Part shown: positions 1 through 64,000 of the stretch, in pieces
Layout of the letters: every line of letters starts with the position of its first letter
How positions within the stretch are numbered: position 1 is the first letter of the stretch
Sequence record: PZ386961.1
Direction: 5' to 3' (one strand)
DNA length: 64,000 nt
Source: a phage
Notes under the pieces: model-generated
What the model was told of the DNA's origin: nothing
What the model saw: the letters and a program-made list of their open reading frames with translations, nothing else
Databases searched by the model: none
Made by a program: the position numbers and the translations under genes

Positions 1-2097
1 CTTCTTAGCTTTTGCGTAGTCAACATAGAAATCTGAAGAGATAGCTTGACCAGTGAACTTTTGAACAATTGCATAACAATCAATCAGGTCAAAGGTGTCA
101 ATACCCCAAGCAATTTCATATACATACTTCAACTCTTCATAATCTGGAACAATAAACAACACGTTACCAGTTGCAGACTTTTTAGTTAAAATAAAGTCAC
201 GAATTGGGTACAAGCCATTTGTCGTATTAGTTGCTAGTGAAGAACTCTCATTAGGCATGTAAGCTTCTAATACAGAGTTTCGGATTCCACCATTCTCTTT
301 GATACGTTGTGCTAAGTCATCCCAATCATATCGTAGTTTCGCATCATGCTTTTCATCAATCTTCTTGTTAGCTGTCTTTGGAGGAACCCACCCTTCAGGA
401 TACTTAGTGAACTGCATATACTCAGGTACACCACGTTCTTTAGCAAGTCTCAAAGAAGCTTCGTGTAAGTAGTAAGAGTGCATTTCAGCAAGCTCATGAA
501 GCTTCGTCTTACCCGCTCTTGAAGAATAGTTCACGTAGTTCTTCGCAAGGTAATGAGCCACATTTGTAAGGCCAATCCCAACAGAACGACGCTTCTGAAC
601 ATGGTTACGCATCGACGGATACGGATAATCCATAAGGTCAATAACGGAGTCAACCATTGCAAGAGCATAATAAGCAACGTCAGCGTATTCATCTTCTGAA
701 ATTCTCCCTGCAACCAAACTAGCTAGGAAGCAAAGAGCCACCTCACCATCCTCTTTCACAGCATCGTCTCTGTAAAGGTCTGTCTCTTTCTCAAAACCAT
801 ACACTGGCAATACAATTTCCATACAAAGATTTGACATCTTCAATGGTTCTTTAAATGGTGTATGTGTGTTTGCATTGTTAGTGAAGAATGGATACACACG
901 ACCTGTAGCATAACGCTGTTGAATAAACAGCTTAGCAATTTCACGAGCCTTGACTCGTCTGTGTTTAACACCTGAATGTACTGCATGACCAACTGCCATA
1001 GCAAACTCATCAGCAGATGCTGTGTAGAACATGTCATAGAGTTTTGGTGCATCTTTGTAAGAGAATAGCAACCAATCTGTATCATACTGAACACACTGCC
1101 AGAAATAATCGTTTGTGCCGAATGAGTAGTCCATCTCATTAATACGTTTAGAAGGAACCGTTGTAGGGTGCTTCAAACGCAGTAAATCTTCAATCTGCGG
1201 GTCTAGAGCAGTGTAGAAGTTATTAGCTGAACCACCACGACTCTTCTGTTTGTTTGCCTCTACAGATGAACGTACAAGCTTGTAATAAGGTAGCTTACCC
1301 ATGTGCTCAATAGTATTTTGACGGATACCATCACCAATAGTGCGAGTCTCCATCAGCATACCAATACCAGCTTGCTTTGTAGTCATGTCATAAGCAATCT
1401 TTGCAGCAATACCAAGTGATTCAGCAGTATCATTTGCCTTAATCAAACAGCATGACGCATAGCCTGATTTAGTTGCTCTTAAACCGTTTAAATAAGGCGT
1501 AGGAGCGTTAATCTTCAGGTCAGATAGGTAAGTGTACAGCTTGATAACATCTTGCAGTCTACGGTGCTTTGGTTGCTTCTCAAAGGCTTTCATAGCCATA
1601 CCCATAAACATAAATTGAGGTGACTCAAAAAGTCTTCCAGTTTTAATATCACGGATACCATACTTGTCTCTGAACTGTTTCAATACTGCATAGCCGTAAG
1701 AGATATCTTTTGAGTGTACGATGTAACCTTGCAGATATTCAAGCTCTTCCTGTGAATAATCCATCTTCTCCCAAAGTCCTGCTCTCTCCATATTTTTAAC
1801 GAAGGTAATCAGTGTAGGAACCTTAGTAAAGCCTCCAAAGGCTTCTTTGTAGATAATACCCAGAAGTAGCCGTCCAGCCATATCTGAGTACTCTTGAGTT
1901 TGTTTATCAACACAAACATCAATCATGGCTTGGTGCATCTCTTTTGTGGTGCAACCTTCATAGACACGTTTCATAGCTTCCATAGTGACTTCTGACCAGA
2001 TAATTCCACGCTTATCTGCCCATGATGCCCATTTATTCAGTCTTTCTGGGTCAAAGCTTACTACTGTACCGTTTGATTTTTTAATTGTCTTAATCAT
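1..2097 (-). CDS. nrdA: ribonucleotide reductase class Ia large subunit (partial; C-terminus lies beyond window start)
   Basis: Own translation of minus strand: ATG at 2095-2097, N-terminal ATP-cone-like region, NLCMEI active-site motif; frame open to position 1 (absent from ORF track because edge-truncated). Confidence 0.85.
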   Translation of the reverse strand, partial: MIKTIKKSNGTVVSFDPERLNKWASWADKRGIIWSEVTMEAMKRVYEGCTTKEMHQAMIDVCVDKQTQEYSDMAGRLLLGIIYKEAFGGFTKVPTLITFVKNMERAGLWEKMDYSQEELEYLQGYIVHSKDISYGYAVLKQFRDKYGIRDIKTGRLFESPQFMFMGMAMKAFEKQPKHRRLQDVIKLYTYLSDLKINAPTPYLNGLRATKSGYASCCLIKANDTAESLGIAAKIAYDMTTKQAGIGMLMETRTIGDGIRQNTIEHMGKLPYYKLVRSSVEANKQKSRGGSANNFYTALDPQIEDLLRLKHPTTVPSKRINEMDYSFGTNDYFWQCVQYDTDWLLFSYKDAPKLYDMFYTASADEFAMAVGHAVHSGVKHRRVKAREIAKLFIQQRYATGRVYPFFTNNANTHTPFKEPLKMSNLCMEIVLPVYGFEKETDLYRDDAVKEDGEVALCFLASLVAGRISEDEYADVAYYALAMVDSVIDLMDYPYPSMRNHVQKRRSVGIGLTNVAHYLAKNYVNYSSRAGKTKLHELAEMHSYYLHEASLRLAKERGVPEYMQFTKYPEGWVPPKTANKKIDEKHDAKLRYDWDDLAQRIKENGGIRNSVLEAYMPNESSSLATNTTNGLYPIRDFILTKKSATGNVLFIVPDYEELKYVYEIAWGIDTFDLIDCYAIVQKFTGQAISSDFYVDYAKAKK

Positions 2098-2111
2098 TTT
2101 TAAATCCTACA

Positions 2112-2137
2112 GATGAAAAGAGCCTCCGAAGAGGCTC
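2112..2137 (-). terminator. rho-independent terminator (GC hairpin gagcctc-cgaa-gaggctc plus T-run)
   Basis: Perfect 7-bp GC stem with 4-nt loop followed by T-run on minus strand, directly downstream of stop of 2144..2479. Confidence 0.6.
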
Positions 2138-2143
2138 CCTAGT

Positions 2144-2479
2144 TTAAATCTTGAAAATTTGCTCATTCTGCCACATATCGTAAAACTTATCGCTTACCTT
2201 TGTGACTGATGAAGTGTGCATACAATTCAGGAACCACGATGATGTGTTGCCATTCATAATTGCTTCAAGCTCTTGTGTAGTGTTCTCATCCATGTCTGCA
2301 ACAACGTAATTACCTCGCATCTTGCAAACAATTCTTCCAAACAAGATTGCACTTCTGCCTCTTCGGTCGTCGCAGTACATAACTGTATCCCCGTGCTTGA
2401 TATCTTGTCCGATACTGTCAACACCTAACTTAGCACCTGAGATGATGTCATCATAAGATAGCTTTTTTGTTTTAGACAC
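2144..2479 (-). CDS. hypothetical protein
   Basis: 111-aa ORF in co-directional operon, followed by terminator. Confidence 0.5.
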   Translation of the reverse strand: MSKTKKLSYDDIISGAKLGVDSIGQDIKHGDTVMYCDDRRGRSAILFGRIVCKMRGNYVVADMDENTTQELEAIMNGNTSSWFLNCMHTSSVTKVSDKFYDMWQNEQIFKI

Positions 2480-2804
2480 GGTATTTCTCCAAGTTTCTTT
2501 TTAGGTACAACCAACCATAGTCAGTCCTTTCTACACCCATAAAGAGTGGAGCCATCACAACTTTACCAAAAGTGTTCCTGTGTTGGCAGATTTCAAAAGA
2601 ATACTCTTTCTCAATATCAATCCCGTATTTGTACAGGACTGCTTTTAAAACTTGTTCATTGTCCAGAAGTGTATCTGGAGTCTCACCATACTTCTCAAGT
2701 AACGGGTCATTCATAAACACCGTCATAGAAATATTATAGTTTGAGAAGTGGCTCTTCTGAGCCACACCTTCTTTATTAATGTTCTGTGAATCCATTATAA
2801 CCAA
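2472..2804 (-). CDS. hypothetical protein
   Basis: 110-aa ORF, short overlap with neighbours typical of phage operons. Confidence 0.5.
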   Translation of the reverse strand: MVIMDSQNINKEGVAQKSHFSNYNISMTVFMNDPLLEKYGETPDTLLDNEQVLKAVLYKYGIDIEKEYSFEICQHRNTFGKVVMAPLFMGVERTDYGWLYLKRNLEKYRV

Positions 2805-3531
2805 CCCCTTTTAACCAGCACTTCAGGTTATTAGCATCATAATTCAGTTTCGGGTATGAGGTTACATGGAACTGCTCACCATCATAGTAGACAATATCTG
2901 CAATCCATAGTCCGTTCTCTTTACAGAAATCTTTATCTGCTTTAGAGGTAATTGGATTAACTTCTACAAAACCATCTACACCCAAATCCTTTAAGCTACC
3001 TACAATACCTTTGCAGATAACGCATGTCTCAGATACTACCACAAAAAGTTCTTGGCTTTCAAGTTCTACAATGTATTCACCAAGCTGTACTTTTGGGAGA
3101 TTCGATTGCTTCATAATCTTCCCATCGGCTACACGAACAATTGCGTACCACTCTTTACCATCAACTACTGACATTCTGACAATACAATCTTGACCAGTAC
3201 GCTTCTCAATATCTGCAAGACGTTTTAAAGCTTCTTCATAATCGTCTGTGTATTTCAGGTCATTATTATGGCAAACAGCTTTCATAGCACCGTTATGGTC
3301 ATGTTGTGACAGGTAAATCAAACCGTCAAGAACATATTGCAAATCTGCCTGAGCATCCAGTGTCTCAATGGGGTCTTTCTCTTCAATTGCTTTTACAAGC
3401 TCTTTTGCTTCTTCAAGCATACACAGAGATTGAGATTTCAAAGACTCCCAATACTCATTACTGTATGGTTGTTTTTGAGTTTTTCCGCAACGAAGATTCC
3501 AGTTTTTTACTGATTCTCTTGAGTTAAACAT
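2776..3531 (-). CDS. putative nucleotide pyrophosphohydrolase (MazG-like N-terminal domain) fused to unknown C-terminal domain
   Basis: N-terminal acidic helix pattern LEEAKELVKAIEE...DAQADLQYV resembling MazG/HisE EExxE..D motifs; context next to RNR. Confidence 0.4.
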   Translation of the reverse strand: MFNSRESVKNWNLRCGKTQKQPYSNEYWESLKSQSLCMLEEAKELVKAIEEKDPIETLDAQADLQYVLDGLIYLSQHDHNGAMKAVCHNNDLKYTDDYEEALKRLADIEKRTGQDCIVRMSVVDGKEWYAIVRVADGKIMKQSNLPKVQLGEYIVELESQELFVVVSETCVICKGIVGSLKDLGVDGFVEVNPITSKADKDFCKENGLWIADIVYYDGEQFHVTSYPKLNYDANNLKCWLKGVGYNGFTEH

Positions 3532-3770
3532 TCGGACTCCTTAAAATATCTGTTAACCTTTAGCTCTCGTGTTTCAATATATTCCAGATGTTCACGTAGC
3601 TCTTGGCGTTTAAGCATTAGGTGCTGCATTTGAGATTCAACAGCTTCAACTTCTTTAATTATCGACTCTCTAGCATTTGCAAGAATGCGCTCAAGTTCTT
3701 CAATCTTACTGTCAACTTTTGCTACATGACTCACAGCTTTACTTTTGTTAAACATTTTATTCTCTCTCAA
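3507..3770 (-). CDS. hypothetical coiled-coil protein
   Basis: 87-aa ORF, heptad-like charged sequence. Confidence 0.4.
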   Translation of the reverse strand: MRENKMFNKSKAVSHVAKVDSKIEELERILANARESIIKEVEAVESQMQHLMLKRQELREHLEYIETRELKVNRYFKESECLTQENQ

Positions 3771-3776
3771 TAGTTA

Positions 3777-4277
3777 TCAAGCACAATTTGCTTTCATTAC
3801 CTTATGGATTCTTTTTTCAGCATCTTCATAAGTTTCTTTGGTAATAAACTTAATTGCTGCAATATTGGCATTGTAGAAGAGTCTGAGCTTAGAGTCAATC
3901 CTTTTTGTCATTACATCGAATTTATGTTGGAGGTTTGCTTCACCATAAACTAGACCACCTTTTGTGTAGTAGGTTTGAATAATGTAAAAGTCAAAAAATT
4001 CTTTTCCAAAGCTCTCAATATCTTTTTTAATATACTCAGAAGAAGTTTCATAAGTCATCCAATCACTCTCCTTAGTGACTACCTTCTTCCGAGTCTTGCC
4101 AGCAACTTTTCTTTTAGTCACACTATTAAGCTGTTTCTTACCCAAATAGTACTGTCCAGTCTTTTTGCAGTACACTAGGTAGACAAAACCAAAGTGCTTT
4201 GCTGGGTCAACTTCACCACATAGTGAAACCCAATGTCCATATTCAGGGCAATTGCCAAAACCTTTTATTTTTCTCAT
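3777..4277 (-). CDS. putative GIY-YIG-like endonuclease
   Basis: Motif FVYLVYCKKTGQYYLGKK resembles GIY-(10 aa)-YIG; adjacent to HNH endonuclease gene. Confidence 0.35.
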   Translation of the reverse strand: MRKIKGFGNCPEYGHWVSLCGEVDPAKHFGFVYLVYCKKTGQYYLGKKQLNSVTKRKVAGKTRKKVVTKESDWMTYETSSEYIKKDIESFGKEFFDFYIIQTYYTKGGLVYGEANLQHKFDVMTKRIDSKLRLFYNANIAAIKFITKETYEDAEKRIHKVMKANCA

Positions 4278-4789
4278 TCATCACCTTTATTAGCAAACTC
4301 TTTGTGTAAACGTTGACGTTCCCTATTTACAACCTCTGCTGCTTCATCAATAGTGTCATAGTTGCCGAAGAAGTAGACCCTCTTCTTAAAAGTTATCTGT
4401 GTAGACCACTTACCATACTGTTTTTTGTAGTACACACCTTTAACACCTGATTTATTGTTCTTATTGAGCAACCTATTGCATTGGTTCTCTGATAACGTAC
4501 ATGCCCTAAGATTTACCCAGCGATTGTCTAGTGTTACATGATTTTTATGGTCAACACACTCAGGTAGGTATCCATCCATATACAGAACGGCTAGGGTATG
4601 TGCATAATAGCCCTTACCAAACAAATAAATTCTGGTATACCCTCTTAAGTTTGTACCTGCAACAGAGCCAATTTTTGTGTGTCTAGCAGATTTCTTAATC
4701 CAAGTAAAGACCCCTGTTTCGGGGTCATAATGTAGGTACTCTTTAAGAGTTTGTTGAGTTAACATTTGGTGTCCACCCATACTTATCAA
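4274..4789 (-). CDS. HNH homing endonuclease with AP2-like DNA-binding domain
   Basis: HNH motif region VDHKNHVTLDNRWVNLRACTLSEN plus C-terminal AP2-like YGKWSTQITF...FGNYDT..EAA; paralog of 14338..14841. Confidence 0.75.
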   Translation of the reverse strand: MISMGGHQMLTQQTLKEYLHYDPETGVFTWIKKSARHTKIGSVAGTNLRGYTRIYLFGKGYYAHTLAVLYMDGYLPECVDHKNHVTLDNRWVNLRACTLSENQCNRLLNKNNKSGVKGVYYKKQYGKWSTQITFKKRVYFFGNYDTIDEAAEVVNRERQRLHKEFANKGDE

Positions 4790-5789
4790 AAGTAAAATCG
4801 TCTTTCTTATTTCTTTCCTGATAAGCTAAGAAGAAGTGTTGCTGCATTAGTTCTAAAGGTGTTCTGGTAATTGTTTGACCATCCCACGAGACATAAGTGT
4901 AGGACTCTTTCTTAGCATAAAGTTCATAGATTGCATCAAGACACTCTTTGTAAGTAGTTTTACCTTCAAGGGCTTTCATTACAGCAACCTTACCAACGCC
5001 CTTTAAACCAAAATAGTTATCTGCATTATCACCAGCCACAGCTTGATAACAAAGAAATTTAAAACCTACACCAACTGTCTTCTTAGCTTTTGGTGTTGAT
5101 TTTATTGGGCAATCCCAAATTTCACCAACGTTGTTATCAGCAATAAAAATTAAAGGTGATTTTTCATAGGTCATATCAATGCAGTAAGTACCTTCAGCTT
5201 GTCGAAGGTCTTTATCAATACTCATTAAGGCAGCCTTTTTACCCATCTTTTCAGCTTTAGCAATAACGATAGAGTCAGCTTCAAATCCATCAAGAATTAA
5301 TTTGAACTCTGGTCTTGACAGAAGGTATTCACGACAAGCGACTAAGTGTGTTGGTGTGACAGCATCTTTACGATTACCTTGATATTGGTGCTCAAGACCT
5401 TTAATGTCTTTATGTTTATGCACACCCTTCTCTGTTAAATAACCTACCCAAGTTCTTTCTTTACCAACAATCTTAAGCCATTCCTGAAGCACCTGTTGAG
5501 TAGCCATGATAGCTTCTTTTTCACTCTTAGCTTCTTTCCAAGTTTGTCTTTCCCATTCATCTTCATCAAATGTCAGGCCAAGCTCTTCCACAAGGATTCT
5601 CTGGTCTGCTAACCATCTTGCAGCATCTTTCGCATTATCAAATGGTTCAGATTCTTCTGCTGTAAGTTTATTGACGTATTTATATTTTGCTTTCTCAACT
5701 ACACAAGAACCTTTATAGGCAATACTGTCAGAGTCAATAAAAACATGTGTAACTGAATCGGGAAGTTTTGTTAATGTGTACTTCTCCAT
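4743..5789 (-). CDS. 5'-3' exonuclease / flap endonuclease (T7 gp6-like)
   Basis: FIDSDSIAY N-terminal acidic motif, SIDKDLRQ and GDNADNYFGLKGVGKV motifs match layout of T7 exonuclease. Confidence 0.7.
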   Translation of the reverse strand: MEKYTLTKLPDSVTHVFIDSDSIAYKGSCVVEKAKYKYVNKLTAEESEPFDNAKDAARWLADQRILVEELGLTFDEDEWERQTWKEAKSEKEAIMATQQVLQEWLKIVGKERTWVGYLTEKGVHKHKDIKGLEHQYQGNRKDAVTPTHLVACREYLLSRPEFKLILDGFEADSIVIAKAEKMGKKAALMSIDKDLRQAEGTYCIDMTYEKSPLIFIADNNVGEIWDCPIKSTPKAKKTVGVGFKFLCYQAVAGDNADNYFGLKGVGKVAVMKALEGKTTYKECLDAIYELYAKKESYTYVSWDGQTITRTPLELMQQHFFLAYQERNKKDDFTFDKYGWTPNVNSTNS

Positions 5790-5851
5790 TATGGCTCTCC
5801 ATATGAAAAAGCCCCATACTAAGTACAGGGCTTTAAAGTAACTTTTAGAGA

Positions 5852-6709
5852 TTAGTCTTCTGTATCGAAGTCTTCATCTTCTTCGTCATCTGGGTCTGGC
5901 AAATCTTCATCATCACCATCATCAGAATCATTCGAAGGTTTGTGGTCTTTTGCATCTTCTTCAGTGATTTCACCGTTATCTTCGACACCATCAAGACCAA
6001 GCATAGCCAGTTCATCTTCATCCAGTTCAGGTTCACCGTTAGCACCGTTACCACCAGTGTAAGGCACAAGAGTATCAATGATAAACTGTTCCTGAATAGG
6101 TTTTGTCAGAACATTGTTCTCAAAAGTATAGAAGTGAGTAGAAAGAATCACACTACCAAAAGAACCGTTACCAACTGCAATATCTGGATGAATTACATCA
6201 TAGTTCTTATCATCTTCATGTTTATCAGATGCTTGAGCTTTGATTTTCTTCATCGGCTGCTTAACAGCTACACGCTTACCATTTACTTCTTCAATAAGCA
6301 TAACAGGGAATGACTGTTTAGCTGTCCATACAGCACCATCTTTATAAGCTGCTGCACGACTTACTTTCAAGATGTAGTAAGTGTCTGCTTCAAAAGGTGG
6401 TTTACAACCAAACTTCTCTTCGAAGTCGTCTGCATCAACTGCTTCAGTAGTAACTTTATCCCAACCTTCTGGGTTTTTCTTAGACTTAGTAAACTCTTTA
6501 AACAGTTTGTTACCGTCTTCTGCCAGAATTGATACGCTGTAGTTACAGTCTTTGCCTGGGAATTTCTTATCAATAGACTTACCTTTTCCCGGACGTGGTG
6601 AAGTGTTCAGGTAATAAAACCAGACATCTTTCAGCAGGTATCGCAGAGTTTGGCGTTCAGTGCCATTGTATTTCTCTACCGGAGCTTTCATTTTAACAAC
6701 TTTAGACAT
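5852..6709 (-). CDS. single-stranded DNA-binding protein (acidic C-terminal tail)
   Basis: 285 aa with highly acidic C-terminus DEDLPDPDDEEDEDFDTED as in T7 gp2.5-type SSBs; sits in replication module. Confidence 0.5.
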   Translation of the reverse strand: MSKVVKMKAPVEKYNGTERQTLRYLLKDVWFYYLNTSPRPGKGKSIDKKFPGKDCNYSVSILAEDGNKLFKEFTKSKKNPEGWDKVTTEAVDADDFEEKFGCKPPFEADTYYILKVSRAAAYKDGAVWTAKQSFPVMLIEEVNGKRVAVKQPMKKIKAQASDKHEDDKNYDVIHPDIAVGNGSFGSVILSTHFYTFENNVLTKPIQEQFIIDTLVPYTGGNGANGEPELDEDELAMLGLDGVEDNGEITEEDAKDHKPSNDSDDGDDEDLPDPDDEEDEDFDTED

Positions 6710-6745
6710 TATTTAAACCTCTATCTCAATTTATGAAGAGTACCA

Positions 6746-6774
6746 ATTCTAGTTTGTTGATACTCTATTGTCAA
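6746..6774 (-). promoter_or_regulatory. sigma70-like promoter TTGACA-N17-TAGAAT
   Basis: Minus-strand reading: TTGACA, 17-nt spacer, TAGAAT; 37 nt upstream of SSB start. Confidence 0.55.
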
Positions 6775-6781
6775 ACATTAA

Positions 6782-6931
6782 TTACTGGAAGTTGTGCTTA
6801 TCTTTAGAAGCTGCTTTACGTGCAGTTTTTCCAGTTCTTACACGCTTCTCTTCATAGTATTTTGCTGGTTTTCCAGCAGTGGCTTTTAAGGAATCCCCAA
6901 AAACTTTTTCAAATGCTTTAGAGTGTTTCAT
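6782..6931 (-). CDS. small basic protein (49 aa), below ORF-track size cutoff
   Basis: ATG overlaps stop of upstream ORF (ATGA coupling); Lys-rich sequence MKHSKAFEKVFGDSLKATAGKPAKYYEEKRVRTGKTARKAASKDKHNFQ. Confidence 0.35.
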   Translation of the reverse strand: MKHSKAFEKVFGDSLKATAGKPAKYYEEKRVRTGKTARKAASKDKHNFQ

Positions 6932-7215
6932 GATATTCTCCGATATACTTGATATTCAAACACATTTTCTTTTATTACAAACAGCCAACCAATATTATGT
7001 TTAGGTATAGTAATAGTGACTGTGATTATGCTGTGATGGAACTTTTCTTCTACCTCAACGCCTCCATCACATTTCATGTAGAGCATTCTATAGAACCTAT
7101 CAACCTTTGTCAAACACTCTTCCTGAAATTCATTTAAACTTTTTTCTTCAAAGAAGGGTATAAGCCCCTCTCTTTTATAACTATCACTCAGTTTCGAATG
7201 GGCAGTCATCTGCAT
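6928..7215 (-). CDS. hypothetical protein
   Basis: 95-aa ORF overlapping primase-helicase 3' end; contains an internal sigma70-like promoter. Confidence 0.35.
   Translation of the reverse strand: MQMTAHSKLSDSYKREGLIPFFEEKSLNEFQEECLTKVDRFYRMLYMKCDGGVEVEEKFHHSIITVTITIPKHNIGWLFVIKENVFEYQVYRRIS
7085..7113 (-). promoter_or_regulatory. sigma70-like promoter TTGACA-N17-TAGAAT (internal to ORF 6928..7215)
   Basis: Minus-strand reading: TTGACA, 17 nt, TAGAAT; same hexamers as promoter at 6746..6774. Confidence 0.5.
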
Positions 7216-9175
7216 CCTCGCTTAATACAGGTGGAATCATTGAGCTTTGACGCTGTTCTTCAGTATAGACTTCACCAGTCTCACGGTCAAACACTTCATC
7301 CTCATAATGAGGTAAAGAGTCGTCATAATGGTCTTCAGCTTCACCAATACCAAACTGTTGACGGATATTTTCTGCTGCACCATCAATGTCAACACCACAC
7401 CCAGAAGCTTTGATAAGACGCCCTGTGTCTGGATTGTACCAAGTATGACCAGCAATACCTGTTGACTTACCATGACGACGACACTTAGTTAACTTTATTT
7501 TTGTCAAGTTTTTCTTAACAGGGTCTGGGTCAACCTTGTTACGCATTAACAGAATGTTGTTCATGGAAATCTGGAAATACGCACCAGAGCCTTTAATATC
7601 CTCTTCAGAGATGTCTCCACCTTCAGAGTTGGCTTTCTGACCACCTGCACTCTTACGAACGTGACAGACGTTAACCTGTGCATACTGGTAGCGTTTGCAA
7701 CGACGCAATAGCTCAGACAAAACTTCCTCTTCATCCGTATCTGAACGTGACAGAGCCAACGTAATAGGGTCAAGAATAATAATCTTACAGTCTAAACTGT
7801 TAACAAGATAGTCAACAAATTCCAGCAGGTTGTCTTGGTCAATCGCCCCTTGATGGTCTACGATGTGGATACGACGACCTTTAGATAGTTCTGCGTGTGC
7901 TTCCTTTAATTCATCCCAATCACGTTCGTCATAAGGAATCTCAGAAATCTGTTTGCTCAGGTGAATTGCACAGAGCATCTCCATCAACTCTTCATAGGTA
8001 TCTTCTACCGGAATTACACCAATATTGTAATCGGTTTCCTTCCAAGCTGAATAAATCATCTCACGAGTGTAAGCTGATTTACCTACTGAAGATGGTGCTG
8101 CCAGAGTTGTAATCTCTCCTAAACCATAACCACCGTAAGTTAGTCTGTTCAAATCCCCGAAAGATTCTGGGAAAGGAATCAAAGGAATCTGACCACGATT
8201 CTTCATTGCCTCAAAACCATCTGCAAAGTTCTTGATACCAGCAGGGCAATAACGAGGTGCGTTGTAGATACGCTGCTTAAATCCTTCCAGAACTGTATCT
8301 TTCTCTTTATAGAACTTTGTCCACCATTCGTTTAGGTCTTTTACACCCTCTGGATACTGGAATAAACGAACCTTCTCAATAGGTAGGATACCAGCAGCCT
8401 CTTTGGTAGCTTTAGCACCTGCTTCATCGTTATCAAAGCACAAGTAAATTTCATCAAATGATGTAATGTACTGATAGTTATCTTTGATAGACTTAATGTT
8501 TGCACCTGACGGAACAGATACGTGACAGTAATTCTTACGACGAGACTTATCTTTAATCGCCAAAGAAGTCATGTAGATTGCTGTCGCACATTCCATCTCA
8601 CCTTCCCAGATGAATAGACGGTTACCACCTTCTGGAGCAATCCATGAGCCGAACATTGCCAGTTCACCTTTAATGTCTCCAACACCACCAGAAAAGTCTT
8701 TTAGCTTACCTCGTAGGTGTTCTTTTGGATGGTCTTCTGGGTAACGGTGACGAACACGGTAGCCAACATGCTCTAGCTTGCCATCTTCATTGCGTTTGTA
8801 AGTTGGGTAGAAATGTGCGTCAATTTCACCGTCACTGTCAATGTCAACCTTGATACCCAAACGCTCAAGAACTTTTGCAGGAATCTTCCTGTCTTTTAAG
8901 TCCATTGCTTCAAGGTTTTCTTTTACATCGTCTAAATCCATTCCACGGAAAGTACGGTTTTTATTGTCTGGACCAGTAGAATAAGTGCTCACGATTTGTC
9001 CTTTATCAAAATCCCACTCTGGGAAACCTTTGTTACAACTAAAGCAAGTCATCGAATAAGAATCATCGTCATGATGATAGATGGAACCAGCATCTGATGA
9101 ACCACAACGTGGACATGCACAATGACCAATAAACTGACCAGCCTCTTTCAATTTACGACCTTTAGACATTAGCAC
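7184..9175 (-). CDS. DNA primase-helicase (T7 gp4-like)
   Basis: N-terminal zinc ribbon CxxC...CxxC, central TOPRIM-like region, C-terminal helicase Walker A APSSVGKS and Walker B IIILDP. Confidence 0.85.
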   Translation of the reverse strand: MLMSKGRKLKEAGQFIGHCACPRCGSSDAGSIYHHDDDSYSMTCFSCNKGFPEWDFDKGQIVSTYSTGPDNKNRTFRGMDLDDVKENLEAMDLKDRKIPAKVLERLGIKVDIDSDGEIDAHFYPTYKRNEDGKLEHVGYRVRHRYPEDHPKEHLRGKLKDFSGGVGDIKGELAMFGSWIAPEGGNRLFIWEGEMECATAIYMTSLAIKDKSRRKNYCHVSVPSGANIKSIKDNYQYITSFDEIYLCFDNDEAGAKATKEAAGILPIEKVRLFQYPEGVKDLNEWWTKFYKEKDTVLEGFKQRIYNAPRYCPAGIKNFADGFEAMKNRGQIPLIPFPESFGDLNRLTYGGYGLGEITTLAAPSSVGKSAYTREMIYSAWKETDYNIGVIPVEDTYEELMEMLCAIHLSKQISEIPYDERDWDELKEAHAELSKGRRIHIVDHQGAIDQDNLLEFVDYLVNSLDCKIIILDPITLALSRSDTDEEEVLSELLRRCKRYQYAQVNVCHVRKSAGGQKANSEGGDISEEDIKGSGAYFQISMNNILLMRNKVDPDPVKKNLTKIKLTKCRRHGKSTGIAGHTWYNPDTGRLIKASGCGVDIDGAAENIRQQFGIGEAEDHYDDSLPHYEDEVFDRETGEVYTEEQRQSSMIPPVLSEDADDCPFETE

Positions 9176-9362
9176 CTCTTCGTTGTAGTTCTGCCTTCAA
9201 TCCATTTTCAATCTTGTCCAGTTCATGAATTTCATCTGCAATCTCTTCCCTTCGTGATTCAACTCTCTTAAGACGTTCAATCATTACCTCATTGGAAAGA
9301 GATGAGAGTTCCACTAAACGGTGGTCAATAACTTTAAAATTGTCTTTTACTCTCATCTTCAT
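9162..9362 (-). CDS. hypothetical coiled-coil protein
   Basis: 66-aa ORF. Confidence 0.4.
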   Translation of the reverse strand: MKMRVKDNFKVIDHRLVELSSLSNEVMIERLKRVESRREEIADEIHELDKIENGLKAELQRRGANV

Positions 9363-9370
9363 TATCTCTT

Positions 9371-10114
9371 TTAAACTTTAATGATGGCTCTTAGCTTGTT
9401 CTCAAGGTCTGCAAGAGTACCATTATTATGAATAATGTCACGCTCATATTTTGTAGAAATCCCATTTTCTGAAACATGTGATGAAACTTTGTCCACATTG
9501 TCTCTTTTTACTTCAATAGTTTGGTGTGCAAATCTACTCAACCATTCAGCTTCAGAGTCAAATCTTAAATCACTGATTAAGACAAAACCATATTGATTTC
9601 TAAGTGAGCACATTTCATGGAATCTAACCATTCTTTTTTCAAGGTCTTTAGACCAGAACTTGTCGCCCATTACTTTACGGACAACTTCAGTACCCCAAAT
9701 CTGTTGAATTTGTCTTGATGAGAATTTATACTTTTTGCTAAACCCCAGACGTGTCAATAGAGTCGGTTTAGCAACCTTCTTAAGCTCCATGATTAATCGT
9801 CCGGTTAACTCTGACATAAGCTTGAAGTCCATATGGTAACGTTCATCTCTGAAGGTGAACTCCATAGCTTCCGTAACTTTAAACATCAGTTCAGGATATG
9901 ATAAGTCAAAAACCTGTGGAGTCTCTTTAGTTTCACCGTACAGGTCATTCCAAGTCAAGTCAAATATCTTTGATGCAGATAGTTTAAGGTTGTCTGCAAA
10001 GGCCATTACAGCAACATTGTATCCGTACTCATCCTCTAAGATGTTCTTCACAATAGAACATGAGGTGTCTTTTCCAGAACGTGCCTTTCCAGTAAATGCT
10101 ATAATATTACTCAT
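9371..10114 (-). CDS. deoxynucleoside monophosphate kinase
   Basis: N-terminal P-loop IAFTGKARSGKDT matching T4 dNMP kinase GVKRSGKDT. Confidence 0.65.
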   Translation of the reverse strand: MSNIIAFTGKARSGKDTSCSIVKNILEDEYGYNVAVMAFADNLKLSASKIFDLTWNDLYGETKETPQVFDLSYPELMFKVTEAMEFTFRDERYHMDFKLMSELTGRLIMELKKVAKPTLLTRLGFSKKYKFSSRQIQQIWGTEVVRKVMGDKFWSKDLEKRMVRFHEMCSLRNQYGFVLISDLRFDSEAEWLSRFAHQTIEVKRDNVDKVSSHVSENGISTKYERDIIHNNGTLADLENKLRAIIKV

Positions 10115-10165
10115 TTTATCTCCATTAATTACTAAAAAGCCCCCAACTAAGGAGGCTTGTAAGAT

Positions 10166-10975
10166 TTATAAAGACTTAGTGTAGTTTCTCAGCAGACTCT
10201 TTTCAGCCATAGCTGAAAGTTGCTTCACAAAAGCATCACCGAAGTTAATGCGTAGTTTCTCTTCAATGATGGAAGCACCAATGTTCACCAAAACATCATT
10301 GATTGCTTGCATACTGACTCCGCCAGTCATCTCTTCAATGAACTCAATACTCACACCCATCATCTGTGAAAGTTGGATTAGTGCAACGATATTCATCATC
10401 GTAGATATAGCTGGAATCATCAGTGCAACTTTCACCTGAAGTGGTTCTATATCAGCTACAGAGTCATTTTCAACAGCTTCTTCCAAAGAATCCTTAGTTT
10501 GCTGGATAATCTCTTTGATTCGTGGGTTTAATTCTTCGACGCCCCAATCAAGTTTTTCATATCGTGAAAGTTTCTCTTCCATGCGCTTCTCAAGAACAGC
10601 CATAACAGCACTCGTTGATGAGATAAGCGTATCAATAATGAAATCAGTGTCCTTAGTCAGCAACAGTTCCTTATCTTCATCTGACATTCTGATATAGTCA
10701 TTCTTTTGCATTTCATAAAAAATGAACTCAGCAAGCGCATCAACACCAACTGCAATAGATGCCAGAGCAAGTGTAGTGTCTGTCAACATCATATTAACCT
10801 GTTCTGCAAAAGCACCGTTATCAGACTTGTCTTTAGGTAGGTTATAGCTTGCAGGCATAAACTGTTCTGTGTAGTTATTACCACGAAGAATCATAGCCAT
10901 GCTTTCTACGGCATTGATTAAAAATGCTTCGTCAATACCTTTTTCTTCAAGCATCTTTTCTACATCGATATTCAT
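10166..10975 (-). CDS. hypothetical protein
   Basis: 269-aa ORF. Confidence 0.5.
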   Translation of the reverse strand: MNIDVEKMLEEKGIDEAFLINAVESMAMILRGNNYTEQFMPASYNLPKDKSDNGAFAEQVNMMLTDTTLALASIAVGVDALAEFIFYEMQKNDYIRMSDEDKELLLTKDTDFIIDTLISSTSAVMAVLEKRMEEKLSRYEKLDWGVEELNPRIKEIIQQTKDSLEEAVENDSVADIEPLQVKVALMIPAISTMMNIVALIQLSQMMGVSIEFIEEMTGGVSMQAINDVLVNIGASIIEEKLRINFGDAFVKQLSAMAEKSLLRNYTKSL

Positions 10976-10976
10976 A

Positions 10977-11399
10977 TTATTTCTCTCTCAGTTGGTTAAG
11001 TTTCTTTCTAGAACATTTTAAGTTTTCGGATGAAGAAAAGTCAAGTGTCTTTTCAGAACGTGGATAATAGTGCCTATCCCAAGAAGTTTCAACATCGTTA
11101 ATCAGTGATGCTAGATTACACAGGTCTGTACCACTTTGCAACCTCTTTTTAAGAGAATCTAGTAAAGCAACTGTATCTTTAGCTTTACGTCTCGCTGTAG
11201 CAACATCTTTCATATGCTCAAATACAGAGCATTTTAAGTCATCTTCATAGTTTTCAGACAACTCTATTTCATGTTGTATATCAACCATTCTCCTGTGATG
11301 GTGAGCATATTCCCGTTGAGCAGCAATGTCAAGTTCTTCCAACTTCTGCAAAGCTCTAACGAAGTCAGCTATGTCTGGGTGAACAAACATTTTCTGCAT
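10977..11399 (-). CDS. hypothetical protein
   Basis: 140-aa ORF, last gene before divergent intergenic region. Confidence 0.5.
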   Translation of the reverse strand: MQKMFVHPDIADFVRALQKLEELDIAAQREYAHHHRRMVDIQHEIELSENYEDDLKCSVFEHMKDVATARRKAKDTVALLDSLKKRLQSGTDLCNLASLINDVETSWDRHYYPRSEKTLDFSSSENLKCSRKKLNQLREK

Positions 11400-11574
11400 G
11401 TAAGCCTCTTTTAAGTAACTATTAAGTTTTAATCTTTTATCTTAACGTATTCTATACGTTATACTTTAAAGCTTTTTAAAAGCTATTAAACAATCTTTTA
11501 AGAGTTTTAAAGTATCTGTATAGTTAAACTGTTAAGTAACCTTTTAAGTAAAAACCCACTTCGCAAAGATTAAC

Positions 11575-11597
11575 ACCTTGTCAAGTACATTGTCAAC
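11575..11597 (+). promoter_or_regulatory. conserved 23-bp motif ACCTTGTCAAGTACATTGTCAAC (two TTGTCAA half-sites)
   Basis: Near-identical copy at 54077..54099; both upstream of first gene of a plus-strand operon. Confidence 0.5.
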
Positions 11598-11656
11598 TTG
11601 CTTTTTATAATTTTTTGCAGTAATGTATGAGGTTAATGATTTTAGAGGGAGTAAAA

Positions 11657-14356
11657 ATGGAAAACGTAGATTTTAAAAACTTACATTTAGTTGGTGATAC
11701 AGAAACTGATGGTTTACTCCTTGAGTTCACTAAAGTTCACGTAATGGCTTTTGCAGACTATAAATCTGACGATGAAGAGCCACCTGTATGGGTCTTTACA
11801 GATGAGCCTATCCTCGGTCACAAGTACACTAAGTACATTAAGGGTGGTTTACGTGAAGGTGTTGAGTTTGCGTTAAAGGCAAAACGACTTTGTATCCATA
11901 ATGGCCTCGGTTATGACTGGTGGGTTTTCAATCACATTGCACCGGATTTATGGAACTTTGATAATCCAAAATGTAAGCCGTGGAGTAATTTCTTTCAGGA
12001 TTCTCTTATTCAGTCTCGTGTTCAGTGGATGGATAGGCCAACTCCAAAAGGCTATAAAGGTGCTCATGGCTTGGCTGCATGGGGTGCTCGTGTTGGTGTT
12101 CGTAAACCAGAGATTGAACATTGGGGTGTGTGGGATGCAGAAATCTTCACTCGTGTTGTAGAAGATATCCGTATTAACGCCAAAACTAAACGGGCACTTG
12201 ATAATGAGTATCTCAAGCTTAAGAAGTGTGGCATAGATACTTATGAAACCTATATGCGAGCTAAAGAAACATCTTTCTGGATGAGTCAACAAGCTATCAA
12301 TGGTTGGAAAGCTGATAAGGAGCTTATGGAGTTTCATGTAAAGGAACTTGACAAGTTGACTAATGAGCTTGCTTCAGAAGTTGAACCACATCTTCCTCCA
12401 ACTATTAAGACCAAAGGTAAAGTCACTGGAGAAGAGTTTGCAAAAGCTTGGAATGAGTATGTTGAAGCATTCGGTCATGCAGATGGACTGAAGAGAATTA
12501 CCAAGTACCCTAAGACAAAGTACCGTCAGCAGGTACGTAACGGTGAGATGCAGACATACGAAATCAAGCCATTTGGTAAGCCAACTACAAAGATTTTTAA
12601 CATTGAAAAGAGAAATTGCTACACCCCAACCAACCCTGTAACTGGTGAAGAGTACAAGGAAGGCTTTGTAGCAATGAAGGATGCTCGTGCAATTTGCAAT
12701 GAGTTGAATGCAAAGATTGGTAAGAAATGCAAAGACTGGAAGCCAGTGAAAACAGTCAAAACTGTGAAGTACTATAACAGTCACGTTGTTAACCACTTTG
12801 AACTTGAGTCAAGTCGCTACACAGGTTTGATTGATGCACCATATACACCAATTGAGTTCGAAGTTTCTCGCATGACTCAGGTAGCAGTTGTTAAAGACTA
12901 CTTGAAATCAGTTGGTTGGATTCCAGATGACTGGAACTACAAGAAAGACTCAGATGGTCGCCCTGTCAAAGTTTGTCGTTTCAAAGACAATAAAAAGATG
13001 ATTACAAAACATCCTAAGTGGCAGGAAATGGTTGAGCGGTGTGGTTTGAGTTATGTTGAACATGAAGGTGTTCAGTACATTGAGCATAACTGGTCCGTGA
13101 AGAAATACACAGATTTGCTTGAACCTTGCTTAATCCGTACTTCACCAAAACTTACTGAATCATCTTATGATACGATTGAAGGTGAGCTTGGACAGAAGAT
13201 TGCTAAGTACTACACTTTGATGCACAGACGCAGAACTATTGAGAACTCAAAGGATGACGAGAAAGGTTGGCTGAACCAGATTCGTCCAGATGGTCGCCTT
13301 AGTGCTGGTGCAATGGTATTTGGTACTTCAACTGGACGTATGACACAATATGGTATTGTAAACGTACCGTCTGGTGCTGCTGTCTATGGGGAACCAATGA
13401 GGGCAGTGTGGATTTGTGAAGAAGGTACAGATATCATCTCCGTAGACCAAAACTCAGCCCAGCTAGTTCTTCTTTGTAACTTTATGGGTGATGAAGACTT
13501 CACTAAAGCGGTAACTGAGGGTAAAGAGTCAGTTGAGTTCACTAAGCAAGATGATGGTAGATACTACTGCAAGCATCTTGACAAGTATCTTAACCCAGAA
13601 ACTGACAAGTATCTGCGTTATGATGCTGAGAATGACCTCTATGAAGTCTACACAGGTACTGATGCACATACACTGAACAGTATTTACTTTGGTTTGAACA
13701 AGGAAGAAGATATTGTTCGTTGTAGGGAGACACAGGATGAGGAACTTCTTCACGAGATTACAAAAGGCCGTAAGAAGGCTAAGAATGGTATCTACGCCCT
13801 GTTATTTGGAGCCGGAGACGAGAAGTTTGCAAAAACTATCAAGGCATCATCTACGGAAGAAGGTGCATTGACTAAACAAACTTACTTTGTGCGTCTGCCT
13901 AAGATTAAAAAGCTTCTGGACAGGTTAGAGGAAGACTTCAAAGCAACTAAGAAAGCACTTGAAGAGGTTTTCGGAAAAACTTCTGCAATTGCCAAAGGTG
14001 GCTATATCAAAGTTGCTGGAGCGTGGTTATGGTGTAAATCTCCACATAAGTTATTGAATTACACACTTATGGGCAGTGAGGCGCAGGTGCAGAATGAGGG
14101 TATTAACTTGGCTAACAGAGAGTTAACAGAGCGCAAGCTTACAGTTCTAAATGGTAGGAAGCCCGCTATTGGTGCTAGGTGGGTCTGTAGTTACCACGAT
14201 GAGGTCTCTTTAGAGGTTCCAACCAAAGATGTACCTGATGTTAAGGAAATTATTGATAGAATGTATGGTCAAGCATCAAAAAATCTTGGATTAAAGAGTA
14301 AGACGCTTGTTACAGGCACTGGTAAGGTAGGTAAGACATGGTACGCCGTACACTAA
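11657..14356 (+). CDS. DNA polymerase, family A (T7-like, with 3'-5' exonuclease domain)
   Basis: Exo I motif GDTETDGL, motif A DQNSAQL, motif B KKAKNGIYALLFG, motif C YHDE; start chosen at ATG 11657 after RBS GAGGGAG. Confidence 0.9.
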   Translation: MENVDFKNLHLVGDTETDGLLLEFTKVHVMAFADYKSDDEEPPVWVFTDEPILGHKYTKYIKGGLREGVEFALKAKRLCIHNGLGYDWWVFNHIAPDLWNFDNPKCKPWSNFFQDSLIQSRVQWMDRPTPKGYKGAHGLAAWGARVGVRKPEIEHWGVWDAEIFTRVVEDIRINAKTKRALDNEYLKLKKCGIDTYETYMRAKETSFWMSQQAINGWKADKELMEFHVKELDKLTNELASEVEPHLPPTIKTKGKVTGEEFAKAWNEYVEAFGHADGLKRITKYPKTKYRQQVRNGEMQTYEIKPFGKPTTKIFNIEKRNCYTPTNPVTGEEYKEGFVAMKDARAICNELNAKIGKKCKDWKPVKTVKTVKYYNSHVVNHFELESSRYTGLIDAPYTPIEFEVSRMTQVAVVKDYLKSVGWIPDDWNYKKDSDGRPVKVCRFKDNKKMITKHPKWQEMVERCGLSYVEHEGVQYIEHNWSVKKYTDLLEPCLIRTSPKLTESSYDTIEGELGQKIAKYYTLMHRRRTIENSKDDEKGWLNQIRPDGRLSAGAMVFGTSTGRMTQYGIVNVPSGAAVYGEPMRAVWICEEGTDIISVDQNSAQLVLLCNFMGDEDFTKAVTEGKESVEFTKQDDGRYYCKHLDKYLNPETDKYLRYDAENDLYEVYTGTDAHTLNSIYFGLNKEEDIVRCRETQDEELLHEITKGRKKAKNGIYALLFGAGDEKFAKTIKASSTEEGALTKQTYFVRLPKIKKLLDRLEEDFKATKKALEEVFGKTSAIAKGGYIKVAGAWLWCKSPHKLLNYTLMGSEAQVQNEGINLANRELTERKLTVLNGRKPAIGARWVCSYHDEVSLEVPTKDVPDVKEIIDRMYGQASKNLGLKSKTLVTGTGKVGKTWYAVH

Positions 14357-14841
14357 CACTTCAAGATTACAAGGATAATTTTATTTACGACCCCGACAAA
14401 GGGGTCTTCTACAACAAGTATGACAGGAATAGACAAGCTAAAGCTGGGCAGATTGCAGGAGGTGCTGATGCTTACGGTTACAAAGTACTTAAATTCAAAG
14501 ATGTCGTAATAAAAATTCATCACCTCGTTTGGTGGTTCGAACATGGTTACAAACCCACTAAGATGATAGACCACATTGATGGTAACAGAAGTAATAATCA
14601 CATTGCTAATCTTAGGGAGACTGATAAATACGGAAATGCACAAAATAGAATAAAGCAGACGACTAATAAATCAGGTTACAAGGGTGTACATTACTTTAAA
14701 GACTGTAATAAGTGGAGGGCAGCTATAACATGCAGAGGTAAAAGGACATCACTTGGTTTATTTGACACACCAGAAGAAGCCCATAAAGCTTACTGTGAAG
14801 CTGCTATTAAACTCCACGGAGAGTTTGCAAAACTAAGTTGA
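14338..14841 (+). CDS. HNH homing endonuclease with AP2-like domain
   Basis: IDHIDGNRSNNHIANLRETDKYGN HNH motif and YKGVHYFKDCNKWRAAI AP2-like; overlaps polymerase stop. Confidence 0.75.
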   Translation: MVRRTLTLQDYKDNFIYDPDKGVFYNKYDRNRQAKAGQIAGGADAYGYKVLKFKDVVIKIHHLVWWFEHGYKPTKMIDHIDGNRSNNHIANLRETDKYGNAQNRIKQTTNKSGYKGVHYFKDCNKWRAAITCRGKRTSLGLFDTPEEAHKAYCEAAIKLHGEFAKLS

Positions 14842-14892
14842 CAAGGTGCTCAGGGAAGAGTACCTTATACTACATCTTGTATAGGAGGGCTT

Positions 14893-15102
14893 ATGAGTCA
14901 CCGTGGAAGAACCCATGCAGCAATGATGAAAGGTGCTTCAAAGGAAACTATTAAGAACCGTAAGCAGAAGTTGTTTGAGAGGATGAACAGGTTAATTGAT
15001 AACTCATCTCTTTCAGGTTCTGAGAAGGTTTTCTTGAAAGGTAATCTGAAAAGCATTGCACAAGAACTTATTGATATTGAGTATTGGAGACATCAAAAAT
15101 GA
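14893..15102 (+). CDS. hypothetical protein
   Basis: 69 aa, ATG preceded by AGGAGGG. Confidence 0.5.
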   Translation: MSHRGRTHAAMMKGASKETIKNRKQKLFERMNRLIDNSSLSGSEKVFLKGNLKSIAQELIDIEYWRHQK

Positions 15103-15317
15103 CACTTTCAGACGTTATTCAGCAACTTCGCGACAACTGCTACACCACAGAGTTGATTCAAGAGATGCTTATTGTGGTAATGCCTAGTAAGTTCTTAAAA
15201 GGTTTTAATCGTGAGGCTTTAAAGGTCGCGCATATCCTTATCGTTGACGGTAAGATTGCAAGAGACCGTACAGGTGTTCTTAAGGGTGAACGTATTGATA
15301 TTCTGGAGTTGATATGA
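15099..15317 (+). CDS. hypothetical protein
   Basis: Internal ATG of track ORF 15084..15317, ATGA coupling with upstream gene. Confidence 0.45.
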   Translation: MTLSDVIQQLRDNCYTTELIQEMLIVVMPSKFLKGFNREALKVAHILIVDGKIARDRTGVLKGERIDILELI

Positions 15318-15449
15318 AGAAAATGTACAGCCTCTGGGGAAGGGTTGGTAAAGGTTTTGACTGGACACTTCTTCGTTCAAACGTTAAACGTAGTGAATTA
15401 CCAGAACTCATCACTCACTATTTAAAAACATACAGAGAGATAGACTATC

Positions 15450-15707
15450 GTGAACAATAAGGTTAAGATTTGTGTGAAAGCAATGGTTGCACTTGGAGTA
15501 ATTTTTCTATCTGGCTGCAACCCATCTTATGAAAACAAAGATGCTTCTTACAGCCTTCCTCCAGAGATGCAAGACTGCAAAATCTACAAACTCAATGGTG
15601 ATGCTATAAGCAGAGATATTGTTGTTGTAAGATGTCCAAATTCTCAAACAACAACATCTTACAACTATGGCAAAAATGGACAATCACACACTACGGTTAT
15701 TGAGTGA
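15450..15707 (+). CDS. putative lipoprotein
   Basis: N-terminal signal peptide with lipobox LSGC. Confidence 0.5.
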   Translation: MNNKVKICVKAMVALGVIFLSGCNPSYENKDASYSLPPEMQDCKIYKLNGDAISRDIVVVRCPNSQTTTSYNYGKNGQSHTTVIE

Positions 15708-15718
15708 GGTTTTCGCGA

Positions 15719-15924
15719 TGGAAGTCTTAGTAAACTACATCTATTGTTATGATGTTGTTCACTCCACTACAACGGTAGCTCAACGTAATCCAATCATCCC
15801 ACGAGAAGGTGAGTTGGTTCGCATTGATGGTTGGACTTACACTGTGGAGAGCATCATTCATAAGTTTGATGTTGCTGGTGATGTTCAAGTTATTGATGTA
15901 GAGATTGGAGGTAAGAGAAAATGA
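15719..15924 (+). CDS. hypothetical protein
   Basis: ATG with upstream GAGG; track ORF starts earlier at non-ATG codon. Confidence 0.4.
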
Positions 15925-16139
15925 CTGTAGAAGATAAATTTAAGAACGCAGTTCTTACAGAAGATGGTGAGCTTGAAACATTCATTCTTCGTGTTGATGG
16001 TAAGTTATTCCGGTGTCGTTGTGGGTCAAACTGTTTCCATAAACCAGATAAAAACGACTTAGAGCTTTACGCATGTAATGCTTGCAACACTTGGTATCAC
16101 TCAGAGGTTAAAAATGACAATTCTGTACAAACAAAATAA
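15921..16139 (+). CDS. zinc-ribbon protein
   Basis: CRCGSNC...CNACN paired cysteine motifs. Confidence 0.45.
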   Translation: MTVEDKFKNAVLTEDGELETFILRVDGKLFRCRCGSNCFHKPDKNDLELYACNACNTWYHSEVKNDNSVQTK

Positions 16140-17217
16140 AGATGGTTCCTTCAACGTCTGGTCATGTGTTGCTGTAGGTGACAAAGTTATCACAACCTAT
16201 GGTAAAGAAAATGGCAAGATGATGTTTGAAGAGTACACAGCAGAGCCTAAGAACATCGGTAAAAAGAATGAGCGTAACGCTGAACAGCAAGCTCTCTTTG
16301 AAGTTACTGCTAAGTATAAAAAGCAAGTTGACCGTAAAGGTTATGCTTACACAAAAGAATCTGCACAGAACACTGAGAAGGTAGGTGTACAACTTGCTCA
16401 CGATGCTGCAAAGGTTAGCCATGCAAAGTATCTGAAGTTCCCTGCTGATGCTCAACCAAAACTTGATGGTGTCCGTTGTAGAATTTCAAGACACTTGAGT
16501 ATTGGCAGTGTATTTACAGCATATTCTCGTGAGAATACTGTTTACAAAATCCCTACTGAACTAATACCTGACATTATGGCAATGTTAAGGCTCCACAAAG
16601 ATGTTGATGAATTTGATGGAGAGATTTATGCTCATGGGTGGGACTTAGAAGATATCGTCTCCATGATTAAAAATGAAGACAATCCTGACCGACATCTACT
16701 CAAGTTTTACTGGTATGATATCTGTGACAGTACTAAGACGTGGCCTGAGCGTAGAGATATCATTGAGACTTCACCATTGAATGACTTTAGAGATGGCTGT
16801 AAAGTTGTCCCTGTTAAGTCTCGTCGTGTAAATTCTTGGGAAGAGTTTGATGAAGCTCATGATAAGTGGGTTGAAGCTAAGTTTGAAGGTGCAATGTACC
16901 GTTCAATCTCTGAAGACTCCTTCTATGAGTGTTGTCACCGTTCATACTTCTTGATTAAGCACAAGAAGATGCACACTGAAGAGTTTAAAGTGACTGGTGT
17001 CAAGACCGATAAACGTGGGCATGGTAAGTTCGTTGTAGAGACTCTTCCTAACGTCTTTGTAGATGTTTCATGGAAAACTACACACGAGAAGAAACAGTAT
17101 CTTGCTGAACATCCTGAAGAGTTTATCGGGAAACCTTTAACGGTTCAGTTCCAGAAGATGACTCGTAAGGGTTCTTTACAGTTTCCTGTTGGGCTAGTTA
17201 TTAGGGATTATGAGTAA
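16114..17217 (+). CDS. ATP-dependent DNA ligase
   Basis: Motif I KLDGVR, motif III FDGEIY, motif IV EGAMYR, motif V LIKHKK; start set at ATG 16114. Confidence 0.8.
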   Translation: MTILYKQNKDGSFNVWSCVAVGDKVITTYGKENGKMMFEEYTAEPKNIGKKNERNAEQQALFEVTAKYKKQVDRKGYAYTKESAQNTEKVGVQLAHDAAKVSHAKYLKFPADAQPKLDGVRCRISRHLSIGSVFTAYSRENTVYKIPTELIPDIMAMLRLHKDVDEFDGEIYAHGWDLEDIVSMIKNEDNPDRHLLKFYWYDICDSTKTWPERRDIIETSPLNDFRDGCKVVPVKSRRVNSWEEFDEAHDKWVEAKFEGAMYRSISEDSFYECCHRSYFLIKHKKMHTEEFKVTGVKTDKRGHGKFVVETLPNVFVDVSWKTTHEKKQYLAEHPEEFIGKPLTVQFQKMTRKGSLQFPVGLVIRDYE

Positions 17218-17220
17218 ACT

Positions 17221-17367
17221 ATGTTCAGTACAGTCATTTTGTTTATACTGGTTGTCTTTGTATTGTCATACGTTGCAAGTAAGCTTTTGGACACATCTTT
17301 TGCAATGGGTGTCTTGTTTACAATCTTTTGTTTCGTGACGCATATAGCTATCAGAACTTTTTTATAA
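17221..17367 (+). CDS. small hydrophobic protein (48 aa), below ORF-track cutoff
   Basis: ATG 4 nt after ligase stop; predicted single-pass membrane peptide. Confidence 0.3.
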   Translation: MFSTVILFILVVFVLSYVASKLLDTSFAMGVLFTIFCFVTHIAIRTFL

Positions 17368-17373
17368 AAGTTG

Positions 17374-17401
17374 TTGACATAGAAAATTTGGTGAGTATAC
17401 T
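17374..17401 (+). promoter_or_regulatory. sigma70-like promoter TTGACA-N16-TATACT
   Basis: Hexamers read directly; lies immediately upstream of repeat element E1-A. Confidence 0.5.
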
Positions 17402-17434
17402 GAGCAGCATAAACCGACGGGTACTCACCAGCAT

Positions 17435-17581
17435 CACTTAAGAGTCTTTTAAAAGGGTTTTTAAGTGATGTCCGGTCGGGTGAGGTAGGGTTAAGTATTG
17501 TCCGGTACGGTAGGGTAAAGTACGGTACGGTAAGGTAAAGTAGGGTATGGGTAGTTAGTCTCAGCTACATTAAAATGAGAC
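17435..17581 (+). repeat. structured repeat element E1-A (header, NGGTN pentamer array, terminal hairpin); candidate ncRNA
   Basis: Header cacttaagagtcttttaaaagggtttttaagtga, ~80 nt of GGTAN-type pentamers, hairpin gtctca/tgagac with loop gctacattaaaa; paralog at 18987..19122. Confidence 0.6.
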
Positions 17582-17582
17582 T

Positions 17583-17715
17583 TACCTTTTTAAAAGGTCT
17601 TTAAAGAGGGTCTTTTAATGAGGTCTGGCGCGGTAGGGTCTGGTCTTGTCCGGTCGGGTATGGCATGGTGTTGTGAGGTATGGGTGGATGGTAGTAGCCA
17701 CGTTAAAAATCTACC
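17583..17715 (+). repeat. structured repeat element E2-A (header, G/T-rich array, terminal hairpin); candidate ncRNA
   Basis: Header ttttaaaaggtctttaaagagggtcttttaatgagg, G/T-rich tract, hairpin ggtag/ctacc with loop tagccacgttaaaaat; paralog at 18852..18986. Confidence 0.6.
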
Positions 17716-17773
17716 AAGTTTCTAAAGAGTCTTCTGTTGAGGGTTCTTTACAAACAACTTAACAATCAACTAA

Positions 17774-18379
<606 letters not shown>

Positions 18380-18381
18380 TT

Positions 18382-18822
18382 ATGAATACAAAAGCATTAG
18401 CAGCAAAGTTTAGTTACGGTGACACTGTATCACACTCTGAGATGGACACCTTCTTAGGTATTGTGAAGCCAACTTATCAAGGTGACATTGTTAAGTACGA
18501 AGATGAAATGAAGGCTTATGCGCTTACACGTCTAAACCGACTTGAGAAGTTTATTGAGAAGCTTCTTAAAGAAGAGAAGATTTATCTGGTTGCTTCAATG
18601 GGTGTTGGTTATCGTGTGGTTGAACCTAAGCATCAAGCAACTATTGCAAAACGCAAAATGTCTGGTAAGATTGGTCGTGCTTTAAAGCAAGCCACTCAAG
18701 CGATTGAGAATGTGAACACTATGGCACTTAGTCATCAAGAACGTTCACGACTGATTGAACAGCAAAATCACTTAGCTGCTATGAAAGCTAATATTAACAA
18801 GCAACGCAGAAAACCTTTCTAA
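18382..18822 (+). CDS. hypothetical protein (flanked by repeat elements)
   Basis: 146 aa from ATG 18382, coupled to upstream gene. Confidence 0.5.
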   Translation: MNTKALAAKFSYGDTVSHSEMDTFLGIVKPTYQGDIVKYEDEMKAYALTRLNRLEKFIEKLLKEEKIYLVASMGVGYRVVEPKHQATIAKRKMSGKIGRALKQATQAIENVNTMALSHQERSRLIEQQNHLAAMKANINKQRRKPF

Positions 18823-18833
18823 GTTGACTAGGT

Positions 18834-18856
18834 AGCCTCTTCGGAGGCTCCTTTTT
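18834..18856 (+). terminator. rho-independent terminator (agcctc-ttcg-gaggct plus T5)
   Basis: GC hairpin with ttcg loop and T-run just after stop at 18822. Confidence 0.6.
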
Positions 18857-18986
18857 AAAAGGTCTTTAAAGAAGGTCTTTTAATAAGGTAAGGCACGGTT
18901 ATGTCAGGTATGGTACGGTACGGTTAGGTAAGGTGAGGCGGAGTAAGGTATGGGTAGTTAATCGGAGCTACATTAAAATTCGATTA
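18852..18986 (+). repeat. structured repeat element E2-B; candidate ncRNA
   Basis: Header nearly identical to E2-A, NGGTN array, hairpin taatcg/cgatta with loop gagctacattaaaat. Confidence 0.6.
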
Positions 18987-19122
18987 CATCACTTAAGAGT
19001 CTTTTAAGAGGGTTTTTAAGTGAGGTGTGGCACGGTAATGTTAGGTAGGGTCAGGTCAGGTCAGGTGAGGTAAGGTAAGGTGATGTATGGAAGGATGGCA
19101 GTAGCCTTATAAAAAATCTGCC
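18987..19122 (+). repeat. structured repeat element E1-B; candidate ncRNA
   Basis: Header nearly identical to E1-A, CAGGT/AAGGT pentamer array, hairpin ggcag/ctgcc with loop tagccttataaaaaat. Confidence 0.6.
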
Positions 19123-19141
19123 AAATAAGCTATAAAATCTG

Positions 19142-19176
19142 TTGACAAGTCAGGTGTTATAGCTTATTTTTATACT
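19142..19176 (+). promoter_or_regulatory. sigma70-like promoter (TTGACA with TATTTT or TATACT -10)
   Basis: TTGACA at 19142-19147; -10 candidates at 17-nt and 23-nt spacing. Confidence 0.35.
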
Positions 19177-19214
19177 CAACGTAATACAAAATTTAATATA
19201 ACTTTGAGGTCATT

Positions 19215-19598
19215 ATGAAAAAGATTTTATTAGCTGCTGCAATGGTTATGGCAATGAATTTATCAGTCAATGCAACAGAACTTCCAAATGTGGACTTATC
19301 AGGTGTTCCAGAGGATACTTGCCAGATTGTAAAAGGTGTTGCTCTGGCCAATGGTGAGCTACTTAAACCAATCTCTGAAGAGTCTTTAACAGAGATGACT
19401 GATAAGGTAACTGACTATCAATATCGCGTTCTTGCAGAGTATTTCCTGCAATCTGCAAATATTAAAGAGAAGCACCATGATGATATTGATGTACAGGCGA
19501 TGCTCAACCACCGTATCCAGTTTAAAGAAGATTTGATGCAAAAAGCTATGTATGGTGTTGAGTATTTCTTAGAAAACAGAAGCTGCACAGGTATTTGA
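19215..19598 (+). CDS. putative secreted protein
   Basis: N-terminal signal peptide MKKILLAAAMVMAMNLSVNA. Confidence 0.5.
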   Translation: MKKILLAAAMVMAMNLSVNATELPNVDLSGVPEDTCQIVKGVALANGELLKPISEESLTEMTDKVTDYQYRVLAEYFLQSANIKEKHHDDIDVQAMLNHRIQFKEDLMQKAMYGVEYFLENRSCTGI

Positions 19599-19599
19599 T

Positions 19600-19812
19600 A
19601 TGGCTCTTAAAAAGTTACATCCCAGAAGCGGTTATGGTAAGATAATTGACGATACAGACGGCTTTACAGTCTTTACAGTCATCTGTCAAGATGATTCACA
19701 GATTGAAAAGGCTCTTGATGATTATCTTAATGATGAACGTGAAAAGGTCAGAGCTACAAACATAGACTCATTAATTGATACTTCACGTAAACGGAAGAAG
19801 AAAGATGAATGA
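19600..19812 (+). CDS. hypothetical protein
   Basis: 70 aa, coupled to upstream gene. Confidence 0.45.
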   Translation: MALKKLHPRSGYGKIIDDTDGFTVFTVICQDDSQIEKALDDYLNDEREKVRATNIDSLIDTSRKRKKKDE

Positions 19813-20104
19813 GGTTTTTGACCCTTATGCTCCACAAGATGATTGGGAGGCTGATAGAGAGGCTGAAATGGAGAGTTATATTTGTCCAATGGATGTAGAC
19901 GAAATGAGAGACTTCGTTGCACATCGTTTTAAGAGAGAGATTAAATCCAGAGGTCTTTCTCAAGAACAAGTTGCTAAAATTTGTGGTATCTCTCAAGCTC
20001 GTGTATCCAACATAATCCACCTCACTGGGAATGTCTCTCTTGAGTATATGTTGGAAGTGTGTGAAAAATTTGGTGTTAATTTCAATTTAAGGTTGGCAGA
20101 TTAA
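19805..20104 (+). CDS. putative HTH (XRE-like) transcriptional regulator
   Basis: C-terminal helix-turn-helix LSQEQVAKICGISQARVSNIIH; start at internal ATG 19805. Confidence 0.45.
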   Translation: MNEVFDPYAPQDDWEADREAEMESYICPMDVDEMRDFVAHRFKREIKSRGLSQEQVAKICGISQARVSNIIHLTGNVSLEYMLEVCEKFGVNFNLRLAD

Positions 20105-20105
20105 T

Positions 20106-20465
20106 ATGAAACGTGAAAACATTATCCACTCTGAAAACTTCGCATTAGGCTTTTATGGTGCACCTACTCACCTTGAAAAGTACTACGGTGTAAAAATTCT
20201 TTCCAATCTCATTATGGCTTACAAAGATGGTAAGATTAAGCACACTGAGAAGAAACGTGTCATGGGCTACATGGCTGTAGGTTCAGCAATCTCGAACATT
20301 AAGCTGGAAACCACTAGCAGTCAGATTGTAAAAGACCACTTCATCAAAGAGCTTTACCATAATCTTGACGGTGTAGATGTTCAGGCTGTTTGGTTGGATG
20401 TTGATGGTTACAACTACACGAGTTTTGTTTTCAAAAACGACGACATTAAGTGCTTGTTCCCATAA
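20106..20465 (+). CDS. hypothetical protein
   Basis: 119 aa. Confidence 0.5.
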   Translation: MKRENIIHSENFALGFYGAPTHLEKYYGVKILSNLIMAYKDGKIKHTEKKRVMGYMAVGSAISNIKLETTSSQIVKDHFIKELYHNLDGVDVQAVWLDVDGYNYTSFVFKNDDIKCLFP

Positions 20466-20478
20466 TAGGTGATTAACT

Positions 20479-20994
20479 ATGATTGATATCTTCTTACAAG
20501 ATGCTCATGCAGACTTCCTTAAAGAGATGCTTAAAAAGTTTATGGCTTCACAGTATGAGAATGAAGCATCTTTTAAAATAGTTACATGTGGCGATGAAGC
20601 TGGTTTTGTTGAGATTGAACATGAAGGTACTGGAAAGACTGTTTGTAAGCTACCTGATAGTATGTTCTCTAGTGCATTCTTAACAAAGACTAGTATAAAT
20701 GTTAAGCTTGTACCTCAGATTGAAACATACTCTGGTACAGATTACCCTAAAGGTTTCAAGTCATTGATGAAGTACTTCTTAGATGACTTTGTGGGTAATC
20801 TTCTGAGGGAGGTAAAAGAAAGTCGTACAGTGTTAACTGTAGAGAACATGGGAGGAACTATAAAGGTTACTTCTGACTGTTTTGTGATGAGCCTCTTCGA
20901 CTTCGTTCCTAAGAACTTTGATGGTATTCTGGATGAAGAAGATGACTGTGTAGACTTTATATTGGTTCTTGAACCAGTTTTTGAGGTTAAATAA
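20479..20994 (+). CDS. hypothetical protein
   Basis: 171 aa, acidic. Confidence 0.5.
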   Translation: MIDIFLQDAHADFLKEMLKKFMASQYENEASFKIVTCGDEAGFVEIEHEGTGKTVCKLPDSMFSSAFLTKTSINVKLVPQIETYSGTDYPKGFKSLMKYFLDDFVGNLLREVKESRTVLTVENMGGTIKVTSDCFVMSLFDFVPKNFDGILDEEDDCVDFILVLEPVFEVK

Positions 20995-21255
20995 ATGAAA
21001 ATTGAACACTGCTATGAGCCTGACGGAACACCTATCCGATGTCCACATTGTGGGTGTACAGACTTACAAGGTGAGGTAAGTGAAATAGTCAACGGTCATA
21101 TTGCTGAAGAAAGTACCCGATGCACAGGGTGTAATGAAATTATCGCTTTCTGGGCTTATGGTTCATACCAACCCTCTCCACATTTTATCTACCATCGTAG
21201 TAAAGTTGTGAAGAGTGTCATCAACTGGTTCATTAAGAAAGGGTTTACAAAATGA
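20995..21255 (+). CDS. zinc-ribbon protein
   Basis: CPHCGC...CTGCN cysteine pairs. Confidence 0.45.
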   Translation: MKIEHCYEPDGTPIRCPHCGCTDLQGEVSEIVNGHIAEESTRCTGCNEIIAFWAYGSYQPSPHFIYHRSKVVKSVINWFIKKGFTK

Positions 21256-21797
21256 TTAAACTAATATTTGCAAGTGGTGAAAACGGTGAATTTGGTACTC
21301 CAACTGGTATGCCGTGGCCTCGACATAAAGAGGATATGCAAGAGTTTAAGAGACTCACTAAAGACAACTTAGTAGTAATGGGTAACGAGACTTTCAAAAC
21401 TCTGGGAAGTAAACCTTTACCTGAACGTGAAAACCTTATCTTAACAAACTCTGTGCCTTATTACGGTATAGATTTTAGTAAAGATGATGTTATGTTTGCT
21501 AAAGCGCATCAAGACTCTTTTGGAGCATTTTTAAAGTATCTTGATAGTAATATTGAAGAAGACGTCTTCGTAATTGGTGGTGTAGGTATTCTTGTCAGTG
21601 CTTTACCGTATGCTGATGTAGTGTTCCATACAGTTTTCCATGAAGTTACTGAAGAGGCAACTGTACATCTACCTTTTGAGAACTTCTTTGACAAGTTGCA
21701 TGACCGTAAAATTTTCGCTAAGATTCAGTCAAAACCATCAGAGGATGGTAAAGCAACTTTTGAAATTTATGTTCCACAAGTAAAAGGACACTTTTGA
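21252..21797 (+). CDS. dihydrofolate reductase
   Basis: IFASGENGEFG...MPWP...VVMGNETF motifs typical of DHFR; adjacent to thymidylate synthase. Confidence 0.8.
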   Translation: MIKLIFASGENGEFGTPTGMPWPRHKEDMQEFKRLTKDNLVVMGNETFKTLGSKPLPERENLILTNSVPYYGIDFSKDDVMFAKAHQDSFGAFLKYLDSNIEEDVFVIGGVGILVSALPYADVVFHTVFHEVTEEATVHLPFENFFDKLHDRKIFAKIQSKPSEDGKATFEIYVPQVKGHF

Positions 21798-21798
21798 T

Positions 21799-22698
21799 AT
21801 GTCACAAGCAGATACAAGTTACAAAAATATCCTGAACCATGTTTTATCCGTTGGTGAACTGCGTACTACACGAACTGGAGATGTTATCTCTGCTTTTGCT
21901 CCACCTCAGTTTCGTTTTGATATGAGGACTGGTTTCCCGCTCTTAACATCTAAACAGGTGTTTACACGGCAAGTTATTGGGGAGGCTTTATGGTTCCTGA
22001 ATGGTGAGAATAAGCTGGGTGAACTTCGTTACCGTACTTGGGGTGAAAATGACGGAGAACGCTGGACTATCTGGTCAGATGATTTTAAACGTTGGTTAAG
22101 CTCTAATTATTCTTCTGAACAAGATTGGTTAGAGGATGCAGGTGGGAGAATCTATGGAGTTCAGTGGAGAAACTTTGAAGGTCATAACGGTTGTGTTGTA
22201 GACCAGCTAGAGACCTTAGTAACGAAGATGAAGGGTGATATCACAGACCGATACATGCTTGTTAATGCTTGGAATGCAGCAGATATCGCAGCAAACTCAA
22301 TGGCTTTAGCACCTTGTCATGTTCTGTTTCAGATTTATATCACTAACGAAGGTGAAGTTGACTTGCAATGGTATCAACGTTCTGTAGACACCTTTTTAGG
22401 GCTCCCATTTAACATTGCGTCTTATGGCTTCATCTTAGAAGTTCTTTGCAAGATGACTGGATACACTCCACGGTACTTGATAGGTGTCTTTGGAGATACT
22501 CAGATTTATCAGAACCATATGAAACAGGTTTATGAACTGATGAACAATGAAGAGTTCCATGCACCAACTTTTGAGATTGGTCTACCACTTAACACTTTAA
22601 GTGACCTGAAACATCTTACTGCAAGTGATTTTATTGGTGGCATTAACAACTACCAACATGCAGGGAAGATTGAAGCACCTCTGTCAGTAGGTAAGTAA
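21799..22698 (+). CDS. thyA: thymidylate synthase
   Basis: Catalytic cysteine context LAPCH and overall ThyA-like sequence. Confidence 0.85.
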   Translation: MSQADTSYKNILNHVLSVGELRTTRTGDVISAFAPPQFRFDMRTGFPLLTSKQVFTRQVIGEALWFLNGENKLGELRYRTWGENDGERWTIWSDDFKRWLSSNYSSEQDWLEDAGGRIYGVQWRNFEGHNGCVVDQLETLVTKMKGDITDRYMLVNAWNAADIAANSMALAPCHVLFQIYITNEGEVDLQWYQRSVDTFLGLPFNIASYGFILEVLCKMTGYTPRYLIGVFGDTQIYQNHMKQVYELMNNEEFHAPTFEIGLPLNTLSDLKHLTASDFIGGINNYQHAGKIEAPLSVGK

Positions 22699-22702
22699 AA
22701 AC

Positions 22703-22738
22703 AAAAAAGGCTCCCGTAAAAAGGAGCCTTAAAATTTT
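22703..22738. terminator. bidirectional rho-independent terminator (aggctcc-cgtaaaaa-ggagcct flanked by A-run and T-run)
   Basis: Hairpin between convergent genes thyA (+) and 22737..23108 (-). Confidence 0.6.
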
Positions 22739-23108
22739 ATTTTTCAGTATTCTTTGTGTTCTTTTCAGTAATAGCTTGCAAGGCTGATACTGATTGGGCC
22801 AGATTGTTCACACTGTCAGAGAATTTATCAAGAGTTTTGGTAAGTTTCGCATTCTCACCCTTAATATTCTCTAACTGGACTTTCTGGTTCTCCATCCCTA
22901 GCTGAATCAGTCTCATGTCAGACTGTAAATCACGAATAGCTGAATAGTTACTTTTGGAATAATTATCTAGCTGCTGTAACTTTGTTGTGACAGATACTTC
23001 TTGCTTACCACTTGAAACTTGCATAGTGGTATACATTCCAATAACACTAAAAATACCAACTACAATTGCACCAATATTATTTTTAAAAGCTTCCTCTAGC
23101 CACTTCAT
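22737..23108 (-). CDS. membrane-anchored coiled-coil protein (possible holin or i-spanin)
   Basis: N-terminal TM helix GAIVVGIFSVIGMYTT then coiled-coil; downstream of tail fibre genes. Confidence 0.3.
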   Translation of the reverse strand: MKWLEEAFKNNIGAIVVGIFSVIGMYTTMQVSSGKQEVSVTTKLQQLDNYSKSNYSAIRDLQSDMRLIQLGMENQKVQLENIKGENAKLTKTLDKFSDSVNNLAQSVSALQAITEKNTKNTEK

Positions 23109-23302
23109 TTATTCTCCCCCTTAAAAGCTTTTTCTAAGTTATCTACGAACTCATCATCAATAGGTGTGTCTGTCTTACTCGCAAGATATCTTGCAAGCTT
23201 AAAGAACACTTTCTCAATCATGTATTCACTTAGAAGGGATAAAATGAGTTTCCAGAAGAAGCTACCTAGATTTTTTAGAAGAATTGCTAGGATTGTAGGC
23301 AT
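23105..23302 (-). CDS. small membrane protein
   Basis: 65 aa with one hydrophobic helix; ATGA overlap with downstream gene. Confidence 0.35.
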   Translation of the reverse strand: MPTILAILLKNLGSFFWKLILSLLSEYMIEKVFFKLARYLASKTDTPIDDEFVDNLEKAFKGENK

Positions 23303-23381
23303 TTAATCACCTCATCAGCCAAGATGGTGAGAATACCCATAAAGAATATTAACACCATCTTAACAATCAGTCAACAAGGGA

Positions 23382-25751
23382 TTAAGCAGTTCTTACCCAA
23401 GCCATTAACTTATAGAACTTGTTAGTAACACTGAATGCTGAACCAGAACCAGTACCACCTGTGTTACCACTAACTGTGTGGCTGTGAGCACCAATACCAA
23501 CAGTGTGGCTGTGAGCACCTGTTGTATTTGTTACACCTGTCCAAGTCCTTGACGCTTGGAAATCAGCAGCAGCACCGTAAGTGAAGTTAGAGCCTGTGAA
23601 GCCATGTGAAGACTGAGAACTACCCATCTTAAACGCACCACTAGCAGTGTAGAATGAACTATTATCACTTCTGAACCAACCAACCACACCAGTAATCTCC
23701 ATAGTACCTCTGTTGTGGTTATGGTTACCAGTTGTACTAGAAGTTTTAGTACCATAATCAAATGACGAAGTAGTCGCAGAGAAACTATGCGTGTGTGAAG
23801 GCAAGTTACCAACAGCTAATGTTACAGAGTCTGAACCACCAGTTGTAGCAACATCTGAACCGTTTGCTGCTGCAATTCTAATAGTTCTACCAACACCATT
23901 GTTCAGGTACGTCCAAGTTAACCCAGGAAGTGCTGTGTTAGGGTTGACATTACTGTTAAACCACGTCACAATCCCTACTGGATAGATTTTATTCAGGTCT
24001 GTAGAGTCACTAATTGCATCTGCAATCTTCTGGTCAGTTTCAGCTTTAGTGTATGCACCGATGTCTGAAGGGGTTGGTTTATCTTTGTCTGTATAGATTT
24101 TAGACCAAGCACTCTCAAAACCATAACCGTCTCTTGCTGACCTATACCAAAAACCGCCATTGTTGTAGTTAAATTTTAACTGAGTTGCTGGTGTAGAACT
24201 GCTACCCTGATACATATGGTAGACCAGTTGTGTTGAACCACCAGATTTCGTTGTAACATTATACAGACCAGTTTTAGCATTCCAAGCAATTCCATCACTA
24301 TCACCTACCTCTGTACCAGAACCAGTAGATACAGCAAGCATGTACCTAGAGTTTGCGACAGATTGCGTATAATATCTAGCATCTAAGTTAGAGAAATCTG
24401 AAGGTTGAATCTGCCCTGCTAGGGTTAATGTCTTATTGATACTTGCAGATGAGTTACCTAAAATTAACCAAGTGCCAGAGAAGCTGTTGTTTAAGGCTAC
24501 ATCAGTAGAATTTGGGTCACCAACACCTAACCACCATCTTGATACATTGGCAGCGTCCTTACCACGAATATACAATGGCCTATTCTGAGTAGAGTTTTTA
24601 ATAACTAAACCTTCACCATCACTAACAACTGTTTGCGCACCATTAAAAGTATTTTGTGCATTAGTTCTTGCAATCGTACTTAATGTTGCTACCGGAATAT
24701 ATCTAGAGTCAATGTTAGCCCAATCTGAAGGTTGGACTTGTCCAGTGATTTGCACAGTTTTATTGATACCAATAGTAGTACCTAGTGAAACCTGTGAACC
24801 TGTAAGGTAGTTATAAATGTTTAGACGTGTCTCGTCAGAATCTGTACCAACATACCATTTATTTGTTCCATCAGACTTCTTACCGAGAATGTAAAGTGCT
24901 GTATTTGCATCAGTATTCTGCAAAGTAATGGCATTAGCATTCTTCTTAGCAACAAGGTTAGTGAAAGTGTTAGCACCTGTAAAAGTATTATTGCCAGCTA
25001 ACTGTGCAAATCTCTGATTAGCAACTGTCTGAGTGAAGTATCTCGCATCTAAGTTAGAGAAATCTGAAGGTTGAACTTGACCAGTGATTGCTAAAGACTT
25101 ATTAACAGAGACATTACTTGCAACAGTCAAGGCTGAGTTGTATTTGTTATTGTACAGCTTTACTTCGTCAGAGCCATTACTACCAATACCAACCCACCAT
25201 CTAGTCGAACCATCTAGGTTTACACCTTCGATATATTGTGCATTATTTGCATTTTGGTTTCTAAGGCGAAGTAAGTTAGCATCACCTTGAATATTTTGAG
25301 TTCCAGAAAATGTGTTTGTGATAGCAAGTCTTGCGTATCTTGCATCATTCTCTTCATTAGTCCTCATACCAAGCTCATTAGGACTTGGCTTATTCAGAGT
25401 ATGATAAACAGTTGCTGACCTTGAAGCATCTGCAATAGTTAGTTTAAGACCATTTGCGTTAATTTTAAAAGTCTTTAAAATATCCCCAATAGTAATCTCA
25501 GAAGAGCCTGTAGGGTCAAATACAGCCTTACCACCATAAAGTAACTTGACAATACCTAAATCCCCCGTCATAGTGCTCCCAGCAATCTGAACAAACCTTT
25601 CTAGTTTGAAGGAAGCTAAGAAGTCTTGATAGGTCATTCTGCGGTCTTCATCACCCAACATTTCAGGTCTTTTCTTAACTCTGATGTGCAATAGGTCTTC
25701 TGAACGAATTGTGTCGATTGAGTTTAATTGACTCAATTTGTAATCTGCCAT
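23382..25751 (-). CDS. tail fibre protein (His-rich HxH repeat tip)
   Basis: 789 aa; C-terminal repeats NLPSHTHSF, GAHSHTVGIGAHSHTV; follows baseplate genes. Confidence 0.7.
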   Translation of the reverse strand: MADYKLSQLNSIDTIRSEDLLHIRVKKRPEMLGDEDRRMTYQDFLASFKLERFVQIAGSTMTGDLGIVKLLYGGKAVFDPTGSSEITIGDILKTFKINANGLKLTIADASRSATVYHTLNKPSPNELGMRTNEENDARYARLAITNTFSGTQNIQGDANLLRLRNQNANNAQYIEGVNLDGSTRWWVGIGSNGSDEVKLYNNKYNSALTVASNVSVNKSLAITGQVQPSDFSNLDARYFTQTVANQRFAQLAGNNTFTGANTFTNLVAKKNANAITLQNTDANTALYILGKKSDGTNKWYVGTDSDETRLNIYNYLTGSQVSLGTTIGINKTVQITGQVQPSDWANIDSRYIPVATLSTIARTNAQNTFNGAQTVVSDGEGLVIKNSTQNRPLYIRGKDAANVSRWWLGVGDPNSTDVALNNSFSGTWLILGNSSASINKTLTLAGQIQPSDFSNLDARYYTQSVANSRYMLAVSTGSGTEVGDSDGIAWNAKTGLYNVTTKSGGSTQLVYHMYQGSSSTPATQLKFNYNNGGFWYRSARDGYGFESAWSKIYTDKDKPTPSDIGAYTKAETDQKIADAISDSTDLNKIYPVGIVTWFNSNVNPNTALPGLTWTYLNNGVGRTIRIAAANGSDVATTGGSDSVTLAVGNLPSHTHSFSATTSSFDYGTKTSSTTGNHNHNRGTMEITGVVGWFRSDNSSFYTASGAFKMGSSQSSHGFTGSNFTYGAAADFQASRTWTGVTNTTGAHSHTVGIGAHSHTVSGNTGGTGSGSAFSVTNKFYKLMAWVRTA

Positions 25752-25797
25752 TATAAATTTTCCTCTTAAAAGGGGCTACAAAGCCCCTGTAAAGAAA

Positions 25798-26973
25798 TTA
25801 AGCTGTTCTCTGCCACACATATACTACAAAAGATGGTTGCTCAACACTGAAAGCTTGACCACCACCAACAGAACCAGATGTTCCTGAGTGTGTATGTTCG
25901 GAGCTAGAAACAGTAACAGACCCTGTATGACTGTGTGAACCAATATTAACAGTGTGGCTGTGAGCACCAATTGCAACAGTATGACTGTGAGCACCAGATG
26001 ATGCAGTTGTACCTGAGAAGCTATGAGTATGAGCACCAGCCAAATCAGTATACACAGCATACCCAACACCAGCATCAGCGGATGCAGTAATAGCATTTGA
26101 CCCACCTCTGTCGTTACCCCTCATAGGTACTCTATGGTTGTGGTTACCAGCATTACTTGTCGTGCCACTAAAAGTGTGGGTGTGAGCACCAGAACTGTCA
26201 GTCGTTTTTGTACCGTAGTCAAAAGTTGATGTACTCTTTGAACCATAATCAAAACTAGAGATAGATACACTTGCAGAGTGTGTATGACCACCACCTGTTA
26301 AATAGATAGAGTGAGTGTGTGCTGGTAAATTATTATTTGTTAATGCTACAGTCTGAGAACCAAACGTTGAACCAACAGGTCTAGAATCTGTATCATAACC
26401 AACTAGTGCTCTACCTTTAGAAACTAACTCCCAAGTACCTCCACAAAGTAAGTAAGTGGATGGGTTAGCTGGATTCACAGATAGATGGATTGTCCCTACT
26501 GGATATGATGCTTGGATAGCTTTGTACAATTTATTGACTGCTTTTGCTGTAGCATATTTATCAGCATCTTCATTATATAAATTAGATGTTGTCCAGTTTT
26601 GAACGTTACTTAAACCAACCTGTGCTTTCGTTGTATTGTGTGGGTTACTTTTATCGTCAATATGTTTCTTAATTAAATTATTCACTTCCTCTGACGACAT
26701 AATTTGTAGATTTGCTCTTGCCTCAGCAACATTCACAATGTCTGACAAGTTATTAGCTGCAACTAATTGAAGAGAGTTAATAACATTATCAAGACCCACT
26801 TGTGATTTAGTTACACCATGAGGATTATTCCTCAGAGATGCGTGAGGTGCTAACAACTGCTCAAGCGTACATCTTTTATCCTCAACACCTTGCTTAAGGT
26901 GGAAGATATCACTCAAATCAATTGGTAAGGCCGCTTGTGGCAAGGCACTAATTTGAATTTCACCTACTGCCAT
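25798..26973 (-). CDS. tail fibre protein, second (paralogous His-rich tip)
   Basis: 391 aa; C-terminal NLPAHTHS..., AHSHTVAIGAHSHTVNIGSHSHT repeats similar to 23382..25751. Confidence 0.7.
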   Translation of the reverse strand: MAVGEIQISALPQAALPIDLSDIFHLKQGVEDKRCTLEQLLAPHASLRNNPHGVTKSQVGLDNVINSLQLVAANNLSDIVNVAEARANLQIMSSEEVNNLIKKHIDDKSNPHNTTKAQVGLSNVQNWTTSNLYNEDADKYATAKAVNKLYKAIQASYPVGTIHLSVNPANPSTYLLCGGTWELVSKGRALVGYDTDSRPVGSTFGSQTVALTNNNLPAHTHSIYLTGGGHTHSASVSISSFDYGSKSTSTFDYGTKTTDSSGAHTHTFSGTTSNAGNHNHRVPMRGNDRGGSNAITASADAGVGYAVYTDLAGAHTHSFSGTTASSGAHSHTVAIGAHSHTVNIGSHSHTGSVTVSSSEHTHSGTSGSVGGGQAFSVEQPSFVVYVWQRTA

Positions 26974-26975
26974 TA

Positions 26976-27278
26976 TTAAGCTCCTACATATTCATATGTG
27001 TAAAGGTTTCTTGTACTTGTTGATGCAGTCCCTGTCTCAGACTTAATGAGGTTCCAGCCATTAGCCACTAAATCTGGTTGCTCAGTTGCATATGAACGAA
27101 CTTCACCAACAGTGCCATTTACTTTATTCAGCAGGTAGTTGATAATATAGTTGAACCACTGTCTACCCATAGGCTCACCCTTTAAAAGACCTGTCTCTTG
27201 AACTTCCGGTGGTGGTAAAACTTTTAACTGATTACCATCAGTATCTACTTCGTTTGTAGACCAATTTAGAACTGCCAT
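26976..27278 (-). CDS. putative tail fibre/baseplate connector protein
   Basis: Position between baseplate and fibre genes. Confidence 0.3.
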
Positions 27279-28132
27279 TAAGAATTTCCTTCTTGTTGTG
27301 ATTTATCTTTTCTGCCTTTGACAATTTGTGCAACCTCAGCCATGATTCCGTATGCACCACCTGCAATAGCTTCTTTACCAACGATGAAATAACCACTCTT
27401 ATTAGACCTATCTACAGTCATATAATCATCGCTCTGTGAGTTTGCTGTTCTGTCAACCTTAAAGTAACCATCAATAACACCAGCATCTGCAAGACTCCCT
27501 ACTAGGTTGGACTCCAGAGAGCCACCAGTGTTATTTGTGACCAGACCTCTGTTAGCATCAGTTACAAACCAGTTCTCTTTATCATCAACAATAGCAAGTG
27601 ATGAATCAGCAACCTCTACAGGTGTCCAAGCGGTCCCATTTAAAGTAACATCTCTTAAGATAACAGCGGAACCAGTGGTTGTTGCAGAAATCTTTGACAG
27701 TGTATACGCAGCATCAAGAACGCTTTTTCTAGTATTAATACGGATAACGATACCACCAGTCTTAGGAGTAATATGCTCAAAAATCTGAGAGAAAGTTGCA
27801 CCATACAATGTCATAATTGCTTTTTGCAAGAATGTTGGAGTAGTATCAGAACGTCTTAGGAAGATTTGGATATAAAGCATAGCTCTATATGTTTCATCAT
27901 CAGCACCTAAAGGTCTAGGAACTTTAATCAGTGAGCCAATATTATCAAGTTGTTGACCTACTGACATCCTGATATTTCTCTCTGTGTGCATCTGCCAGCA
28001 AACATCCTCTAGTGTTTGTAGCTCATCAGTGATTGCTTTCAAGATACTTGTATAGATAAATTTATCTTTAAACTGTGTTACAGTCCTTTCATCAAGTGTT
28101 TTATAATAAACACTATCAATCTTTTCAAACAT
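27278..28132 (-). CDS. baseplate protein (P2 gpI / Mu gp48-like position)
   Basis: Synteny after J-like baseplate gene. Confidence 0.4.
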
Positions 28133-28134
28133 TA

Positions 28135-29603
28135 TTACTCCTTAGTGATGGTATACTGGCTACTTTCCCAAACAGTATATTGGTCACCGTCAACAGTAAT
28201 TCTTGCTGTAGTATATTGTCCGTCACTAGGTGGAACTGATTGGCTGTTTGATAATGCTACTTTCACCTCATTAATCTCAATACCTTTGATTACGTCATAG
28301 ATGTACCCATAAATTCTGTTAGGGATAACATCATTACCAACCTTAAGAGTTCTTCCGTAGGCGTTAATACCTTGCACAATACTATCTCTGATATCTTCTT
28401 CAGGGGTTGTCAAACTTTCTTCGTCATATAATGAGTAAGACACCTTAACAAATGCGTATTTTGGTGTTGGTCTGCTAAAATAGATATTATGTGCCAGACC
28501 ACCTAAATCATAGGCTGTACCAAAAATTGAGCCATAAGCCCTGATACCAGCAGGTTTTGTATCCCAGATTGCTTGAGCAACATTATCATTTTGACCACCA
28601 ACTACAACAATCTTAAAAGATTTTGGTGGAAGACCTTCTGAGTTTGTCTCTTCAGTATCATTCTCAACACCTGAAGCATCTGAGACACCTTGAACTCTTT
28701 TAACAGCAGCTACAATTGCATCCAAAGTCCCTACACCAGTAACTGCTAAGGATTCTAAATATCTCTGTCTAAGTTCTGTGTCAGTTTCTTCGTTTCTACC
28801 AGTTGTTAAGTCATACCTGTTATAAATACTGTCAAGACCATCAACAGTTGTCTCAATCTCAATAAGAGTTCCAGCTAAAGCAGGAATAGCACCAACCTCT
28901 TCAGCTACTACATCTGAGATAGTTGTAATCTTTGTAAAGGTCAGAAACGTTGTCGCAGTGACAACCATAGGGTTTGTTCTTGCAATGATATCACCCTCAT
29001 CTTTATAGACTCTTAATGCGGCTCCATCATTGATAACTTCTGCTTTTGCTACAATACCACCATTAATAGCCTCTGCTAATTTAGTTAGGAGTGTGGTAAT
29101 TGTGTCTGATGAGGTTGGTTTATACGAGAAAATAACGTTATCAATAATAATAACATAATCTGCATCAGTTCGTAAAGAGTTAACTTCAAGAACAGCTTCA
29201 ACACAATATGATGGGGTAAGGGTAATATTGTTAACTGGATAAAAGATATTTCCAGCAGTACTTCTCAATCTTGTTGTTGAAGAGATGGTAGCACCAGTTG
29301 TTCCAGTAAACTCAACCTGACCCCTTGTTGCCTGAGCAACATATCTGTATACAGCATTCAAAGCTGTAATATCATCAAGGTTAAATCCTTCAGCCTTGTC
29401 AATTGTCCCGCCGTCATAGATTTCTGATAGAATCTCATGTGTATCTGCTAAAGACCTTGCAATTGAAGCTAGGAAGAGACCTAATTGGCTATCTTCAGAA
29501 ACGTCAAGGTTTGGTGAAATATCTCTAAGAAGTCTTGATTTGATATTATCAAAAATTTCCTGATATCTTAGAGTTTGTAATCCTGTTGTAGTTAATCCTG
29601 CCA

Positions 29604-29604
<1 letters not shown>
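28135..29604 (-). CDS. baseplate protein J-like
   Basis: 489 aa, position after W-like gene in conserved spike-W-J-I order. Confidence 0.5.
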
Positions 29605-34988
<5,384 letters not shown>

Positions 34989-34989
<1 letters not shown>

Positions 34990-35228
34990 TACATTTTTCC
35001 TGCTCTTCTAAGTTCGTTGTAAGCAATTTCCTCTTTATACGACCTCTGAATCTCAAGAAATTGTCTCAATGATAATAAATCAGAGAATGTCATAGCAAAG
35101 AGTTGGTCAAGTGTTTCTTTACACCCTTCCATACCATAAATAGCAAGCACAAATTTCATCTCGTCTGCTTCTTCATAGGTTGCCTCTACAGCAGCATCAG
35201 TTAGTGGTGTCTGTAGAGTGTTACCCAT
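34989..35228 (-). CDS. tail assembly chaperone, -1 frame extension (GT-like)
   Basis: Frame open upstream to about 35309, overlapping 3' end of 35231..35629; slippery heptamer TTTTTTC. Confidence 0.5.
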
Positions 35229-35230
35229 GT

Positions 35231-35629
35231 TTACTGAGAAGTTAGGCTTTTGAAAATGCTTGCTTCGAAAAAACTTCCGAAGTTTGCCTCCAGCGCAAAT
35301 GCTAAGTAATCAATAAACTCACCGTAGTTTGCTTGGAAGTACGTATCAATATTAAGTGGGAAGTCATCAACAGTTGCCCCTTGAAATAATAAGGTTGCCA
35401 TCTCTTCAAGGTTAATTTCTTCAATTCTGTCAAAACAAGCTTCAACAAGTTCTTTAAATGGAACCATTGGAGCTTCTTTCTTGTCTTTATCAGTCAGACT
35501 TGATAGCATCTGTGCAAAGGTTGGAACAACAATTTTACCCAACTTCATAGACATCTTAATACCATCTCTTGCCCCAAGCAGAACAATATTTACTTTCTTA
35601 CCATTAATTACTCTAGATTCTGTTTTCAT
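35231..35629 (-). CDS. tail assembly chaperone (G-like)
   Basis: 132 aa between tube and tape measure. Confidence 0.55.
   Translation of the reverse strand: MKTESRVINGKKVNIVLLGARDGIKMSMKLGKIVVPTFAQMLSSLTDKDKKEAPMVPFKELVEACFDRIEEINLEEMATLLFQGATVDDFPLNIDTYFQANYGEFIDYLAFALEANFGSFFEASIFKSLTSQ
35267..35273 (-). promoter_or_regulatory. candidate -1 programmed frameshift slippery site T_TTT_TTC
   Basis: Heptamer in zero frame of upstream chaperone ORF; -1 frame continues into 34989..35228. Confidence 0.45.
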
Positions 35630-35650
35630 TGTGATTCCTTAATACTTTTA

Positions 35651-35689
35651 AAAGAAACAAAAAAGGGGAAGACCTTTTAAAGTCTCCCC
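35651..35689 (-). terminator. rho-independent terminator after tail tube gene
   Basis: GC stem ggggagac/gtcttcccc followed by T-run on minus strand. Confidence 0.5.
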
Positions 35690-35702
35690 CTTATAGGATT
35701 TA

Positions 35703-36149
35703 TTAAACACTTGACGCTGGAATTGTAGAAGTATAGTCTAGCTTCTCACAACCAAAAATCCAAGTTTTAGAGTTCTGGTCACGACCAAGTTCAATCTGTG
35801 GTAATTCCTGCAACCAAGCATTAATACCAGTTGCCAGAACAGAGCCTGATGGGTCGTAGATTACGAAGTTAGAAGAGATATCTTCTTCAAGTTCCATATT
35901 GTCTTGTTTAGCTTGAATTGCAGAAAGCATCTGGTTAGAGAGAGAAGTCTGCATTAGCTCAATCTCAATAGTACCTGTCTTGTCTGCATTTCTTGTCAGA
36001 GCAACTTGACCACCTGCACCTACAACTGGTGTCACAAGTGGTGATGTTCTCTGTAGACGTAAGAATGAGTCTGGGGCAAAGCCTTCAATGGCAATACCAT
36101 TCCAGCTACACACAACGTCTTTAGGGGAATATTGCTGATACATAGCCAT
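35703..36149 (-). CDS. tail tube protein
   Basis: 148 aa directly downstream of sheath gene. Confidence 0.6.
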   Translation of the reverse strand: MAMYQQYSPKDVVCSWNGIAIEGFAPDSFLRLQRTSPLVTPVVGAGGQVALTRNADKTGTIEIELMQTSLSNQMLSAIQAKQDNMELEEDISSNFVIYDPSGSVLATGINAWLQELPQIELGRDQNSKTWIFGCEKLDYTSTIPASSV

Positions 36150-36164
36150 TCCAATTTACCTCTA

Positions 36165-37517
36165 TTATTCGTAAGCCACTGTACCTTTCAAGTCAACATC
36201 CAAGATAGCCCCTGCTAAGATACCTGCGAAGGTAACATCTTTCAGGATACGAGCTTTCTTGTCTGCTAAAGCAACTTGAGAGGCTTTAGGAACATTAACT
36301 GTGTAAGATGACAGGAAGTTTCTGTTGACTGCTCTTTGCAGAGAGGTTTCAATGACTTGACGAATACGGGTAATACCAGTATCATCATAAGTAATCTTAC
36401 CACCCTTCTGGTTAATTAGCAAGTCTCTCAGAGAAGTTTTCAGGTCTGATTCTAACCAGTCAACACCACGGATGATATCAATCCATTCCCCACCAGAAGT
36501 AATCCCTCTACGAACCACTGGAACACCACCATCAAGGTCAATAAAGTTACAGTGACGTGCATCTAAAGCTGACTTCTGAATACTTGTCAGAGGTCTCTGA
36601 TTAGATGGCTGTAGAGAAGCAGCTACGCCAGTTAACTGTGCATTACCCCAAGCAATTGAACCTGCATCATACGGAGCACCATAAGCAATGTATGCCATTT
36701 CTGGATAGTCTTCTGCTGCTGTGTGATGCCACAAGCAAACGGTACGAGTGTACTGACTCTTAGTAAGCTGTGCTGGAACATCATTTGCACTAGCTAATTC
36801 TGTGCCTTGTAGGGCTGTTACATCGGAGTTAGCTGTAAAGAAAATCTTCTTGCGAGCTTGAATCTCAGAAGCCATTGCTAAGACAAACTGTTGAGTTCTG
36901 TCTTCTGCTGCAATGAAATACCAGTCAGTTGAGTAAGCTTCAATAGCTGCCAGAGCAGTCGATGCTGTGTCAGCAGTAGTACTTGCAATTGATACTGTTT
37001 GTGCTGTAGAAGTCACCTTCACGAAGTCATTATCACCAGCTTTGGTAATTACCATTGTTGCTGAACCACCAGCACCAGTTACATTGACGGTAACAAGGTC
37101 TTTTACAGAAGGCTCTGCTTCAATCTGAGTTTTAAGCTGCTGTAGCACCTTCTCAGCAGTATCTTCTGACTGTGAAGTGTACTGGAATGGCTGAGAAACT
37201 CCACCGCTCACAGCTACAGTTAAAGAATAGTCGGTGCTCTCAGTAACCTCATCAGGAATTGATACAGTGTACTGCATAGCACGTCTACCAATATAAAGCT
37301 GAGTTACTTTAGGAGTCTGACTCCAAAGTTGTTTAGCAGCCTTATATGCAGCAGAGTTTTCATCGAAATCTTCAGCAACTTCAGTTAAGGAAGTGTAACC
37401 ACGGACTCTTTCTTCAAAGTTATCTGTTGAAGCTAAAAATAGTGGTAGCCCAAAACCTTCTCTTGTAGTTCCTGCGGTGTTCAATGTAATATCTACATTA
37501 ACAATTGGATTCCACAT
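36165..37517 (-). CDS. tail sheath protein
   Basis: 450 aa, N-terminal TTREGFGLPLFLASTD-type sheath signature; precedes tube gene. Confidence 0.65.
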   Translation of the reverse strand: MWNPIVNVDITLNTAGTTREGFGLPLFLASTDNFEERVRGYTSLTEVAEDFDENSAAYKAAKQLWSQTPKVTQLYIGRRAMQYTVSIPDEVTESTDYSLTVAVSGGVSQPFQYTSQSEDTAEKVLQQLKTQIEAEPSVKDLVTVNVTGAGGSATMVITKAGDNDFVKVTSTAQTVSIASTTADTASTALAAIEAYSTDWYFIAAEDRTQQFVLAMASEIQARKKIFFTANSDVTALQGTELASANDVPAQLTKSQYTRTVCLWHHTAAEDYPEMAYIAYGAPYDAGSIAWGNAQLTGVAASLQPSNQRPLTSIQKSALDARHCNFIDLDGGVPVVRRGITSGGEWIDIIRGVDWLESDLKTSLRDLLINQKGGKITYDDTGITRIRQVIETSLQRAVNRNFLSSYTVNVPKASQVALADKKARILKDVTFAGILAGAILDVDLKGTVAYE

Positions 37518-38117
37518 TTATTTTACCCCTTTGGAGTCTACATCTAGATGGATAGTATATTCTGGTGGCTCTTGTCCTTCTTCGTAAACTAATTCACCAT
37601 CAACAATGACACGTTCAATAATACCTCCACGTTCATCTTTCAGGACTGAATTTTTTACAAGAGTTACAACAAGAGGTGCAGAATTTTCGAAATCTGTATT
37701 AAGATAAGTGTAGTCATTTGGGATAGCTCCAGTGTCTAGAACTGTAGCTCCTGTCTCTTCAAGAATTAAATCTCTGACTGAACTCATCTCTAATCGTTGT
37801 TTAAGCTCAAGCATAATACTGTGAGCACCTTTACCATTTACCGTAATTAATACTGGAATCTGAAAAGCAATTCTGTAGCAAACTACATCATCCTCAACAA
37901 ACTTATCAAGAACCCAACCATAAGGTGTTGCAGCATCTTGACAATATACGGTAATAAATGGCTGGTCAGGTTTTAAACCTTTGTCATTTGAGTTATCAGA
38001 AGGGTAAGCTCTAATTACGTTTGGTCTATTATTTTTATCACGAGCTAGTCTGTGACCAATAACATCCACTAAGGTTCTAACTAGACCTTTTTCAAGTTCT
38101 GCTGTTTCTAACTGCAT
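37518..38117 (-). CDS. putative tail completion / sheath terminator protein
   Basis: Position between neck genes and sheath. Confidence 0.35.
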   Translation of the reverse strand: MQLETAELEKGLVRTLVDVIGHRLARDKNNRPNVIRAYPSDNSNDKGLKPDQPFITVYCQDAATPYGWVLDKFVEDDVVCYRIAFQIPVLITVNGKGAHSIMLELKQRLEMSSVRDLILEETGATVLDTGAIPNDYTYLNTDFENSAPLVVTLVKNSVLKDERGGIIERVIVDGELVYEEGQEPPEYTIHLDVDSKGVK

Positions 38118-38493
38118 TCATTTTATCCCTTCTAATAATGATATATTCATAATGGGACGTATGGGCTAATTGCTGTGACCAATCCATAGTCATAAATACT
38201 TCATACTCATGACCGTCAATCATAACAATGTCAGACTCATTCCACTCTACATCATCTGAAGTTCTAAGTTTATATGTAGTATACAGGATTCTTGTATCGG
38301 TAAGCCTGATACCTTCCGGTAAAGCAATCTGTGTACCATTCTTTACAGAACCTTTGATATATGGCTGGATATTACCTTTGCAGTTAACCTCTACAATATC
38401 TTGTGAAGCTACCCAATCACCATCATCATTGTAATAACCGTCTTCAGAGACTTTACGCTTTACTACAAAGCTGTGTCTGTTTAAGAGTCTCAT
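38092..38493 (-). CDS. putative head-tail joining protein
   Basis: Synteny. Confidence 0.35.
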   Translation of the reverse strand: MRLLNRHSFVVKRKVSEDGYYNDDGDWVASQDIVEVNCKGNIQPYIKGSVKNGTQIALPEGIRLTDTRILYTTYKLRTSDDVEWNESDIVMIDGHEYEVFMTMDWSQQLAHTSHYEYIIIRRDKMNAVRNSRT

Positions 38494-38972
38494 TTCTTAA
38501 TACCCTTCTTAGTAGAAATTTTATAAGCAAGGTTATCCCTTAAGTCACCTGTCTCAACAAGAGGTGCATTAAAGCCTTTTTTCTTGACTGTGGAAGGTGC
38601 GTTAGGAGGGAGTATAGCAGAATTACCAAAACCTCTTTTAATTGCCTTTTGAGCATCCTTTGCAAATGCTTCTAAAGTATTTGAAGGGTCTGTGTTGAGA
38701 CTGCTAAGTTGCTTATATAGATTCTTCTTAGTCTGCTCTAACAAGGTCTGTTTGTTTAGCATCATAGTGATTTCAAACAACCTACGATATACTTTACCAG
38801 AAGCTGAAGGAACCCCAATAACTTCTTGTAAATACATTAAAGCAGGATAAGAAAAACCAGAGCTATGTTGACCTTGTTCTTGAAAATACCCAACTTGAGC
38901 ATTAGCCGTTTGCAAGTTCTTCATAGCCCCGACTAATTTTGCTCTAGCGGGGTGAATAACCCTTTTAACCAT
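38490..38972 (-). CDS. putative neck / head completion protein
   Basis: Synteny. Confidence 0.35.
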   Translation of the reverse strand: MVKRVIHPARAKLVGAMKNLQTANAQVGYFQEQGQHSSGFSYPALMYLQEVIGVPSASGKVYRRLFEITMMLNKQTLLEQTKKNLYKQLSSLNTDPSNTLEAFAKDAQKAIKRGFGNSAILPPNAPSTVKKKGFNAPLVETGDLRDNLAYKISTKKGIKK

Positions 38973-39421
38973 TATTCATCTCGCTCGATAATAAATACGC
39001 CATTAACACGGTTGCAGTAATCTCTGCCTTCGTATCTGGCAGCATCACCATATTCTGTGTATTTCTTGACAGAGCAAGGATTTTGACGACGCATGTCAAT
39101 ATCACACTGATTAATACCACCTGCATAGGGCAGTCCTGAAACAGAGCTTTTAACAAGGTCATCATAAACAGCTTTCAGAGATTTGAATCTGGAAGAGTTA
39201 CGTAAATAAACACCACCAACCTTCTCATCTCCCATCTTGGCTACTTGAAAGAGTAAATATTTAAGAGCTTTGATGGCTGCTTTCTTTTCATCCTTTCCAG
39301 ATTCTAGATAGAACCACTCTAGCACAGACTGTTCAATAAGAATTTCATCATTATTGGTGTCTGTGCAGAGGATTCTTACTCTATCAAGAGGGTTATTGGC
39401 TGGGTCGCCTGTATAGCACAT
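38972..39421 (-). CDS. putative head completion protein
   Basis: Immediately downstream of major capsid gene. Confidence 0.35.
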   Translation of the reverse strand: MCYTGDPANNPLDRVRILCTDTNNDEILIEQSVLEWFYLESGKDEKKAAIKALKYLLFQVAKMGDEKVGGVYLRNSSRFKSLKAVYDDLVKSSVSGLPYAGGINQCDIDMRRQNPCSVKKYTEYGDAARYEGRDYCNRVNGVFIIERDE

Positions 39422-39442
39422 TCATAACCCTCCTTAAGAATA

Positions 39443-40549
39443 TTAGTCTGGTTTAGCGTCAGAACGAACGTCTACCAGCAACTGAGGACGTGTGCAGTAT
39501 GGCAGCATGTAAGAGTGAGCTTCGAAGTCAATACCTTCATCACGGTCTTTTTCGTATTCGAATACGTACAGTTCCTGACCAAGTGTATTTGCGTAACCCA
39601 TCTTAGGGCATGGGCCATAAGCCACTTCGAAGATGTTGTTTGCTTCACCCAGCATAGAAACGTTAGGGAAAGCGTGTCCTACACCAACCTCTGCACCAGC
39701 ACCATCAATGCTCACCAGAGTATGAACCTTACCACGCTTGTCTTTGAACTTACCGTTGTACTGGACAAACTTAACACCACCGTAGTAGAAAGTGTTCATG
39801 TGAGCCTGAACGCCGTCAGTACCACCAGTTCTCAGAGAACCAGTAATCTGTTGCCAAGCCAGCGGAGTCTGCTGTGCAAGATAAGCGTCACGAATCTTAG
39901 GGTGTTTAACCAGTTTGCTGAAGAATAAGCGGTCAACAACTACGTGAATTTCTTCACCGTTGATTACAGTGCCAGTCTTAGCTTCATCTTCCATGTGCAT
40001 ACGCAGTTCTTCAATAGCAGCGTCAATGTCAGCATTAGGGTTGTCAAGGTCGAAGTAAACAGTCTTCTTCTCAACGTCGAACTGCTTGTACAGGTCAGCA
40101 TACAGAGTACCACGAGCATCAACAACTTTACCCTTCAGAGCTTGCATAAACAGGAACTCACGAGTAATATCGAACTTGGTACGAATCTTCATCAGCTTCT
40201 TAGCACGTACTACAGCTTCAGTAGTCAGTTCGTTTGCAGTGCCTGGCTGACGTACACCCTGAATTTCATCAGGAGTAATGCTTTCAACTTCTTTGAAGTA
40301 CATCATTGGGAAGCTGATTTGACGAACACGCTCAGGTGCGCTAGTCTCTGCTTTACGGCTATCACGGTCTACCGCATCAAGCAAGCTAACATCCCAATCA
40401 GTCAAGTCCATAAGGAAAGTAGTTTGGGTGATTGGTGCTGAACGGAACAGACCTAAGTTGGAAATATACCCATAAGTATTTGGGATAGACTGGACTTCAC
40501 CAGTCAGGTCAGCAAGGAAAAATCTGCTTTTTTCAGAATTAGTCAACAT
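39443..40549 (-). CDS. major capsid protein
   Basis: 368 aa, position after protease-scaffold and decoration genes (lambda C-Nu3-D-E order). Confidence 0.7.
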   Translation of the reverse strand: MLTNSEKSRFFLADLTGEVQSIPNTYGYISNLGLFRSAPITQTTFLMDLTDWDVSLLDAVDRDSRKAETSAPERVRQISFPMMYFKEVESITPDEIQGVRQPGTANELTTEAVVRAKKLMKIRTKFDITREFLFMQALKGKVVDARGTLYADLYKQFDVEKKTVYFDLDNPNADIDAAIEELRMHMEDEAKTGTVINGEEIHVVVDRLFFSKLVKHPKIRDAYLAQQTPLAWQQITGSLRTGGTDGVQAHMNTFYYGGVKFVQYNGKFKDKRGKVHTLVSIDGAGAEVGVGHAFPNVSMLGEANNIFEVAYGPCPKMGYANTLGQELYVFEYEKDRDEGIDFEAHSYMLPYCTRPQLLVDVRSDAKPD

Positions 40550-40582
40550 TGTAAAATTCTCCAGAATGTCTTATTATTGTTA

Positions 40583-40960
40583 TTACAGGCCAGTTGGTAC
40601 GAAATCAATACCTTTAGCAGCCAGAGCTGTCTTGACTGCATCAGCATCAACACCTGATTCAAGAGTAAGCAGGTCTTTTAGTTCTGCGTCACGGTAAATA
40701 CCAACAACTTTCAACTGACCGTGGTAAGACAGTTGTAGGTCTGCGTAAAAGTTAACGATACATACAGAATCAGCCTGAGCTTCTTCCCCTGCTGCAACTT
40801 TAGTACCATCTGCTTTCAGGACTTCACCTACACGGTATTCTGTTGAAGCAACTGGAGTGTACTCTTTGCGAGAGTGACCTGTTGGGGTAACCTGTTCCCA
40901 AAGAATGATATCATTCAGAGGTTCTCTTTTACCTAAGTGAGTAAAACCTTCATATGCCAT
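40583..40960 (-). CDS. head decoration protein (lambda gpD-like position)
   Basis: 125 aa between protease and capsid genes. Confidence 0.4.
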   Translation of the reverse strand: MAYEGFTHLGKREPLNDIILWEQVTPTGHSRKEYTPVASTEYRVGEVLKADGTKVAAGEEAQADSVCIVNFYADLQLSYHGQLKVVGIYRDAELKDLLTLESGVDADAVKTALAAKGIDFVPTGL

Positions 40961-40971
40961 TATTGTGTTCC

Positions 40972-42318
40972 TTATTTGATAAGAGATTTTAGAGCATTCT
41001 GGAGAGCCAGTTTGCGTTGTTCAGCGGTGTCTTCGGAAGCATTCTTAGCTGGTTCTTTTTCTTCTTCAACCAAATCAGCTTCGCCGTCATTACCCATTTC
41101 TTCCATAGCATTAGAATGTTCAAGAACAGCACCAGCAGTTTCTTTCAGCTTGGTAATTTCTGATTCTTTTTCTTCCATTGCAGAAGCATGGGACGCGATA
41201 GTTTCATTAAGTTTCTGGTTAGCACCTTCCATAGCATTCATAAACAGAACACTCAGAGGGTTATCAAGACCAGCACCTAAAATAGTCGTTGCAGCTTCTT
41301 TTGCATCAAATCCAAAAGCTTCAGCAGAAGCAGAAATCTTATTAGTCAAATCTGACAAAGCAGCTTCCTGTTCTTTGGCTTTCATTTGAGCAACCTGAAG
41401 ACGCAAAGCCTCTAGTTCTTGCTTTTCTTGTTCAGTCATTTCTTCACCTGAATTGTTAACGTTTAAACTTACAGGAGCCTCTTCAGAACCTTGTAAGTAA
41501 TTTAAGAAATCATCTTGAGACATGATTGAGTTAATTAAACCAAGTTCAAGAGCTTCCTGAGCAGAATAAACATTCGCCTCAGTATTCTTTACAGCTTCTT
41601 CAGAGATATTACGAGCTTCAGCTACAAAACCTGTAAAGGTTGCGTAGGTATCATTAATTCTCTTTTGAAGTCTTTCTTTGCTTTCTTCTGAAAGTGCTTG
41701 GAATGGTGAACCCATACCTTTAAACTCACCAGCTTTGATGACGTTAATTGTTACGCCATTCTTTTCAAATGCCTTAGTTAATTCCTGATGAACCATGATT
41801 ACACCAATAGAACCAACATCTGCATCTGGTGATGCAATAATTTCTTCAGCAGAAGATGCAAGAGCATATGCAGCGGAACAAGCGAACTCATCTACATAAG
41901 CAATAATTTTCTTTTGGCCTCTTGAAGCCATGATGTGACGTGCTAATTCAAAGCAACCTGAAGCTTCACCACCACCAGAATCAATATGCAGAACAATAGT
42001 CTTGATTGACTCATCTGCTAAAGCTTCGTCAAAGCCTCTACGTAAACCCTCATAAGAGCTTAATCCACCTGTACACATTGCATCAATGAACGTCATACGA
42101 TGAGTTAAACCACCCATAATAGGGATAATAGCAATGTCATCTTTTACTTTTAAAAGACTTCTTGCGTCACCTTTGGGTTTATCAAAGTTTACTGCTGCTT
42201 GGACATCACCCAGCAATCTGTTATTCACATAAGTTGCTGCTGAGTGAGCTAATGATTCAGTGGCTAGTAAAGGTTGGTTGAATAATCTATCAGCAAGTCT
42301 GAAGATATTCGAACTCAT
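40972..42318 (-). CDS. prohead protease (S49/ClpP-like) fused to scaffold-like C-terminal coiled coil
   Basis: Peptidase-like core IAYVDEFACSAAYALASSAEEIIASPDADVGSIGV; C-terminal coiled coil. Confidence 0.7.
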   Translation of the reverse strand: MSSNIFRLADRLFNQPLLATESLAHSAATYVNNRLLGDVQAAVNFDKPKGDARSLLKVKDDIAIIPIMGGLTHRMTFIDAMCTGGLSSYEGLRRGFDEALADESIKTIVLHIDSGGGEASGCFELARHIMASRGQKKIIAYVDEFACSAAYALASSAEEIIASPDADVGSIGVIMVHQELTKAFEKNGVTINVIKAGEFKGMGSPFQALSEESKERLQKRINDTYATFTGFVAEARNISEEAVKNTEANVYSAQEALELGLINSIMSQDDFLNYLQGSEEAPVSLNVNNSGEEMTEQEKQELEALRLQVAQMKAKEQEAALSDLTNKISASAEAFGFDAKEAATTILGAGLDNPLSVLFMNAMEGANQKLNETIASHASAMEEKESEITKLKETAGAVLEHSNAMEEMGNDGEADLVEEEKEPAKNASEDTAEQRKLALQNALKSLIK

Positions 42319-42329
42319 TTTTACTCACC

Positions 42330-42662
42330 CTATTTGTTTAAATCTACAGAGACTGAAGAGATAACATAAATACCTTCTTCAGCAAAGAATTGAGGTTTGC
42401 TAAGAGCACCAGTTGCCACGCATTTATCGTTAGCATCCCACAAGCTATAGTGTGAGACCGTTGCAGAAGCTGGAACAGTAATATTAACTGTGTCTTCTGA
42501 GGCAATTAAGCCGTTATCCGGTTCAGAAAAATAAATAGCCACTGGCTGAGTAACCTTATTTGCTGTAGGGTCTGCCGTTGGGTCTACATTGTGTAAAATA
42601 ATAGTCGTTGGGGTTAGCGTGGCGAGGATTTTATTCTTACCATCAATAGTTAATGTTCCCAT
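42330..42662 (-). CDS. hypothetical protein (head module)
   Basis: 110 aa between portal and protease. Confidence 0.4.
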   Translation of the reverse strand: MGTLTIDGKNKILATLTPTTIILHNVDPTADPTANKVTQPVAIYFSEPDNGLIASEDTVNITVPASATVSHYSLWDANDKCVATGALSKPQFFAEEGIYVISSVSVDLNK

Positions 42663-43162
42663 TAATTAAACCTTACTTTTTGTTTAAGGACTGTTGAATG
42701 GTTACCAGATTCATCTACCACATTTACAATCATATCATATACTTTACCTTTGACAAGTACTTTGTAATCATTTTGTGAAAAAATGTATTCAAGTCTGTTT
42801 GTTTCTTTATTAACTGTCATTGGAGATTGAAATGCAGTATCGAGGGTAATGAAAGCGGCTTCAATGCTATTAACATTGACACGTTTATTCTCGCAGTTAT
42901 ATAACTTTACACCCAAAAGGCATGAACTGTCAAATGGAATTTTAACAATTTCACTACAATTTCCTGAAATAAACGGTTTTCCACTCATTGGTGCATCAAG
43001 TAACCTGCAAATAGTGAAAACGTCAGAGACTCCACCATCACTAACATAACCTGAAAGGCTGACCCTTGAGCCAGCCTCTACAGATAACTTATCAGTGATG
43101 ATAAGGACACCCCTATACGAATGCACTCGTGTAGCATTTGAAATAGAGATAACTTCAGCCAT
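42662..43162 (-). CDS. hypothetical protein (head module)
   Basis: 166 aa between portal and protease. Confidence 0.4.
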   Translation of the reverse strand: MAEVISISNATRVHSYRGVLIITDKLSVEAGSRVSLSGYVSDGGVSDVFTICRLLDAPMSGKPFISGNCSEIVKIPFDSSCLLGVKLYNCENKRVNVNSIEAAFITLDTAFQSPMTVNKETNRLEYIFSQNDYKVLVKGKVYDMIVNVVDESGNHSTVLKQKVRFN

Positions 43163-44637
43163 TATTTATTTGCCTTATTTGCTGTGCTTGGGTCTTTCGC
43201 TGAAGGTGTCTTTGCAGTACCTTCTCCAGCGGTCTTATAACCATCTCCTGAACGGCTTTGGCTATTTGGAGAAAGCTTTTCAGATACTGGCTGAGACTCA
43301 TCAGCAGGAGGAAGACCAATATGCTCTCTAAGTTTGTTAGATAGCTCTTTGTCAACTTCCAAAGCACCTACTGCAACAGTCTTCTGAATATAAGAACCAA
43401 TTGCTTCAAGGTCTGGAGTTTCGATATCATCGTATGTGATTTGTACATGTTCTTCATCATCCCACATATTAAGAGCATAAGTCTGTGCAACTAAATCACG
43501 GTTAATTACGTTCTTAATTTGCTTCAGCAGAATATCTACTGACATTGCTAATAGGCTTGTCTTAGAATCTGCAAGAGAGAATGAACCATATTTTGACTGA
43601 CCCATAGCAAGAACATCTGACATAAATGCCATCATAATTTGCTTGGAATATCTGTCAATGATAGAACCTGTATCATATGCTTTAGCACCCTGTCTAGAAA
43701 CTAATGAGAACTCGAAAATATCCTCTTTAGTATCTGGGTCGATATATCTAGGCCAGATTAAACCTGCTCTGTCATTAGCAATCATATCATTAACAACAGT
43801 TTTGCAGTATTGTACGAAAGCTTTCTTTTCAGGTTCTGCATTTTCATCCAGATAATCTGGTGGCAAACCAATCTTTGGCATACCTACCAAGTCTCTTGAA
43901 ACACCAACAGCTTCGTACTCTTCAATCTGAACTTTATACTTCCACGGTACATAAGCATTAAGTAATGGTGAACGACCCTCTGGGTTTCCATATTCATCGT
44001 CATACTTAAACAGCATGAATTTAGCTCGTGGAAGTTTTCTTGTTAGCGGTCTTTCTCCAAGATTAATTGCTCCAGCAATATGTGAAACATTTCTCAGATT
44101 CTGCCTAACACCTGTAACTTTTCTAAAGTCTTCGTCAAAATACCACTTATCAAGTGTTGATTGGTTTCTGATTGGTAATTTAGCCCATCCAATTAGACCA
44201 TCATCAAATTTAGACTGGTACTTTCCTTTTTTACCCTGACGCTTCTTATAAACTTTCTCGTTAACACAGAACCCATAAGTACAGAATGACATTACAGAAT
44301 TAATAAAATCTGCCCAATCATGCTCCATGTCATCCATTAAAGAATTAAAGAAGTCTGCTCTTTCAAGCATTTTAGGGTCTTGCTCTTTTCCCTTTGGAGG
44401 TACGAATCTCCAGTTGACTTTTCTGACAAACATCTTAATAATATTTACAGATGCTGCTACAGCAGGGTCACGCATCATTAATTGGAAAGTTTTAATACTT
44501 TCAGGGAACCTTAGTGCCTGACGAGGTTCTTCATAGATTCTTCCATTCTTAACCTTCAGACCCAAAGAACCTACTTCACCCATTCTAAATGGTGGTAAGC
44601 TTTCTTGTGTTTCTGTAATATCTGCCATTCTTCTCAC
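43162..44637 (-). CDS. portal protein
   Basis: 491 aa immediately downstream of large terminase. Confidence 0.7.
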   Translation of the reverse strand: MRRMADITETQESLPPFRMGEVGSLGLKVKNGRIYEEPRQALRFPESIKTFQLMMRDPAVAASVNIIKMFVRKVNWRFVPPKGKEQDPKMLERADFFNSLMDDMEHDWADFINSVMSFCTYGFCVNEKVYKKRQGKKGKYQSKFDDGLIGWAKLPIRNQSTLDKWYFDEDFRKVTGVRQNLRNVSHIAGAINLGERPLTRKLPRAKFMLFKYDDEYGNPEGRSPLLNAYVPWKYKVQIEEYEAVGVSRDLVGMPKIGLPPDYLDENAEPEKKAFVQYCKTVVNDMIANDRAGLIWPRYIDPDTKEDIFEFSLVSRQGAKAYDTGSIIDRYSKQIMMAFMSDVLAMGQSKYGSFSLADSKTSLLAMSVDILLKQIKNVINRDLVAQTYALNMWDDEEHVQITYDDIETPDLEAIGSYIQKTVAVGALEVDKELSNKLREHIGLPPADESQPVSEKLSPNSQSRSGDGYKTAGEGTAKTPSAKDPSTANKANK

Positions 44638-44644
44638 CTAGCTA

Positions 44645-46261
44645 TCAACGTCTAAGCCCCTCATATGGGTTTCCTCTCACTAAGTCTGTGTGAGCACCCA
44701 TTGATGGTGGCTTGAATAATTTAACTTCGTTAAGACTGTTGAAAGCATCACTGGTAGCATCCACTTGGTCATCTTTAGTTTTACCATCACCACAAAAACC
44801 TTCAAGTTCTTGAAAGTAAGCTTCGTTCCAACTACCTCTCAAGACTTTTACAAGTCCAGCTTCAGAAGCAGCAGAAAACCCCGCAAATCGGGTAACTTTG
44901 TCTTTATTTGTTGGTTTAGCTCTTGCTCGATAACCTTTCTCGGCAAGTTTCCTGATGAGGGATGTTGCGTAGGATTTACCAGCAGCGCCTGGGTCTTGAG
45001 GGATAAAAATACCAGTTCGCTTACCGTCACTTTCAGCAGTCAAATTAATTTGTGTTTCGACTCCAGAGGGTCTATCTCTAAATCTTACTACATCAATGAT
45101 ATAATAGCAACCGTCTTTTTTAGATTTACCCATCTTAACACCTGCTGTCCAGTCTGGATTAGGGTTAATCTCAGATGGTAAAGTTGCTGCTAAGTCCCAT
45201 GCTCTGACATCAAATACATCTTCTGGGAGTGAATCAACAATTTCACACCATTGTCTTTGCCAATAGTTTGAACCTTCTGCACGAGCCTTCCAGTTACCGA
45301 AACGAAGTCTTGCAACGTTTACAGGGGTGTTGTTTTCCAACTTACCACGATATTTAGGTTCTAGGAAGTCAAGAATTGGGTTATCATCAATCGTACCAGA
45401 GATGAATGTATATGTTTGAGGAATCTCAAGAGGAAACATTTCAAGAATCTTGTCTCTCTCCCAATCAGAAACCATCACACCATCGTTCATTACATACCAA
45501 CGAATACGACCACACTTTTCAGGGTCTGGATAACCTTCTTCATCTAAGAATGGCTCTACCCAATCGTAAATAAAGTGGTCTCTGTCTGGGTTCATAGAAA
45601 TCTTCATGTATGAATCACCTTCAGCACCAGAACGTAGACGGGTTTGTAGGTATGAAATCTGTGAAGCAGAGAAGTGTGTACCTTCGTCAAAGTAAATAGC
45701 TGAGTATTCAATACCCTGATGACCTTCAGCGTGCTTTTCAAGTTCTAGGTAGGTAAACTTGATAGTTGCCCCAGAAGGGAATGTGATAGTCATTTTCTGC
45801 TCGTGAGGAATCCCACCAAACTTACCAAATAGTTTCTTTGCAGCAGGCCATAAACCACCTTGTAGCTGTGTTGTATTTCGACGGAAATATACAGCATTAT
45901 AGTTAGGGTCTTCAATAAATCTTAAAGAGTCCATTAACAATGCAGCAGTTTTACCAGCACCAGCAGCACCACCATAAAGAACCAAGTCAGCATTAGTATT
46001 TAAAAAGACCTCTTGAGAACCCGGCTGAGGGGCTACATAATTCTTATCAGTCATCAATTTAAAGATAAGGCGAACTTGGTCTGGTGTGTATCTTAATAAA
46101 GTCAGAATTTGAGTTGGAAGGAATTTAGAGGGGTCTTTACCGAATGATTTGATAATTTCTTTTACTTCATCAGAAAGCCCCAACTCTCCAGCTAGGACTT
46201 TCCTAACATCTTCCACTCGCTTCTGCTTAACAGCATTTAAGTCCATTAAGCGCCTCCGCAA
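44645..46261 (-). CDS. terminase large subunit
   Basis: Walker A LYGGAAGAGKTAAL, C-terminal nuclease-like region; followed by portal. Confidence 0.85.
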   Translation of the reverse strand: MRRRLMDLNAVKQKRVEDVRKVLAGELGLSDEVKEIIKSFGKDPSKFLPTQILTLLRYTPDQVRLIFKLMTDKNYVAPQPGSQEVFLNTNADLVLYGGAAGAGKTAALLMDSLRFIEDPNYNAVYFRRNTTQLQGGLWPAAKKLFGKFGGIPHEQKMTITFPSGATIKFTYLELEKHAEGHQGIEYSAIYFDEGTHFSASQISYLQTRLRSGAEGDSYMKISMNPDRDHFIYDWVEPFLDEEGYPDPEKCGRIRWYVMNDGVMVSDWERDKILEMFPLEIPQTYTFISGTIDDNPILDFLEPKYRGKLENNTPVNVARLRFGNWKARAEGSNYWQRQWCEIVDSLPEDVFDVRAWDLAATLPSEINPNPDWTAGVKMGKSKKDGCYYIIDVVRFRDRPSGVETQINLTAESDGKRTGIFIPQDPGAAGKSYATSLIRKLAEKGYRARAKPTNKDKVTRFAGFSAASEAGLVKVLRGSWNEAYFQELEGFCGDGKTKDDQVDATSDAFNSLNEVKLFKPPSMGAHTDLVRGNPYEGLRR

Positions 46262-46267
46262 ATAGAA

Positions 46268-46468
46268 TTATTCAGAGTCTGTAGCAGTCTCTTCTTTCTT
46301 AACTTCGAACTTTGCATCAACAGCATCAAGAAGTGCATCCATAGATGCTTCTTTAATATCAATACCTGTTGCTACAGATAGTCTGTCTGCAATTGCCATG
46401 ATAGTATTCTGCATAAACTCTAACTTCTTGTTAGCTTCATAAAGTTCTTTATAAACGGTCTCGCTCAT
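46268..46468 (-). CDS. hypothetical small acidic protein upstream of terminase
   Basis: 66 aa. Confidence 0.4.
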   Translation of the reverse strand: MSETVYKELYEANKKLEFMQNTIMAIADRLSVATGIDIKEASMDALLDAVDAKFEVKKEETATDSE

Positions 46469-46504
46469 TATGTTTTCTCCAAATAGTTAACCATGTTTCC
46501 CCTT

Positions 46505-46528
46505 AAAAAAGACGGCACAGAGACCGTC
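46505..46528 (-). terminator. rho-independent terminator
   Basis: Stem gacgg/ccgtc followed by T6 on minus strand. Confidence 0.45.
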
Positions 46529-46593
46529 AAGGAGAAACCACAATGTACGTCAGAGACATACTGTATAAGTCTTCTTATAAAGTATAACTCTGT

Positions 46594-46653
46594 AAAAAAG
46601 CCCTGTCTAAAAATACTCTTCGGTAGCGAAAGGAAGAATACTTATAGCAGGGC
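46594..46653 (-). terminator. terminator-like long hairpin at 3' end of tRNA cluster
   Basis: Stem gccctg/cagggc enclosing nested hairpin, followed by T6 on minus strand, downstream of tRNA-Cys. Confidence 0.45.
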
Positions 46654-46690
46654 ATTATTATTATTTTAATTGAGAGAGAGTAAAATAACT

Positions 46691-46766
46691 TGGAGAATCC
46701 GAAGGGACTCGAACCCTTATAAACCTGTTTTGCAGACAGGCACATAGCCATTTCTGTCACGGATTC
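46691..46766 (-). tRNA. tRNA-Cys (anticodon GCA)
   Basis: Manual fold: acceptor gaatccg/cggattc, loop ctGCAaa, T-loop ttcgagt, discriminator U, encoded CCA. Confidence 0.75.
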
Positions 46767-46770
46767 AAAT

Positions 46771-46863
46771 TGGAGGAAGATACCAGACTTGAACTGGTAC
46801 ACCGATTTCTCAGCTACTGGCAGTTTAGCAAACTGCTCCCTTACCTTTTAGGGTTAATCTTCC
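46771..46863 (-). tRNA. tRNA-Ser (anticodon GCU), class II
   Basis: Manual fold: acceptor ggaagat/atcttcc, loop ttGCTaa, long variable arm, about 90 nt. Confidence 0.7.
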
Positions 46864-46865
46864 AT

Positions 46866-47600
46866 TTATTTCTGTAATGCGTTCTTCATTTCTGGTGTTG
46901 CAATAGTGTCAATTACACCAGTTTTACAAGCATCATCAAACCAGTCTGGTAAGATACCTGCTAAGAACCCATTGATATTCGTTTTAAGGTACTCTGCAAT
47001 AAGAGCAGCTTCTTCTTCAATCATCTGCACAACTTCATCTGCATAAGCTGTAATCTTTGAGATACCTTCATTAATCTTACTAACAGCTTGGTTAGCTAAA
47101 TCAGAAATAGTATCAAGACCTTTGTCAATAGCGTCTTGTAAGTCACTTAACACACCATTAACACCGTCTAGTGCACTGTTAATCGTATCAATAGCTTTTT
47201 GACCATACTCTGTAGCAACACCCATAATACCACTAAATGGTGTACAGCCAACTTGTTCACCTGCTGCACCCATAACATTAGAGTAACCTTTTGCTACCTG
47301 CATACGTGATGAAAACTCATCAATGGACTTTTGACCGTAATCTGTTAGTGTTTTGGTGGTTGATGTAGTGCTTGTCAGACTCGTGGTAAAGCTGTTAAGC
47401 AGAACTGTTGTAAGTCCAGCAGCAACAAGCTTATCCTTTACTGTAGGGTCTGATACAGAGCTAATAGAGCTTACAAGTGATGTAGAGGCAGCTACGGTTC
47501 CACCGAGAACTGCTGCACCAGTAATAAGGGGGTTAGAAAACCCTTTACCTGTTTTTAAGAGATTGAAAATCTCCTTACCTTGTTCTGTCATCTCTTTCAT
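46866..47600 (-). CDS. hypothetical Ser/Thr-rich protein embedded in tRNA cluster
   Basis: Start moved to ATG 47598-47600 because the track start (GTG 47663) overlaps a tRNA. Confidence 0.45.
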   Translation of the reverse strand: MKEMTEQGKEIFNLLKTGKGFSNPLITGAAVLGGTVAASTSLVSSISSVSDPTVKDKLVAAGLTTVLLNSFTTSLTSTTSTTKTLTDYGQKSIDEFSSRMQVAKGYSNVMGAAGEQVGCTPFSGIMGVATEYGQKAIDTINSALDGVNGVLSDLQDAIDKGLDTISDLANQAVSKINEGISKITAYADEVVQMIEEEAALIAEYLKTNINGFLAGILPDWFDDACKTGVIDTIATPEMKNALQK

Positions 47601-47616
47601 TAAGCACCTTTGAAAT

Positions 47617-47693
47617 TGGTAGTCCAGTGGGATTTGAACCCTCTTCTCATGTTTTTCAGACACGCGCTTTAACCATATAAGCTACTTGGACTA
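47617..47693 (-). tRNA. tRNA-Phe (anticodon GAA), non-canonical D-arm junction
   Basis: Manual fold: acceptor tagtcca/tggacta, loop ctGAAaa; extra nucleotides between acceptor and D-stem. Confidence 0.45.
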
Positions 47694-47698
47694 TAAAT

Positions 47699-47774
47699 TG
47701 GGGTGACCTACGGGATTTGAACCCGTATAGACCATGTTCACAGCATGGGTCATTACCATTTATGATAAGGCCAC
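47699..47774 (-). tRNA. tRNA-His (anticodon GUG)
   Basis: Manual fold: loop ctGTGaa, discriminator C, T-stem acggg/cccgt. Confidence 0.7.
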
Positions 47775-47805
47775 ATTTAAGGACTCTCGTAAGAATCCTT
47801 AGAAG

Positions 47806-47881
47806 TGGCAGCGGCATAAGGATTTGAACCTTAATAGGACAGCTTCAGAGACTGCTGCATTGCCAGTTATGCTATACCGCT
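47806..47881 (-). tRNA. tRNA-Gln (anticodon CUG)
   Basis: Manual fold: loop ctCTGaa, discriminator G, D-stem gcat/atgc. Confidence 0.65.
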
Positions 47882-47886
47882 AAATT

Positions 47887-47965
47887 TGGTACTCCATATC
47901 GGATTCGAACCGATACATAACACAGATTTTAAGTCTGGCCTCTCTGCCAATTGGAGTAATGGAGC
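47887..47965 (-). tRNA. class-I-like tRNA with leucine anticodon UAA (putative tRNA-Leu without long variable arm)
   Basis: Manual fold: loop ctTAAaa, discriminator A, T-loop ttcgaat, D-loop ccaattggcagag shared with the 48947 and 49526 tRNAs. Confidence 0.45.
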
Positions 47966-47967
47966 AT

Positions 47968-48043
47968 TGGCGGGGGATGTTGGAATTGAACCAACTTCTT
48001 CGATTTCAAAGACCGAGGTTTTAACCTTGTAAACTAATCCCCT
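47968..48043 (-). tRNA. tRNA-Gln (anticodon UUG)
   Basis: Manual fold: loop ctTTGaa, discriminator G, unpaired 1-72. Confidence 0.65.
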
Positions 48044-48051
48044 TTAAATCT

Positions 48052-48609
48052 TTACTTTCTCAGTGGATGAATAAAGAATGCCAACATAACTCTTTCCCTT
48101 GAGAATGCTCTTTCTTCTGGGACAACACTTTTAAGTTTCCATCCAACATAAATTCTCCAGTAAAACTGTTTACCGAAGACTTTAATTGATGGGATAAAAG
48201 CGAATAATCCCCAAGCATTACTGTTCCACATTAGGAGATAACCAGTCTGATTATCTTCAGGGTTAGAACTTACGTTGATATTACCTTTCCACTTAGTAAC
48301 ATCTCTTACATCTCTTCCTAATACATGGTAAGAGAAGTTATAAGCTTTGTTTCTCCAGAGCCATCCGACTCTTTGCATGTAGACACCTAGTTTACCAATC
48401 CATCTAATATTAGCCCATCTTTTAACGTGACCTTCATCACCATCAATTGGGTTGTCATATGTCTCCATCCATCTGAACCCGAAAGGTAAGTGTCCTTTCT
48501 TCTCACTGTAGAATGGAACTACAAAAGGTGCTAAGATAACTGCTAAGATTGCTGCAAATGGCTCTAACAAAGCTAAGAAAATCCATGAAGCATACTTTAA
48601 GTATCTCAT
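48052..48609 (-). CDS. hypothetical Trp-rich membrane protein embedded in tRNA cluster
   Basis: 185 aa, N-terminal hydrophobic helices. Confidence 0.5.
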   Translation of the reverse strand: MRYLKYASWIFLALLEPFAAILAVILAPFVVPFYSEKKGHLPFGFRWMETYDNPIDGDEGHVKRWANIRWIGKLGVYMQRVGWLWRNKAYNFSYHVLGRDVRDVTKWKGNINVSSNPEDNQTGYLLMWNSNAWGLFAFIPSIKVFGKQFYWRIYVGWKLKSVVPEERAFSRERVMLAFFIHPLRK

Positions 48610-48848
48610 TGTCTAATCCTCGTAAGGAGGTAAATGTTATTATTCGTTTCTAAACCTTCTGGTAAAACTGTCTCAAAAATAACACTCTTCAGATGTCTAC
48701 CACCAAAACAATCACGTATAAATCTTTCTACTCTAGCGTGGTCACATAAGTATCCCACTTTTAAGAAAATGTGGTGTTCAACACCAATGACCCTGACAAA
48801 CTCAATACTCTCACAGTTTTCATGTTCAACTACTGTTAATGTTTGCAT
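48606..48848 (-). CDS. hypothetical protein embedded in tRNA cluster
   Basis: 80 aa, ATGA coupling with downstream gene. Confidence 0.45.
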   Translation of the reverse strand: MQTLTVVEHENCESIEFVRVIGVEHHIFLKVGYLCDHARVERFIRDCFGGRHLKSVIFETVLPEGLETNNNIYLLTRIRQ

Positions 48849-48865
48849 AGTATCACCTTTTTATC

Positions 48866-48941
48866 TGGCGCAGGATAAGGGATTCGAACCCCTATTAACA
48901 GCTTCGTAGACTGTTGCTCTTTCCATTTGAACTAATCCTGC
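48866..48941 (-). tRNA. tRNA-Arg (anticodon ACG)
   Basis: Manual fold: acceptor gcaggat/atcctgc, loop ctACGaa. Confidence 0.7.
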
Positions 48942-48946
48942 AAAAT

Positions 48947-49024
48947 TGGTGTTCCAAGACGGATTCGAACCGTCACTAATACAAGGTTTGAGCTTGCATC
49001 CTCTGCCAATTGGGATACTGGAAC
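48947..49024 (-). tRNA. class-I-like tRNA with leucine anticodon CAA (putative tRNA-Leu without long variable arm)
   Basis: Manual fold: loop ctCAAac, discriminator A, paralogous D-arm to the 47887 and 49526 tRNAs. Confidence 0.45.
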
Positions 49025-49025
49025 A

Positions 49026-49100
49026 TGGTACTCACTAAAGGACTTGAACCTTTTTCTTCATCTTGTAAAGGTGATGTTTTACCATATAAACTAAGCGAGT
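49026..49100 (-). tRNA. tRNA-Val (anticodon UAC)
   Basis: Manual fold: loop ttTACaa, D-stem gttt/aaac, discriminator A. Confidence 0.65.
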
Positions 49101-49196
49101 ATGAAAGAGGTCTGAAGTTGTGCCGCTAACTCAACTTCGTGGAATTTGTTACGGTCTTCAGTTGACTCAAAGCGGTCTTTCACTTGACCTCTGAAT
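49101..49196 (-). other. structured non-tRNA spacer inside tRNA cluster
   Basis: Nested inverted repeats agaggtc...gacctct and gaagttg...caacttc; no T-arm. Confidence 0.3.
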
Positions 49197-49273
49197 TGGT
49201 GCTGCTCACAGGACTCGAACCTGCATTTCCATCCTTACAAGGGATGTGTAATAGCCAATTATACGAAAGCAGC
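49197..49273 (-). tRNA. tRNA-Thr (anticodon UGU)
   Basis: Manual fold: stem catcc/ggatg, loop ctTGTaa. Confidence 0.7.
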
Positions 49274-49279
49274 ATTGTT

Positions 49280-49354
49280 TGGAGCATCCAGAGGGAATCG
49301 AACCCTCAACCTCAGTTTGGAAGACTGTAATTTTCCCGTTTAAACTATGGATGC
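49280..49354 (-). tRNA. tRNA-Gly (anticodon UCC)
   Basis: Manual fold: loop ctTCCaa, discriminator U. Confidence 0.65.
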
Positions 49355-49360
49355 ACTAAT

Positions 49361-49436
49361 TGGTGGAGAAGCAGGGAATTGAACCCTGTACTTAAGTTTG
49401 CAAAACTTATGTTTTAACCATGTAAACTACATCCCC
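49361..49436 (-). tRNA. tRNA-Ala (anticodon UGC)
   Basis: Manual fold: loop ttTGCaa, G3-U70 wobble pair, discriminator A. Confidence 0.75.
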
Positions 49437-49442
49437 ATTGTT

Positions 49443-49518
49443 TGGTACAGGTGGAGGGAATTGAACCCATCGTCTTACTGATTAAGAGTCAGCCGCATAA
49501 CCATTTTGCTACACCTGC
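49443..49518 (-). tRNA. tRNA-Lys (anticodon CUU)
   Basis: Manual fold: loop ctCTTaa, discriminator A; imperfect T-stem shared with the 50741 paralog. Confidence 0.55.
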
Positions 49519-49525
49519 ATTAATT

Positions 49526-49602
49526 TGGTACACCTAGAGAGATTCGAACTCACACTGAGCAGATTCTAAGTCTGCTGCCTCTACCAGTTGGGCTATAGGT
49601 GC
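49526..49602 (-). tRNA. class-I-like tRNA with leucine anticodon UAG (putative tRNA-Leu without long variable arm)
   Basis: Manual fold: perfect stem gcaga/tctgc, loop ctTAGaa, discriminator A, about 74 nt. Confidence 0.5.
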
Positions 49603-49858
49603 ATTAAATCTTTTTAGAGAACTTCTAAGAACCTGAGCAACAAGGTTCCACAACAAGCGACTAATAACCTTAGAAGCCCTCTAAAAAGACCTAAATAGGT
49701 CTTTGCATAGTCTTGTTTAATCCGGTGACTAGAACCTTTGGAGAGCTTGATATTATCTCTTCTCCGTGACACCTACTAGGTGCTTTGACAGTGCACGACA
49801 ATACACGAGGGATAAACCGACAATGCGAACAAGCATGGACGGAGTAAATCTTATTAGG

Positions 49859-49946
49859 CGGTAAGTAAAGGAGTCGAACCCTCACCGTATCTCTACAGTG
49901 GCAACTGTTTTCAAGACAGTTTGGCTACCATTAGCCGCTACCTACC
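49859..49946 (-). tRNA. tRNA-Ser (anticodon UGA), class II
   Basis: Manual fold: loop ctTGAaa, long variable arm, 3-bp D-stem, discriminator G, CCA not encoded. Confidence 0.65.
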
Positions 49947-49959
49947 CCTAATAAGACTT

Positions 49960-50042
49960 TGGCATGGGACGGAGGAGTTGAACCCCTTTGAAACGGTGTT
50001 GGAAGCCGTTGCTCATGCCTTAGAGTCTTAACATCGTCCCAT
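49960..50042 (-). tRNA. tRNA-Trp-like (anticodon CCA), non-canonical (about 8 extra nt between acceptor and D-stem)
   Basis: Perfect acceptor atgggac/gtcccat, stem aacgg/ccgtt with ttCCAac loop, D-region too long for standard fold. Confidence 0.35.
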
Positions 50043-50184
50043 ACTATAATTCGAAGCTTACCGTATTATCTCAACACTGTAAAGCCCCTTCTCAGATTAT
50101 TTACATGTTCTGGAAAACATGAGATACAGACCACCTCCCTACAGGAAGACCCGCTTAGGTCGTCTAAGTAATCTGCTAACTATT

Positions 50185-50261
50185 TGGCACACCCTACAGG
50201 ATTCGAACCTGTAACTCAATGATTAGAAGTCATTTGCTCTGTCCAGTTGAACTAAGGGTGC
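50185..50261 (-). tRNA. tRNA-Arg (anticodon UCU)
   Basis: Manual fold: stem aatga/tcatt, loop ctTCTaa. Confidence 0.7.
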
Positions 50262-50463
50262 ATTAATCTTTAAAGACTCTCTTAGAAAGCCCTTAAAGAT
50301 GCCCACCTTATTAATCATACCGTGGGCGAGTACGCCAAATTCTTTGATGAGGGATTGGAAGACCTCACTGGTGTTTAGCCTATCAAGCTACTGCCAGAAA
50401 AACATTGTCGTTTGCATTTATTTTAAATTTGCAAAATAGACGCTACGCAACGAAAACTAAGGT

Positions 50464-50492
50464 TACTATAAAGTAGTCACATCTCAATGTCA
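50464..50492 (-). promoter_or_regulatory. sigma70-like promoter TTGACA-N17-TATAGT inside tRNA cluster
   Basis: Minus-strand hexamers read directly; faces tRNA-Arg(UCU) and downstream tRNAs. Confidence 0.5.
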
Positions 50493-50507
50493 ACAACTTT
50501 ATTGAAA

Positions 50508-50583
50508 TTGGTACTGGTAGGTGGAATCGAACCACCGATGTTCCCTTATCAGGGGAGTGTTATAACCTTCTTAACTATACCAG
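50508..50583 (-). tRNA. tRNA-Ile (anticodon GAU)
   Basis: Manual fold: loop ctGATaa, D-stem gtta/taac, discriminator A. Confidence 0.7.
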
Positions 50584-50584
50584 C

Positions 50585-50661
50585 TTGGAGGTTCAGATGG
50601 GAATCGAACCCACATTCATAGGGCTTATGAGACCCTTGCATTACCTTATCTGCGACTGAAC
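50585..50661 (-). tRNA. tRNA-Met (anticodon CAU)
   Basis: Manual fold: acceptor ggttcag/ctgaacc, loop ctCATaa. Confidence 0.6.
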
Positions 50662-50740
50662 CAGAATAAGTACCCTAGTTAGAGAAACTGTTGAGTGGGT
50701 GTTTCCAGCCGCGCAGGTGTTTCTCAGTTAAGGGTGAATT

Positions 50741-50816
50741 TGGTAGAAGTGGAGGGATTCGAACCCATCGCCTGTCAGATTAAAAGTCTGCCGCATCACC
50801 ATTCTGCTACACTTCC
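50741..50816 (-). tRNA. tRNA-Lys (anticodon UUU)
   Basis: Manual fold: loop ctTTTaa; sequence paralog of the 49443 tRNA. Confidence 0.55.
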
Positions 50817-50820
50817 ATTA

Positions 50821-50963
50821 AATTATCTTTGTAGATAAGCTACCCAGACTTGCTTAAGGTCTGTAGCGATGTGCCTTTTGGGTTTAAATCTAGAATTTAC
50901 CCTTTCACCCTTTGTGGTCGCATACTCACAGGTAAGCTTAATAACTTATCTACAAAGATAATT
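50821..50963. repeat. 19-bp perfect inverted repeat (aattatctttgtagataag / cttatctacaaagataatt) enclosing about 105 nt
   Basis: Both arms read directly at 50821-50839 and 50945-50963. Confidence 0.6.
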
Positions 50964-51017
50964 ACCAGACCGTTGTTTATCATCTTAAGTGCTACCATTA
51001 CACCAACTCGACATCTG

Positions 51018-51050
51018 CCGAGTGAAGGAATCGAACCTTCGCCTTTTCTT
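51018..51050 (-). other. isolated tRNA T-arm-like module (gaagg-ttcgatt-ccttc) followed by hairpin actcg/cgagt; tRNA fragment or tRNA-like ncRNA
   Basis: No matching 5' acceptor strand nearby. Confidence 0.3.
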
Positions 51051-51243
51051 TACCGGAGAAATAGATTGTTTAAAGTTTGCTGTAAACGGTCTTCTGTAAA
51101 TTTGTTGAGCCAGACCAAGTTTTAAATTTTCAAAATTAAATTGGCTTGAAATTTCATACATTCTTGCTGTATTTGGTCTTCTGCTCCTTTAAAGAATACT
51201 CGTAAGAACTCTTTAAGGGAGGGGCTAAATAGCCCTCTCAAAA

Positions 51244-51321
51244 TTGGCGGTTACGAAGGGATTTGAACCCTCATCATCTCCCGTGACAGGGGAGTATTTT
51301 AACCAAATTAAACTACATAAC
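51244..51321 (-). tRNA. tRNA-Asp (anticodon GUC)
   Basis: Manual fold: stem ctccc/gggag, loop ctGTCac, discriminator G. Confidence 0.7.
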
Positions 51322-51326
51322 CTTTA

Positions 51327-51414
51327 TTGGTGTGCCGTGTAGGAGTCGAACCTACCGAGTCTCAATGACAAGGGATTTACAGTCCCCACCGCTACCATCT
51401 ACGGGATAACGACA
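51327..51414 (-). tRNA. tRNA-Tyr (anticodon GUA), class II
   Basis: Manual fold: loop ctGTAaa, long variable arm, discriminator A. Confidence 0.65.
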
Positions 51415-51424
51415 CATTTAAATT

Positions 51425-51501
51425 TGGCGGTTAGTCAGGGATTCGAACCCTGTGCCATTCGCTTAACAGGCGACCGCACATACCTTATGTGCTTCCTAAC
51501 C
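51425..51501 (-). tRNA. tRNA-Asn (anticodon GUU)
   Basis: Manual fold: loop ctGTTaa, discriminator G. Confidence 0.65.
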
Positions 51502-51584
51502 ATGTTTAGTATTACCAGACCGTATCTTTCAATTTTTCCGCTAAAAATTTAATAAGTATTGCTGTAAACGGTCTTCTGTAAATT

Positions 51585-51660
51585 TGGAGGCGGGTGCAGG
51601 AGTCGAACCTGCCGATACCATGCTAATGAGACATGTGAGACGCCCTTTCTCTATACCCGC
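51585..51660 (-). tRNA. tRNA with CAU anticodon (initiator Met or Ile2-type)
   Basis: Manual fold: loop ctCATta, unpaired 1-72, D-stem gaga/tctc. Confidence 0.5.
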
Positions 51661-51752
51661 AATTCTTAATGACCAGACCAAATCTCTTCTTTGTCCGATT
51701 TACCTTCAGATGAATAAGATTAAGTTTGCTGTAATTGGTCTTCTGTCAAAAC

Positions 51753-51830
51753 TGGCGTTCCAGAAGGGATTTGAACCCTCAAATATCCACTTTGAAAGAG
51801 TGGTGACTTTACCATTTTGTCCACTGGAAC
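51753..51830 (-). tRNA. tRNA-Glu (anticodon UUC)
   Basis: Manual fold: stem ccact/agtgg, loop ctTTCaa, discriminator G. Confidence 0.7.
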
Positions 51831-51837
51831 ATTAATT

Positions 51838-51914
51838 TGGTCTCTGTTGGAGGACTTGAACCTCCGGCCTTACCGCCCCAAACGGAACGCTCTACCAAGC
51901 TGAGCTAAACAGAG
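51838..51914 (-). tRNA. tRNA-Pro (anticodon UGG)
   Basis: Manual fold: acceptor ctctgtt/aacagag, D-stem gctc/gagc, loop ttTGGgg. Confidence 0.65.
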
Positions 51915-52032
51915 ATAAACTTTTCAAACTCTATGTAACCACTTTAACATTATTTTTTAGTGGTTGTCAAGAACTTTTTTAAAATATTTTTCAGTATCTT
52001 AGAAAAGCTCTCATTTCGTTTCTATGTAGAAC

Positions 52033-52061
52033 ATATTAAAGGGTATTAAACACATTGTCAA
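52033..52061 (-). promoter_or_regulatory. sigma70-like promoter TTGACA-N17-TAATAT upstream of tRNA cluster
   Basis: Minus-strand hexamers read directly; about 110 nt upstream of tRNA-Pro. Confidence 0.5.
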
Positions 52062-52079
52062 TACCCTTTTTAAAACTTT

Positions 52080-53495
52080 TTACCAGATATAACGGTCAAT
52101 CATTACTGCTTTGAGCATTACACTGATTGGGTCAAACTTCTCACCACCAAGCAGAGCTTTTAAAGTGGCTGGAGAGAACCCTGATACCATTGCTACACCG
52201 TTATCCTTAATAGATACTTCGCAAGTGCCATTACGGTTTGCTAAGTACCAGAATACCAGTTGTGGCATCTCATATCCAGATTTTTCGTACTTATCTCGAA
52301 TTGCTTCAAAGTTTGTACGACCATTAGCACCATCAACCTGATTAAACTCCATATCAGAGAAGATAATAAGCTTACTTGGCATATCTTTCTGAGTCAAGTT
52401 GTTTCTTTTACCTGTTTCAAGAATGCGGTCAAAAGCTGCTTGTAAGTTAGTTGAGCCATATTCAACGTGTCGCATCACCTGACGATGACGGTTTCGTAAA
52501 TCACCACTCAGTTCGATGAAGTGAGGGTTTGTCGAATAAACCATCAACTCATTCTTAAAGCAACCTGTATTGCGTTCTGCTACATACAAGGCAAGTGATA
52601 CACCAATATCCAGAGCAGTAATGGAGCCAAAATTCACCCAAGACATTGAACTTGATACATCAGACATACACAAGATGTTTTCACCTTCTGCCATCCAGTT
52701 TGGTAGTGCTTTCCACTGCTCATTAGCAACATCTGCATTACCATACTTGACAGATTTAATCACATCGTATGGGTAAACAGCACCAGCGTTAATCTTAGTC
52801 TCACCTTTTGATAAGGACTCGATGTAAGCTTTGTAACGCTCTCCATCTTTACGGTTAAACAGTTTTTGGTAACGTGCAGCAGCAAGTGAAGGAATCTTAC
52901 TGTAGTCAATCTTACCAAACTCATTAGCAGAGATTTTTTGCTCAACTGTATCAGATAGTGCAGACAACAGTGTGCGGTACTCTTTCTCACTCAAGTTGGC
53001 AAACTTGCAGAAACGTTTTACAAACTGCTTATGACGTGGTTTGACTCGTGGTAACCACTTAGCCGCCAAACCTGCTGTTGCAGGGTCTAGTAATGCTGCT
53101 TCTAAATGCTTGAAGGCATCTGTCTCGAAACGAGTACCTACAAAGATTTTGAAGTCATCAAAACGACCAAGTTCTGCAATCTTATCCATAATGCGAAGAA
53201 CCTGCGTAGGCTCTAAAACTTTATCTTCAATTGCTTGAAGCAAAACAGTTCTGAAGGCTTTACGCTCACCCATACCTTCTCGTACATCTCGCATATGAAG
53301 CAAAATACGAACTGCAACATCAACATCCTCACGCAAAGCTTTGTAGAACAAGTCTGGTAAGATTTCTACATTGCTACGGCTTGAACCAGCAGCTTTGTAA
53401 AAGTCTACAAGAGCAGACATTGATGAAGTATGGTTTACAGCACCATTTTCAGTTCGACCTGCATGAAGGTGCGCATGTTTAAATAATTCGCTCAT
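52080..53495 (-). CDS. vWA-domain protein with helical N-terminal domain (Ro60/TROVE-like or DUF2828-like)
   Basis: C-terminal MIDAS motif in ILCMSDVSSSMSW (DxSxS) and downstream IIFSDMEF; N-terminal about 270 aa helical. Confidence 0.5.
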   Translation of the reverse strand: MSELFKHAHLHAGRTENGAVNHTSSMSALVDFYKAAGSSRSNVEILPDLFYKALREDVDVAVRILLHMRDVREGMGERKAFRTVLLQAIEDKVLEPTQVLRIMDKIAELGRFDDFKIFVGTRFETDAFKHLEAALLDPATAGLAAKWLPRVKPRHKQFVKRFCKFANLSEKEYRTLLSALSDTVEQKISANEFGKIDYSKIPSLAAARYQKLFNRKDGERYKAYIESLSKGETKINAGAVYPYDVIKSVKYGNADVANEQWKALPNWMAEGENILCMSDVSSSMSWVNFGSITALDIGVSLALYVAERNTGCFKNELMVYSTNPHFIELSGDLRNRHRQVMRHVEYGSTNLQAAFDRILETGKRNNLTQKDMPSKLIIFSDMEFNQVDGANGRTNFEAIRDKYEKSGYEMPQLVFWYLANRNGTCEVSIKDNGVAMVSGFSPATLKALLGGEKFDPISVMLKAVMIDRYIW

Positions 53496-53576
53496 ATTTT
53501 ACTCTCTTCTCTCATTTGTTGTTTGATGTGACAGACTTTAGAGCAACTTTATAAAGTCTGTCAACATCTTTTAAAA

Positions 53577-53948
53577 TTATTTTTTAAGGGTTGCAACAGC
53601 AGAGAACGTTGGTTTGTTATCTGTCTGAGACTGACCACCGTTATCAGGGGTCTTCTTAGTGTCTGCTGCAATTGCTTTCATCTCACCTGCTGAGTGAGTC
53701 ATGATAGTTTTACCAGCCTCCATCATCGACTTCAGGTTTACATCGTCAGTCGTCAAACCGAACTCTGCAAGTTTAGCAGCATCCCTTGTAACAATTGCCT
53801 CAAACAACTTTGCAGCAAACTCAGCAGAATTATCAATGGTCAGTTGAGCTTTTACAAGTGAGCTTTTGTTACGAGAGCCTTTTGGTCTTCCAGATGGGTT
53901 TCCAGACTGGCCTTTTTTAAACTGGCCTTTGTTTGTTCTGTTTTTCAT
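53577..53948 (-). CDS. hypothetical protein with N-terminal basic GNPSGRPKG motif
   Basis: 123 aa; N-terminus NKGQFKKGQSGNPSGRPKGSRNK. Confidence 0.45.
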   Translation of the reverse strand: MKNRTNKGQFKKGQSGNPSGRPKGSRNKSSLVKAQLTIDNSAEFAAKLFEAIVTRDAAKLAEFGLTTDDVNLKSMMEAGKTIMTHSAGEMKAIAADTKKTPDNGGQSQTDNKPTFSAVATLKK

Positions 53949-54076
53949 TGGTATGCCTCTTATAAGACCTCTTAAAAGGCTTTTAAGATAAAAGATAGAT
54001 ATCCAGAAAGATATCTGTTTAAATAGCCTTTTTAGAGGAACCTTTTAAGTTATCTTCTAAGTATTTATAAGCCTAC

Positions 54077-54099
54077 ACCTTGTCAAGTACTTTGTCAAC
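54077..54099 (+). promoter_or_regulatory. conserved 23-bp motif ACCTTGTCAAGTACTTTGTCAAC (second copy)
   Basis: Matches 11575..11597 at 22 of 23 positions; about 100 nt upstream of first plus-strand gene of this block. Confidence 0.5.
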
Positions 54100-54197
54100 A
54101 ACTTTTTTAACTTGCAATAGTTCTTGACTTGTTGTATGGATTACTGTACCATCTTACTTAAAGCTGTAGGTCTGCCTTGTTCTACAAAGGAGACTTA

Positions 54198-54359
54198 ATG
54201 AGAAAATCAAATAAACCGAAGAAAGGTAAGAATACCAATCACTGTAAGGAATCAAAAAGGGTAGAGTTAATCTACTATTCATCCTCTGAAATTGGTCTGT
54301 ACCTGTTCTTTCAAAATTACAGAAGACAAGAGGATTATCTATGTGTAGTTCCCAATTAG
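54198..54359 (+). CDS. hypothetical small basic protein
   Basis: ATG 54198 with upstream AAGGAGA; track ORF starts at TTG 54177. Confidence 0.4.
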   Translation: MRKSNKPKKGKNTNHCKESKRVELIYYSSSEIGLYLFFQNYRRQEDYLCVVPN

Positions 54360-54574
54360 AAATCGCAGATATTATAGATTTATATCAAACTGCAAAGAGT
54401 CATGGCTATATAACCTCAATTGGAAAGAATAGTCACTATGATGCTTTGACTGGAATGTATTTCAGGGCAATGGCTCAATCTAGTGAACAACACTTAATGG
54501 TTTCTTCCAGTGAGTTTACTTCGTTTCTCTATTGCAGCAAAATTATAAATCGCAGGAGAACTGAAAAATGTTAA
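54341..54574 (+). CDS. hypothetical protein
   Basis: 77 aa. Confidence 0.45.
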   Translation: MCSSQLEIADIIDLYQTAKSHGYITSIGKNSHYDALTGMYFRAMAQSSEQHLMVSSSEFTSFLYCSKIINRRRTEKC

Positions 54575-55158
54575 CAGTAAGTTTTAATTACAATAGTGAT
54601 GGCTCTGTATCAATCAACTCACCTTATTCAAATGACCTATTGAAAGAGTTGGTTAACCAGTGTGATAGAGGTCTTCACTACGTTCCAAAGTCTTTTAAAC
54701 AAAAGACTATTGCTAATAACTTGATGCGTGTAACTGTAACCACATCAAACCCAAACTATGACATTGATAGTGAAAGCCCATACTCATTAGTAGCTCTCGG
54801 TGAAGGAAGTCAGTTCAAACTTGTATGTCACGACTCTGAAACCTTCCTGAAGGTATTTTCCAATCTTATCCACAATAACAAGTACACATATGTTGATGGT
54901 AGTGCAAACTTCTATCCTGCAAACTACACTTGTTTGCTAATTGACAATATGAGAAACAGCAAACAAGAACCTACTGAAATCTCATTTGATGTGAACTCTA
55001 GTCCAGGCGCAGAAACAAGTAATAACTTTGATATGAGTTACGCACTATCACTTAGTAAGAAATCCGAGTTCATTGATTATGTCAATGGATTTGGTTTTAA
55101 GTTTGACGAGAGCATGAATCTCAAAAAGCTTAAGAACCTACTTAAGACCAAAGCTTAA
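54568..55158 (+). CDS. hypothetical protein
   Basis: 196 aa. Confidence 0.5.
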   Translation: MLTVSFNYNSDGSVSINSPYSNDLLKELVNQCDRGLHYVPKSFKQKTIANNLMRVTVTTSNPNYDIDSESPYSLVALGEGSQFKLVCHDSETFLKVFSNLIHNNKYTYVDGSANFYPANYTCLLIDNMRNSKQEPTEISFDVNSSPGAETSNNFDMSYALSLSKKSEFIDYVNGFGFKFDESMNLKKLKNLLKTKA

Positions 55159-55321
55159 GTGTAAACAGGGGCTAACGCCCCTTTATCTATTTATAAGGAT
55201 ATTTAATGAAGGCTAAGAGTGCAAAGACTTTTATTGCTTCCTACAATCCTATATCCTCTCCGTGGAGAATGGTGAAAAATACAATCTTAACGATGTTATT
55301 TCATCACCTTTAACATGGAGA

Positions 55322-55576
55322 ATGAGTAGATGGCCTGAAGAGGATATTACACCAACTGCCGAGCAACCTACCTATAACCCAGACATTAAACTCCCAGATT
55401 CAGATAAGTTATTATACCCAATGTTCCACATTGTTGGGCTTGGTACGTTTCTTATGGATATCCAGTATGTAATTGGTAAGGGTTATAAAGTTGAAGGTAT
55501 TGTTGTTGGTGATGTGTCTCCACAACATAAAGGCTATTTCAGATTAAACGCACGTTTAGAGGCTAAAAAGAAATGA
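55322..55576 (+). CDS. hypothetical protein, paralog of the N-terminal domain of the Ig-like repeat protein
   Basis: Start at ATG 55322 after GGAG; WPEEDI...DSDKLLY...FLMDIQYVI..LNARLEAKK aligns with N-terminus of 55573..56709. Confidence 0.45.
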   Translation: MSRWPEEDITPTAEQPTYNPDIKLPDSDKLLYPMFHIVGLGTFLMDIQYVIGKGYKVEGIVVGDVSPQHKGYFRLNARLEAKKK

Positions 55577-56709
55577 TTAAAGCAAAGACTTACCCAGACT
55601 TCAAAGAGTTTGTAAAGGGCTTCGTTGCAAATGTAAAGGCTGGTAAGAGATATGATTTTAGAACATATCAAGAGGCTATTTTGCCACTTACTTATAGTTC
55701 GTATTGGCCTGAAGCTGATATTGCAGAAGTTGAAGAGTTTGACTACAAACCAGCCTATAAAGTCCCATTTAGTGATGAGTTGCTTTACAGCATCGGTGCT
55801 CAAATGAGAACTTCTGATTTCTTCATGGATTTGCAATATGCAATTATCAATGGTAAAGACGTTGATACTGTTTATTGTGAATGGTTGGCAAGAGTTAAAC
55901 CATTCTCAATGTTAAATGCTAAGTTAAAGGATGCTATCAAACCACCATCAATCACTCAGCAACCAACCAATCAAACAGTAAATGAAGGTGGTGCATTTAC
56001 CTTAAGTATTGTTGCAGTTAATGCCACAGGGTATCAGTGGAAGAAGGGTGGTGAAGATATCACTAGTGCTACCTCTGCAACTTACACAAAACAGTCAGTG
56101 GTTCCTTCTGACGCTGGTTCATATACCTGTGTTGTATCTGGGGGGGGTGGGACAAGTGTCACATCAGATGCAGCAACAGTTACTGTGAATGCCTTACCAG
56201 TGATTACCAAGCAACCTTCTAATCAGACCGTTAATGAAGGTGGAAACATCAGCTTAGCAGTTACTGCAACAGGTGCAACTGGTTACCAATGGAAGAAAGA
56301 TGGTTCCGACATCCCTTCAGCTACAAAGGCCACATATAGCAAATCTGGTGCACTTCCAGCAGATGCTGGCTCATACACTTGCGTTGTAACAGGTGCTGGA
56401 GGTTCGGTTACTTCTAACCCTGCAACTATCACAGTAAACGCACTACCAGTGATTACTCAGCAACCAACAAATCAAGAAATCACAGAAGGTGAAACCTTGA
56501 CACTAAGTGTTGTAGCTACTGGTGCAACAGGCTATCAGTGGAAGAAAGATAACGTAAACATTCCTAGTGCAACTGCTGCAACTTACACCAAAGAAAGTGC
56601 AACGAGTGCAGATGATACTGGTTCATACACTTGTGTAGTTACTGGTGCAGGAGGTTCAGTAACCTCTAATGCCGCAACAGTTACTGTTAATCCAGTAGGA
56701 GGTGAATAA
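55573..56709 (+). CDS. Ig-like (I-set/Big-type) repeat protein
   Basis: Three tandem ~90-aa repeats with QPxNQTVNEGG...GATGYQWKK...SATxATYTK...AGSYTCVV; contains a G8 homopolymer at 56140-56147. Confidence 0.6.
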   Translation: MIKAKTYPDFKEFVKGFVANVKAGKRYDFRTYQEAILPLTYSSYWPEADIAEVEEFDYKPAYKVPFSDELLYSIGAQMRTSDFFMDLQYAIINGKDVDTVYCEWLARVKPFSMLNAKLKDAIKPPSITQQPTNQTVNEGGAFTLSIVAVNATGYQWKKGGEDITSATSATYTKQSVVPSDAGSYTCVVSGGGGTSVTSDAATVTVNALPVITKQPSNQTVNEGGNISLAVTATGATGYQWKKDGSDIPSATKATYSKSGALPADAGSYTCVVTGAGGSVTSNPATITVNALPVITQQPTNQEITEGETLTLSVVATGATGYQWKKDNVNIPSATAATYTKESATSADDTGSYTCVVTGAGGSVTSNAATVTVNPVGGE

Positions 56710-57173
56710 TGCAACTATCAAAGAAGGGTCTAGAGGCTATTAAATTCTTTGAAGGTCTTGAGTTAGAAGCCTACAAAGATTCTGCCGGAATCCCAACAAT
56801 TGGTTACGGGACAATCTGTATTGATGGAAGACCTGTCAAAATGGGTATGAAGATTACTGAGGAACAGGCTGAACAGTATCTTCTTGCTGATGTTGAAAAG
56901 TTTGTCAGTGCAGTCAACAAAGCAATCAAAACCCCAACCACTCAAAATGAGTTTGATGCCCTTGTTAGTGAAACATACAACATCGGTATCACGGCTATGC
57001 AGGACTCTACATTTATCAAGCGCCACAACGCTGGTAATAAGGTAGGTTGTGCAGAAGCTATGCAGTGGTGGAACAAGGTAACGGTCAAAGGTGAGAAGGT
57101 CACTTCAAACGGTCTTAAAAACAGACGCAGAATGGAAGCTGATATTTACCTTGACAGTGTATACCCAAAGTAA
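56709..57173 (+). CDS. lysozyme (endolysin, GH24-like)
   Basis: N-terminal FEGLELEAYKDSAGIPTIGYG signature. Confidence 0.85.
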   Translation: MQLSKKGLEAIKFFEGLELEAYKDSAGIPTIGYGTICIDGRPVKMGMKITEEQAEQYLLADVEKFVSAVNKAIKTPTTQNEFDALVSETYNIGITAMQDSTFIKRHNAGNKVGCAEAMQWWNKVTVKGEKVTSNGLKNRRRMEADIYLDSVYPK

Positions 57174-57182
57174 TATCTTCAT

Positions 57183-57210
57183 AGGCTCCTTCGGGAGCCT
57201 TTTTTATTTT
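57183..57210 (+). terminator. rho-independent terminator (aggctcc-ttcg-ggagcct plus T-run)
   Basis: GC hairpin with ttcg loop and tttttatttt just after lysozyme stop. Confidence 0.65.
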
Positions 57211-57224
57211 CTAAGGAGAAAGCT

Positions 57225-57623
57225 ATGAAACTTTGGGCTAGTGACTTTGGAACTTTTAAGTACACTCGTAATGGCTCGCTTGTACGCATTGTCGGGAACA
57301 ATGTGGTTTCAAGAGGTGACAAGGTATATACACGGTTTACTGTAGAGCTTGTTGAACTGTCACCTATTGAGTCTGTGAACAATGGCCTGTTCAAGTTTGA
57401 GACTTACAATGTCAACGAACATGGACAATTCAACCCTCTTGGTGAAAGTGGACTTGATATTATTTCAGAGCACCCATTGACAAAAGAGCAACTCGCAAGT
57501 TATTATAAAAATGTTCTGGAAAGGCAGTTAGCAACACATGAACAAGAAGCTAACTATCATTTACAACATTGCGAAGCTTTAAGAGCAAAAATCGAACAAG
57601 CAGAGAGAGGTTTTTATGAATAA
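57225..57623 (+). CDS. hypothetical protein
   Basis: 132 aa, ATG after AAGGAGA. Confidence 0.5.
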   Translation: MKLWASDFGTFKYTRNGSLVRIVGNNVVSRGDKVYTRFTVELVELSPIESVNNGLFKFETYNVNEHGQFNPLGESGLDIISEHPLTKEQLASYYKNVLERQLATHEQEANYHLQHCEALRAKIEQAERGFYE

Positions 57624-58014
57624 AGATGTTAGAGATATTCAAGTAAAAGTTGACACGTTTGGGCATGATGGCCGTGAAGACGCTGGTCTTGCTGATGCAG
57701 TAATCTTTGAGTGTAATGGTAATATCTGCCTTCGTTTTACAGGCTCAGGTAGCACACTACGTAGGATGCGAGATGATGCAGATGGCTGCCCTGTATTTGG
57801 CTGGTATGATATGGAGTTCCCTCTTTACGCCATCCATTATCCAGATGGTGGAGAAGACTGGACAACTCAATCAATCCGTGATGAGCTTAATGGCATTCCA
57901 GTTGAGCAAGAAGAGCAAGAGTCTGTTGAACTCACCTTCACTTTTATCAAAGAAGAGAAAGTAGGTGACTTGTCAGTAACTGAAGCAATTCAAGTCTCAC
58001 AGGTTATTCGTTAA
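57616..58014 (+). CDS. hypothetical protein
   Basis: 132 aa. Confidence 0.5.
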   Translation: MNKDVRDIQVKVDTFGHDGREDAGLADAVIFECNGNICLRFTGSGSTLRRMRDDADGCPVFGWYDMEFPLYAIHYPDGGEDWTTQSIRDELNGIPVEQEEQESVELTFTFIKEEKVGDLSVTEAIQVSQVIR

Positions 58015-58307
58015 TGAGTAAAGTACAGGTTGTTTTCCCTATTTGTGACTTCTCACTAGAGCGTGAACTTGACCTGTACGAAGAAATTACTGACGAAATT
58101 ATCTGGTCTGTTGTAGAAGAGGCTATCAAGAAGCTGTATGGTGGCCTCTTAAATCCATCAAGTAAGAAGTTAAGCACTAAGCAAGTAGCTGACCCATATG
58201 TTTCATATGATGCCTACAACAAGCCTTTTGAAAATACCTGCTTTGACCTTATGGTAGGTAATAACAAAGTCAACTATTTCTTCGTCAGAGAGTTTAACGA
58301 TGAGTAA
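58014..58307 (+). CDS. hypothetical protein
   Basis: 97 aa. Confidence 0.45.
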   Translation: MSKVQVVFPICDFSLERELDLYEEITDEIIWSVVEEAIKKLYGGLLNPSSKKLSTKQVADPYVSYDAYNKPFENTCFDLMVGNNKVNYFFVREFNDE

Positions 58308-58644
58308 GCTCCATGTCACAGTATACAAAAACTTCTCAGATATCAAAGAGTCTTTAACAAATAAGCTTGACTTACAACGTAAAAGACTCTTTTTAATGTA
58401 TGACATAGACAACTACAACCATCCTAAAGAGTTTAACTACAAAGATGGTACAAAGGTTGTTGAGTTTGAAGATTCTGTGACGGTATATGTCAAGCATGAC
58501 TTACCAGCAAAGTACATAGGGATGCTAGAGTACTACATATTCAAACATACTGGTATGCGTGGTGAGTCTGTTAAGATATCTTCTATAGAAGTTTTTGAGA
58601 AACCTAACACACAACTTAAAAAGTATTTAATGAGGAAACTGTAA
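58300..58644 (+). CDS. hypothetical protein
   Basis: 114 aa. Confidence 0.45.
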   Translation: MSKLHVTVYKNFSDIKESLTNKLDLQRKRLFLMYDIDNYNHPKEFNYKDGTKVVEFEDSVTVYVKHDLPAKYIGMLEYYIFKHTGMRGESVKISSIEVFEKPNTQLKKYLMRKL

Positions 58645-59225
58645 TGTCAGAAGAACATGAGCATATCCAACCAGAAGTTACATTAGTAAAACATTTCGGA
58701 AATGTAGAAGGCTGTGTAGCACTTTTTCAAACCAACATCAATTCTCCAGTCAAACTGTGCAAATTGACGATAAACACAAACAATATCAGTGTATGTGTGA
58801 ATGAAGAAGTCCAGTACTTCAAATTCAATGATAAAGAGGTTGATGCTGCACTATTAAAGTACAGAGCAAATCTTGAAAAAGATATTGACCATAAAGAGGT
58901 GGTGAGTCTCTTTGCAGACCTTCATAAGCTTCTTGATAAGGTTGAAAAAAGAACATATTACATGAATAATGGCTCAATCATCACTACCATGATTTCACCA
59001 TGTATCTCTGAGCCAATCTTCACAGATGATGGTGCTTACTATGTTGTAGCATCGGCAGTATCTGATTGGTGGTTAAAGAATAACGCACTGAAGACAGTGA
59101 TTGAGGCTATCAGAGAACACATCCCTACATTTAGCCCGTGGAAAGGCAAAGGTGATGAATTTATCGCACTATTGAGTGAAGAGAGCAACAAGCGCAGTGC
59201 ATTACTGCCTAAAAAATACTCTTGA
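58644..59225 (+). CDS. hypothetical protein
   Basis: 193 aa. Confidence 0.5.
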   Translation: MSEEHEHIQPEVTLVKHFGNVEGCVALFQTNINSPVKLCKLTINTNNISVCVNEEVQYFKFNDKEVDAALLKYRANLEKDIDHKEVVSLFADLHKLLDKVEKRTYYMNNGSIITTMISPCISEPIFTDDGAYYVVASAVSDWWLKNNALKTVIEAIREHIPTFSPWKGKGDEFIALLSEESNKRSALLPKKYS

Positions 59226-59309
59226 CCGAGTATACAATATTGATTATGATGGGGGCTATCGAGAGGTAGTTCCCTTTTTTAGTTTCTTGAGAAGATACGT
59301 GGTGAAAGA

Positions 59310-59528
59310 ATGAAAAAACTAACTACAGTTGAAGATTACTACAAACTGTCCTTGTTAGAACAGTATCGCAGAAGCCAGAATATCAGAAAATGCTATGGTA
59401 AACACGCTGAAGGTGATTTTTACCATTGTTACGATGCAGATTTAAAAGGTGTAACACCTAGAGGAAAAGTTCTGCAAAGATTTGTTGACCTTGAATGGAA
59501 CAAGAGATTGAGAGGGGTTGGAAAATGA
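59310..59528 (+). CDS. hypothetical protein
   Basis: 72 aa. Confidence 0.45.
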   Translation: MKKLTTVEDYYKLSLLEQYRRSQNIRKCYGKHAEGDFYHCYDADLKGVTPRGKVLQRFVDLEWNKRLRGVGK

Positions 59529-60028
59529 TTTACGAAGAAAGATATAAGATAGATTACCAGAAGACTGGTCATCATGTCTCTTTAAGAGTAACCAAACCAA
59601 ATGGAGATACCGGTATCATAGCACATTTTGGTGGTGATTATTGGTATGGTACAGGTTGCTTTGAAGGCTACACTCAAGAATACTTGAAAGCTTTCTACAG
59701 AGACTTTACAAATGACTACAACAGAGTTGTTGACGAAAAGAATAAGTGCATTAAGCATGAACACCATGCCAGAGGTTGTTTAAGTACGGTAATGGTACTG
59801 GCATTTTTCCTAGCAACATTACTGGCAGTATCAACAATCAGTTCCATAGCTCAAGACTTAACCATTACACAGATTACTGCAAAGGTATATGATGTTTGGT
59901 ACTTGTATGCTGTCCCTTTAGTTGGTATTATCATCGCACTAATGAGATTCAGAGTTCATAAGAAACGGCTTAAGGACTCTGAGGTTAAACTTGAAGAGGT
60001 AAGTAAAGAATGCAACCTACAATTATAG
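59525..60028 (+). CDS. hypothetical membrane protein
   Basis: Start at ATG 59525 (ATGA coupling); two C-terminal hydrophobic helices. Confidence 0.45.
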   Translation: MIYEERYKIDYQKTGHHVSLRVTKPNGDTGIIAHFGGDYWYGTGCFEGYTQEYLKAFYRDFTNDYNRVVDEKNKCIKHEHHARGCLSTVMVLAFFLATLLAVSTISSIAQDLTITQITAKVYDVWYLYAVPLVGIIIALMRFRVHKKRLKDSEVKLEEVSKECNLQL

Positions 60029-60104
60029 CTGTATGTGTTCGTTTTGCAATCGCTGAAATGATTAACAAGGCAATCTTGAAAGATGCCTATGGAGAAACTA
60101 AGTA

Positions 60105-60329
60105 ATGATTAAGACACCTGTACCAATTTTTGGATTTCCTTCTATAGAAGAGTTCAAAGTTTATCTTGACAAAAACTTCTACAATGAGCAGCCTGTTACT
60201 TTGCTGAAGAGTGACTTATCAGAGCTTCTTGATATGGTTATCAAGGCAACTTCTGAGAAGGAACCTGAGCAGAAAGCTGAGAAGAAGACTAGTAAGAAAT
60301 CCGATAAGAAGACTGAAAAGTCTGAGTAG
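60105..60329 (+). CDS. hypothetical protein with Lys-rich C-terminus
   Basis: 74 aa. Confidence 0.45.
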   Translation: MIKTPVPIFGFPSIEEFKVYLDKNFYNEQPVTLLKSDLSELLDMVIKATSEKEPEQKAEKKTSKKSDKKTEKSE

Positions 60330-60382
60330 TAACTTGAGGGGTTACTTGATAGCCCCTTTGTAGAAACTTAGAAGGTAGCGAA

Positions 60383-60805
60383 ATGAAAGAGCTTATTGGT
60401 AAAAGATTGACAGTTTACTGCTCTAAAACAAAGAAACCACTTACTTCTGTGAAGGTCTTTGATGTTGACACCACTGGTGTAGAGTACCCAATCCAATGCA
60501 CAATAATTACTCCATTCCATGCAGATGATATGGATTTTAAAGAGTGTGAAGTGATATCTTTTAATGCTGATGGGTATTGGAGAGGTAAGTTAAACAAGCA
60601 ATCAGAAGATTTTGATATGCAAATCCTTATCAATGAAGGCTATATTGGTGTAAAAGATATCCTCGTAGAAGCCTATGAAGAAGGTATAATTGATATTGTG
60701 CATGATGTTGAAAAAGCTTTAAAGCTTGTTATGCCGCATTTAGAATCTGGAAAGCTGACTTTAGAGATGCTTAATAGGATTATTCGGAGAGCTTATGAAA
60801 ATTAA
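60383..60805 (+). CDS. hypothetical protein
   Basis: 140 aa. Confidence 0.5.
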   Translation: MKELIGKRLTVYCSKTKKPLTSVKVFDVDTTGVEYPIQCTIITPFHADDMDFKECEVISFNADGYWRGKLNKQSEDFDMQILINEGYIGVKDILVEAYEEGIIDIVHDVEKALKLVMPHLESGKLTLEMLNRIIRRAYEN

Positions 60806-61259
60806 AGAAGTAGTGCAAAGAGCAATGCTTGACAATTCTACTAAAGATGAGATGTACACAGAAATTTGTGATAAGTTGAACTGCTCAAGACATGCTGCTA
60901 AGGTTCTTGTACATTGTTTTATTTGGGAATGCTCAGAAGCCTATATGAAACACGTAGCTTTTGAGAGTTCTCATTTACTCGGTGATGTAAAAATAGGTGT
61001 AGCACTAAAAGAGCCTGAGATGAAAACAGTACCTAAGGTCGGTAATGTGTATAAACTAAAAAATTTTATTACAGGCGAGATTGTTGCAGAAGGTGAAGTG
61101 CAACAGGTTTATCATGATGGTAAATATCTGTTTAAGATATTCGAGTATGATAGTCGTTACAGACACTTATGTGGTATTACATTTTTAGTTTCAGAGGATG
61201 ACCTCATCAAGAACAATAGTAATAAATTCGCAGTACCAGAATATCAAGTTTTACGATAA
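60795..61259 (+). CDS. hypothetical protein
   Basis: 154 aa. Confidence 0.5.
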   Translation: MKIKEVVQRAMLDNSTKDEMYTEICDKLNCSRHAAKVLVHCFIWECSEAYMKHVAFESSHLLGDVKIGVALKEPEMKTVPKVGNVYKLKNFITGEIVAEGEVQQVYHDGKYLFKIFEYDSRYRHLCGITFLVSEDDLIKNNSNKFAVPEYQVLR

Positions 61260-61272
61260 TGGTGTGATAGAT

Positions 61273-61821
61273 ATGGAAAAAGATAACTTAAAAGATGTTG
61301 AAGGTAACTATCTAGTCCTTGACTGGAAGGATGTTCGGGAAGCACTCTCTGAAGAAAATCTTGACTGGTTCGAACAAATTATCTTTGCAGTACGGCATAA
61401 CCGAGAAGTTGAAAATGGTAAAGAGCCACTTGAAGGAATATTTGTAGAGAAGTCTTATCCGTTCTATGAAGACACTTTGCAGAAAGTTAAAATGTACTTT
61501 AAACAGAAGAACCGTAAAGTGGTCACTATGGTATCTCTTGGTGGACAGAGTATGTCTGTGATGGAAGATATCAACCCTAAGAGACCGAGTAAAGGCGTTT
61601 GTATAAAAATCACAGGTCATGAAGAGTATATCTCAGTAGATGACTTTAGAGCATTCTGTAGTGGTTCTTGTGTCTTTAATGGTTTTCACTATGATATCCG
61701 AGTGTACCCAATCAAGGGAGATGATATCATGATGCAGGTATTCGATAATAACAATGGATTTACTCATTTTTATCAGACAACCAAGTCATCATTGAAAACA
61801 GTTCTGGAAACACTGATTTAA
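61273..61821 (+). CDS. hypothetical protein
   Basis: Start at internal ATG 61273; 182 aa. Confidence 0.45.
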   Translation: MEKDNLKDVEGNYLVLDWKDVREALSEENLDWFEQIIFAVRHNREVENGKEPLEGIFVEKSYPFYEDTLQKVKMYFKQKNRKVVTMVSLGGQSMSVMEDINPKRPSKGVCIKITGHEEYISVDDFRAFCSGSCVFNGFHYDIRVYPIKGDDIMMQVFDNNNGFTHFYQTTKSSLKTVLETLI

Positions 61822-61832
61822 AATATCTTAAG

Positions 61833-61860
61833 AGCCTCCTTAATCGGGGGCTTTTTAATT
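61833..61860 (+). terminator. rho-independent terminator-like hairpin plus T5
   Basis: agcctcc...gggggct stem (one G-U) followed by ttttt after last plus-strand gene. Confidence 0.45.
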
Positions 61861-63393
61861 TTTATAAAATTTATCGGTTGTCCCAACCGCTGGGTCACCA
61901 TCATATGTGAATAAAATATCTACCCTTCTTAACAACCTTCTTAATCTTACTCTCTATATAGTTATATAGTACTATATAGTATCTTAGTATCTATCTAGTG
62001 GTCTTAATAGCCCCTCTGTATAGCCCTTCTAAACACTCTTCTAACAAGCCTTCTTAACAACCTATACAATCACCTTAACCATCTCTCTATACGCTCTTAG
62101 AAGCCTCTATACACCTCTTAATCTCTAGGTAAGCTATGTTACCCTCTATAGGTGTTCACTAGGAAATACTAAACCTCTATATAGACTGTTTTAACAAACT
62201 TAACAGGAATATCTTTACAGACCTTATCTCACAAGGTCTAACACGGTACTAACAAGGTATCTTATAAGCCTGTTTATGCCTGTATTTTTAAAAGACTGTA
62301 TAGGTAATTATTCAGATTTTTAAAATTTTTATAAAATAGGACTATCAAGTCATTTTTTAGGGTCTTTGAAGGAACTCAAAAATATCTGTAGAAGATGTAT
62401 ATCTGCTTGGTAGCCCTTAACATCCCTGTAACATCCCCTTTGCAGAATTTTAAAGTATCCTTAACAATCTCTTAACAACTCTCTCAAGTTCTTAACATCT
62501 CTTCAGAGGTCTTAACAGATTCTTAACAGAACTAACAAGGTTGTAACAAGTTCTTAACAGTTGATACATGGGCTTTACAGAATCTTAACAGATGACTAAC
62601 AAGAGCTAACAAGTTAATTTTAAAGAGTTATTTTGTTAAGATAATTAACAAGTTTCTAACAAGTGTTTAATCTTTTTAACAAGCTATTAACATGGTCACT
62701 ACTCTTTTCTTATCGTTCCCTTTGCTTCTTAGTGATTCTTTAAACATACCTCTTAAAAGCTCTCTATAGCTCCTTGTAAGCTCTTTTAAGCCTCTTCCTA
62801 GTATTTACCCCTCAACTGTATGGATAGCTCTTTATAGGGCTTTACAGAGGCTTTTAAGGATATGCCAAAGACTCTTACAAGGCTTTTACGTGGTCTTAAC
62901 AGAGATTTAACAAGGGGCTAACAAGTCTCTAACAAGCATAACTATGTAGGGTTTGTTAAGAAATTGTTAAGGGGGCTAGCATTTACGTAACTTTTAAGCT
63001 ACTTTCTAAGTAACTTTAAAGCCCCTATAACATACTTTTTAGTGACTATCAAGGGGGTTGTTTAGTTATTCACAAGATACTAATCAGCCTATAAGCTTAC
63101 ACCCTTATAAGATTCTTTTAAGGCTCTGGGAAGCTCTATAAAGGGCTTTTTAGAGTGGGTTAATATGATTGCTTAAGTTAGGTTGATAAGGCTGTTATAG
63201 AGCTTTATAGAGCGTTTTAGTGGTTGCCCTTCCCTTTCGGGTTATGGGCTTTTATTTAAGTTGATTTGATAAGAGGTTATAGAGTAGACTATAGAGTTAT
63301 TGCTTTTAAGGTACGGGATAGATTCTATCGAATTAGTGGGATAGATTCTGGAAAGGGAAGGGAAAGGGTTGTATAGAGGCTATTACAGAGACG
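61861..63393. repeat. 1.5 kb repeat-dense non-coding region (CTTAACAG/CTAACAAG iterons, CTCTATAG and TATATAGT repeats, palindromes)
   Basis: No ORF of 60 aa or more; many short direct repeats read directly. Confidence 0.6.
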
Positions 63394-63443
63394 TAAAAAA
63401 GCCCCTATGAGATAGATTCTATCGAATCAATATAAAGGGGCTG
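63394..63443 (-). terminator. rho-independent terminator (agcccct...aggggct plus T6) with palindromic loop GATTCtatcGAATC
   Basis: Minus-strand stem followed by T-run downstream of 63481..63729. Confidence 0.5.
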
Positions 63444-63480
63444 TAAAGGTATCTGGGGCTAAATAGCCCCGTTGCGTCGA

Positions 63481-63729
63481 TTAGTTGTAACCTTGTTTGC
63501 TGTAGTACAGAGAGATAATCAAGTCACCCCAATAATGGTAGTGAGATTCCTCGTTTATGGCTTCTTTTACAGCGTCCTTCCAAAAGTCATCGGTAGGGCT
63601 ATAATCTGGTATCACCTGCTGAATCAGCATTTTGATAAGGTCAAAGGTATTGTCTGTTCCACCGATATCGAATTTTGCATCAAGTTGGTGGCAGCCATAA
63701 GCATTAACAGTTACGCGGATAGTTGACAT
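63481..63729 (-). CDS. hypothetical protein
   Basis: 82-aa minus-strand ORF followed by terminator; preferred over overlapping plus-strand ORF. Confidence 0.45.
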   Translation of the reverse strand: MSTIRVTVNAYGCHQLDAKFDIGGTDNTFDLIKMLIQQVIPDYSPTDDFWKDAVKEAINEESHYHYWGDLIISLYYSKQGYN

Positions 63730-63796
63730 AATTTAGATTCTCCAGTTTAGGACTTTACTTAGTGGGAAGGTTAATCCCTCCCCGTTGATTAGTAAT

Positions 63797-64000
63797 TTAC
63801 TGCATGTTGGCGTAGGTTGCAAGTCTTTTTTCGTTGTATTTTGTCAGAATCTCACAAGATAATACATCGTACTTTGTAATAGCGTTGCCTTTGTCGAGGT
63901 CAAAAAAGCCAAATGTTTTACCATCTTTGAATCCGACAACTTCATAAGATTCTTTGACGATTTCACCATTGAACAAATCGCTTTCGATACGGTGAAATAA
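63797..64000 (-). CDS. hypothetical protein (partial; N-terminus beyond window end)
   Basis: Own translation: frame open from position 64000 to stop at 63797-63799, ends ...KRLATYANMQ. Confidence 0.4.
   Translation of the reverse strand, partial: LFHRIESDLFNGEIVKESYEVVGFKDGKTFGFFDLDKGNAITKYDVLSCEILTKYNEKRLATYANMQ

Follow-up and report, generated by a model that had tools for sequence, protein, structure and literature searches.

Genome layout and the two divergence points

The window, that is, the whole stretch of 64,000 nt that was analysed, belongs to a Felix O1-like myophage (Felixounavirus). It shares 97.6% identity with Salmonella phage Felix O1 around the polymerase gene and lies in the reverse-complement orientation. 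The Felix O1 genome is organised in four transcription units that diverge between genes 96/97 and between genes 40/41 (Whichard et al. 2010, PMC3185647), and it therefore has two divergence points. In the window, these are the intergenic regions between the gp97 homologue and the DNA polymerase gene and between the gp41 homologue and the gp40 block (Table 1). They are the only two divergent intergenic regions, and the motif studied here sits exactly at these two places.

Some annotations around the polymerase gene deserve comment. The start of the gene was placed at 11627 by the ORF finder and at the equivalent of 11636 in RefSeq Felix O1, while an ATG at 11657 is favoured by a conserved GAGGGAG ribosome-binding site and by the alignment across relatives. 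Erwinia-type relatives (L032, 1050-1470; L065, 2468-2944) carry an HNH endonuclease gene between the divergent promoter region and the polymerase gene. Two public records, GU169904.1 ('Staphylococcus phage SA1', 147 kb) and MG065664.1 ('Campylobacter phage A132'), contain polymerase regions ~94-96% identical to that of this enterobacterial phage and are probably contaminated or mislabelled.

A 25-bp element is shared by both divergence points

The motif ACCTTGTCAAGTACWTTGTCAAC was found on the plus strand at 11575-11597 and 54077-54099, and the two copies differ only at the W position. This agrees with the first-pass annotation, which had reported copies at 11575 and 54077 with one mismatch. 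A genome-wide motif search returned exactly two copies in the window and exactly two, at homologous places, in the full 86,155-bp Felix O1 genome. No further match was present in the window at up to 3 mismatches, and none appeared in 100 shuffles. The shared block is in fact 25 bp long, ACACCTTGTCAAGTAC[A/T]TTGTCAAC (= ACACCTTGTCAAGTACWTTGTCAAC), and begins two bases earlier (ACACC...), at 11573 and 54075. On its own, the heptamer TTGTCAA is present in 32 copies where 21 are expected, only a mild enrichment. Scanning public viral contigs for TTGTCAAGNNNNNTGTCAA gave about 120 single chance matches in unrelated contigs.

The near-identity of the two copies is not maintained by concerted evolution or gene conversion, since the spacer variants differ between both sites of the same contig. 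A duplicated promoter-gene cassette was also rejected, as the gp97 and gp41 proteins have no similarity to each other.

Two further short sequences are common to both regions. The window contains the 12-mer AACCTTTTAAGT (plus strand) only twice, once past each motif copy at a distance of 23 and 24 nt, respectively. It would lie at about +12 to +25 of the predicted leftward transcripts and may be a shared leader element. No known RNA family in Rfam matched the leaders, and two miRNA hits were far below threshold. The 14-mer ATCTTTTATCTTAA is present in both divergent regions in inverted orientation, at 11432-11445 (plus strand) and 53983-53996, with one copy per strand in the window.

Table 1. 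Positions of the elements, promoter candidates and genes discussed in the text
Feature	Position	Strand	Remarks
Site 1 shared 25-bp element	11573..11597	minus	minus-strand sequence GTTGACAATGTACTTGACAAGGTGT; conserved in 29 IMG/VR relatives
Site 1 outer TTGACA, proposed -35 of P97 (gp97 block)	11591..11596	minus	best minus-strand PWM candidate in 21/21 variants; same hexamer in the ASO1A annotation
Site 1 inner TTGACA	11579..11584	minus	in spacer, about -24..-19; 0 variable columns
Site 1 extended -10, TGT + TAATCT (TGn-TAnnnT)	11567..11575	minus	relatives: TGT/TGG + TAATCT/TAGTCT
Site 1 A-tract ttataaaaagcaag, UP-element-like	11597..11610	minus	just upstream of -35
Site 2 shared 25-bp element	54075..54099	minus	minus-strand sequence GTTGACAAAGTACTTGACAAGGTGT
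Site 2 outer TTGACA, proposed -35 of P41 (gp41/gp42/tRNA block)	54093..54098	minus	PWM 13.0; best minus-strand candidate in 11/11 variants
Site 2 inner TTGACA	54081..54086	minus	in spacer, about -23..-18; invariant
Site 2 -10, TAGGCT	54070..54075	minus	N17 from outer -35; variants TAGGCT/TAGCCT/TAAGTT/TAGTGT
Site 2 A-tract agttaaaaaagttg	54099..54112	minus	upstream of -35
Promoter candidate, polymerase operon, TTGCTT-N17-TAATGT	11598..11626	plus	weak, PWM about 7; TTGCTT invariant; -10 TAATGT/TAAGGT/TAGGGT/TAGTGT
Promoter candidate, gp40 block, TTGACT-N17-TACCAT	54124..54152	plus	score 12.6; invariant in all relatives
gp97 homologue	10977-11399	minus	faces DNA polymerase (plus)
gp41 homologue	53577-53948	minus	faces gp40 block (plus)
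ORF85-like HTH_3 (XRE-type) regulator, 109 aa	19775..20104	plus	PHROG 1373, E=1.5e-26; Pfam HTH_3, 39.4 bits; only annotated transcription factor
Shared 12-mer, first copy	11538..11549	minus	23 nt beyond motif; about +12..+23 of the predicted P97 transcript
Shared 12-mer, second copy	54039..54050	minus	24 nt beyond motif
Wc4-1 site 1, TTGACA-N17-TAGGCT			score 14.5
Wc4-1 site 2, TTGACA-N18-TGn-TACCCT			score 13.3
phiEa104 site 1, TTGACA-N18-TACATT			score 12.7; second minus-strand candidate ~120 bp away, TTGACT-N18-TATGAT, 13.6
phiEa104 site 2, TTGACA-N16-TAGAAT			score 14.1
phiEa104, aataaaaagccc-TTGACA-ttctac-TTGACA-ggggc-TAAAGT	16494		non-homologous locus
phiEa104, TTGACA-tcgaat-TTGACA-gaacg-TATGTT	2390		non-homologous locus, ~110 nt upstream of rIIB
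Wc4-1, TTGACA-atggaa-TTGACC-atgtg-TACTGT	21199		non-homologous locus, near-match

Two hexamers within the element are invariant among relatives

Relatives were collected from IMG/VR, 29 for site 1 and 28 for site 2, and reduced to 21 and 11 distinct sequences (32 variants). Because the sampled relatives are closely related, the resolution of the resulting footprint rests on about 6-7 divergent lineages. Within the layout TGTCAA-N6-TGTCAA, none of the 24 hexamer columns varies among the 32 variants, while 10 of the 12 columns between the hexamers do (for example GTACA, GTGCA, GCGCA, GTGAA, GTTAT, GAGGA, and TCCCC). The 12-bp offset stays constant while the intervening bases vary. In the other intergenic columns, 103 of 405 are variable, which differs from the hexamers at p=0.0011 (one-sided Fisher test). 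The invariant unit comprises exactly the six bases of the -35 consensus; the preceding T and the following base can change.

The element reads as the core of predicted minus-strand promoters

Read on the other strand, TGTCAA becomes TTGACA, which is the consensus -35 hexamer of sigma-70 promoters. The minus-strand sequences are ttataaaaagcaag-TTGACA-atgtac-TTGACA-aggTGt-TAATCT at site 1 and agttaaaaaagttg-TTGACA-aagtac-TTGACA-aggtg-TAGGCT at site 2. Promoter candidates were scored in 245-bp stretches with an approximate sigma-70 weight matrix (PWM) built from textbook hexamer frequencies, and the top minus-strand candidate uses the outer hexamer in 32 of 32 variants. This hexamer matches TTGACA at 6/6 positions at both sites. 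It is followed by a spacer of N18 at site 1 (to TGn-TAATCT/TAGTCT) and of N17 at site 2, within the 16-18 bp range, and by a -10 that has the A2 and T6 of the consensus and matches TATAAT at 3/6 positions overall. Variation of the -10 among relatives is confined to positions 3-5, with T1, A2, and T6 constant, as is the TG at site 1; this is the pattern expected of a real -10 element. Both candidates face a minus-strand gene block, as the gp97 homologue starts at 11399 and the gp41 homologue at 53948, and the scans revealed no terminators or genes between the candidates and gp97/gp41.

The scores themselves, 12.0 for site 1 and 13.0 for site 2, correspond to about the 90th-95th percentile of the best-per-250-bp background. 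A stricter consensus promoter scan called neither site because their -10s match 3/6 positions. With modest scores and a silent consensus scan, the argument for promoters therefore rests on conservation and context and not on score.

In the window, 33 candidates score at least 12, and 13 of them lie in non-coding DNA, which makes up 16% of the sequence. According to our reading of the ORF layout, all 13 are co-oriented with the local genes. Most of them have an A-tract directly before the -35 (…AAAAAGTTG-TTGACA), resembling a proximal UP element, and both motif copies have one too on the minus strand. On the plus strand, the invariant CTTGCTTTTT immediately 3' of site 1 is explained by the A-tract of the minus-strand promoter. 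The other strong non-coding sigma-70-like candidates, also co-oriented with genes, are at 6774, 14838, 17374, 19142, 23374, 50493, 51970, 52061, 53564, and 59222.

We estimate a probability of roughly 0.75 that both copies form the core of sigma-70-type promoters heading two leftward units. The exact TTGACA, the suitably spaced and footprinted -10, and the upstream A-tract indicate that the element most likely drives the minus-strand gp97 and gp41/gp42/tRNA units and not the plus-strand polymerase and late blocks. From the sequence, its conservation, the outgroups, and the gene context, we infer promoter activity and start sites as follows. Host RNA polymerase would read the A-rich UP-like tract, the outer TTGACA as the -35, a 17/18-bp spacer, and the TAnnnT -10. 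Transcription would run leftward from predicted starts near 11560, into the gp97 replication and nucleotide-metabolism block, and near 54063, into gp41-gp42 and the tRNA cluster. Both sites would be the first promoters of the genome's two leftward units, with the plus-strand operons having back-to-back promoters of their own.

Promoters had already been predicted at these places. The Felix O1 paper gave P41 as TTGACA(N15)TATAGG at 21515-21541 and nothing comparable in the 96-97 region (PMC3185647); this P41 begins at the outer hexamer of site 2. In the record of phage ASO1A (GenBank MZ726791), promoters are annotated over both sites in the gp97/gp41 direction, as outer TTGACA-N16-GTTAAT at site 1 and inner TTGACA-N15-AATACT at site 2. 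The promoter reading is therefore not new. The sequences, strand, and direction are the same as ours, while the two sets of annotators disagree on the hexamer and the -10 used. Neither source remarked on the doubled -35, on the invariance of both hexamers, or on the 25-bp element that the two sites have in common. What is new here is that the two sites are the same element, a conserved variant with a doubled -35.

The plus-strand blocks have promoter candidates of their own

The first-pass annotation had placed the motif upstream of two plus-strand operons as a likely operator for a phage or host regulator, arguing that its spacing to the nearest TATAAT is wrong for a simple sigma70 promoter. 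That spacing is indeed unsuitable on the plus strand, where the TATAAT at 11606-11611 lies 10 and 22 nt from the TTGTCA hexamers. In divergent relatives it is replaced by TGAAAC, TGTGTC, TGAAGA, and others. TTGTCA was rejected as a plus-strand -35 at both sites: no usable -10 occurs at N15-19 at site 1, and at site 2 the arrangement TTGTCA-N18-TGc-AATAGT (9.4) is made redundant by the stronger TTGACT-N17-TACCAT.

The position of the motif upstream of both blocks, and its close contact at site 1 with the weak TTGCTT-N17-TAATGT candidate, would fit an operator or activator site that controls the polymerase operon and the gp40 block. However, the plus-strand candidate lies 1 nt from the motif at site 1 but 25 nt from it at site 2, and in Wc4-1 the two gaps are 5 and 15 nt; such unequal gaps argue against a common activator geometry. 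Moreover, neither the TATAAT by site 1 nor the matching position at site 2 is conserved, and the site 2 candidate TTGACT-N17-TACCAT (12.6) needs no activator. We consider action on the plus-strand operons very doubtful. Hence, the idea of a regulatory element holds in that the motif is conserved, marks the boundaries of operons at two places, and is no sigma-70 promoter of the plus strand, but it was assigned to the wrong strand, the hexamer being TTGACA on the minus strand. A role as an operator would survive only as a possible second function of the inner hexamer, and the ORF85-like HTH protein, a candidate binder, does not co-occur with the layout in outgroups.

Outgroup phages keep candidate divergent promoters at the same places

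Two outgroups were compared, Pectobacterium phage Wc4-1 and Erwinia phage phiEa104, with polymerase identities of 66% and 62%, respectively; both have the same four-unit layout. Each of their divergence points keeps a single TGTCAAG that leads to a canonical promoter on the gp97/gp41 side, with one TTGACA and a -10 at N16-18 at both sites in both phages (Table 1). Both phages also have separate promoters in the opposite direction, for example TTGACC-N17-CATACT and TTGACA-N17-TACCAT in Wc4-1, the latter being the equivalent of the gp40-block candidate. Outgroup promoters in both directions indicate that back-to-back divergent host-type promoters are the ancestral state.

The inner hexamer doubles the -35

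The inner TTGACA is as invariant as the outer one and always 12 bp away from it, and a plain promoter model gives no reason for an invariant second hexamer in the spacer. It does not serve convincingly as a -35 of its own, because no usable -10 exists at N15-19 at site 1, and the AATACT that the ASO1A annotation uses at N15 of site 2 (8.4) changes in divergent relatives. A second TTGACA is seen in none of the window's 11 other strong promoter candidates.

Exact TTGACA-N6-TTGACA occurs twice in the window, twice in Felix O1, twice in phiEa104, and not in Wc4-1, compared with 0.01-0.05 in shuffles. The two phiEa104 copies and a near-match in Wc4-1 lie at non-homologous loci (Table 1). With copies at non-homologous outgroup loci and numbers above the shuffled level, the doubled -35 thus resembles a promoter subtype that recurs within this subfamily. 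The phiEa104 element at 16494 is invariant in 8 Erwinia phages, but so is more than 100 bp downstream, so this comparison cannot isolate the inner hexamer. 

In phiEa104 (L218), at 16480-16700, the doubled -35 candidate follows immediately after gp032 and points into the non-coding region equivalent to that at 61822-63480 of the window, which in phiEa104 carries TTCTAAACNG repeats. Across 8 Erwinia/Salmonella Kolesnikvirus genomes, the sequence is the same over the promoter and the more than 100 bp that follow it, including in genomes with a different gene upstream. This region could be a transcription-activated origin or a non-coding RNA.

Going further, TTGACA-N6-TTGACA followed by a -10 5-6 bp on might define a distinct, constrained class of Ounavirinae promoters, read by a factor or through a special mode of RNA polymerase binding, that would act in Felix O1-like phages as a timing switch between left and right at the divergence points. 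We regard this as a tentative and rather unlikely proposal. Literature searches returned no description of a doubled -35 in Felix O1-like phages.

Other repeats in the window

A 1.66-kb non-coding region at the convergence point (61822-63480) is packed with repeats, including several longer repeat families. Within 62041-62936, one strand carries 12 copies of YTAACARG, often paired at a distance of 11 bp (TAACAAGnnnnTAACAAG); the window as a whole has 30 copies where 14.7 are expected. The array resembles iterons and might serve as a replication origin or as a set of binding sites for a regulator. CTTTTAAG/CTTAAAAG is about 4-fold over-represented (24 in the window, 6.0 expected). Each divergent intergenic region has three of these copies, and six fall in the non-coding DNA at 62.7-63.3 kb. 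Its sites include 11408, 11495, 11541, 53971, 53980, 54042, and 62752-63303, and some copies overlap ribosome-binding contexts such as TTAAAAGAGG.

Alternative explanations for the conserved hexamers

The hexamers may have a second role in addition to the promoter. A phage or host protein bound on the -35 and the spacer would shut off both leftward promoters and, in the manner of a switch, might release or assist the weak polymerase promoter that stands back to back with the leftward one at site 1. Several features would suit such a site. The repeated half-sites keep a fixed 12-bp spacing around variable bases; the inner hexamer is invariant for no promoter-based reason and is missing from the other 11 strong candidates; and the polymerase promoter candidate is weak (about 7), with the hexamers at about -40 and -52 of it as estimated from sequence. 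The phage also encodes an XRE-type HTH protein, the ORF85-like regulator, which is found in every relative with the tandem motif. It is encoded inside the polymerase-side unit and diverges faster than the polymerase (64-77% against 89-92% identity in sister genera). A search of solved structures returned only generic XRE proteins, and a Sigma70_r4 hit was below threshold and not counted. However, its co-occurrence with the motif among Felix-group phages could equally stem from common descent, no further motif copy lies near the HTH gene, and ORF85 homologues are absent from phiEa104, which has two copies of the doubled layout, and from Wc4-1, which nearly has it. Shared ancestry, together with the layout in phages without the homologue, means that the ORF85-like protein is not a convincing binder. 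Any protein binding to the hexamers is putative, and we take a dual role as a real but minor possibility.

The inner hexamer might otherwise be a neutral leftover of a 12-bp tandem duplication (TTGACAAnGTnn x2). The two 12-mers are identical at 9/12 positions (TTGACAATGTAC and TTGACAAGGTGT), and TTGACAAGGTG, identical to the inner hexamer plus flank, is also the -35 context of the candidate at 14838. Yet a relic should decay like the adjacent 5-6 bases, of which 10 of 12 columns vary, whereas the inner hexamer is constant at both sites. In addition, the layout recurs at unrelated outgroup loci, with two copies in phiEa104 against 0.01 expected. This makes a relic quite unlikely. Least probable of all, to the point of being barely credible, is a replication-origin element, such as sites for a T7-like primase at strand-switch points. 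T7 primase recognises TTGTC and GTGTC, this phage encodes a primase/helicase and a polymerase of the T7 type, and both sites fall at local minima of cumulative GC skew. But the change in skew follows the direction of transcription, the iteron-like array lies elsewhere (62.0-62.9 kb), and the conserved unit is the whole hexamer with the -10 and the A-tract, as in 11 other promoter candidates.

Two sites for known factors were also considered. TTGCTTTTT at 11598 resembles the MotA box of T4 middle promoters, a box with TGCTT centred at -30 in a phage that encodes MotA and AsiA; this reading was rejected because TTGCTTTTT lies 0 or 15 nt from the candidate -10s instead of the required 11-13 bp, because a conserved -10 is lacking, and because the opposite-strand promoter, with its A-tract, accounts better for this sequence. 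An IHF site was rejected on spacing.

Discussion

An apparent operator upstream of two plus-strand operons turns out to consist largely of what appear to be ordinary host-type promoters on the other strand, half-annotated in public records. For Felix O1-type phages, which are used in Salmonella typing and biocontrol, the analysis provides a putative map of two divergent control regions, each with a strong leftward and a separate rightward promoter. If the second -35 box is a binding site, it would offer a handle on the timing of gene expression in these phages.

The genome paper called the temporal regulation of Felix O1 not known (PMC3185647), and a doubled -35 switch, if true, would be the step that it described as such. 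In its RT-PCR table, ORFs 41, 42, 96, and 97 all peak at 25 min, and ORFs 96, 101, and 105 are transcribed within 5 min (PMC3185647). These classes are compatible, at little resolution, with co-timed gp97 and gp41 units. Literature searches found no transcriptome or TSS data for Felix O1-like phages.

In its overall design, the element has familiar counterparts. The strong early promoters of virulent coliphages, such as those of T4 and T5 and the A1-A3 promoters of T7, combine a consensus -35 with an A-rich UP-like tract and sometimes an extended -10. The two sites resemble them in the TTGACA, in the A-tract at about -45..-40, in the TGn of site 1, in a predicted use by unmodified host RNA polymerase, and in a probable position at the head of early/middle units. 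Unlike them, they carry a second perfect TTGACA in the spacer at a fixed 12-bp offset, and we know of no described promoter class with this feature.

Direct repeats containing TGTCA or TTG(C/T) near the -35 position also recall the Pho box and the sites of lambda CII and P22 C1. The Pho box bound by PhoB is CTGTCAT-N4-CTGTCAT with an 11-bp period, located about 10 bp upstream of the -10, and in this phage a TATAAT does lie 10 nt downstream at site 1. A Pho box was rejected, since the period here is 12 bp and not 11, and neither divergent relatives nor site 2 have the TATAAT seen at 11606. The lambda CII/P22 C1 site is TTGC-N6-TTGC with a 10-bp period and straddles a poor -35; it was likewise rejected, as the arrangement here is TTGT-N8-TTGT and no conserved plus-strand -10 lies at the required distance.

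Another parallel in architecture is lambda OR, with its back-to-back divergent promoters PR and PRM and repeated sites over one -35 and spacer; a protein bound there could shut down transcription on one side in favour of the other. The differences from lambda OR are that this phage is virulent, that the half-sites coincide with the -35 consensus, and that direct or pseudo-palindromic hexamers 12 bp apart take the place of 17-bp dyad operators.

What the first reader, a model, noticed from the sequence alone, without database searches (positions are those of the whole stretch)
17435..17715. Two tandem ~135-nt structured elements built from NGGTN pentamer arrays (E1-A, E2-A) behind a sigma70 promoter
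Each element has a conserved header with duplicated GTCTTTTAA-like boxes, about 80 nt of tandem GGTAN/AGGTN pentamers, and a terminal hairpin. Neither is coding and neither looks like a CRISPR array or tRNA. A promoter at 17374 would transcribe both, so they are candidate small RNAs; G-run spacing would also allow two-tetrad G-quadruplexes. The repetitive short motifs are the architecture of a protein-titrating sponge RNA, although the motif is GGU-type rather than the GGA of CsrB.
Basis: seen in the sequence. Interest (0 to 1): 0.85.

Follow-up and report, generated by a model that had tools for sequence, protein, structure and literature searches.

The report
Phage VIPR guide RNAs (vrRNAs)
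The two repeat-built elements are guide RNAs of a VIPR system, a phage-encoded, CRISPR-related RNA-guided DNA-silencing system first described in 2026 preprints, so the finding is real but already explained.

Summary
The window is a Felix O1-like myovirus. It carries four such elements, not two: two upstream (17432-17716) and two downstream (18850-19123) of a two-gene cassette.

Each element has three parts: a hairpin header, 12-17 in-phase pentamers, and a 3' pseudoknot. In the pentamers GGY is conserved and the two N positions are free. The pseudoknot is supported by compensatory changes in 9 of 12 pairs.

I applied the published one-nucleotide-skip code to the four guides. Each finds an outlier match (81-96% of NN positions) in an ~11 kb E. 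coli satellite element. There are no matches in the phage itself, and no unit-order shuffle reaches these scores.

The sponge and G-quadruplex readings are not supported.

Novelty: already known, though only since 2026 and absent from Rfam, Pfam and GenBank annotation.

The parts
17374..17401 (+). Sigma-70-type promoter (TTGACA-16-TATACT) upstream of vrRNA E1A. An inverted repeat, GGTGAGTA 17390-17397 / TACTCACC 17422-17429, brackets its -10 element and start site.
   Evidence: Promoter scan, 11 of 12 matches. The same promoter is conserved in Felix O1 and SUSP1 upstream of their first vrRNA.
17432..17470 (+). Header hairpin, type 1 (CAUCACUUAAGAGUCUUUU/AAAGGGUUUUUAAGUGAUG). Its 3' arm contains the constant first unit GTGAT. 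It is a candidate processing site (inference).
   Evidence: RNA fold -16.1 kcal/mol, z -6.9; inverted repeat I3.
17465..17549 (+). vrRNA E1A repeat tract: 17 in-phase G-Y-N-N-G units. Guide NN code: GA CC CG GA AG TA AT CC AC AG AA AC AC AA AA AG, followed by the constant unit GTATG.
   Evidence: The 1-nt-skip target lies in a 555-nt satellite gene (L056 7359-7406, 26 of 32).
17550..17582 (+). E1A 3' tail, an H-type pseudoknot. S1 is GTAG 17551-54 / CTAC 17565-68. S2 is AGTCTCA 17557-63 / TGAGACT 17576-82. The A-rich loop is 17569-75.
   Evidence: Covariation count on 19 distinct tails: 87.7% of cells paired, 9 of 12 pairs with compensatory change, slid controls <=45%.
17584..17624 (+). Header hairpin, type 2 (ACCUU.UUAAAAGGUCUUU/GAGGGUCUUUUAA.GAGGU), lying between E1A and E2A.
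   Evidence: RNA fold -14.1 kcal/mol. TRF finds period-13 boxes at 17588-17626.
17623..17682 (+). vrRNA E2A repeat tract: 12 units. Guide NN code: CT GC AG CT CT CC CG AT AT GT GA.
   Evidence: The target lies in the satellite baseplate gene (L055 13381-13413, 20 of 22).
17683..17716 (+). E2A 3' tail pseudoknot (S1 GTGG/CCAC; S2 TGGTAG/CTACCA).
17792..18379 (+). vipr gene: a 195-aa RAMP (Cas7-like) protein that would polymerise on the GGY repeats.
18382..18822 (+). vap1 gene: a 146-aa VIPR accessory protein.
   Evidence: 99% identical to SUSP1 ALH47068. The fold is inconclusive: pLDDT 68, and only weak winged-helix-like Foldseek hits with best E 0.24.
18834..18858 (+). Intrinsic terminator after vap1, directly upstream of E1B.
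   Evidence: Terminator scan: AGCCTCTTCGGAGGCT followed by a T-run.
18850..18986 (+). vrRNA E1B: type-2 header, 13 units (18888-18952; guide AA AC TA CA AT AC AC TA AA GA GG AA), then a pseudoknot tail (S2 AATCGGA/TTCGATT, containing a G.U pair).
   Evidence: The target lies in a satellite non-coding region (L055 6175-6210 and L050 872-907, 23 of 24).
18986..19123 (+). vrRNA E2B: type-1 header, 14 units (19020-19089; guide GA GT AC AA TA AG CA CA CA GA AA AA GA), then a pseudoknot tail (S1 AAGG/CCTT; S2 TGGCAG/CTGCCA).
   Evidence: The target lies in a 330-nt satellite gene (L057 8862-8900, 24 of 26).
19123..19176 (+). AT-rich hairpin plus T-run that ends the downstream vrRNA array. It overlaps the promoter (19142-19170) of the next gene (19215-19598).
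   Evidence: Inverted repeat I2; fold; promoter scan.

Best explanation
The region is a type II VIPR (Viral Interference Programmable Repeat) locus of the SUSP1 clade. It holds four vrRNA genes, two on each side of vipr-vap1.

**Published mechanism for the near-identical SUSP1 system (not shown here).**
- The RNAs are matured to ~100 nt.
- Vipr, a minimal Cas7-like RAMP, polymerises along the repeat tract, one protomer per pentamer, capped by the 3' pseudoknot.
- Each GGY is flipped out and held by protein.
- The NN dinucleotides pair with double-stranded DNA that reads NNxNNx..., skipping one target base per unit.
- This forms an R-loop triplex that blocks transcription.

**Shown here by computation.**
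- The four RNAs have the defining anatomy.
- The proteins are the same as those of SUSP1.
- The four guides are directed at four sites of an ~11 kb E. coli chromosomal satellite element that shares tail genes with the phage, and not at the phage itself.

**Inferred.**
- The phage uses the locus to silence this satellite during infection.
- The conserved header hairpins between vrRNAs are processing sites.
For: **Anatomy.** Over 67 distinct arrays the pentamer composition is G 97%, Y 99%, N, N, G 82%. The headers and tails are nearly invariant while NN is hypervariable between phages. The pseudoknot covaries.

**Proteins.** Vipr is 97% and Vap1 99% identical to SUSP1. The Vipr fold is a RAMP. 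The GGY-contacting residues named in the cryo-EM preprint are conserved.

**Code.** With a 1-nt skip the guides score as follows in satellite loci:

| Guide | NN match |
|---|---|
| E1A | 26/32 |
| E2A | 20/22 |
| E1B | 23/24 |
| E2B | 24/26 |

Each guide hits the same syntenic position across genomes. None of 300 unit-order shuffles reaches the scores observed in the four loci tested (25/32, 20/22, 23/24, 22/26). Skips of 0 or 2 give only background scores; skip 3 finds only each array's own sequence. The best self-matches are 62-71%. Of 75 distinct guides from related loci, 49 reach >=80%, almost all in the satellite, and several are perfect.

**Independent transcription unit.** The satellite and Felix O1 copies have their own sigma-70 promoter and terminator.

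**Experiments.** sRNA-seq, Vipr co-purification, GFP repression and cryo-EM were done on SUSP1.
Against: - No expression or binding data exist for this phage.
- A strong terminator lies directly upstream of E1B/E2B, and no good sigma-70 promoter is seen in their headers, so how they are transcribed is unexplained.
- E1A reaches only 81% NN match in the satellites sampled (87% if the constant first unit is dropped).
- Only one of three coding targets has the skip base at the wobble position, whereas the preprint reports that as the rule.
- The source papers are preprints.
Confidence: 0.93

Rival explanations
1. Protein-titrating sponge RNA. On this view the many GGU motifs soak up a host or phage RNA-binding protein, as CsrB does with CsrA.
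For: The motif is periodic and short, and it is indeed bound by a protein, one protomer per unit. The number of units and of elements varies between phages. Vipr-less phages such as Felix O1 keep one element, which could in principle soak up a rival's Vipr.
Against: The non-conserved NN positions carry specific information. Each guide matches a defined satellite site far above shuffled controls, and only with a 1-nt skip. A sponge would not need that. The motif is not GGA in hairpin loops. Reprogramming NN alone redirects repression in SUSP1.
Confidence: 0.03
2. A DNA- or RNA-level G-rich structure: arrays of two-tetrad G-quadruplexes, or an R-loop-forming replication origin behind a promoter, as in Ig switch pentamers.
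For: The arrays are 41-43% G and 6-13% C on the non-template strand. The GG-N3 spacing would allow two-tetrad quadruplexes. The locus sits among replication genes (ligase, polymerase).
Against: The pyrimidine after GG is 99% conserved, while one of the two Gs is only 82%. A quadruplex predicts the opposite pattern. The covarying pseudoknot and G.U-containing hairpins point to a + strand RNA. Satellite copies are stand-alone genes with promoter and terminator, in elements that do not share the phage replication module. Cryo-EM shows the Gs held singly by protein.
Confidence: 0.02
3. Type III toxin-antitoxin-like module, or a pseudo-antitoxin. On this view the tandem pseudoknotted RNA repeats neutralise a downstream endoribonuclease toxin, as with ToxI and ToxN.
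For: The layout is promoter, tandem RNA repeats with pseudoknots, then a ~200-aa gene. The repeat copy number varies between phages.
Against: The downstream protein has a RAMP/Cas7 fold, not a ToxN/AbiQ fold. The units are ~135 nt with internal pentamer arrays, not ~36-nt repeats. Elements also occur without the gene.
Confidence: 0.01

Closest known systems
VIPR type II system of Escherichia phage SUSP1 (bioRxiv 10.64898/2026.04.26.720920; cryo-EM companion 10.64898/2026.04.26.720927)
   Same: - Same genomic slot, between the DNA ligase gene and the 127-aa gene.
- Vipr is 97% and Vap1 99% identical.
- Same vrRNA anatomy: GGY/NN pentamers plus a pseudoknot tail.
- Same two header types and the same tail types.
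- Same class of target: an E. coli satellite.
   Different: - The arrangement is 2 + 2 vrRNAs here, against 1 + 3 in SUSP1.
- The four guide sequences differ.
- E1A has 17 units (including constant first and last units), slightly above the 9-16 range quoted for the clade.
- The host phage is a Felixounavirus, not a Suspvirus.
Class 1 CRISPR-Cas effector backbones (Cas7/Csm3/Cmr4 filaments on crRNA)
   Same: - One protomer binds per fixed RNA step.
- A thumb flips bases at a fixed period.
- A variable guide is capped by a conserved handle.
   Different: - There is no CRISPR array, no Cas1/Cas2 and no repeat-spacer structure.
- The period is 5 nt, with 3 bases flipped, rather than 6 nt with 1 flipped.
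- The guide is non-contiguous.
- The system is encoded by a virulent phage.
TRAP-binding RNA of Bacillus (11 G/UAG triplets with 2-3 nt free spacers)
   Same: Both have a conserved triplet plus two free nucleotides, repeated in phase, each bound by one subunit of a protein oligomer. This rests on my own knowledge of TRAP, not on a test here.
   Different: In TRAP the spacers carry no information, and the complex regulates the RNA itself. Here the spacers are the functional code for DNA recognition.
CsrB/RsmZ-type sponge RNAs
   Same: Both are small RNAs with many copies of a short G-rich motif bound by a protein.
   Different: The motif here is GGY, not GGA. It is not presented in hairpin loops, and it keeps a strict 5-nt phase. 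The function is guidance, not titration.

Membership tests
VIPR system (type II, SUSP1 clade) | vrRNA built of tandem YNNGG pentamers, with conserved GGY and hypervariable NN (9-16 units, up to 30 reported) | tested here: met
   There are 12-17 in-phase units in each of the four elements. Over 67 distinct arrays the composition is G 97%, Y 99%, N, N, G 82%.
VIPR system (type II, SUSP1 clade) | Invariable 3' tail forming a pseudoknot | tested here: met
   Twelve pairs in two helices. S1 is 100% paired, 9 pairs show compensatory changes, and slid controls are <=45% paired.
VIPR system (type II, SUSP1 clade) | Adjacent vipr gene encoding a small RAMP homolog (RRM core, G-loop, thumb) | tested here: met
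   [not shown]
VIPR system (type II, SUSP1 clade) | Residues that read GGY and the skipped base (H17, D177, R138, W178, E71, M72, R179, C173, K33) | tested here: met
   All are present at the same positions. Position 175 is V here and in SUSP1, where the preprint text says T.
VIPR system (type II, SUSP1 clade) | Accessory vap gene next to vipr (vap1, a predicted DNA-binding protein) | tested here: met
   The 146-aa protein is 99% identical to SUSP1 Vap1. The DNA-binding fold itself is inconclusive.
VIPR system (type II, SUSP1 clade) | Guides find natural DNA targets under the 1-nt-skip rule (>=80% NN match), without self-targeting | tested here: met
   The four guides match satellite sites at 81%, 91%, 96% and 92%. 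None of 300 shuffles reach the four-locus scores; skips of 0 or 2 give background and skip 3 finds only the arrays themselves. The best self hits are 62-71%.
VIPR system (type II, SUSP1 clade) | vrRNAs are expressed as ~100-nt RNAs and co-purify with Vipr, and the complex represses transcription of the target | not testable with these tools
   This was shown experimentally for SUSP1 only. Here a promoter and terminators are present.
CsrB-type sponge RNA | Multiple GGA motifs, mostly in hairpin loops, that bind CsrA | tested here: not met
   The motif is GG followed by a pyrimidine in 99% of units. The array is not folded into loops. There is no Rfam CsrB/RsmZ match.
CRISPR array | Identical direct repeats of ~28-37 nt alternating with unique spacers, with cas1/cas2 nearby | tested here: not met
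   The repeats are 5 nt and there is no repeat-spacer pattern. There is no CRISPR-DR match in Rfam. The locus has only two protein genes.
Type III toxin-antitoxin (ToxIN-like) | ToxN/AbiQ-fold endoribonuclease downstream of short (~36 nt) tandem RNA repeats | tested here: not met
   The downstream protein has a RAMP fold, and the RNA units are ~135 nt.

The most novel reading that the evidence does not exclude
Relatives that have lost vipr, Felix O1 itself among them, keep a single promoter-vrRNA-terminator unit. In Felix O1 the NN code of that unit matches the vipr gene of VIPR-carrying relatives: 19 of 22 at window 18256-18288 and 20 of 22 in SUSP1. The skipped base falls on the codon wobble position, and 1 of 400 shuffles reaches the score.

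If real, these orphan guides would be loaded by a co-infecting rival's Vipr and turn it against its own gene. That would be guide parasitism serving as an anti-VIPR weapon among closely related virulent phages.

For the window itself, the corresponding open reading is that its header hairpins and the 2+2 layout reflect a processing and expression scheme that has not yet been described.
Probability: 0.3. Interest if true: 0.6.

Novelty: already known. Interest (0 to 1): 0.4.

Why it matters
VIPR is a very recently reported mode of RNA-guided DNA recognition. It uses a gapped, non-contiguous code read by a minimal Cas7-like protein, and it has been proposed as an ancestor of CRISPR effectors.

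This window shows that the system can be recognised from raw sequence alone. It is also widespread in Felix O1-like phages that are used for typing and biocontrol.

Public annotation still labels the RNAs 'DR_4 repeat', 'possible StbAB site' or nothing at all, and the proteins 'hypothetical'. The guide-to-target map obtained here gives directly testable predictions: four sites in an E. coli satellite that carries tape-measure and baseplate genes. Those predictions bear on which bacterial strains' satellites this phage can silence, and so on host range and on phage-satellite conflict.

Tried and rejected
**Database searches with no result.**
- Rfam at gathering and at E<=5 finds nothing in the region.
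- Pfam finds nothing for either cassette protein, and PHROGs finds only families of unknown function.
- Papers on Felix O1, wV8 and Bas63 mention direct repeats or nothing relevant.

**Hypotheses considered before the literature hit, then set aside.**
- A ring protein binding a triplet plus spacer, as TRAP does.
- Arrays of two-tetrad G-quadruplexes.
- An R-loop origin behind a promoter.
- A rut site on the minus strand.
- Geminivirus-type GGTAG iterons next to a hairpin.
- T7-type primase sites ((G/T)GGTC).
- A sponge for tRNA 3' RCC or for the anti-Shine-Dalgarno sequence.
- ToxI-like pseudo-antitoxins.
- GcvB mimicry.

**What ruled them out.** They did not survive three findings: the stand-alone promoter-RNA-terminator copies in the satellite, the RAMP fold of the neighbouring protein, and the target matches.

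**Other searches that led nowhere.**
- Exact-pattern scans of IMG/VR with two full guides found only the satellite contig already in hand, or nothing.
- The Vap1 fold search was inconclusive.
- The constant last unit GTATG does not extend the target match.

Full report
**1. Observation**

The sequence at 17435-17715 is as described. A sigma-70-type promoter lies at 17374-17401 (TTGACA-16-TATACT). Behind it are two tandem units of about 150 and 135 nt.

Each unit starts with a header containing two GTCTTTWAA-like boxes. It continues with a G-rich tract in perfect 5-nt register and ends in a short structured tail. The tracts have 17 units (17465-17549) and 12 units (17623-17682), and every unit reads G-Y-N-N-(G). 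When the same letters are shuffled, at most 8 units fall in phase.

Scanning the whole window on both strands for period-5 GG finds only four places. Two are these units. The four copies align over their whole length.

**2. Anatomy**

- **Header.** The 'boxes' are the two arms of ~18-bp hairpins rich in G.U pairs. Type 1 (E1A, E2B) folds at -16.1 kcal/mol with z -6.9; type 2 (E2A, E1B) folds at -14.1 kcal/mol.
- **Tail.** It is not a simple hairpin but an H-type pseudoknot. Among the four copies, S1 reads GTAG/CTAC, GTGG/CCAC or AAGG/CCTT. S2 reads AGTCTCA/TGAGACT, AATCGGA/TTCGATT, TGGTAG/CTACCA or TGGCAG/CTGCCA. The third loop is A-rich.
- **Covariation in the tail.** I collected 19 distinct tails from related loci. 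Of the cells, 87.7% pair, 9 of 12 pairs show compensatory changes, S1 is 100% paired, and sliding the partner by 1-3 columns drops pairing to 27-45%.
- **Strand.** The G.U pairs mean the + strand is the folded strand.

**3. Relatives**

The window is a Felix O1-like myovirus. 231 phage records match the region. GenBank labels the elements only as 'DR_4' repeats (wV8), as a 'possible binding site of StbAB' (KhF3), or not at all. Rfam has no family for them.

Across phages the headers and tails are almost invariant. The two N positions of each pentamer differ freely, and the number of units (8-17) and of elements (1-5) varies. Over 67 distinct arrays the pentamer composition is G 97%, T 90% / C 9.5%, N, N, G 82%.

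The four elements flank two genes of unknown function, 17792-18379 (195 aa) and 18382-18822 (146 aa). Neither has a Pfam match. Felix O1 lacks both genes but keeps one element between two promoters.

A degenerate tail pattern scanned against IMG/VR also found divergent copies in E. coli chromosomal elements. There the RNA is a stand-alone gene with a sigma-70 promoter (TTGACG-16-TATAAT) and an intrinsic terminator. That settled the question in favour of an RNA gene and against a DNA-level element.

**4. Identification**

A full-text search for pentanucleotide repeats, small RNA, prophage and pseudoknot returned a June 2026 bioRxiv preprint (10.64898/2026.04.26.720920). It describes VIPR systems, which consist of three components:
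- a Vipr protein, a small RAMP homolog;
- a Vap accessory protein;
- vrRNAs made of 9-16 YNNGG repeats, with conserved GGY and hypervariable NN, plus an invariable 3' tail that forms a pseudoknot in the SUSP1 clade.

The model phage, SUSP1, is one of the loci I had already fetched (L005). It has one vrRNA upstream and three downstream of vipr-vap1.

The preprint reports four ~100-nt RNAs by sRNA-seq, co-purification with Vipr, and a targeting rule. Under that rule the NN dinucleotides pair with double-stranded DNA while skipping one target base per unit. No PAM is needed, either strand can be targeted, and the outcome is transcriptional repression.

A companion cryo-EM preprint (10.64898/2026.04.26.720927) shows one Vipr protomer per repeat in a helical filament. 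The GGY bases are held by protein, the pseudoknot caps the 3' end, and an R-loop triplex forms on the target.

**5. Membership tests run here**

- **Proteins.** The 195-aa protein is 97% identical to SUSP1 Vipr, and the 146-aa protein is 99% identical to SUSP1 Vap1.
- **Family.** It belongs to a family of more than 500 clusters without any Pfam domain, from phages and from diverse bacteria.
- **Residues.** The residues the cryo-EM paper names as reading G1, G2, Y3 and the skipped base are all present.
- **Vap1 fold.** This could not be confirmed. The single-sequence model has pLDDT 68, and there are only weak winged-helix-like hits.

**6. Targets**

I converted each of the four window guides into the published 1-nt-skip query and scored it without gaps on both strands of the window and of eight satellite loci. 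Each guide has one outlier match, at the same syntenic place in several genomes.

| Guide | NN match | Target |
|---|---|---|
| E1A | 26/32 (26/30 without the constant first unit) | 555-nt gene, L056 7359-7406 |
| E2A | 20/22 | baseplate gene, L055 13381-13413 |
| E1B | 23/24 | non-coding region, L055 6175-6210 and L050 872-907 |
| E2B | 24/26 | 330-nt gene, L057 8862-8900 |

- **Controls.** None of 300 unit-order shuffles reaches the scores observed in the four loci tested (25/32, 20/22, 23/24, 22/26). Skips of 0 or 2 give only background; skip 3 finds only each array's own sequence. The best matches inside the phage are 62-71%, and those to Felix O1 are at most 77%.
- **Generality.** Across 75 distinct guides from all loci, 49 reach >=80%. 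Almost all of these fall in the satellite, and several are perfect (24/24, 20/20) or near-perfect (32/34).
- **The satellite.** It is an ~11.4 kb element that splits a DUF72 gene between yecN and yecD, or sits at yciI. It carries a serine recombinase, tape-measure and baseplate genes and an HNH endonuclease. It has no vipr or vap1. This fits the preprint's statement that 18 of 20 SUSP1-clade targets fall in a satellite.

**7. What remains unexplained**

- **Transcription of the downstream pair.** E1B and E2B lie directly behind a strong terminator (18834-18858), and their headers contain no good sigma-70 promoter. They are made either by read-through or from an unrecognised promoter.
- **Header hairpins.** They are conserved, and their 3' arm includes the constant first unit. 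I infer that they are processing sites, but this is untested.
- **Codon phase.** Only one of the three coding targets has the skipped base at the codon wobble position.

**8. Verdict**

The interpretation as small RNAs with a protein-binding periodic motif is right, but the sponge and G-quadruplex readings are not. The elements are vrRNAs of a VIPR system that is essentially the published SUSP1 system with a different set of guides.

The kind is therefore already known, although only from 2026 preprints and not yet in any annotation resource. Interest is moderate. There is nothing new in kind, but the result gives a clean independent confirmation of the code on new guides and a concrete target map. 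It also yields one lead that may be new: the Felix O1 orphan guide that matches vipr.

Noticed in passing
L004 2949-3190 (Felix O1); target at window 18256-18288: Felix O1 has no vipr or vap1 anywhere in its genome (tblastn) but keeps one promoter-vrRNA-terminator unit. Its 11-unit guide matches the vipr gene of this window at 19 of 22 positions and SUSP1 vipr at 20 of 22. The skipped base falls on codon position 3, and 1 of 400 shuffles reaches 19. It may be an anti-VIPR orphan guide.
   Followed up: partly
phage collection as a whole: 231 phage records carry vrRNA-like DNA, but only 133 carry a Vipr homolog by tblastn. Of those, 118 are Ounavirinae at >=90% identity, and 15 are distant ones in Gordonia, Mycobacterium, Pseudomonas and Listonella phages. 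Many Felix O1-like phages therefore have orphan vrRNAs.
   Followed up: partly
L055 5689-5892 (minus strand); also L054 9100-9300, L035 640-830, L045 8080-8270, L050 400-590: Some E. coli satellite elements carry one stand-alone vrRNA gene (sigma-70 promoter, 10-13 units, pseudoknot, intrinsic terminator) but no vipr. Their guides match other satellites; for example the L054 guide scores 20 of 22 at L058 4655-4687.
   Followed up: partly
L055 1210-1245 (also L056 996-1031, L057 541-576, L058 1489-1524): The best match of the L055 satellite's own guide (21 of 24) lies in the host torZ-cmoB intergenic region, about 2.7 kb outside the satellite. It is conserved in four genomes. It could be chance or a host target.
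   Followed up: no
window 61900-63400: About 1.5 kb is dense with short TCTTAACA / CTTTACAG-type direct repeats and TATAG repeats. Similar CTTAACA motifs surround the E1B target in the satellite's non-coding region (L055 6140-6280). It may be a shared control, replication or packaging region.
   Followed up: no
window 17432-17470, 17584-17624, 18850-18890, 18986-19024: The conserved headers between vrRNAs fold into ~18-bp hairpins rich in G.U pairs. The two types have different outer stems around a shared core. They are candidate double-strand-specific processing sites that would release the individual vrRNAs.
   Followed up: partly
window 17390-17397 and 17422-17429: The inverted repeat GGTGAGTA / TACTCACC brackets the -10 element and the start site of the vrRNA promoter. 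It is conserved in Felix O1 and SUSP1 and may be an operator.
   Followed up: no
L055 13381-13413, L057 8862-8900, L056 7359-7406: Among the three coding targets of the window's guides, the skipped base falls on codon position 1, 2 and 3 respectively. The preprint reports that skips overwhelmingly fall on the wobble position.
   Followed up: partly
window 46691-51914 (minus strand): There is a cluster of 26 tRNA genes covering most amino acids. This is typical of Felix O1-like phages.
   Followed up: no

Follow-up and report, generated by a model that had tools for sequence, protein, structure and literature searches.

Repeat elements bracketing a two-gene locus of a Felix O1-like phage are very probably the guide RNA genes of a type II VIPR system of the SUSP1 clade

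Four related repeat elements bracket a pair of genes in the window, by which we mean the whole 64-kb stretch of phage DNA analysed here, and these elements are almost certainly vrRNA (guide RNA) genes of a type II VIPR system of the SUSP1 clade in a Felix O1-like phage. The system as such is already known, as it belongs to a clade that was characterised experimentally in preprints of 2026. VIPR (Viral Interference Programmable Repeat) is introduced there as a CRISPR-like RNA-guided DNA silencer (bioRxiv 10.64898/2026.04.26.720920 and 10.64898/2026.04.26.720927, hereafter the VIPR preprints). According to the text of these preprints, vrRNAs of ~100 nt carry 9-16 GGY/NN repeats, followed by a 3' tail that folds into a hairpin and a pseudoknot, each repeat is bound by one Vipr protomer with the GGY bases flipped out, and the NN dinucleotides read double-stranded DNA by base pairing that leaves out every third base of the target. 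The same text has binding produce an R-loop/triplex by which transcription is silenced, with competing mobile elements as targets, names satellite phage in E. coli chromosomes as the natural targets of the SUSP1 clade, and describes silencing as reprogrammable through the NN bases alone. Membership of the SUSP1 clade is defined by > 90% identity to SUSP1 Vipr, a minimal RAMP protein with RRM core, G-loop and thumb, and vrRNA genes are those that flank vipr and contain at least 4 (typically 9-16) tandem YNNGG/GGYNN repeats. In the window we found Vipr, flanking vrRNA genes with the GGY/NN pattern and the 3' tail, vap1, and guides that follow the skip rule.

The elements all lie on the + strand, two at 17432-17720 and two at 18850-19122, on either side of vipr and vap1 (Table 1), and the neighbouring ORFs encode a ligase and small hypothetical proteins. 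They share one plan: a 39-nt G.U-rich 5' hairpin (the head) is followed by 12-16 strict GGYNN pentamers and then by a 3' tail, which consists of a hairpin and a 4-bp pseudoknot that uses the NNNN of the hairpin loop. The preliminary description of 18852-19122 had recognised these tail hairpins, and all four stems were found exactly as quoted there, but it had taken the downstream pair of elements for a mirror copy of the upstream pair in swapped order. Mirror copy is a misnomer, as the copies are direct and each of the four units points the same way as the genes. A swapped order does exist for the two types of 5' hairpin (H1, H2 upstream and H2, H1 downstream), whereas the tail types follow each other as T1-like and T2-like on both sides. 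The view of the elements as structured repeats was right in so far as a structured RNA is concerned; the hairpin, however, is only a small part of each element and not its essence. The dominant feature, absent from that description, is the 5-nt GGYNN periodicity of the GGY/NN guide tract that forms the body of each element. A promoter scan found no strong promoter ahead of B1, and a terminator-like hairpin lies between vap1 and B1. Directly after vrRNA B2, a 19-nt inverted repeat (AAATAAGCTATAAAATCTG / CAGGTGTTATAGCTTATTT) at 19123-19170 overlaps a sigma-70-like promoter (TTGACA-17-TATTTT) and could be a terminator, an operator, or both.

Table 1. Positions in the window of the features assigned to the VIPR locus.
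Feature	Positions	Strand	Remarks
Sigma-70-type promoter (TTGACA-16-TATACT), upstream of locus	17374..17401	+	11/12 consensus match; putative role
Head hairpin of vrRNA A1 (type H1)	17432..17470	+	18-bp; MFE -15.5, z -5.9; model R2 59.8 bits
vrRNA A1 guide tract, 16 GGYNN units	17469..17548	+	parsed in register from tail
vrRNA A1 3' tail	17549..17582	+	pseudoknot 17551-17554/17565-17568; hairpin 17557-17563/17576-17582
A1 stem AGTCTCA / TGAGACT	17557-17563 / 17576-17582	+	quoted earlier as gtctca/tgagac, 17558-17563 / 17576-17581
Head hairpin of vrRNA A2 (type H2)	17585..17623	+	MFE -11.9; R2 60.4 bits
vrRNA A2 guide tract, 12 GGYNN units	17622..17681	+	
vrRNA A2 3' tail	17682..17715	+	pseudoknot 17684-17687/17698-17701; hairpin 17690-17694/17711-17715
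A2 stem GGTAG / CTACC	17690-17694 / 17711-17715	+	quoted earlier as ggtag/ctacc, same positions
vipr gene, 195 aa RAMP protein	17792..18379	+	
vap1 accessory gene, 146 aa	18382..18822	+	
Intrinsic-terminator-like hairpin	18834..18849	+	U-tract running into B1 head
Head hairpin of vrRNA B1 (type H2)	18850..18888	+	MFE -11.9, z -3.3; R2 59.9 bits
vrRNA B1 guide tract, 13 GGYNN units	18887..18951	+	
vrRNA B1 3' tail	18952..18986	+	pseudoknot 18954-18957/18968-18971; hairpin 18959-18966/18979-18986
B1 stem TTAATCGGA / TTCGATTA	18959-18966 / 18979-18986	+	quoted earlier as taatcg/cgatta, 18960-18965 / 18980-18985
Head hairpin of vrRNA B2 (type H1)	18987..19025	+	MFE -13.0, z -4.1; R2 59.8 bits
vrRNA B2 guide tract, 13 GGYNN units	19024..19088	+	
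vrRNA B2 3' tail	19089..19122	+	pseudoknot 19091-19094/19105-19108; hairpin 19097-19101/19118-19122
B2 stem GGCAG / CTGCC	19097-19101 / 19118-19122	+	quoted earlier as ggcag/ctgcc, same positions

The identity of the system is given by its proteins. The product of the first gene is identical to PDB 36pp, 'SUSP1 Vipr protein', at 189 of 195 positions (97%; phmmer E 1.9e-126), and a profile of its family matches the same entry at E 2.3e-80. The published RNA-contact residues H17, K33, E71, M72, R138, C173, D177, W178 and R179 are all present and the G-loop is conserved; in the text of the VIPR preprints, pocket residues are assigned to G1, G2 and Y3, and K33 contacts the target-strand backbone beside the skipped base. 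The structural preprint places T175 in the Y3 pocket of SUSP1 Vipr, where both the 36pp chain and the window protein have V175 (…LCGVGDWR…); the mismatch probably reflects an error of numbering or typing on the side of the preprint. An AlphaFold (AF2) model of Vipr reached a pLDDT of 95, and its best Foldseek matches were Csm3/Cas7 RAMPs with a TM of about 0.5. The second protein, vap1, is identical at 145 of 146 positions (99%) to the product of the gene that follows vipr in the phiSUSP1 locus (L021). It corresponds to phrog_5926 and has no Pfam match; a search for homologues returned near-identical proteins only, and a BLASTP comparison with the second gene of a distant locus (L029) was not significant. 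For both proteins, searches of Pfam and PADLOC remained without a match, and the only PHROGs assignments were two families of unknown function.

The preliminary description had inferred selection on structure from stems that change in a compensatory manner around a fixed loop. A covariance model was built from the four 44-nt 3' ends of the window, and it found exactly four matches in the 64 kb, all on the + strand with E of about 1e-10, and 95 further matches in 22 related phage loci, all on the gene strand. In the resulting sample of 99 tails from 23 related phage loci, the structure of seven hairpin and four pseudoknot pairs was paired in 93% of cells (n=34 distinct sequences), as compared to 74% in column shuffles and 28-40% with slid partners, and both-sided changes occurred in nine of the 11 pairs. 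The pseudoknot was paired in 100% of cells, and three of its four pairs were compensatory. Covariation of the stems is therefore real, and the inference of selection was right, the hairpins belonging to the conserved tail at the 3' end of a functional RNA. The loop, on the other hand, is not fixed: loops follow the pattern AGC-NNNN-(T/A)TAAAA, and the NNNN covaries with four nucleotides upstream as a pseudoknot (GTAG/CTAC, GTGG/CCAC and AAGG/CCTT). Compensatory changes were kept when related phages were added, but nearly all of the variation is variation between four paralogous tail types, each of which the window contains, with a fifth type in a satellite, so that independent covariation events are few. 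Folding energy alone is unremarkable for the tails (z -0.7 to -1.2), and Rfam gave no match at E <= 1 within 17350-19200 and only tRNAs at the gathering threshold. A covariation figure and cryo-EM in the VIPR preprints, as far as their text conveys, also support the hairpin and pseudoknot.

The tail bears on the reading in which the hairpins punctuate the operon as rho-independent terminators or cis-regulatory structures and the repeats are non-functional, fast-evolving spacer DNA. We regard this reading as highly improbable. Like intrinsic terminators, the hairpins stand at the 3' end of a short transcript, the one of A1 is followed by a U-run (TTACCTTTTT), the record of Escherichia phage vB_EcoM_ASO1B annotates two 'terminators' inside the elements, and a genuine terminator-like site precedes B1. 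The tail stems, however, are short (5-8 bp) and AU-rich with loops of 12-16 nt, their folding z is only about -1, a consensus scan flagged none of the four, two of them (A2 and B2) lack a U-run, and the loop pairs upstream as a pseudoknot. Moreover, in the supposed spacer GGY recurs strictly every 5 nt between phages whose proteins are 37% identical, and its NN bases match satellite DNA.

Arrays of GGY pentamers occur in the window at these four places only, always on the gene strand, with 16, 12, 13 and 13 units. Among the 99 guide tracts of the 23 loci 69 were unique: GGY is conserved among relatives while NN is hypervariable, N4 and N5 are near-uniform in composition, and Y3 is T in 91% and C in 9% of cases, conservation figures for G2 and Y3 being partly circular because the parse of the tracts required both. 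The guide tract is predicted to be unstructured. That the arrays act as DNA, either as iterons of a partition or replication protein or as packaging-related arrays like those by the terminal repeats of T7, is scarcely credible. Public records label the elements as direct repeats only ('DR_4' in wV8) or, in KhF3, as a 'possible binding site of StbAB', and Felixounavirus genomes have terminal repeats of about 600 bp (PMC4837284). Yet the arrays are strictly strand-asymmetric, with the coding strand G-rich in 99 of 99 cases, and the flanking head hairpins use many G.U pairs and score 50-60 bits on the + strand versus 20-32 on the - strand. Iterons should be conserved whereas the NN positions are hypervariable, profile searches of Pfam, PADLOC and PHROGs found no StbA/StbB-like protein, and the UAB_Phi87 record locates no genome end in this region.

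A scan for DNA targets argues that the NN bases are guides. A satellite was located through tape-measure and baseplate genes that resemble the phage's own, and matches to these were present in as many as 477 of the 5,426 complete E. coli genomes. We compared 56 distinct guides from 23 Felixounavirus loci with five E. coli satellite variants, counting matches of at least 80% of NN positions. With a skip of one nucleotide, 28 of the 56 guides reached this threshold, 11 of them matching at 90% or more and up to 100%, as opposed to one guide with skip 0 and three each with skips 2 and 3. Flanking chromosomal DNA of similar size gave none with skips 0, 1 and 2 and two borderline cases with skip 3. 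All four guides of the window found satellite matches. B2 matched at 22 of 24 NN positions (0.92) in L030 12388-12423, within the small hypothetical CDS WP_001208714.1 (chance expectation in the scan 4e-6), where the skipped base falls on codon position 2 of the annotated frame and not on the wobble position. A1 matched at 25 of 30 (0.83) in a coding region, L030 10869-10913, with the skip at the wobble position (1e-5), and B1 at 20 of 24 (0.83) in an intergenic region, L033 5905-5940 (2e-3). The weakest of the four, A2, is marginal, with 18 of 22 (0.82) in a satellite baseplate gene, L034 13815-13847 (9e-3).

None of the four guides has a self-target, the best match elsewhere in their own 64-kb window being 0.71 or lower. 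A 94% skip-1 match of a foreign guide inside the window (17672-17698) was rejected as a GT-rich artefact overlapping a vrRNA gene. No perfect natural target was found in the five satellites scanned, full-guide exact scans of IMG/VR for B1 and B2 gave 0 matches, and a BLAST search of E. coli genomes with an 'ideal target', i.e. the satellite edited to match the guide perfectly, returned variants of the template only. The guides of five phages (the window, L007, L008, L013 and L018) converge on the same 39 bp of the E. coli O157:H7 satellite, L030 12385-12423. The satellite in E. coli GN4751 has a vrRNA gene of its own (L032 5881-6050, - strand) with a TTGACA...TAAGAT promoter and 12 GGYNN units; its tail is of the same family and represents a fifth stem variant (GTCG/CGAC) with a GTGG/CCAC pseudoknot, and no vipr gene is annotated in this element. 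This agrees with the statement in the text of the VIPR preprint that some satellites encode vrRNAs.

The trp RNA-binding protein TRAP is an oligomer that reads a triplet about every 5 nt (11 G/UAG triplets with spacers of 2-3 nt) on the unstructured RNA of the trp leader; it forms a closed 11-mer ring and acts in attenuation and in translation control of its own mRNA. VIPR shares with it the conserved triplet about every 5 nt on unstructured RNA, but in TRAP sites the spacers are uninformative, and TRAP and Vipr are unrelated proteins. We give almost no credence to the reading that the RNAs are TRAP-like protein sponges or assembly scaffolds, which titrate or organise the adjacent protein and have no guide function: the triplet with its 2-nt spacer and the predicted lack of structure in the tract would suit it, but a sponge does not need hypervariable NN positions, satellite matches specific to the 1-nt skip and absent at other skips and in flanking DNA would be unexpected, and the preprint text reports silencing that is reprogrammed by NN alone. 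GGU periodicity had also suggested Rho rut sites on the antisense strand, two-quartet G-quadruplexes and pairing with tRNA CCA ends; like the sponge, these ideas were dropped because the protein was identified and NN matches satellite DNA.

The 5' head is a hairpin of 39 nt with 16-18 bp and a 3-nt loop, G.U-rich, with an MFE of -11.9 to -15.5 kcal/mol and z of -2.3 to -5.9. Compensatory pairs were found across 33 distinct heads, the changes lying between the two head types, and the G.U pairs, which underlie the strand-biased scores, mark the head as an RNA rather than a DNA feature. Such a hairpin precedes every vrRNA in the SUSP1 clade, and the text of the VIPR preprints, figures aside, yielded no description of it. 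From head end to tail end the units measure 97-117 nt, which fits the reported mature RNAs of ~100 nt; the head is thus probably removed or located upstream of the transcript start, and both a processing site and a part of a promoter are candidates. The vrRNAs would in the former case be released from a precursor. We tentatively propose, as a possible though rather unlikely explanation, that the head is an undescribed maturation signal, cut by a host double-strand or 5'-end-dependent RNase, that frees ~100-nt vrRNAs (and tRNAs) from long precursors. Head-like hairpins (TCTTTAAGGGCTTTC-TAA-GAGAGTCTTTAAAGA) are also present in the tRNA cluster, just ahead of tRNA genes, at 50267-50299, 47771-47808, 51184-51221 and 49670-49690, all on the - strand; one of them ends 5 nt before a tRNA 5' end, and they may represent a shared signal for small-RNA processing or expression. 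One head-like hairpin was seen in the satellites. A degenerate third head-like motif (CTAAAGAGTCTTCTGTTGAGGGTTCTTTACAAA) lies at 17717-17756, immediately before the vipr start; with 20-23 bits it is found at the same position in 23 of 23 related loci, and the ASO1B record has a promoter annotated at this place. The head motif as a general phage promoter was considered and rejected, as the full motif occurs at the VIPR locus only and the promoter scan raised no flag there.

The window comes from a Felix O1-like phage (Felixounavirus), and about 231 phage records match the region. Between phages the elements are 60-80% identical versus 90-95% for the flanking genes, and their number varies from one to three copies per side. 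Two matching records are labelled otherwise: GU169904.1, 'Staphylococcus phage SA1' (147 kb), has ~93% identity to this Felixounavirus region, and MG065668.1, 'Campylobacter phage A126', matches an element at 76%; both look mislabelled or chimeric. Farther away, metagenomic viral contigs encode the same two genes, with a first protein 36-40% identical, and the pentamer arrays around these, of GGT or GGC type, run on the same strand. As these distant contigs keep the arrays, the conserved feature is the pentamer array linked to the gene pair, and the clade-specific hairpins are secondary. The distant loci have GGC units in L025 and L026 and GGT units in L029, with arrays also between vipr and the second gene, and the arrays of all three end in a GGTTTTTT run just ahead of the next ribosome-binding site. 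No head or tail of SUSP1 type was detected in L025, L026 and L029.

Beyond the near-identity of Vipr and vap1, the locus has in common with the type II VIPR of SUSP1 the plan of head, GGYNN tract and tail, the four tail types, and the class of satellite addressed by the 1-nt skip rule. It differs in that SUSP1 has one vrRNA upstream and three downstream whereas the window has two on either side, in the NN guide sequences, and in six residues of Vipr. For SUSP1 itself, the text of the VIPR preprints reports RNA expression, ribonucleoprotein formation, DNA binding and silencing. Given a Vipr that is 97% identical, expression of the RNAs, their co-purification with Vipr, DNA binding and silencing would be expected in the window phage as well. 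Class 1 CRISPR-Cas backbones (Cas7/Csm3 on crRNA) share with VIPR the RAMP fold and a protein filament on a guide RNA, and in both, according to the preprint text, a thumb periodically breaks the guide-target duplex. In contrast, VIPR is phage-encoded and consists of two genes only, its guide information is 2 in 5 nt, and its target is read at 2 in 3 nt. It has no CRISPR array and no cas1/cas2, hence no spacer acquisition, and no repeat-spacer array with cas1/cas2 was found at the locus by ORF inspection, profile searches and Rfam.

In the mechanism that we propose on the model of SUSP1, 18852-19122 would hold two of the four vrRNA genes, each giving an RNA of ~100 nt with 12-16 pentamers and a tail. 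A Vipr protomer on each repeat would sequester GGY, so that a helical filament presents the NN dinucleotides, and the tail hairpin and pseudoknot would cap its 3' end. The NN string would then base-pair with double-stranded DNA, passing over one base in three, and the resulting R-loop/triplex would repress transcription. The guides of the window would be aimed at the E. coli chromosomal satellite whose tape-measure and baseplate genes are relatives of those of the phage; this satellite presumably parasitises the phage, and we infer that it is the biological target of this particular phage.

As a kind of system the locus is not new; its value lies in part in an independent reproduction, from sequence alone, of the anatomy and the 1-nt skip rule that had been published. 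Public annotation needs correcting, as vrRNA genes are now labelled 'DR_4', 'terminator' and 'StbAB binding site'. The 5' hairpin offers a concrete lead on how vrRNAs are made and, if it is a maturation signal, would mean vrRNA biogenesis without a Cas6-like enzyme. VIPR itself stands for phage-borne RNA-guided DNA silencing with two genes and a non-contiguous code, and a proposal exists that the effector proteins of CRISPR descend from it.

Follow-up and report, generated by a model that had tools for sequence, protein, structure and literature searches.

The two adjacent genes between positions 23,382 and 26,973 of the phage DNA analyzed here (the window, 64,000 nt of sequence record PZ386961.1) very probably encode the two side-fibre types of a Felix O1-like myophage, a short (STF) and a long tail fibre (LTF), both with a T4 gp37-type tip. 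Covariation of the two tips across relatives suggests that they work as a matched pair on one host instead of each having a host range of its own. A two-fibre arrangement with gp37-like tips is already known, since it has been published for the close relatives VpaE1 (2015), Sf14 (2025), and Bas63 (2025). The present analysis contributes a breakpoint map of the tip and shaft cassettes, the variation in HxH counts among genomes, and the covariation of the two tips; no statement of the matched-pair idea was found in the searchable literature.

Phage and Fibre Locus

The window derives from a Felixounavirus of the Escherichia coli O157 clade, a Felix O1-like myophage. It matched 232 phage records in megablast, nearly all of them Escherichia and Salmonella phages of the Felix O1 type, with MET-P1-301 as the best match (93.8%). 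The region of interest consists of exactly two minus-strand ORFs of 391 and 789 aa (Table 1), spaced by 46 nt. A close counterpart with a described structure is Bas63 (Escherichia phage JohannRWettstein), whose fibres gp26 and gp27 were characterized by cryo-EM (Sci Adv 2025; PMC12609058). Gene order and sizes in the window match those of Bas63 gp22–gp29, the neighbouring genes are 84–99% identical, and the common order reads wedge 2, wedge 1, platform, STF, LTF, a 65-aa ORF, a 123-aa ORF, and thymidylate synthase. Within this shared order, the STF is 74.8% identical to gp26 (391 vs. 382 aa) and the LTF 62.1% identical to gp27 (789 vs. 784 aa). The 100-aa protein encoded upstream of the STF matches phrog_4141 (E 1.5e-60), and its orthologue Bas63 gp25 serves as the LTF platform, where the long fibre attaches (PMC12609058).

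Family searches assign both proteins to tail fibres: the STF matches phrog_2097 over its full length (E 1e-136) and Pfam Gp10_C (PF21939; E 5.8e-18, 66.6 bits vs. a cut-off of 27), and the LTF matches phrog_4277 end to end (E 0) and contains three gp37_trimer domains and one gp37_C domain. A GGAG Shine-Dalgarno sequence precedes the STF, whose ATG lies 2 nt past the stop of the platform gene. The spacer between the fibre genes, 42–51 nt in all relatives, contains a hairpin (MFE −16.8 kcal/mol, z −2.05) of which 17 sequence variants keep the stem while the loop varies. It is followed by UUUU and then by the LTF Shine-Dalgarno sequence AAGAGG (25762–25767), and it was not scored as a terminator. 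Downstream of the fibre genes, the 65-aa and 123-aa ORFs gave nothing significant in Pfam and fall into PHROG families of unknown function, no chaperone family being matched in either database. The 123-aa protein carries a holin annotation in relatives.

Table 1. Features of the two-fibre locus, in window coordinates.
Feature	Residues (aa)	Position	Strand	Basis or characteristic
Platform protein (100 aa), Bas63 gp25 orthologue (LTF platform)		26976–27278	-	87% identical, same position
STF gene (391 aa), orthologue of Bas63 gp26 and Sf14 gp52		25798–26973	-	syntenic ORF
STF N-terminal baseplate-binding and helical region	1–142	26548–26973	-	>90% identical to Bas63 gp26
STF collar domain	about 143–218	26320–26547	-	aligns with 2FKK and 2XGF collar
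STF ascending needle strand	219–282	26128–26319	-	HxH at 219, 230, 264, 278
STF head, hypervariable distal tip	about 283–312	26038–26127	-	without His
STF descending needle strand	313–365	25879–26037	-	HxH at 315, 329, 338, 347, 360
STF C-terminal (putative return) strand, ...GGGQAFSVEQPSFVVYVWQRTA, and stop codon	366–391	25798–25878	-	conserved
Spacer hairpin AGGGGCU-UUGU-AGCCCCU		25771–25788	-	conserved stem
LTF gene (789 aa), orthologue of Bas63 gp27 and Sf14 gp53		23382–25751	-	syntenic ORF
LTF N-terminal baseplate-binding region	1–150	25302–25751	-	93% identical to Bas63 gp27
LTF shaft	151–470	24342–25301	-	repeated modules, Pfam PF20744 x3
LTF junction motifs	224, 337, 446	25038–25082, 24699–24743, 24372–24416	-	15 residues
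LTF shaft module shared with Salmonella phages	337 to about 462	24370–24740	-	DNA identity
LTF gp37_C domain (PF12604)	476–584	24000–24326	-	Pfam E 4e-27
LTF collar domain	about 585–650	23802–23999	-	hhalign to STF collar
LTF ascending needle strand	651–681	23709–23801	-	HxH at 653, 677; one FDYG
LTF head, hypervariable distal tip (63 residues)	about 682–744	23520–23708	-	divergence
LTF descending needle strand	745–765	23457–23519	-	HxH at 747, 756
LTF C-terminal (putative return) strand, ...GSGSAFSVTNKFYKLMAWVRTA, and stop codon	766–789	23382–23456	-	aligns with STF C-terminus

A Shared HxH Tip Related to T4 gp37

The initial annotation described two adjacent fibre genes with His-rich HxH tips, and both the ORFs and the quoted motifs are present: NLPAHTHS occupies residues 216–223 of the STF and NLPSHTHS residues 650–657 of the LTF, both proteins have two copies of GAHSHTV, and the STF has GSHSHTG in addition. 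The nine HxH motifs of the STF and the four of the LTF were reached in none of 10,000 shuffles of the C-terminal 250 residues (means 1.35 and 0.29, respectively). They flank a His-free head, with four motifs in the ascending and five in the descending run of the STF and two in each run of the LTF. Among genomes the counts vary (seven or nine in the short fibre; four, six, or seven in the long fibre), Bas63 having seven and six.

The C-termini of the STF and LTF are 31% identical over 272 columns (BLASTP, E 2e-19), and profiles of the STF family and the LTF-tip family match with 99.9% probability (E 9.5e-34), the alignment beginning at the collar and including the final residue. Both proteins end in a conserved strand (AFSV...W.RTA) that can be mutually aligned up to the last residue, with a conservation of 0.82–0.91 in the STF and 97–100% identity to Bas63 in the LTF. 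The N-terminal parts share no significant similarity, in agreement with the differing shafts noted earlier, and none is detectable between the STF head and the LTF head of the window phage. Residues 146–362 of the STF match the T4 gp37 tip (2XGF) with E 2.3e-25, and the LTF matches it with E 8e-4 as a single sequence and 2.8e-13 as a family profile. By sequence homology, both fibres thus end in a T4 gp37-type collar-needle-head module, and the idea that the tips might be structurally unrelated fails, as they are homologous to each other and to T4 gp37.

The crystallized part of T4 gp37 (residues 785–1026, with D10 as the collar and D11 as the needle and head) shares the collar, the HxH strands, and the head with both fibres; its residues 1010–1026 are part of the collar (PMC6957217). 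Along 2XGF residues 18–227, seven HxH motifs of the STF are in register, two further collar-proximal motifs (219 and 360) are extra, and the LTF differs in having only four. That HxH repeats coordinate metal ions holds for T4, where they bind seven iron ions in the gp37 needle (PMC6957217; PMC12609058). AF2 monomer models were poor (mean pLDDT 65 and 63, heads <50; about 90 in the STF collar), and Foldseek searches with them gave no match at E ≤ 0.001. When the STF was compared with PDB sequences at E ≤ 0.01, gp37 and gp10 chains were returned but no gp12 chain; assignment to the T4 gp12-type fibres was therefore rejected, and “short tail fibre” here names relative length, not membership in the gp12 group.

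By analogy with the T4 crystal structure and the cryo-EM reconstructions of Bas63 and Sf14, each fibre protein would form a homotrimer. The N-terminus of the short fibre would dock on domain 2 of baseplate wedge 2 and that of the long fibre on the platform protein, whose gene precedes the STF. Every HxH motif would combine with its counterparts in the other two chains into one octahedral metal (iron) site stapling the six-stranded needle, as in the intertwined T4 gp37 trimer with its Fe(II) sites of six His each; this predicts nine metal sites in the short and four in the long fibre of the window phage, and the C-terminal strand probably returns to the collar in both. The T4 gp37 head binds its receptor, LPS or OmpC; the heads of the window phage may likewise contact lipopolysaccharide.

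Organization of the Two Proteins

The N-terminal region of the STF, the best-conserved part of the protein across relatives, contains the motif NPHxxTKxQVGLxNV at two places, aa 50 and aa 110. Residues 1–210 are 92% identical to gp26 and show a dN/dS of 0.03–0.07. The collar aligns to the C-terminal domain of T4 gp10 (2FKK, E 3e-7) as well as to the gp37 collar (2XGF). The ascending needle strand, with two FDYG repeats, can be aligned residue by residue with the T4 gp37 needle, to which the descending strand also aligns. Placed between the two HxH runs, the head has the lowest conservation in the family (0.42–0.50) and 30% identity to Bas63.

In the LTF, a conserved N-terminal region (dN/dS 0.05–0.12) is followed by a shaft whose modules are set apart by the junction motif GQ(V/I)QPSD(F/W)(S/A)N(L/I)D(A/S)RY. 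Conservation peaks at the junctions and falls in between, and the shaft contains the DNA direct repeats D2 and D4. The gp37_C domain is found in a subset of relatives only, unrelated sequence standing in its place in others. The collar, 96–99% identical among most Felixounavirus relatives, matches Gp10_C only weakly (20.1 bits, under the curated cut-off of 27), and LTF homologues carry precomputed PF21939. Beyond it, the ascending needle strand aligns to 2XGF and the descending strand to both the STF tip and 2XGF.

Tips and Shaft Modules as Cassettes

Comparison of breakpoints across related phages, as the initial annotation had suggested, revealed tips and shaft modules to be cassettes bounded by conserved sequence. 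Relative to Bas63, the fibre N-termini are >90% identical and the tips belong to the T4 gp37 type in both phages, HxH motifs included, whereas the tip alleles differ (STF residues 241–330, about 34%; LTF residues 666–750, about 24%), as do most LTF shaft modules (13–50%). Along collar, head, and C-terminus of the LTF, identity to Bas63 runs from 97% through 24% back to 97%; the window LTF differs in a head of about 63 residues and a needle of two motifs up and two down. A comparable pattern separates Felix O1 from Bas63, with a backbone 96% identical and tips only 32% and 41% identical. The LTF head also differs from that of MET-P1-301 and a second related locus (L010), with a dS of 0.84–0.90 vs. 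0.04–0.27 in the flanks, and its best relative is found in vB_EcoM_Shy (90–94% DNA identity).

Modularity extends into the shaft. One module is 97–98% identical at the DNA level to Felix O1 and BPS15Q2 (10 mismatches in about 370 nt), its flanks are only 15–55% identical to the same phages, and its edges coincide with junction motifs 2 and 3. The 11–12 LTF shaft module types assort independently. Cassette-like swaps of both tips on near-identical backbones support the earlier proposal of host-range modularity. From the comparison of 52 genomes, host range would evolve by homologous recombination exchanging such cassettes: a tip cassette, consisting of the head and distal needle, would be swapped within borders set by the collar and the C-terminal strand, both conserved, and shaft modules would be swapped at the 15-residue junction motifs.

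Covariation of the Two Tips

Across 52 distinct Ounavirinae genomes, STF-tip and LTF-head types correspond with an adjusted Rand index of 0.84, compared with 0.08–0.25 for any other segment. The pairing persists when controlled for backbone distance (partial Mantel r 0.56, p 0.0003), although these statistics come from genomes that lack phylogenetic independence and whose sampling followed isolation host. The two tips are separated by roughly 2 kb of LTF shaft, which is shuffled almost independently. Tip pairs follow the isolation host, with a separate pair for each of K-12, O157, and Salmonella; the closest relatives of the window phage were isolated on O157, and Bas63 on K-12. Six genomes have unmatched pairs (ShigTf, L022, L015, L016, L034, and CitroHP1/L030), and unmatched combinations are therefore viable.

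These genomic patterns tentatively point to co-selection of the STF tip and LTF head as a matched pair, both fibres possibly being needed for the same host surface. If the tips are usually inherited as a pair, sequential or cooperative recognition of a single host surface would be a better fit than two independent host ranges. If so, recognition would resemble a two-key AND gate in which infection needs both fibres to fit one host surface, and host jumps would therefore need two coordinated cassette replacements.

Alternatively, the two fibres could bind two receptors independently (OR logic), each tip opening its own set of hosts and thereby broadening host range. The lack of similarity between the two heads fits this reading, different receptors have been proposed as a possibility by the authors of the Sf14 study (PMC11821841) and, as dual receptor specificity, in the initial annotation, and ShigTf, isolated on Shigella flexneri, provides a natural unmatched combination, with an STF tip of the window type (94%) and an LTF head that is 38% identical to that of the window and 80% to that of an Sf14-like locus (L012). 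Independent tips, however, would be expected to assort as freely as the intervening shaft modules (adjusted Rand index 0.08–0.17), and the index of 0.84 found for the tips, together with the agreement of tip pairs with isolation host, makes independent binding rather unlikely.

It is also conceivable that only the long fibre binds a receptor and that the short-fibre tip is mainly structural, docking along the sheath with a part in triggering. In the Bas63 virion, the short fibre shows better order than the long one, and at the tenth sheath ring its head lies between sheath domains D2 and D3 (PMC12609058), so that the tip could dock as well or instead. A docking surface, however, is expected to co-vary with its partner rather than with the host. 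No part of the STF varies more than its head, while other Felixounavirus structural proteins are mostly little over 5% different from Bas63. Furthermore, the STF tip is homologous to a proven adhesin, and its type follows the isolation host. A mainly structural or docking role for the short-fibre tip, with the long fibre as the only receptor binder, thus appears improbable.

Functionality of Both Genes

Neither gene is a remnant. Both are called functional because dN/dS is 0.03–0.42 in every segment of the STF and LTF and because almost all relatives, including the 52 distinct genomes, have intact copies of the two genes. Cryo-EM located both fibres on the virion of Bas63, each bearing HxH motifs and ending in a collar, needle, and head that resemble T4 gp37 (PMC12609058), and on that of Sf14, with lengths of 430 and 630 Å (PMC11821841). 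In VpaE1, mass spectrometry identified gp75 as one of the structural proteins, and gp74 is listed alongside (Figure 5 in PMC4690856). Decay of one gene into a duplicate that is unexpressed or absent from the virion, considered in the initial annotation, is already refuted for the family by these observations and is highly improbable for the window, where both ORFs are intact and have good ribosome-binding sites, even though the LTF is frameshifted or split in three related loci (EC6-like L009, Si3-like L025, and L091). Convergence on low-complexity HxH sequence has virtually no probability despite the biased composition of the tips (rich in G, S, T, and H, with high HMMER bias scores), as the similarity reported above at E 2e-19 and 9.5e-34 also covers the collar (YPVG...W...G) and the C-terminal strand, both of them His-free, and T4 gp37 has the same motif order and spacing.

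Relation to Other Fibre Systems

The same two-fibre locus is found in the Shigella phage Sf14 (Mooglevirus; gp52, 391 aa, and gp53, 792 aa; Commun Biol 2025; PMC11821841) and in vB_EcoM_VpaE1 (gp74 and gp75; Viruses 2015). Both differ from the window in their tip alleles and in genus or host; in the Sf14-like loci L012, L021, and L094, the STF tip is 61% and the LTF head 41–62% identical to the window, depending on the alignment. For VpaE1, homology to the T4 gp37 adhesin was described for gp74 (aa 146–362) and gp75 (aa 584–780), with conserved N-termini and variable C-termini (PMC4690856). T4 itself is built differently: its long fibre consists of four proteins, with gp37 as the distal half-fibre, which requires the chaperones gp38 and gp57A (PMC6957217), whereas the STF and LTF would each attach to the baseplate directly as one protein.

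More distant systems share individual domains. Residues 329–427 of the phage Mu tail fibre S (8JU3) match residues 477–577 of the LTF, within gp37_C (E 5e-25). Mu fibres work with a separate chaperone. Assignment to the Mu/P2-type fibres with a Tfa/U chaperone was rejected, no chaperone match being found in the two genes directly downstream; the authors of the Sf14 study likewise did not find Mu-type chaperone homologues (PMC11821841). Homologues of the LTF tip with 43–52% identity are encoded on Enterobacterales chromosomes (Erwinia, Providencia, Mixta, Photorhabdus, Serratia, and Pantoea), where they are annotated as phage tail or baseplate proteins and share the collar and needle. As in Mu, only domains are common to these prophage or tailocin fibres, which carry other N-terminal parts (PF12571, PF03406, and PF03335).

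Two Adjacent Tail Fibre Genes of a Published Arrangement

The genes for the short (STF) and the long (LTF) tail fibre follow, on the same strand, genes whose products are a Baseplate_J protein (489 aa), a baseplate protein of 284 aa and a protein of 100 aa. They are spaced 46 nt apart, each is preceded by a Shine-Dalgarno sequence, and no third ORF is counted in 23382-26973. A megablast search with the fibre region returned 232 phage records, nearly all of the Felix O1 type from Escherichia and Salmonella, headed by MET-P1-301 (93.8% identity). For the adjacent baseplate DNA, identity is 95-98% with about 25 records, mostly of phages isolated on E. coli O157:H7, and about 80% with most of the other members. 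Order and sizes of genes 22-29 of phage Bas63 (JohannRWettstein, MZ501086) match those of the window ORFs; the flanking proteins of the two phages are 84-99% identical, the STF is 74.8% identical to Bas63 gp26 and the LTF 62.1% identical to gp27.

In the cryo-EM structure of Bas63, gp26 is the short tail fibre (430 angstrom), attached to wedge-2 domain 2, and gp27 the long tail fibre (630 angstrom), attached to the gp25 platform. Both tips are T4 gp37-like, with a collar, a six-stranded HxH needle and a small head; they carry seven (gp26) and six (gp27) HxH motifs and are the most variable parts across the genus (PMC12609058). The same two fibres, of 391 and 792 aa, occur in the Sf14 virion, where different receptors were suggested as possible (PMC11821841), and for VpaE1 a resemblance of both fibre C-termini to the T4 adhesin was described in 2015, both proteins being among the virion structural proteins analyzed by mass spectrometry (PMC4690856). 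Bas63 requires an intact LPS core (PMC8594841). In its PhageMaP profile, positions 0 to ~21,000, a stretch spanning gp26 and the start of gp27, are uniformly essential, the text giving no per-gene values for either. The arrangement of two fibres with gp37-like HxH tips is thus already published and structurally characterized for Felix O1-like phages, and the finding as stated is not new, since the Bas63, Sf14 and VpaE1 papers report it. Its practical worth lies in the annotation of these fibre genes, which are still labeled “hypothetical protein” in many GenBank relatives. The small additions made here are a breakpoint map together with the observations that HxH number varies and that the two tips covary.

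Features of the fibre locus and its surroundings
Feature	Position	Strand	Remarks
STF gene	25798..26973	(-)	ORF, 391 aa
STF-LTF spacer	25752-25797	(-)	42-51 nt among relatives
Spacer hairpin	25771-25788	(-)	AGGGGCU-loop-AGCCCCU; stem kept in 17/17 sequence variants, loop free to vary
LTF Shine-Dalgarno sequence	25762-25767	(-)	AAGAGG
LTF gene	23382..25751	(-)	ORF, 789 aa
LTF module between junction motifs 2 and 3	~24370-24740		aa 337 to ~462
LTF gp37_C domain (PF12604)	24000-24326		aa 476-584; homologous to Mu tail fibre S residues 329-427
Alternate-frame ORF, STF tip	25824..26105	(-)	93 aa
Alternate-frame ORF, LTF tip	23531..23812	(-)	93 aa
Small membrane-type ORF	23105..23302	(-)	65 aa
Small membrane-type ORF	22737..23108	(-)	123 aa
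Terminator-like hairpin	22707-22730		9 pairs, T runs on both strands
Thymidylate synthase gene	21799..22698		intact, 299 aa

Homology of the Fibre Tips

The initial annotation had described adjacent fibre genes with related His-rich tips and differing N-termini, an observation that is confirmed, as is the occurrence of the sequence motifs cited in it. HxH motifs start at STF residues 219, 230, 264, 278, 315, 329, 338, 347, and 360 (n = 9) and at LTF residues 653, 677, 747, and 756 (n = 4). In 10,000 shuffles of the C-terminal 250 residues, the mean was 1.35 for the STF and 0.29 for the LTF, and no shuffle attained nine or four motifs, respectively. By BLASTP, the two C-termini are 31% identical (E 2e-19), whereas the N-terminal parts show no significant similarity. 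Profile-profile comparison of the STF family with the LTF-tip family extends the match from the collar through the final residue (99.9% probability, E 9.5e-34). The tips are thus homologous, contrary to the refuting condition that the initial annotation had set.

Residues 146-362 of the STF match the crystal structure of the T4 gp37 tip (2XGF, E 2.3e-25; domain limits according to PMC6957217), and the seven HxH motifs of T4 each have an STF counterpart in register; the STF carries an additional one at each collar-proximal end (219 and 360). The LTF matches 2XGF with E 8e-4 as a single sequence and E 2.8e-13 as a profile of 61 LTF-tip homologues. In Pfam, the STF matches Gp10_C (E 5.8e-18) and the LTF matches gp37_trimer three times and gp37_C, its Gp10_C match being sub-threshold. 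LTF residues 477-577 are also similar to phage Mu tail fibre S (8JU3, E 5e-25). The metal coordination put forward in the initial annotation is documented for T4, whose HxH motifs coordinate seven iron atoms critical for folding (PMC6957217); by analogy, nine metal sites would be expected in the STF of this phage and four in the LTF. Recent gene conversion between the two tips was rejected because the shared DNA repeats are short (57-69 nt), just 67-80% identical and confined to HxH-coding stretches.

Structure prediction of both tips, the check proposed in the initial annotation, gave AF2 monomer models, built from alignments of 50 (STF) and 61 (LTF) sequences, that have mean pLDDT values of 65.4 and 62.9, with disordered heads below 50. 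Foldseek searches of the PDB with these monomers returned nothing at E ≤ 0.001; the top STF matches were the T4 gp10 C-terminal domain (2FL8, E 0.11; 2FKK, E 0.15), followed by long beta-hairpin pore toxins, and the Bizionia C24 tip protein matched both models weakly. As the presumed intertwined trimer was modeled as a monomer, this outcome is uninformative rather than negative, and the tip assignment rests on sequence and profile homology.

A protein search with the LTF tip gave prophage fibres as well as split fragments from phages and no full-length Felixounavirus long fibres, so orthologues were taken from the loci. Collar-plus-needle homologues (43-52% identity) are encoded chromosomally in Erwinia, Providencia, Mixta, Photorhabdus, Serratia, Pantoea, and Xenorhabdus; they bear phage baseplate or tail fibre annotations and mostly have one HxH motif more than the window LTF.

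Integrity of Both Genes

Both fibre genes are predicted from their sequences to be functional, and neither resembles the non-expressed remnant considered in the initial annotation: both have Shine-Dalgarno sequences, 52 distinct genomes carry both in intact form, and comparison with four relatives gives dN/dS values of 0.03-0.42 in all STF and LTF segments, tips included. An apparent frameshift splits the LTF gene in only three related loci, L009 (EC6-like), L025 (Si3-like), and L091, where the HxH tip lies on the second ORF. The 93-aa alternate-frame ORFs within the tip-coding regions, which abound in Leu, Val, and His, most likely arise incidentally from the repeat-rich coding sequence.

Cassette Boundaries in the Fibre Genes

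The comparison of fibre genes among relatives that the initial annotation had proposed covered 29 IMG/VR, 11 metagenome and 16 GenBank loci as well as Bas63 and MET-P1-301, and places cassette boundaries at conserved blocks and junction motifs. In the LTF, the conserved blocks are aa 1-150, aa 571-665 (collar) and the C-terminal 39 residues, between which lie segments of 11-12 unrelated types. Synonymous divergence from MET-P1-301 is 0.90 in the LTF head as opposed to 0.04-0.27 in the flanks. Conservation in the shaft is maximal at three 15-residue junction motifs (aa 224, 337, and 446). No single relative matches the window LTF from end to end, with a dozen or so changes of best donor over its length.

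At the DNA level, Salmonella phages Felix O1 and BPS15Q2 share 97-98% identity with the module between junction motifs 2 and 3 but just 15-55% with its flanks, and their neighboring baseplate DNA is only about 80% identical to the window. With its edges on the junction motifs, the module was evidently exchanged recently between phages whose hosts belong to different genera, these motifs being the cutting sites. The cut-and-join sites mapped here (collar, C-terminal strand and shaft junction motifs) are useful for host-range engineering of these biocontrol phages, and the window adds one further natural allele pair with O157-type tips (9 + 4 HxH). The gp37_C domain occurs in some relatives only, its place being taken elsewhere by unrelated and frequently longer sequence (11 types), and long-fibre length among relatives ranges from 777 to 856 aa.

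Pairing of Tip Types

Among 52 genomes, the STF has 9 or 7 HxH motifs and the LTF 6, 4, or 7, with the 9 + 4 combination of the window found in 12. Clustering at 70% identity defined nine STF-tip types and 11 LTF-head types, and the two partitions are nearly the same (adjusted Rand index 0.84, as opposed to 0.19-0.25 for either tip partition against the backbone and 0.08-0.17 against the shaft segments between the tips). The association persists when backbone distance is controlled (partial Mantel 0.56, p 0.0003). Tip pairs follow the isolation host, with separate pairs for K-12, O157, and Salmonella phages. The K-12 phages with their common pair include Suspvirus members (backbone identity 79-87%), and Felix O1 and Bas63, with backbones 96% identical, have unlike tips on both fibres (32% and 41% identity). 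Unmatched pairs are present in six genomes, e.g., Shigella phage Tf and locus L022.

The genomes lack independence, and part of this signal could stem from population structure by host. Tentatively, the pairing suggests that both tips, as putative receptor binders, must fit the same host, in analogy to the way T4-like phages recognize LPS in two steps. The interpretation of the initial annotation is supported as to host-range modularity, dual receptor specificity being a hypothesis. If the matched-pair pattern holds, retargeting of Felixounavirus would need both tips changed, not one. Of the additions made here, only the tip covariation may be of some interest, provided that a phylogeny-aware test and tip swaps confirm it.

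The Intergenic Spacer and Downstream Neighbors

The spacer between the fibre genes folds with -16.8 kcal/mol (z -2.05). The minimum-energy structure has an outer helix in which UUUCUU, just after the STF stop codon, pairs with the LTF Shine-Dalgarno sequence; some of the divergent relatives have a weaker version of this helix. According to this model, the structure could couple LTF translation to STF translation. As a terminator between the two genes, the hairpin was dismissed by the terminator scan.

The 123-aa and 65-aa proteins encoded downstream of the LTF gene are 97-98% identical to Bas63 gp29 and gp28, respectively, and neither resembles a tail-fibre chaperone. The former is annotated as a holin in several relatives, its PHROG family being of unknown function. 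The end of this tail/lysis operon is separated by a strong, bidirectional terminator-like hairpin from the thymidylate synthase gene, which runs convergently and in the closest relative, MET-P1-301 (locus L002, 4421-5319), is annotated as two CDS of 600 and 246 nt.
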